A DNA stretch of 64,000 nt from Saccostrea cucullata (Eukaryota), in the NCBI RefSeq assembly GCF_032062105.1, contig NW_026938238.1:62001-126000 (forward strand), in the 5' to 3' direction. A program made the position numbers and the translations under genes. Under the pieces are notes generated by a model, which had not been told where the DNA came from, did not search any database, and was given only the letters and a program-made list of their open reading frames with translations. Numbering within the stretch: position 1 is the first letter of the stretch; the number at the start of each line of letters is the position of its first letter. Below are positions 1-64,000 of the stretch, piece after piece.

Positions 1-193
1 CGGCCGTGGCCGTGTTTTTACTGTAATTATCGTGACAAAGCACCTGTAACCTGGCTTTTCTCACCTTTGGCTGTCTTCTACCCTTATTATTGATTCACTT
101 TAATTATTTGTTTTCACTGAACATCGTTTAAGGTCTATTATGATTTAATAAATTTGACAATCTTGTTAATTCTGCGAGAAGTCTTTTAAAAAT

Positions 194-787
194 TCTCGGG
201 AAAAGAAGACCGATGATATTGCCCGCGCGATTGTTGATATGGGTGTGTTTGATTACCTGCCAATACAAATGGTTGAAGACAAAGGCTTAAAAAAACTTAT
301 GTCCATCATTGCACCAAACTACAAAATACCGTCCCATAATACTAGAAAATCTATGTTCGAAAAGTGTACTAAAACCGTAAATCCGCTCTGTTAGGCGAAC
401 TTGATCAAGTTCAAGTTAAACTGTACGACTGATACCTGGACGTCAAACGCAACAAAGAGTTACATTACATATATACGGAGCAGATTAATTTTTGAAACAA
501 GAAATCTGTGAACTACTTATGATTTTATTTCTTGTGTTTATCTGATGAATAAATTGAACATAAACGATGTTATATTGAATTTCACCGGGCACGAAGTGCT
601 CATCGTTGTTACAACAGAAATACACTAACGGGTAAACCTCCTATCAAAGCATGTGGTTTTATTTCTACAAGAGTTTACAATGTTTACTTGTTCATATTTA
701 TTTACACTTTTACCGAGTACCCGGGTACTCGATCGGAAAAACGTCCGAGTAACCGAGTATTAAAAATTGACCGATTTGACATCCCTA
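194..787 (+). mobile_element. Degenerate hAT (ZBED1/Ac-like) transposon remnant with right terminal inverted repeat
   Basis: 194-470 translates to ...FDYLPIQMVEDKGLKKLMSIIAPNYKIPSHNT...*...CTTDTWTSNATKSYIT. This matches hAT transposase motifs (P..VE..GF..L...P.Y..PS; TTD.WTS) but contains a stop. The element ends in ttgacatcccta (reverse complement TAGGGATGTCAA), a typical hAT terminus, preceded by repeated ccgagta motifs. Confidence 0.7.
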
Positions 788-3700
788 TAAAATAATAATT
801 GTATCCATTGTCCTAGATTATTACATGTATGGATGATCTCTTTCCGGAGAATCTGATGTTGAATTTTATGCCTATTTTTAGTAATTATAGAATACTCTAT
901 GGGTGGCTACTATACTATTTCATGACAATTTCTTATTTAAGAAGTTATTTTTAAATTTTGTATCTTGATTACTATTTTTTATTTGACAGTTATTAGGGAT
1001 TGTAAGGTTTCGTTACTATTTGATCAAAATAATCTGATAGACTTTATTTTACAGAATGAAGCGTCCTTGATCATGACCTCTTTACCACGATAAGTGTCCA
1101 GAAGCTCAGGTCCAGTGATTTTTGCGGACTTTTGGGGTCTGAGTCAGTGGGATATAATTGGCATTTATAGACCATCAATGCTGATTTATATTGGATTATG
1201 TCACATATCTTTTACGGATTTGTCAATGGTAAACATGCTTTTGGAAATGATCAACTGAATAACTGAATTTGAAATGTGTGACTTACAATCAAACAAGAAA
1301 AACAAAGTGGCAGGTCTAATGGATTTAACATCATTAACAATGCCAGAACTTATAATTTAGTCACCTACATTTATATTCTGAAACCAAATTTCTTACAAAA
1401 ACTTATAGGATCAACATAACCAAGATCCAATATCAGTGGTTTTTAGAGGTACATCAATACCCATGATCCTGCTTGTATAGAGATACGATTATAGAAAGGG
1501 AAGGCTTTATACAAAAATTGTAAAATTAATAATTTTCGCTAATTTTAGCAATAAATATGTGACAAAACGATTCATTATTCTCAATATTTTTTCTCTATGA
1601 TATAGCAGTACTGATATGCTTGCTATCTATCATCGAATACAACCATCGAATACAACAGGGATATGTGTTTTGCCATGAAGTGTTTTCCTATAAACGTCAC
1701 AAAAGCGCAGTGTTGGTTGTCACGGCGTGTGATCCGGATTTAACGCTGGTCAGAGGCTTGATCACTGTATTGCAAGACTCTGCAGGGGATAGTACACACT
1801 GCATACAGGTGAGAACAAATCAGGAAAAAATATTTTTAAAAATCTACCTGTCATAGCAAGGGACTTAATTAATTTTACCTTCAAATATCTAAATTGGACA
1901 AAATATAAATCATTAAGATTTTTCTTTTAAACAACAAATTCTGTAAAATTATTTGATGTACAGTATAATACGCTTATGACAAACATAATTAATTGATGCT
2001 TACAGCAAAATTATTTACATTCCGATTGGATTTAATATTATACATTAAACGGATATAACGAAATACGTTTATAACGAACCAAACATCCTCCCTTGGGACT
2101 TCTTTATAAGTGTGTTTTACTGAAATTAAATCATAAAAGTTACATATATTTAATAAAAACAAAGCTGTAAGAGCAAATTCTGGACTGTTTTATGAGGAAA
2201 ATTTAATAGATGATTGAAACCTCTCCTATTTTAAATATTACAAAAATTTTAAAAAATAAGAAAGACCGATCGACACATACAATTTACAATTTTCAATTTC
2301 GGAGACAGTTATTAAATAAGTCAGATTCTTTTTTAGTTAAACCACGGCAGGGAATGGAACATGAATCTAAATATCATATATTTACATCAAAAATATAAAC
2401 GGGAAAAGGGGGTCCGATGGATTTTAATGTAAGGGGTCTTTTTAAATATACTAATTGTCCCACAAAAGTGAATTTCCCAAATGATCATAAAAAATTATGC
2501 TTTTCAAACTTCTTAATTTTAAAGAGTTTCCCCTTTTTCAATTTTAACACTTTTTTAGTTTACTCATCTGAGTACATGTAATAAGATACCAGTATAAAAC
2601 AGGCACGTAATTCGATTTTTGAAAGGGGGTGCCGTACAGAAAATAATTTAAAACTCAACTGAAAATCAGAAATAAGTCTCAATAATAATAGGAAAATATT
2701 CGGGGCGGGATGTGGATGGTGATTTCTACGAGAGGCGGATGCAGTAGGTTCTCAAAGGTTCTCAAAGAACATGTTCATCCTATGAACGATCGCATCCTAG
2801 ATTAACAGTAAAACGTAATGGAAAAAGTTGGAAAATCGATCCCGATAACGTGTCTGTAAGAAAAACTAAGAATTTATATATATATAATAAGTAGTTTTAT
2901 ATTCTTATAAAAAGGGTTGAAAAAGTTTGAAATGATAAATCTATTCATTTGGTTCAGGGGAAAATGTGGAGATATATGAACGCAAACTGCGCAACACCAG
3001 ATGGTGCATATGTCATCTGTTATGCAATAATAACCATAGGGTGTGATTAAAAATATAAATGATAATAGTGACTTAATTCTATAATTTTCATGATTCTTCA
3101 ACATCAGTTCGTGTCTGACAGGTGCCTGTTACACTATACATGCCTCATTTCCAGTTCTTCAACGACAAAGATACCACATTCTTTACTGTGCATATTAAAG
3201 ATATATACAATATGCAGCTCCTCTGAAGTATTTTTTTTTAAAAAGCCTTGAAGAGATAGGAATTGAAATGTTGAAAATGAAAAAAAAGAAATTATCACAA
3301 TCTTAGCATTTCAAAGGAAGGCTCTCTAATGAGAAATTTCAAAAAAGCCAAAAATGGGGGGGGGGGGGGGGGGGGGGGGGTAAACTGCATGGCCAATCTC
3401 GAATGAGATCTATCTCTTACTTTTCAGTATTTGCCTCGAGACCAATTTTACTTACAACAACAAAAAGTGGGGGATGTCAAGCAGGGTCAATGAATACATA
3501 AATTACATACAGGTATATCAAAACGAGCAACCCAATCGGATATAACCCCCCCTCTCGCGCATAACTGGTCTGACTAAATTATCTATTAATGTAGCATATA
3601 TTATAGGGCATAGTTAACAGTCAAATCGAGACCATGAACTTGCTCGCTTATAATTTGCTTCTGATTAACCTTTATATTTCGTCCTTGATAAACCTTTAAA

Positions 3701-4715
3701 TATATTTTCTCACAGACTTGGTCGGCGTTTCGTGATTTTCGGGAAGAGTTGATCATGCACGGTTGGTCCTCCCACTCTGCGGAGGCGACATGAAAAGAGT
3801 CTTCTAGACATTTAGCACTAAATTACAGCTATTTTATTTCTAAAAAAATCCTAAAATATCGCTAAAACCTTCATTAGTTTTTCCCTATACTTATACACTT
3901 ACTGGCACGATAATGATCGACTGTTTTATACAAAGAATGTAAGTCGTATTGTGGTTTATGGTTATTTCTACTTGTCTGTTTTAGCTTTTTAAGTACAAAA
4001 AATGCGTTGGTAGAAATAACACATATATTGTTATCAGTAGAGAAGATATTTTATTTCAGATACATATATAATGAAATCACCCCACTATATAATTTATACC
4101 TCGTCGTTATTATACATAAACTGGGATGGCAATTTGATATTAAGCCCATGTCACTCTATCGGACAATCAAACACTGCATTTGATTTATTATATTAGATTT
4201 AATCAGGTTGAGTAATTGTCCCTTGATCAGTGAATGATGGATTTTATAATATAAATTCAAAAGTGCCGTAGTTTTTCATTTTTATATTAGTATAGGAATG
4301 CACCAAGGTTACCCATTGTTTGCAGTTTCCTTCATAATGCATATGCATGATTCTACATTAATTAAACTTGGGCATAGCATTTTTCCAACAACTTTATAAT
4401 ATATTTATGTGCAAATGTGTCTGCACAGTTCGCGATCACCGATAAAATACACAGGCCTCGTGTTTACCGACTATTTTCCGCCAGAAAGAGCGTGTGCTTA
4501 CTCCCGCTTACTGGCAGACTCGACACGTTCATGAGCGTTTTATGGCTTAACTAGGCCGTTACCCAAGATTGTGTTCTAACAATATTTCCTATATTTAGAT
4601 TTACAACACATGTCCGCAATTATTTTAAAATACAGTTTTTAGCAGTCCCTAATTGATTTATATAGCCGGAGTGTGACACTATATGCATTTGTTATCTCTA
4701 CTTTCAGGGGAGAAG

Positions 4716-6127
4716 ATGTCGTTTTCCTTGATATTTACTCTGATTGCACTTCCCCTGTTTTACACACAAGGTGAATATAGAGAAGTATGGTGAGAAATTG
4801 AGGTTGATGCTTATAAAATGCAAAAAAATATTCAACTTGCCAAAAATATTTATTCATAATTATTTTTCCTTTTTAGTCAATGCAGATTGTAGGGGGAAAG
4901 CTGATATTATAATAGCAGTTCCAGGCTCTGTGAATATTCCTGGAGAAGAATTTTTCCCTTTTGAAACATTTTTACACATGCTTGTGGACTATTTTGTGTT
5001 AGATGAGAATAACGTTAATATTGGTTTCGTGTTGTACGGAAATGAACCAACAATTGTGAGTCATCCTCAGCCTTTCAAAGACCAGGCTCAGACAAATACG
5101 AGAGCCACTCTTCTCACTCAGAGGGAAAACTACATGAACGTTATCGGCTCTCCACCAAATGTTGCCAAAGCTTTGACTTTAATGCGTGCCATGTTTCAAA
5201 ACCCCAGTGGTTACCCTATGGAACGACCTCGCCCTGGTGTAATGAAAATTGGAGTTATTTTTACGTGGGGTGCACAGCCTGTTGAAGCTTTCGATGACGT
5301 GATCAGGGTTGCTGATGATCTTCGAATGGATGGTGTCACTATGTACGCCGTAGGAAGAAGTCCGATTGGTCCCGAGTTTGCTAGACTAGCCACAGACGAA
5401 TGCAAGCTTTTTAGCATGGGGAATTTCCAGGAAGGTCTGCCCAGTGTGCTTCCATACCTTGGAAGCAGCATCTGTACACGTAAGTGGTCACGTGCTTAAA
5501 TTAAAATATGAAAAAAAAAGAATTCACTCTTCCGAATGGTGAAATCCTGTATGGATTACTTACTAATTCAGATACCCTTCATCTTTCAGATATGGATCCA
5601 ATGATTAATGCATCTTCCATCAACTGTTTTCCTAGTAAGTATATACAATTATACTTAAGAAATTTTTAGAAAAAAAAATACTCAATATAATATAATTTCA
5701 TGCCAAAATGGGTATAGTTGTATTCAGTTGATAACTGAGGAATGCGTGATGTCTTACAGAGTTTTGGAAGCCAAGTCCAAATCCCCCTATCATCTGCCCC
5801 TCTATGAGTGAGATTTTCCAGGATCCCTACAATTGTGCCTACTACTACAAGTGCGACCTGAGTGTTGCCAGGAGAGAGCGATGTCCTTCCAATATGTTGT
5901 TTGACAACTTCATTCGCACCTGTAACTACAAGGACGCAGTCACGTGCTACTCCAGGATGACGTGCCCGGAACCTAACGGACTTTTCCCTCATCCTGAATC
6001 CTGTAACAAATTTATGAACTGCTTTAATGGAATTCCGTACGTCCAAGAATGTCCTCCAAATCTCTATTTCAATGAAAGAACCAAACTTTGTGATGACAGA
6101 CAAAATGTGCAGTGCCGTTTACAATAA
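4716..6127 (+). CDS. Secreted VWA-domain + two chitin-binding type-2 (peritrophin-A) domain protein, Pif97/BMSP-like matrix protein, ~356 aa
   Basis: Exons 4716-4770, 4877-5479, 5590-5634, 5760-6127. All introns are GT-AG, phases are consistent, total 1071 nt. Signal peptide MSFSLIFTLIALPLFYTQVNA. VWA fold: C-x3-ADIII..., IGFVLYG, RPGVMKIGVIFTWG, GVTMYAVG. Two 6-Cys CBM14 repeats: DPYNCAYYYKC...CPSNMLFD and HPESCNKFMNC...CPPNLYFN. Confidence 0.88.
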
Positions 6128-6596
6128 ATTATGTCTCAAGACTTTCACTACAAGGTGAAATATTTAATCCCATATCAACTCAAAGTTGTTCCCAGTGCTT
6201 ATCTACCGCAGGTCGTTTATATATCTAAGGGTCAAAAGTATATCAATAATTTAAAGAAACCTTTATTGTATGCAAAATTAGAAAAGCGACGTAAAGCATG
6301 CTTTCCCTATTTTAATCAAAGGAAAATTAAAGGACCGATGACAAATACATGTACAGTGTAATAAGAAATACATTGTACATTTACTTTCATTTTATCGTTG
6401 ATATTAAACATAATTATTTAATAAATGTTTATTTTTGTCATCTGTATATTTTTTTCGTTCATCTTATTGATTGTTATTTCATATTGTTGTGTTCTTGTAC
6501 ATTACATGTTAAGTACTTTTCATAATAAAACTGTAAACAATGCAGAGTTTGTCTCAAAGTTCGATTCTTCACTTATAACAGGAAAATAAACTAGAG

Positions 6597-7424
6597 TTAT
6601 AGCTTCCTTTTCTTTAGACTGGGACGCCCGATCTGTGCCACCGTATTGTCGGGGCGTGTTCGAAGTCTTTCCTCTAACGTCTGTATGATCTGCTGTAATC
6701 GCCTCATCTCGCCATCGTACTCCTGTTTTAGGTTAAGGAACTTCATTCGGAAGATCTCCTGATTGTTTGTACAGCTTGGTTTTGTCTGTTGCTGTTGGAG
6801 ACGTTGTTTAAGATTTGATATTTTATCTTCCCATTCCATTGTTAGACGCGTCACTTCCCCATTATGATCCGCCTCTCGTTTCTTCAAAACTTTATCCAGG
6901 TCTTCCAGTTCTAGGACTTTCTTTTGAATCATTTCCTCATAATGTTTGGTGGTATTTTCTAGTGTCTCGGACAATTCCTTTCGTAAAGCTTCCGACTGAT
7001 TTTTGTAATCCTGGTGCAATGACTTTTCTTTCTCGTTATAAGTTTCCTTTAATTGTTTAATCTCCTCTAGGATACGTGAGTTCTCTTCGTCTTTTGTTTT
7101 GATTTTCTCCCTCAGAGCTACGCTTTCCTCCTCTAAGTCACAATACAGGTACATTTTACAGTACAGACCATTCAGCGAGTCCTGCATTTTCTGGTTTTCG
7201 GTCGTCAGACTCTTTATCTTCTCGTTCAGATTCCTGTTGGCTGTCTTCTGGAGATCCAGTTCGTTTGTAAGCTCCGTGTTTGTGTTCAGCAAAGATAGAG
7301 TGGAGCTGTACCATTTGTCAAAAGAGGAAGAAAACTTTAGTAAATCAACATTTCCCAAGGATGATTTATTTTCATCCTGTTGTTGATGGTCATCTCTGGC
7401 TTTTGAATGGTCATTTACATCCAT
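6597..7424 (-). CDS. CCDC152: Coiled-coil domain-containing protein 152, single coding exon, 275 aa
   Basis: Long coiled-coil ORF. The motifs VDLLKFSSSF, KKVLELEDL, RLTMEWEDKI, QEIFRMKF...EMRRLQQIIQTLEERL and C-terminal LKKRKL parallel vertebrate CCDC152 as I recall it (VNLDKLINDF...QSIYRRKL...LEQRL...LKRRRF). A splice acceptor (ctatcatttag) lies 4 nt upstream of the ATG. Confidence 0.75.
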   Translation of the reverse strand: MDVNDHSKARDDHQQQDENKSSLGNVDLLKFSSSFDKWYSSTLSLLNTNTELTNELDLQKTANRNLNEKIKSLTTENQKMQDSLNGLYCKMYLYCDLEEESVALREKIKTKDEENSRILEEIKQLKETYNEKEKSLHQDYKNQSEALRKELSETLENTTKHYEEMIQKKVLELEDLDKVLKKREADHNGEVTRLTMEWEDKISNLKQRLQQQQTKPSCTNNQEIFRMKFLNLKQEYDGEMRRLQQIIQTLEERLRTRPDNTVAQIGRPSLKKRKL

Positions 7425-7699
7425 GTTTCTAAATGATAGAGAAAAGAATTATTACAAAATCTTTTTTAATGCAACGTTGAAACAAATGTTTCCGATCCAA
7501 CCTTATAATATTAATAGAACAGATAACTGCAGTATTGGTTAATCTCAACAAAGTTGTCTGACGTTTGATTCTCTATCATAAAAGCAGTTATTGCAGTGTC
7601 AACTGCTCATTTTCTAAGATCAGCATATGCTTACTTTCTTAGATCTCTTTGTTTTATATCAATAAAATATATGGAGTTAACAAACAGTATTCAAGCTCA

Positions 7700-8340
7700 A
7701 AAGTCCATTAAATAATACAAAATTGGAGCAGAGCAACAAGGACCTCCAAAACATCAAAGGTCGAATCATGTGTCATGGAAGTGTAAGCATTCCTTGTAGA
7801 CCGGTCACGCCCGTCGTGTGCTCCTTGTCATGATTGGGAAACGGAGGAAAATCTGTCGACAGTAATGGTCAAACTGTTTGTATGAAAAACGTCAATCAGC
7901 ATTTGACTCAATGAAAATTTGTATTTGCTGATAAGATCATTGTATCGACCAGAGAACTTACGAAATAATGACATTAAACGAGACTGCTGATATTCTTGCA
8001 TGTTTCATCTACTTGTTTGTCAAGTAATTTACCTCGTTTTAGAAATTGCACATAGAGCATGCTCTTGCGTATGGAATCAACTGTGAGATATAAACCCCCT
8101 ATGCAGGTGTTGAAGGTATCACTGCTGCGTTAGAAAAAGAAGTTGACGATTGAAAAGTTAAAGTCATCATGTTTATCACAAAGCTTGGTTTTTTTAAGCC
8201 ATGTCTTTTTTGTAATATATGTAAATATAAAACAGATGTATCAGAATCTGTGGTATCTTCTATTTCAAGCTGCCTGTAATTTATCGTGACACAGGAATGG
8301 AAATAACTATTGACAATACGTCAATACAATCACATGAACT
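7700..8340 (-). mobile_element. Degenerate Penelope-like retroelement 3' fragment
   Basis: Contains gtaagcattccttgtagaccggtcacgcccgtcgtgtgctcc and decayed RT C-terminal coding (EIEDTTDSDT...; NFSIVNF). Same family as 59440-60260, 8690-8772 and 52890-53100. Confidence 0.55.
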
Positions 8341-9648
8341 TGAAATCAGGGGGTTATAGTATAAAAGGGGAGTATTACACTATATACCCGATTTTCCTAA
8401 GATTGTCTCAAGTCCCTGTGAATACAATTGACTGATGAATGCCCCCAGCTCATTCAGGTTGGTAGTGGGGGGGGGGAGGAGGGGGTGTTTCCAAACAAAA
8501 CTTTATATTGAAAATATGCATTGAAAGGTGCTTCGCCCCCTTTTTTTACAGTATAGAGTCAAATCAGAATAACGTGATAAAATAAAATTTGCTTATAAAT
8601 TATATACTAGCATTAAAGTGAAAAAATATAAAGATATAAAAACTATAAAGTGTAAACAACTCAAATTTATGATCTGTGAAGAGGGCATTAAACATGGACC
8701 ATACCCCTGGAAATTCTAGAGGTAGGATCAGGTGACTAGGAGGAGTAAGCATCCCCTGTTGACCGGTCACACTTGAACTTAAACGTGGTTGGAACCTTAC
8801 ACCCCCTCCCCACAAAGTTTTTTCTGCTAAGTTTTTATTTTCTCTGGCTTCCCCTTTTCAACAACGATACTAAGCACCTGTAATTGATGCTTCTCTATAG
8901 AAGAAGAACTCTGTATTATATGCCTATCAAATGTTTGTTAGAGGTCAAACAGCAACAGCCTGAACAGGTTTTCCCCTACTTGTTGAAGATGTTCCTATCT
9001 TGTAGGCCTTCATAGTTCATACACTGCATTAAGCAATAATAATAGAGGTGTGATCATAATGGTTTGGGCTGCAGATATAGGCCTGGGTAGATTAGCTGGT
9101 GGAGCACCTGACTAGTGCAGCATGTATACGGTACCATAATGCCCATATTGTCCCATAGCCTAAAACGTTAGGTTTTTCCCTTTCATGTTACACAGGTACC
9201 GAGGATAACATGCAAGGGGGCTGGTAATTGGGGGTATATATTATTTTGATACACACCACAATATACATACACTCATTCCGCTGTTGGAAAGTAATTTTTC
9301 CTCGTCACATCAAAATGTCAACAAATGCAGACGACATATCAATCATAGTCAATGCGGCACATATTTACTCGATTGCTTTTTAAAGTTAAATTATGGATGT
9401 ATTGTATTTTAAAAATTTAAAAATTTGATTTTTAATTTGGAAAGGAAATCTGCAATAGTATTTACAGAGTTCCGATGTTTTCTTTAATATTCATGAAAAA
9501 TTTGATTGAATGTTCCTACTCCGAATAATTTAGATACAACTTATCAAATGAAGGATATAACGTGGCGAAACCACAACAAACTGAAAAGACTAAGAAAATA
9601 CTGAATGCATGTAATGTAATAACTTTATGCGTGGTAGGGCAGTTAAGT

Positions 9649-12600
9649 ATGGTTTGTAAAGAAATTTACGGCTCATCTACGGTCTGCAAAAAATATGTCA
9701 AGACACAAAAAGATGGATTGCTGGCAGTCGATCTCTCACCAAAATGGACCTCCCTTACACAGTTTTTCATGGTATAGCTCCACAAAGGAATAAACAGGAT
9801 CATACAATAAATGTTTTAATTTGAAAATTGATTTAAGTATTCTTACTATTTATTAGATCAAGAGTGAGTGCATGTAATTGAATGCATTAATTGCATAAAT
9901 TTCACCAATAATTTCTGTTCACAAAAATTTATTTTTAGTCCTCTGACATCTTGGGAAATAAGACAGGTGATATTTTTGGAAAATAAACAAAAAGTATAAA
10001 CCTCTTCATATTTAGTGATATATACAAATTGAATGCTTTTTTAATCAAAATAATTTTTATGATATTTTTTAGAGCTTCCTTAAGATATTATTTCCAAAAT
10101 AAATCATTATATATCCAATATAAGGCAATTGAACATATTTTTCCTAAGCATTTATGTAAGATCATGTGAGATTTTATTTCCAGAAAAAGTTTTTTTTTTT
10201 TTTTTATGAAATAAATAGAGTTTTCAAAATCTTTTTTTCAGGTTGTGTTTCTGCCCCAGGGTTACCCAGAGAGTGTTAGTTCTGATTACCTCCAGTATCA
10301 AGTATGGGACACCATTCAGGTGGGTACTACCCAATCCACAACATAAAATATATAATATAAACACGTGGCTGTCCCTATGAAAGGAAGTAGCAATTAACAT
10401 TTAAAAAAATAGAAGGGTTCTGTGGTAATTAAGGGGTTGAGGGGGAAACCAGAACAACCTTGGAATAATGTTCATATGGGCATGGAAATTCCCCAGCCTG
10501 ATGGCTTTTGAGAGAAACCTTGTAAAAGTAATGTTTTGGTAAAAAAAAATCATCACTTTAAAATTTTCCATGCTGTTCTCACAATAAAAAGGATTCTAAT
10601 CAATTTTGTGTTATTTTTGTAGGCCTTTGCCAGCAGTATAACAGGTGCTCTAGCTGCCCAGGCCATGCTGAAAGGGGTGGGTGTCGGGGACGAGAGTGCT
10701 ACAGTCATGGCAGCAACAATTACCTGGATACTCAAAGGTAAACTTACATGTAGCTCCAGTGATAATTAGAAAACTGAAATTTAATTATTTTTACATTATT
10801 TAAAATCAGTGAGGTGGTAAACTTTCAAATCGAATAAATGTGCTTTGTATTTTTTTTATGTGTAGATGGGACTGGTATGCTTGGAAGAATAATGTTTGCT
10901 TGGATACAAGGGTAAGACACTGACATGATATCTGAGATAAACACGATTCATGGAAATAAATTGATTCTTCATTTTTGATAATGTATATGAACCTGAAGTG
11001 TGTATAATTCATGTTAGATATATGTACTTAGGACATAGTTATGTGAGATTATGTTTTAAATCATGCTTATGATGTCACCTTTTTCAATCTAGGACCAGTT
11101 TGGATTGTGATGCGAAAAGATGGAGGTATGAAAATTTAAATAGCACACCATAATTTAACATACTGTATAATATGTAAACAATGAAAAATAATTTTAAAAA
11201 AGGTTGAGAGATATTTTAACCAACTTTTCTTACTTAAAAGTAATTAATTTTCAGATTATTTGCAGATATACTGAATGATTTAGCCATTTTCATGGAAATC
11301 ATGGCTCCAAATTTCAAAACCTACTTCACACCAATAGTTTGTACAGCTGGGGTTTGCAAGGTAAACAATAAACGTCTTAAGAAATATTCAAAACTAGGAG
11401 AATATTTTGCATATTTTTGCTAGAACATTAAGTAGATGAGTTAATTTTATCAACACTTTTTAAATGTCTTAAATAATAATTTTACACATATATAAAATGT
11501 TTGTTAATAATTTTTATATGACTTAATTCTTGAGGGCCAGTACGTCTATGAAGAAAATCTATTGCAAAAAAAAATACTATATGGTGTGATACACAAAATG
11601 TTTTATATGTGATAACCTGTCCAGGATGTAGTGAATATTACGTAGATAAAGCAAAGTTATCTTGGATCCCACAAGCTATATAAATTTAACAAATTCCTTA
11701 TGAACAGATGTAACGAATTACGGATATAGTCAAGAAATAATTTCACAGAAAAACATTTGAATGTCATTATAACCGCTTAACAATTTTACTGTATCACACT
11801 TGCTTATTAACAAGACGCCAAATTTTTGTAGTCAATTGTGGGAGTGGCAGGAGGAGCCACCAGGGCGGCGCTCACTCAGCACCAGGCTCGCAGAAACAAT
11901 ATGGCTGACGTGTCGGCCAAAGATGGAAGTCAGGTATTAAAGCTAGCCAACATCAATTCAGCCTGACAATTCTATTAGTTGGCAAGATTTCTGATTTGGT
12001 CTCTTTAAATTTGAGGAGAAACTAGTGAAGTTAGGTTACAATGTAAATGCATTCTCACATTCTTTAATTTCAGGAAACTCTTGTAAATCTGGCTGCACTC
12101 AAATACCTACTTCACACCAATAGTTTGTCCCCCTGGTGTCTGGAAATATTCAAAAAGAAGTGTTTGTGATTTTTGCTTTCTTAGGAAAAACTATTTCTAT
12201 GAACTAAAATACATATTATATGAATATACCAAGTATTATTATTGTCCTGTTCCAGCTGTCTCATTTCAAGCCATTAAATCTCTCTTTCACGAGTTGGGAG
12301 TTATAATACTGTCGCGAGATAGTCATTGACTCTTTATTGGCGAGACTTAATTTTCACGAATTGTTGTTTTTCCTCTATATAAACGCAATGTAAATGCATT
12401 CTCACATTCTTTAATTTAAACGCTGCACTTATATGAAATTTTCGAAAAGAAGCTCATTGACTTAATGCGTAATTAAATAAAAGTTACATCTGTCTCATTT
12501 CAAGCAATTAAATCTTTATTTTAGGGGTTGGGGTGTGTAACGTATAACATTCAATTTCAGGACCATATGGACCTTGTTTGTGCTTTTTACAATGCTACAT

Positions 12601-14890
12601 TTATTTGCCAACTACTCGGCTGTTACCAGTGTTATAATGGAATCTCTCAATCTGGCCAGACTTCACATCCTAGTCAAAGACTACCTACACAATGGCAGAA
12701 TTCTCTCCCCTGTGGAAGCAAATTACAGAGAACCTGTCCTTTGGAGTAAGTATAGTGTAAATTACTTTTTATTCATGAGAACTTTATTTTCGTGTGATTA
12801 CATGTCTATTGAGAAAGTGTGCTTGCAAAAATTTGATTCTTGCTACTTATAAAAGTATTCAGATTATATAGATTTGTGAAAATTTTGTCTCGCATATAAT
12901 GAGTTGATCTTGCAAAAATGAGGTGTTGCAAAATTTTAAAACAGAATTCAGCTGATTCATGAATAGTTTCAGATTTATTTGCTTTTTCAACTTGATGAGC
13001 AGTGTTAAACTTTTTCAGGGACAAGAAGAAAGCTGTCCGTTCATCTGGGAACCTCCATAGGCAAAGTCTACAACACGTAAATGACTAGATCTATCTTGTT
13101 ATTTCAACTGGACATAGACACTGCTATTTTTACTGATGAAGATTTTTACACTTCCTTTTCTATTTCAGAGCTAGCAAATTAGAGGAGGCCATTGCAATAT
13201 ATAAAGGCAGCAATTACCTACTAGATGTAAATTTCAAGTCAGGTTTGTTTGAAATGTTTCTGTTAAAATCCAAAAAGATACTGTAAAATCAGATAAAACT
13301 AGTAGAATACATGCATGAATAAGAGTGCCATCAATTCATTGTTACCAGAGTCTGGTGCAATTAATTTTGAAATGCTGACTCTTACTGTATACAGGGAAAT
13401 TTTCGCCTGGTTTTATTTTTGCCCCTTTCGCTCAACTCTCAATTGGGCAAATTTAAAACGGGGCGAATTCAAAGAACACAGTATAATTTTTTAATCAGAA
13501 TTGTTACTGGGCGAATTTTAAACGGGGCAAAATTGTTTGCAAGTGTTAAAGGGCGAAAATTACACGGGGCGAAAATAGCCCTGTATACAGTAAATATTTT
13601 ATTGTAATCTCTTCAAAGATTTGTAGAGAAGGTTTGACCCATTCATTGGATTTACTTGATTCAAGACCCCAGGTCATACTTGAGCATGCCAACTGGATTA
13701 TCTTTCTCTTTTCATGTATACATGTTTAGTCATTCCTCTTGCAATCATGCAATTAGTATTGATTTTTATAAGCCCCAAAAACACACACAAATATAAAAAT
13801 ATTCCAGCAGCTCATCTGAACTGAAATGTCTATAAAATTAAAAGATTGCCAGAGGTAATTTGTGTGCTTGTAAATTTGTCATTTGGTATTTAATAATACC
13901 AGTAAAATAAAATTGATGTACACATTCCGTATAATAAGAGGCCTGTTTACTTGTAGGTTGTATATCGATAGTTCTGTCCTCTGACAGCACACCTGAGGAT
14001 CAGCTACAGAGCTGTGTACAGGCAGAGGTTATCACTTACGTGTATGAAAACCTGTATAAAAATACGGTAATGCTCCAAAAAGTACCAATTCCTAACCATT
14101 CCCCACTCCAAATGCGAAATTAAATTTCTTTGAAAAAAATATTCATGAAGGTGAAGGAAGTATGACAAACATTCTTGAAATTTGTAGTTTTTATAAAGTT
14201 CATATGAAAGATGTTTCTAAACAGGGTCTAAATGCTCTGACAATTTATGTCTTGAAATTCTAAACTATGATCTCTTTTTATGCCCCTTTAAATATACTGT
14301 CATTATATTTACATAATGTCATGATGTAAAAGTAATTTGTATAAGTACATTCATGTAATATGTTCATGTAATCTATTGTAGGTGTTTTCAGATGAGCTCG
14401 GTGAGATTGCAGCAGCTCTAAGAGAGGGTTAGTACAAGATTATATGACCTCATTAACTCTGGTGATTATAAGTTTGTATGATAACATTATTATTGCATTA
14501 TATAAGTGTAGTCCTTAAAACTGCCATACAATTCAATTATGTATCTATTTCATGCTGTATTAAACAAGGTTATTTTAACCATTGGAAACAATTTAATCTT
14601 ATTTAAAACTCGACCAGTCACAGTTCTGTTTAAGAAACTGTACAGTGGTACTTTTTTTGAAAAATTTTCACATTTTGCTAATTAACTATGGATAACAGTG
14701 ATGATCTGCTATTACAGGTGATTCAGCTAAGACCAGTGAGGCCTCCCTCTGTTACACCAAGTCTCTAATACAGGGATTCCGCGGTGCCCTCACTGATCAG
14801 GGCTGGGTTTGTGACCCCTTGTTATTGGGACCGGATGAGTGGCGTGCTGAGTGGGACAACGTAGGACTACTGGATAAAAAGGATGTCTGA
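9649..14890 (+). CDS. RUSF1: RUS family member 1 (C16orf58 / ROOT UVB SENSITIVE 1 homolog, DUF647), 14 coding exons, exon 8 disrupted
   Basis: Exons 9649-9771, 10242-10319, 10623-10737, 10866-10911, 11093-11125, 11255-11360, 11832-11933, 12074-~12152/12159, 12561-12745, 13019-13076, 13169-13242, 13957-14066, 14382-14427, 14718-14890. Diagnostic peptides: VFLPQGYPESVSSDYLQYQVWDTIQ, LDCDAKRWRLFADILND, GVAGGATRAALTQHQARRNNMADVSAKDGSQETLVNL, DEWRAEW. The start codon is tentative. Confidence 0.9.
13383..13592. mobile_element. MITE with TA target-site duplication and CTGTATACAGGG terminal inverted repeats
   Basis: tactgtatacagggaaattttcgcc ... ggcgaaaatagccctgtatacagta, with internal repeated gggcgaa motifs. 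Confidence 0.8.
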
Positions 14891-17800
14891 ATTCTGTATT
14901 AAATCATTTCAATGTTTACCCTGTTTATAGTTTTTTCTTAAATGTATAGTTTTGGTCTTTTTGTTCTGCTGTATGAAATCATCACAAAAAATGATTCCAA
15001 GGACAAGGATTTTTATCCACCCTGTCGGGTTGTCCAGTTGGCCATTAGCCTTAGTTAGGAACATAGACCCATTCAGGAAAGTTGACAACTTCCATCCATG
15101 TAAATTATTATGGTGGTTAAATTGCTAAGGAAGTATAATATTTTTAGTCTACAAATGCATTTGACACAACTCGTCCAGTAAAAGTACTTGCCATATTAAT
15201 TAATAAGTTCTAAAAATAAGAATGATGTATGGACATTGGCTGATTGACTCTGTCATAGGAGAGGGGGAAAAACCCATGCAAAATATGATTATCTCCCCAC
15301 CCCCTCCAACTAGGCAATATATGTACTATACCAACACAAAAATTGCTTGTAGGCTGAGGGTGCGACATCACCTTGACCTGGGGTCAATGTCACTGAGAAA
15401 AAAAATTACAAATGTGTTTCTAAAGGAGAAACACCAAAGTTCATACTTCACATAGAAATTACTTTTTACCTATTGATATGTCATGACCTTGAATCAAGGA
15501 TATTTGGGCAAGATCAAGGCACTGGCAGATCCTGCAAACAAACTACAAATTCTTGTGTATTGATGACGTAAATGCAAGAAAAGGGCAATATAGGGGTACA
15601 TTAAACCCATCTAGAAATAATATATGCTTATTGGTAGTTACAACCTTTGACCCTGTTATTTGTAACTTCAATGGAAAAGATGTGTCTGTAGACTACACTT
15701 GTGTGTTGTGATACATCGATCTTCCTCCCAAGATGCATCAACTGGACAGGTTTCAGTGTACAAGATCCAGAAATTACCTGGATGTGTTTAACCCATTGTT
15801 TCAAAAGAGACCAAGTTGATCTTCTATAGGTTTGCTACACACTTTCCTAACAAAATGCATTATGTATCGATATAAAATACAAATGAACTAAGTAACCTTA
15901 TTTTGTACCATTCCCTAAAAAATGCATCAACTAACAAGGTTTGAGGCTCAGTGTGCAATACAAGTACATAACCAAATGGTGTGTCTTAATCAAGGTACCA
16001 AATGACCTAAGTACTAGAGACCTCTGTAACCTCAAAGAACAATGAAAATACATTTATCAAACAGATTTTTTTTTATTTTCATCACTTTCTGTACACGTGG
16101 CATATTGCACATAGAAATAAAGAATCAACAATGGTCAGAAAACTCACAGTCATGCTCACAATAATAGCACATATAATGTGGGAAATATTTCGTCACATTC
16201 AGAGACTCAGATTTACCATGGCAGATACAAGTCATTTCACTTTAATTACTGTATGTAATTTTGTGTGAAATACCATACTAAGAGTAGTTTAAACTTTTTT
16301 TCAATGCAGACAGAGAAAAATAATGTTGCGATTGTGTATACACTACATTTTTACAACAGACATCAATTGTTCATGAATATTTTAATTTAAAAAAATATCC
16401 GTCATGAAGATCTTAATAAAAAATTTGAGATCAAATACTCATGAGAATCGGGAATTTTATCTGTACTAAATATAAAGTTACTTTGACTTGTTAATGTTTT
16501 TAATATCTCAACAATTAATACTGTTAATACTGGAAATTTTCTTACAAGCATTTGTTCTAAAACGTATTTTTCACTTTAGACCATTTTTTTTAAAATCATG
16601 GCATAACAGCGACATCAAAATTTGGTTTAAAAATACAAGATTTCAAACAATAGTGTTGACATTTCAATATGAGGAATACTGTAGAATAAAGTGTAGAAGA
16701 GTAATGCCCAGTCTATAATTGAATAATAAAAAGATGTAACTAAGACTTAAATGACTGACAAAGTCATACAGACCAGTAGAGTGACACACACACATAATAA
16801 AATAGCCTAAAAATTTCTCGACTTTTGAATGTGTAGTGAAAATGTGATCTGCATCTGGTACACACTTTCATAGTTTTTACATTTGACTTTCATTTCATTT
16901 TAACTTATCAGAAAACTTGTATATTAATCCAAAATAATTTTTTTTTTATTTGATAGTTCTCTGGACAAATTTGAGTCATACTAGAGAGAAACATGTAAAT
17001 TGCAAGTTTAACAAATTTATTACAGTTAGAGTTAAGTAAATTCACAGGTCCCCAGGACTTAACCATTGTAACCAAGTTTTACTGTATCATGTCAAATAAT
17101 TGTGCCAACAGATTGATTCAATGATTACTATAAAGTGTCCTCTCATACTAAAACTTCTATACTCAGACATTTAATAACATCTCAACATATCAATCCATTA
17201 TTCAATTTTTAAGTCCATTGTAACAAAGATGTAAATGATTGTAGATGCACATGACACACACACTCTATTCCTCTACTTATATGAGGTATCACAGCATGCT
17301 TTTAAGTGTGCACTCTTCATTCCTATCAATGTTGAGAAAAAGCAGCTACTGGAATAGGACCCCCCCTCCACCCACCCCCCCTATCAATCTCCCACAGACA
17401 TATAAATCAACATGGAGGTATCTTCAATCACACATGCCCAGACAAGTCTGATATTGCATGATGGGTACAAAGTTATGAAACACTACATGCATAAATAATG
17501 ACGATGACGGACAAAGTAAAGCATTGCTTTGCTGTCGCAAGGAAAACAGTCAACTGGTGAGCTATCTAGACATTCCTATATGTAGCTAAAAATTTAATTT
17601 CAGTCACCATCCTTCAGATAATCAGAAATACAAAGTTCAATACATGTATAATAAAAAAAAAAAGGACATTTAACCAGTTCTTAAATTCCAAAATCCACAA
17701 GACTTTGAAATCTGCAATGTCAATGGTAGCTAAGATCTGACTGTCTATAATACATGTATCAATTTAACTGCATTACTGTAATAGCCCCTTTTCCAATTTT

Positions 17801-19126
17801 CTATGTAATATATCTGTACATAGATATTTGCAATTAAGCATAAATCACTGATGCATAAATCCATTTTCTACAATGATATTCTCCCCTCCAGTAATGCCTT
17901 CGAAATATTTCCCTTTGGTAGATGCACAATTTATATGTTTATTTCTATTCTTGCAAACAAGTTACGCTTATTGATATAGGCAGACTGGCAAGCCCCGTTT
18001 CCAATTTTTTTTAACCCAGGGTGAACATTGAACTTTTTTACTCTGTTTCATGAAGGATGATGTTGAATAAGATGGCTTACTGAATTTTGCGGTCAATATT
18101 TTGAATTTGTTAAAAAAAGAAAGAAATTAAAATACATTTATCTTAGGATAAAAAATAAGAAAAATGATATGTACAAATAATAAACTATATGGTAATAAAT
18201 AATAACACAGTCATTATGCTTTATCCAGTGTCTACATATAATAATATAAAAATGTTTCCATGGTGATTTCTATAAGACTACTGACCCTAGAGAAGAATGA
18301 ATGGTAGGTCTACATTATAATGATAAAAATGCACATCGTGAAGTCATTCAGAATTATCTACCACTCCCTATACATTGCTAATTAATGGTCATGGCGCAAT
18401 ATATCACATTTGCATAAAGGTTTTAAATGTTCTGCAGACATGCTCTTTGGAAGAGCAGTGTCGTATGAAAATTAAGGAATGTCATTGTAAAGCACTTTCA
18501 TTCTCTCATGTCCACATGTTCATCCTTGTCATAATACAAAATAAATATTTTAAGTTTGAAAAATAAACTAAAATTTTTGTTTTACATACATGTATAACAA
18601 AGTTTCTAATAAAAAAAAAAGCAGCAACAAAGGATTTGGAAAAAAAGAACCTCATATTTGGACAGAGTAAAAGGGTGAAACCTTTTCAAAAAAATATTAC
18701 AATTCAATTAAAAATTTAAATCAACATCTGTTATATTTACTTTGAGCATTTTTCACATGTAAAATGCACACTTTTCTCACACAACTCTGGAATGGAATCG
18801 GATGAGGGTGAAAAGCATGAATTAAATAAATAACAATCATTGAACATACACAAAATAAAAGCACTTAGGAGTCCATATCTGTCATGTCCCTACAAGTTGT
18901 GCTTGATTCACATTCTTTATCTTTATAGAACATCAGGCATGAAAAAGGACCACATTTGGGAGAAAAAAAAGTTTGGTCATATTTAGATTGGGTACAAGAA
19001 TTAATTAATAAACTTTCTTTTGGAATTCCTCCTGTGTCTTTTTGAACCTGATGACCTGGATAACTACTAGACTGTGTCAGATATTAATTATCACAGTATA
19101 AGAAAGACGTGGTTCCAGATGAGTGA

Positions 19127-22100
19127 TTAGGCGGTGAACACAGAGTCCACGCTCCGAGACAGGTGGACAGGATGGGAGGGGCTCCGCACCAGACGTTTCT
19201 TTGGGAGCCTCTCTATCGCCTTCAGGAGGTGCTTAAATTGTGGTCTGTCGTCCGGCTGGTACGTCCAACAGATCATCAGAACATCCTGTGAAAGGGAAGT
19301 CAATCTGATTATACTAAAGCAAATGGAAATAACTCTAAAAGATTTTTTAAATTAGATTTTATTTTGAAAATAAACTAATATAAGAATTTTCAATATCATC
19401 ATTAACATTTCAAATTCTTCTTAGTGTGTAATGGCTTTTACAATTTATAGAATTTGAAGTAAATCATTGTCATATTTATCTACAAAATATTTCCCTGTAG
19501 AAAATCTATATGTTTAAGGCCAAAAAAAAAAATATCTCTTTGCCTCTGATCCTTTTTATTGAAAATCATCATTTTTTAGGGTTTTGTACAATGTAAAAAG
19601 CTGCCTCATCATGTTTTAGGGGCAATAAAAAAGAAAAAAATGCCTCCCTCCCTCATCATCATTTTAAAAATATATACATGTATATTTAGAATCTATCCTG
19701 CAGTTTTATTTCAAAGTCCACCAAAATATTTCTAATAGAGCAAAGAAAATAAAAAGAAGATAAATGCAATCATGTCATAAAATGCAAAATCATTCTTTTA
19801 ATTTGATACATTTTAAAACCTGTATGATCCAAGAGCAACTTTGATTAAGAGCATTTTAACTGCAATATTGTAGCCCTCTCTGATTTTTTTATGGTAAGAG
19901 TATATTATCTTTGTTCTTAGCTTCTGAAACTTTCATTATATTGGCATACTGGAAATTTAGCACATAACTGTAAGCTATGGTCTAGAAGAAGAGCCATCTT
20001 CAATGTTTACATACATGATGTGCATATTTTCAAATTGGTTGATTTCATATCGAAGCCTTATTGTCAGTGTGTATTAAAGGTGCATGAAGATAATAAACTT
20101 TCACAAAAAACCTATACTAAATACTTTTCAAAGCTGGATTTCTTTGGGTTTATTAAGCTAATTCACACCAACTTTGAATTAAGCACAATTACACTCTGTA
20201 TTCCTTTAAAGAAAAAGTAATAATGTTGTGTTCTATTGTGAACCACCATCAATGTTCTTCTTCCAGAGTTTCCTCAGGCTGAATTATATGTAATAGAGAA
20301 TTTGAACATCTGTGCCCTTTTACACTGCAGACTTATATATAACCCATATATGGGTAAAATATCAAAAAAGAACAAATCTAAATGAAATATTAAAGCACAA
20401 GTCAATGCACATAGCAGGAAAAAATTACAAGATACCACATCAAACTAATTGGTAATACAAAACGTGCTTACACATATAATATATAAGTGATGTCAGCAAT
20501 TTAAAATCACACAAGTATAAAATCAAAGGCTACACTACAAAATGCAAAATAAACAGACATGGAAAGTTAGAATAAAAGAAAAAATACTGCAGATCTGATG
20601 CTCTGCAGTAAAATATGGTGGAAGTTAGAAAATCTCTACCCCCTTCCTGCTACATGTAACAGTATCTAACTTTTCAAGGTATATACACTCCACACATTTT
20701 GGTGGGGTAGGAAGTTCGGAGATTAAGGGCATGCAGCATGCTTTAGACTGTAGGGTGGGTTACATGACACCGTATTAGTCCCTACCCTAGGGGCCTGGCA
20801 CCCAGGACCACTGGATCAGAGGAACGCCTATAATTAAAGGACTTGGGCGGAATCCTAGAGGACAGTTTGCGAATGTGTTCAAACAACTGATTAAATTCGG
20901 GTCTATCAGAGTGTTTGAACGACCAGCAATAGCAGAAAATATCCTGTAAAGGAGAAAATGATTAGTGTGAAGATTGACCTGCTTCACATTGGTCAAATGT
21001 GTCACCTGTGTTCTATTCCTTCCATTCCTCTTACCTATGTCCTGTGTAGTTAGGATAGCCGTAAATGTAATTTTACTTTGCTTTTTGATCAATATGAAAT
21101 GAAGTTAAACTGCATGTATACTAATTTATTGAAATATGTGTTCCTATTATTCTTGAGAAAAAAGGCTTTTTACACATAATCCTTGTACACTGTGTGTGTA
21201 CTCTGAAACAATATCTTCTGATGAAAAGTTACAGCCAAGACTGAAGTACTTGTGAAACTGGCATACATCACAAATATAGCGCAGTGCATGCAAAACTGTT
21301 GTCACAAATAATGCAAATGGGGAAAATATGAAAGCACTGTCTCTGCAGGTGGAAAATTAAGTCAGATGTCATGGTCATGGGGAAAACAGTCATTATGTTA
21401 TGAAAATGTCTTGTCACAGATAATGCATATGTAAAAATATCTCTCATCAGAAGCAAACATTGACATGTAGGTCAAACTTCAAGACCACTGTCACAAGATA
21501 AAATACGATAGTATTCCTGAAAAAATGTTTTACCTGTGAAATAATAAAACCTGATTTTCCCACATTCAAAATTTATTACCACTGAATGTAATTTTTTTTA
21601 TCAAAGTAGGTCAAACTTTAAGGTCACTGAAACAAATGTGGAAATGCCTTGTCACATGTAATGCAAGTGTGAAATATAAAAGCCTTTTCTCTTCTTATTC
21701 AAAACCTATACCAATTTCCCCATGCTTTAGTGAAAGCGGGGGACAATGATTAATATGAGGAATAAAATAAGCCAATCGCACACTACCAGTACACAGGTGA
21801 CACAAATCTTAACTGCATTTCTGTTTAAACAATTCTCAATGCAATATATTACTAGCAAGCAGCACAAGAAAAACAAAAAATGTGCTCAAAATTGTGAAAT
21901 AAACAACAAATTATCCACACGTTTATGAGTACATAGCAATTACATTTAATAGCCAATATATATGGAATATGTTATTAAATTATGCTACAAAATGTATATG
22001 TAAGTATGCAAAAGTATCACAGATTTGACAAAGCTACACAAATATTGCCTCTGTAAAGACTAAATTCACATTATATATATACACACACTATTCAAAGCTG

Positions 22101-25100
22101 CAGCAAAACAAGTTGATGATGCAGAAAAATACTGACCTTGACCTCTTTTGATGCCATCACACTCCCCAGAGATTGTTTGATCCCTCTCCCTACTTGCCAT
22201 ATGATGCACTCTGGTGCTAAGTTTCTGAAAGGCCAATCACCTACTAGCAGCTCATACCAAATTGTGCTGTGGAAAAAAAGTTGTTTTTTTTTTTTAGAGA
22301 ATATTACTTAATTAGGAGACCAAAATTTACACATGTACATGTAGCTTAACTTTTCACCAGTAATTGGGGTCAGTTCCATGTATGCAACTGTTATTGAAAG
22401 TCTAATAAATAACAAGTACCTGTATGTGATTCAAAAAGTTTAAATGAAATATTTACTAAACTTTAGCTTGTTTAATTCTCAAAAGTACATACCCAAATGC
22501 GTAAACATCGGACTTTTCAGAGAATGGTAGGTCCACTTTGGATCTCCCGGAATGAAGACACCTGATGACCTCAGGGGAGAGGTAACACAACCAGCCCGGG
22601 GAAATGTGGAGGCAGTCACCCTTCCTGTTATATATTTATGATCCAATCAAATTCCGTAACACACTGTGTATCATTTAACAATTCAATCAATTTTTTGTAG
22701 CATATAATGTATTTATAATCGAATCAAATTTCATGTAACATAATTATCCAAACATATGCTATAACGTTTACATAGAAAACTTAAAGTGCACATTTTAATT
22801 CTTTTATCGGAGAAATTCAAAAGGTAATCAGTTATATGTGAAAAAAATGAATACATGTAACCTGAACTTTTTATATACAGAAATGTGAATATCTATGAAT
22901 AGAAATAATACCTGTTGCCATGGCATATTTTGGTGACACTAAATAATCCAAAATCTGTAATTACAACTTTGCCATTTTCCAAGAAAATGTTCTTTGTTTT
23001 TAAGTCTTTATGGATTATTCCTCTTGCATGTAGATAACCCATGCCCTAAATAAAAATTGATAAAGTTCTGTGTCTCTTTCCTTGATATTGTCATTTTTTT
23101 TTTAAAGAAGCACAAAAGTTGAAGCCCAAGAATGTCAATAAAATCACAGTAATTAGAATATCTCTGAGGATTCAAGATCTTAAATGAGATTCATATTTAT
23201 GGACTATTACTCAAACTTAACCCACAAAAACCTACCTGTGCTATTTGTTGAGCTATCAGAATTGTTTTGTTCATGTTGAATTTTTCCCGAGCATTCGTCC
23301 GGACATAGGTATAGAGTGTTTGACCACTGCAGTAACTGTCAAAACAAAACAAAAAAGACATCAGAATCAGTACTTATTTCCCACCCATGCACAAACAACC
23401 TGGTATATTTGTTAAAGGATTTTTCCTTACAATAAACTGTTGTACAGATTTCTACATTGGTGTTTAGTTTACCTGGTAACTATGGCAAGCTGGGGTGGTT
23501 TCATACAAGCACCCATAAACAGTAACAGGTTTTCATGCCTTGTGTTCTTCAACATTGCCACCTTAAATTAAGAGATGAATTAAATATTTTTTTTGTTCCT
23601 GATCATCATCTTAGCAACAAATATTGAAAAGCTTTCTAGATATAAGTTTGTTGACAGCTACTTGAAAAGCTGGCTAAATATAACTTTTGAGAACTACTTT
23701 CTTGAAATATTTTGATCACTGATCCTTCAAATTCTGTAACAGTAATCCATTATCTCACAATTTTCTTACCTACTCTTTCCTGAGACTTTTTTTTTACCTC
23801 AAGCTCAAATATTAAATAATTGCAATCAGAGCTTATTTATTTGAATTACCTTGAATACGAATGTTATTGCTATGCTTAGTTATTTGATTTGATTTACCTC
23901 AAGTTTAAATGCTGAGAGCTGAGCTTGGTTGTTATCAGAGTCAGGGTCCATATGTAACATTTTAATGGCTACTTGACCATGCCATGTACCCCTAAAAACA
24001 AACAGACTAAACTGAAAATCTATGACTTATATGAATTAGAAAATAGGGCTGGTAATCAAATACAGAACTGCAAACTGGTTAACCGCAAGACATTCTGAAT
24101 GATTAACCTATTTGTTATATCAAAATACACATTTTGTAGACATTCTTTTTTCAATTAAATTCAATTAAATTCAATTTATAGACCCCCCCCCCCAAATCCA
24201 ACCGAGTAATCGGTCAACGGGTCATAAATTGCTATCCCTAGAATATAACAATCTATAAAATTTTAAAAGTTACATATGTTTATAAGTTTTTTTGTGAAGT
24301 AGAGTGTACATCTAAATCAGAGCAAAAAAAACCCTGATATCCAAGGGCAAAAAACGTGTATTTAAGTTTAATATTTGACTCCACAATACTTACTTGTATA
24401 CTGTTCCAAATCGACCTGTTCCAATTTTATCCATTAAATTTAACTGTTCAAATGGGATATCCCATTCTTTTAACGTTACAGAAAGCTGCAAATGAATATC
24501 AATAAACAGTTTATAAATCTATGCACACAAACCTAAATATCTTTAATAAGATATATTTAATTTTGGTGTAGCAAGTTAAAAACTGGCATAGCTTTCAGAA
24601 AAAAAAAACTGAATCAGATATTCCAGTGCATACACAAATCTACACATATTCTTATTAACTATGAACATGATGAAGTTTTTCTAAATTCCATTAAGCAGTA
24701 TGAGAGTAGTTGTGCTGAAAAGAATTAGACTGACAGAATGATGGAATGTTTCTTATTTACTTTCCTATGACTTTTTGTGGTGAGATATATATTATACATA
24801 CACTGTTGCCGCGATCCCAGTGGTGAATAATGCCATCCTGACTGTCCATAGAATCCTCTCTCTCAAGAGTCTTCTCGGACGCATTGCTCTACAATATACA
24901 AAGTATTGAGTAAATACTTTACAACATACAAAATACAGAAAGATTATTCTACAACACACAGTTAAATTAAGAGTAAATACTCTAAAACACAAAAAATACA
25001 GAGTAAACACTCTACAGCATACAAAGACAAAATATGGAATAAAAACATCAAACATTAATTATATTTGTGTATTAATGCTAAGACTTGTGTTCAGATGAAT

Positions 25101-61544: not shown

Positions 61545-62304
61545 GTATGTTGTTGTCATTTTATTTTTTTTATATTGTAAACGTTAAATTGATTGAAGAC
61601 AAAGAAAATATTATGTGTTTAGAGAATAGATGTGTAAACAGTGATCTCCTACGATGTTAATGTTGATGGTCAATATAACGTTAAATCAAAATGGCGACAT
61701 TGGTTTCTGGTTTGTGCAAATTTTAGTTTTCTATATGTAACGGCATGTAAAATTTGGGCGGGGGGATGACGGGTGATTAATGAGATATTGCTATAAATCA
61801 TACGCAGAAACCCAGCCTCGTTTTGGATTCGAAGCACGTGACTATTTCAGTTCCACACAACTAATAGTTTCCTTTCACGAAGCGTTGAACGGAAGCTCGA
61901 TTATTTATTGCATAATGTTACTATTATCAATTGTTGACAAATATTGAGAAGGAAGATCATGAATGGTTTTTCATTCTTTAGTATTGAATAGAAACAAACA
62001 GCTATATGTAACTATGTTTTCAATCCTGGTCATCAGGTTTTTTCCTCCCACATGGAATAGATATGTTAATAACACCAATTTTTGTCTCGTGCCTCTTCTC
62101 TTCTTCAAATAATTTCCAATGTTCAAATGTGCATTCCGAAAATATGTGGACCATTTTGTGAAATGTTTGATAGGTATACAAGATGTTGGATTGTTATTTC
62201 TTCTAAAAATATATTTGATAATTCCAAGTTAAGCTGGGATCATTTTTGGAAATTGAGTCAATTACTGAGTTAGTTCTATCTTATTTTCAATTGTGAAGTA
62301 GTAT

Positions 62305-62423
62305 ACAGTTATGGAATGGGTACGAGAGAAATAGCAAATTTATGGTTCCCCAAGGGAGGAAACTATTTCCTACCGAGGGGAACCATAAATTTGCTATTTC
62401 CCGAGTTCCCATTCCATAACTGT
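62305..62423. repeat. Long palindrome at the end of a probable non-autonomous element (~62300-62920)
   Basis: acagttatggaatggg...gaaatagcaaatttatggttcccc / ggggaaccataaatttgctatttc...cccattccataactgt. Confidence 0.8.
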
Positions 62424-63451
62424 TTTATTATACTGAAACAATCATAGGCCATTTAGTTTTTTTACCAGATACCCCAACGTTAAAAAAAAACAAAAAGTAG
62501 AGGCATTATTACAAATGCATGCCGTTTAACACATTGTATGATAAGTAATACATCGTGTCCTAAAACAATTAAATTATTTTTAAAAGTATTTTCACTGACA
62601 TTTCGAAGAATTATCGTTGTCTTCAATTTGCTAAAATTCAAGTATGATTTTGGCATCGCATGTCGAAATGTTTTGACGTCATAGTTACATTGCTAATAAC
62701 ATGATGTCACAGACTTGAGATTCCTTGAGCGCTCCACCTACTGAACACTTTGATTGGTTAAAATTACTAATAAATATTCATGAGGGAGTAGTCCCAGGGA
62801 GTAGCTCTGATTTTCCAGGGAGTAGTCTTCAGTTGAGGGTAGTAGTCTCTTCTCGGTGAAATAGACAGTTTTATGGTATTAATTTTATATAGAGTAATTA
62901 CAGTAAAGGTATAATAATATAATTTAAGGTTTCAAAACAATATGTGCATGACCAGTTTCAGGGTTAGTCTGCCTTATGTTAAAAATTTGGTTCTTTGACC
63001 AGATGACCCAAGGCAAACAGTTTGGTTCTTGCCTTTGGCAAAATGCTTCTTATGCATGATTTGGACGCAATGAATGTTCAAAGCTCATAAAACTTTTCAA
63101 ATGTATTTGTCTTATTTTTTCAGTATTTACAATATTTACCCTTTAAAACAAAACAAAGCTGGAAGTTTATTTTAAACATGTAAAATATGAAAAAGGAAAA
63201 GATAACAAAAAGTGAGCATGATCTCAGAAAGTTTTCAAACAGATTTGTGAACAAGGTGTAGTAAACACAGACCCCCCAGAAAGTACAGAAGTGGTCTCCG
63301 GTGTGTAGGAAAAGTAAGCATTGCAAGTCAGTCAGTCACATCTACAGCGCCACCTCAAAAGTATTCGCGGAAATACGAAATGGCGGACATTATAAACAAA
63401 GTCCGTCTCGAAAGTTTTGGGGCGAAATAATTATTAAAAAATTAGAAACAC

Positions 63452-64000
63452 TTACTTTAATATTTTGTCAAGCAACCATTTCGATCGAATAACTGCCATA
63501 ATTCTCCTTGGTGGTGAATAGTACAAGTTCTTGACATAATTTGGTTGATAGGAAGTCCATAGATCGTAAATGGCGTTGAAAAGTTCATCTGGAGTTTTTA
63601 TGTTTCGGGCAGTGTTTTGAAGATAATTTTTTATGCGAAGCCATATATTTTCTATTATGTTTGAATCTGGTGACTGGACAGGCCATGTCAAACAGTTTAT
63701 ATTATTGTCACGTTTATATTCTTCAATAATTCGTGTGCGATGCACAGGGGCATTATCGTCCTGAAACCGGTAAGTTCTGTTAGAGAAATGACGGGCTAAA
63801 ACAGACCAGAGATTGTTTTCCAGGATTTCTTTGTACTTTTATACAGCATTTATATTTCTATCAACATTGCTCAAAGTTCCGATGCCATGCCATGTTATAC
63901 AACTCCATATCATTATTGACACTCGCTTCTTAGGTCGAGGACACATGCACTGCGGACGGTAAGCCTCATTTGCAGATTGGCATACATATACACGATTATT
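63452..64000 (-). mobile_element. Tc1-family transposase C-terminus (DD34E), runs off window end
   Basis: FQDDNAPVH...WPVQSPDSNIIENIW, with 34 residues between the second catalytic D and E. A frameshift lies upstream. Confidence 0.9.

Follow-up and report, generated by a model that had tools for sequence, protein, structure and literature searches.

The closest described counterpart of the arrangement reported here is found in the PMCA pumps ATP2B1-4, in which a C-terminal exon has been tandemly duplicated, the first copy runs into the second in another reading frame, and a transcript uses either one end or the other; as described there, the exchanged segment is the tail of a calcium pump and the design is ancient and vertebrate-wide (bioRxiv 10.64898/2026.05.28.727796). 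More generally, exchanges of the C-terminus between homologous exons have been catalogued in human (PMC8373072, PMC4465641), and the former source describes 77 human cases derived from tandem exon duplication, the kinase PRKCB among them, and puts these homologous swaps down to alternative poly(A) use. Frameshifting penultimate cassettes, which are of non-triplet length, place a stop in the last exon or adjacent to it and escape nonsense-mediated decay (NMD), are described as common (ITGA6 A/B in PMC5930856; PMC7392665; PMC13247117), although the tails they exchange are reported to be mostly non-homologous or disordered. Splicing is also described to alter the C-terminus of RAF-family proteins, both in BRAF-ref, -X1 and -X2, which differ in their 3′ UTR (PMC5410044), and in B-KSR1, which is described as truncated (PMC4050188).

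Here we describe a KSR gene of the oyster Saccostrea cuccullata in which the last coding exon is present as two homologous copies. Our reading of the locus as a whole, which we consider probable, is that inclusion of the upstream copy as a cassette yields a minor isoform with a new predicted kinase end and the same 3′ UTR. Compared with PMCA, the exchange concerns the end of the C-lobe in a (pseudo)kinase of the RAF family, is known so far from oysters only and involves an overlap of 10 nt; in contrast to the catalogued human swaps, a cassette that shifts the frame and shares its UTR is better supported here, and unlike ITGA6-type cassettes, this one would rebuild part of a folded domain. The BRAF variants and B-KSR1 are not known to alter the kinase helices or the 14-3-3 site, whereas in the oyster gene helices H and I and the predicted 14-3-3 site are themselves exchanged.

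The architecture is already known from PMCA, and RefSeq lists the isoforms as predicted models; what the locus adds is a RAF-family kinase that uses a PMCA-like duplicated-exon frameshift design. Our search, which covered openly accessible main texts, yielded no publication that describes a duplicated exon in KSR or this event, and the term KSR does not occur in the main text of PMC8373072, the supplement of which could list RAF-family cases. The role of the C-terminal 14-3-3 site of KSR is described as disputed (PMC10265822), and we found no described role for the tail beyond it, which hardly varies among invertebrate KSRs. Because tail and predicted 14-3-3 site are exchanged together in a natural, conserved swap, in an otherwise identical protein and UTR, both questions become testable. 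The reach of the finding is limited by its confinement to oysters so far, by the minor share of the isoform and by its presence in automated annotation.

An oyster KSR gene whose last coding exon is present twice

The KSR gene occupies positions 17600..41654 of the minus strand and is complete in the window (the whole 64,000-nucleotide stretch of DNA that was analysed), with its ATG at 41654 and a 3′ UTR that, from RNA depth and a contig, extends at least to 17600, the edge of the 17600-23100 region searched with RNA data. The RefSeq S. cuccullata proteins P0079, P0081, P0082, P0084 and P0085 align to its successive exons and leave a single junction residue unmatched. Pfam places an N-terminal CC-SAM (PF20406 and PF13543, above cut-off) ahead of C1 (PF00130) and kinase (PF07714) domains, the layout of the KSR1/2 type, and fly KSR (8bw9) and human KSR1/2 outrank BRAF as matches to the oyster kinase. 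The last constitutive coding exon (22137..22266, minus strand, ending ...SKEVK) is supported by RefSeq mapping and by a junction that reads place at 22136-19284, and has a phase-0 donor at 22137. A search of the species' own genome revealed no second copy of either this preceding exon or the proximal exon described below.

Downstream of donor 22137 lie two exons, both on the minus strand and each preceded by a pyrimidine-rich AG acceptor (at 20943 and 19285). The proximal copy is most likely a 158-nt (3n+2) exon at 20786..20943 that encodes alternative helices H and I and the tail motif RRSSDP (20829-20812). The distal copy, whose coding part spans 19127..19285 and is followed by the shared 3′ UTR, carries RSPSHP (19186-19169), an SRSVDS tail and a stop at 19129-19127. 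As originally predicted, both copies begin in phase 0, encode kinase subdomain XI (CW-x5-RP-x-F-xx-L is present in each), carry these tail motifs and are paralogous. Their homology is beyond chance: 17 of 48 residues are identical (35%; E 1e-9), and an HMM built from 55 ancestral-type last exons recovers all five proximal exons (E about 1e-11). With either exon the match to the Pfam kinase profile extends as far as position 257 of 258 (177.5 vs 181.1 bits). The distal exon is of the ancestral type, with 96% identity to S. echinata and 60-76% to most other invertebrate KSRs.

Adjacent homologous exons with the same start position and phase are the pattern of C-terminal substitution derived from tandem exon duplication. 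One or the other copy would be translated from each transcript, given that the skip junction is found in reads, that models of both kinds exist in six species and that inclusion of the proximal exon closes the distal reading frame. We find support for the original prediction that the kinase C-lobe has two paralogous ends, which are used alternatively and differ in their candidate 14-3-3 motifs. A RAF origin of the proximal exon is not supported: the exon has no RAF among its 31 PDB matches at E<=10 and matches KSR2 best. An origin from KSR3 was also considered and rejected, since the KSR3-like paralog divides this region over two exons. RSPSHP, which had been called KSR-type, is the invertebrate KSR motif, but human KSR1 and KSR2 both have RRLSHP; the proposed analogy between the oyster isoforms and vertebrate KSR1/KSR2 diversity fails for the tail site, the motif being common to both human paralogs.

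We infer that the last coding exon was duplicated in an oyster ancestor, after which the upstream copy would have diverged and a weak donor at its end would have come into use. Skipping of the proximal exon would then produce the common ancestral ending, whereas after its inclusion translation would enter the distal exon in the +1 frame and stop at once; because of this stop, the two endings would be mutually exclusive at the protein level while sharing a single poly(A) region. Inclusion would replace RSPSHP by the PKA-type RRSSDP, move the predicted phospho-Ser from 31 to 36 residues from the subdomain XI Cys and remove the ancient SRS[AV][ED]S tail and, judging by homology, the swap would alter the kinase that primes 14-3-3 binding and the pairing of KSR with RAF. 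Of these proposals the splicing model itself, a frameshifting 158-nt cassette ahead of the distal exon with one poly(A) region, is the one we hold with high confidence. Whether the predicted isoforms really differ in 14-3-3 or RAF regulation appears to us evenly balanced.

The same gene contains a second duplicated-exon switch in its C1 domain, where exons A (30930..31010, 81 nt) and B (30494..30580, 87 nt; both minus strand) are homologous and are used either-or in RefSeq models of Ostrea edulis, Crassostrea virginica and Magallana gigas. The eight combinations predicted from this pair, the two endings and cassette exon 6 (33646..33708, minus strand, 63 nt) all exist as the O. edulis RefSeq models X1-X8, which are predictions and say nothing on coupling.

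Predicted consequences for the kinase end

The proximal exon retains C6, W7, an aromatic residue at position 9, R14, P15, F17, L20 and L27. In helix H, L3 is replaced by F and M4 by C, R or G, at positions where ancestral tails have L in 45 of 47 and M in 40 of 47 cases, and most of the helix I surface and the whole tail differ as well. By homology, the swap would keep the core of the C-lobe and change the surface of helix H. AlphaFold2 models of both isoforms draw helices H and I, with a pTM of 0.31 and large parts of the kinase domain below pLDDT 50; the ending scores 65-70 in the distal and 28-48 in the proximal form, figures to be read with the alignment, in which 34 of 40 rows are of the distal type, and with the low values over the whole proximal C-lobe.

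Both tails contain a predicted 14-3-3 site, in which a Ser closely following helix I has R at -3 and P at +2, and this candidate Ser lies 31 (distal) or 36 (proximal) residues after the subdomain XI Cys. The HMMER match between P0085 and BRAF ends at 840 and 731, respectively, so that S838 of the oyster protein falls on BRAF S729 (PMC10265822) if the end is gapless. The register of the proximal tail is ambiguous: a profile HMM aligns RRSSDP with RSPSHP, whereas a gapless scan gives 16.5 at offset -5 (RSPSHP) and 18.7 at offset +4 (SRSAES). RRSSDP may therefore descend from the SRSAES element rather than from the canonical site. A tail of the form S[RK]S[AVY][ED] is present in 48 of 49 distinct non-oyster invertebrate KSR tails and is absent as such from the proximal ending. 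In worm Raf a distal tail segment is described as a negative regulator (bioRxiv 10.1101/2024.07.16.603803), and the KSR segment might act likewise.

RRxS is a PKA-type consensus, and an acidic residue at +1 of the motif is a RAF feature. The PKA-type RRxS is common to RRSSDP and to RRLSHP of human KSR1/2, and motifs of KSR3 are described as having the acidic +1 too (PMC10322840). S838 of mouse KSR1 is described as a mode I 14-3-3 site made by PKA, and in the same source S838A barely altered the association of KSR1 with BRAF, contrary to an earlier study cited there (PMC10265822). One may tentatively imagine that the oyster switch rewires the input to a RAF-activating scaffold, with a RAF-like RRSSDP on a longer linker, the helix H surface swapped and a vertebrate-like, cAMP-gated site acquired independently; we would favour this specific version only at low odds. 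In that case the two natural isoforms would form a clean pair for probing the C-terminal 14-3-3 site and the unexplained SRSAES tail of KSR.

An alternative to which we give similarly little credence is that the splice is real but serves to dampen the pathway: the KSR made by inclusion would be less stable or signal poorly, and would either reduce the amount of the ancestral form or sequester MEK or RAF. The likelihoods we attach to our overall reading and to this one do not sum to one, because the splicing model is the same in both. Such a dampening role would fit the loss from the proximal ending of a tail kept in 48 of the 49 non-oyster sequences, the departures in helix H from residues that ancestral tails largely share (L3 to F; M4 to C, R or G), and the possible loss of the canonical Ser that register +4 would mean. 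A BRAF isoform with another C-terminus is reported to be degraded (PMC5410044). In the fly complex CNK contacts KSR through the G-H linker and helix H, the latter belonging to the largest CNK contact, and Y925D breaks binding (PMC11257983). Counting from M902, K903 and R913 on 8bw9 places Y925 at exon position 9, where the proximal exon has F or Y, as do 48 of 49 other tails, and we therefore rejected the idea that this residue abolishes CNK docking. Against a dampener, the proximal exon matches the ancestral one in conservation and RRSSDP is present in 24 of 24 proteins, a pattern that suggests a specific binding role rather than simple loss.

The end of the proximal exon and its expression

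The original prediction of the proximal exon as a last exon closed by its own stop was not confirmed. The stop in question, TAG at 20784-20782, overlaps a phase-2 donor after 20786, a weak 5′ splice site (20780..20788, minus strand; AGG/GTAGGG, the slash marking the exon end) whose GTAG makes the in-frame TAG. The exon ends CTA GG/GTAGGG in the window, and joining 20786 to 19285 yields G-M-F-stop, MF-stop being the +1 frame of the first 10 bases of the distal exon, so that the start of the terminal exon (19276..19285) would be dual-coding. The ending LG-MF is found in 21 of the 24 full-length oyster proteins with the proximal exon, from S. cuccullata, S. echinata, O. edulis, C. virginica, M. 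gigas and M. angulata; the other three are older gigas models that end at LG, and two of these accessions end in MF in version.2. Position 19285 is the only place downstream of 20785 in the window that reads AG/N-ATG-TTY-stop; an MF found by exact matching at 20309 was rejected, there being no stop after it. The donor scores 3.7 bits, against 3.5-11.5 for the 22 other donors of the gene, and ranks 9th of the 79 GT sites in 20943-19286. As 158 is not a multiple of 3 and the new stop (19278-19276) lies within the last exon, the exon has the length and stop position of an NMD-escaping, non-triplet penultimate cassette; for a stop in the last exon NMD is not expected, a principle described in PMC7392665.

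RNA evidence comes from three oligo-dT raw-read runs of one study (X22, X23 and X24) and a contig set (X1), together 4 of the 24 listed runs, examined over 17600-23100. Most of the reads are only 90-95% alike to the window and, on that sequence divergence, come from another population. The junction 22137-19285, which skips the proximal exon, is carried by 8, 4 and 2 reads in X22, X23 and X24 and by one X1 contig. Depth over the proximal exon (bin 20728-20911) is 1.7, 1.1 and 2.3 in the three runs, or 0.34, 0.17 and 0.43 of that over the upstream exon, with a pooled ratio of 0.31 that is an upper bound. Immediately downstream depth falls to 0, 0 and 0.11 (20544-20727) and to 0 in all three (20360-20543), followed by 1.6, 0 and 0 in 20176-20359, and the distal 3′ UTR has coverage as far as 17600, where the region ends. 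None of the four runs listed a junction that enters or leaves the proximal exon, at a listing threshold of three reads, and the X1 contig over this exon is unspliced. All 14 listed Logan-derived oyster KSR proteins that include a tail have the distal ending; of the largest cluster, 15 of 34 members were listed. Direct observation covers the two copies and their conservation, the junction that skips the proximal exon and RNA on the upstream copy; the gene models and RNA depth suggest that 20786 is spliced to 19285, which would put a stop 10 nt after the start of the last exon and so allow escape from NMD. The depth fits a minor cassette that lacks its own UTR and does not prove the splice. Interspersed repeats at 19440-19990 and 21324-21647, in the introns flanking the cassette, attract many reads from elsewhere.

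These data bear on the possibility, proposed originally, that the copies are true alternative last exons with different 3′ UTRs, the proximal one ending at the TAG at 20782 with its own intronic 3′ UTR and poly(A) site. The in-frame stop directly after LG is consistent with this, being found here, in the three older gigas models and in P0151, an unnamed genomic ORF that matches the C. virginica exon, as are the weakness of the donor, AATAAA signals at 20154, 19710, 19560 and 19363, and the depth of 1.6 in 20176-20359 in X22. However, the stop arises by construction, because a phase-2 GTAG donor creates it, and 21 of 24 models splice on; the first AATAAA lies 630 nt beyond the TAG, and oligo-dT coverage of 20360-20727 is almost nil in all three runs. 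At these low read counts we did not find a stop, 3′ UTR and poly(A) site belonging to each exon, and a minor poly(A) form is possible. We regard alternative last exons as unlikely, and the protein would differ from that of the preferred cassette model by two residues only.

The proximal exon is 81-98% conserved over six oyster species in four genera, with 52/53 residues identical in S. echinata, 50/53 in O. edulis, 44/54 in C. virginica and 44/53 in M. gigas/angulata; the distal exon has 50, 46, 45 and 45 of 52 in the same order. The constitutive part of the kinase is more conserved than both endings (244-248 of 251 identical). Both endings are intact across oysters, without stops or frameshifts, and RRSSDP is the same in each of the 24 full-length proteins of the proximal type. 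The duplicate might instead be decaying, its inclusion being leaky and without function; the minor share of the isoform, the weak donor, the isoform's absence from the 14 listed Logan proteins and its being seen only in Ostreidae would point that way. We hold this to be very improbable given an open frame, 81-98% identity over four genera against 35% to the sister exon, and retention of the fold-core residues.

Searches for the proximal exon outside Ostreidae, in collections that hide isoforms, returned six matches, all from oysters; a second homology search gave 28 matches and no other proximal-type tail, and a scan of 50% clusters gave two oyster-type matches and two repetitive chance matches. 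Among 103 non-oyster proteins, 11 of them without a tail, none of the 92 motif-bearing tails is of the proximal type. The bivalves that these searches returned by name were few (Pinctada, Tegillarca and Solemya). The exon has thus been seen only in oysters, and its absence elsewhere does not follow from such collections. A metagenome scan for the exon DNA found two loci, both rejected as chance matches in unrelated ORFs. The first 21 bases past the distal stop (19126-19106, minus strand) translate to SLIWNHV, which is also the read-through end of Logan protein P0070 from a Crassostrea-type cluster, which suggests that the first part of the 3′ UTR is conserved across genera.

Other features of the window and genome

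Three introns of the KSR gene open with minisatellites, with units of 27, 67 and 36 nt (regions 25748-26129, 31912-32274, 35165-35440 and 35627-35802). Because the unit contains the exon end and 5′ splice site, the donor is repeated many times in these introns. One exon has two donors 18 nt apart (26124 and 26142, minus strand), both used in S. cuccullata models, and the outer donor of the pair sits at the start of the 27-nt minisatellite.

Elsewhere in the genome there is a second KSR-like gene (L005 and L006, G000:C14951:486300-497838), with the altered catalytic motifs HKRLTT and DYG, an HSVSEP tail and a C-lobe end split over two exons. It is probably KSR3, a label that follows the description in PMC10322840.

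The window also contains four further ORFs of note. On the plus strand are one at 4744-6124, which we take to encode a VWA plus chitin-binding protein, and one at 43385-47380, presumably a replication factor C subunit; on the minus strand, 56287-56895 looks like a LINE reverse-transcriptase fragment and 63455-63838 like a fragment of a Tc1-type transposase.
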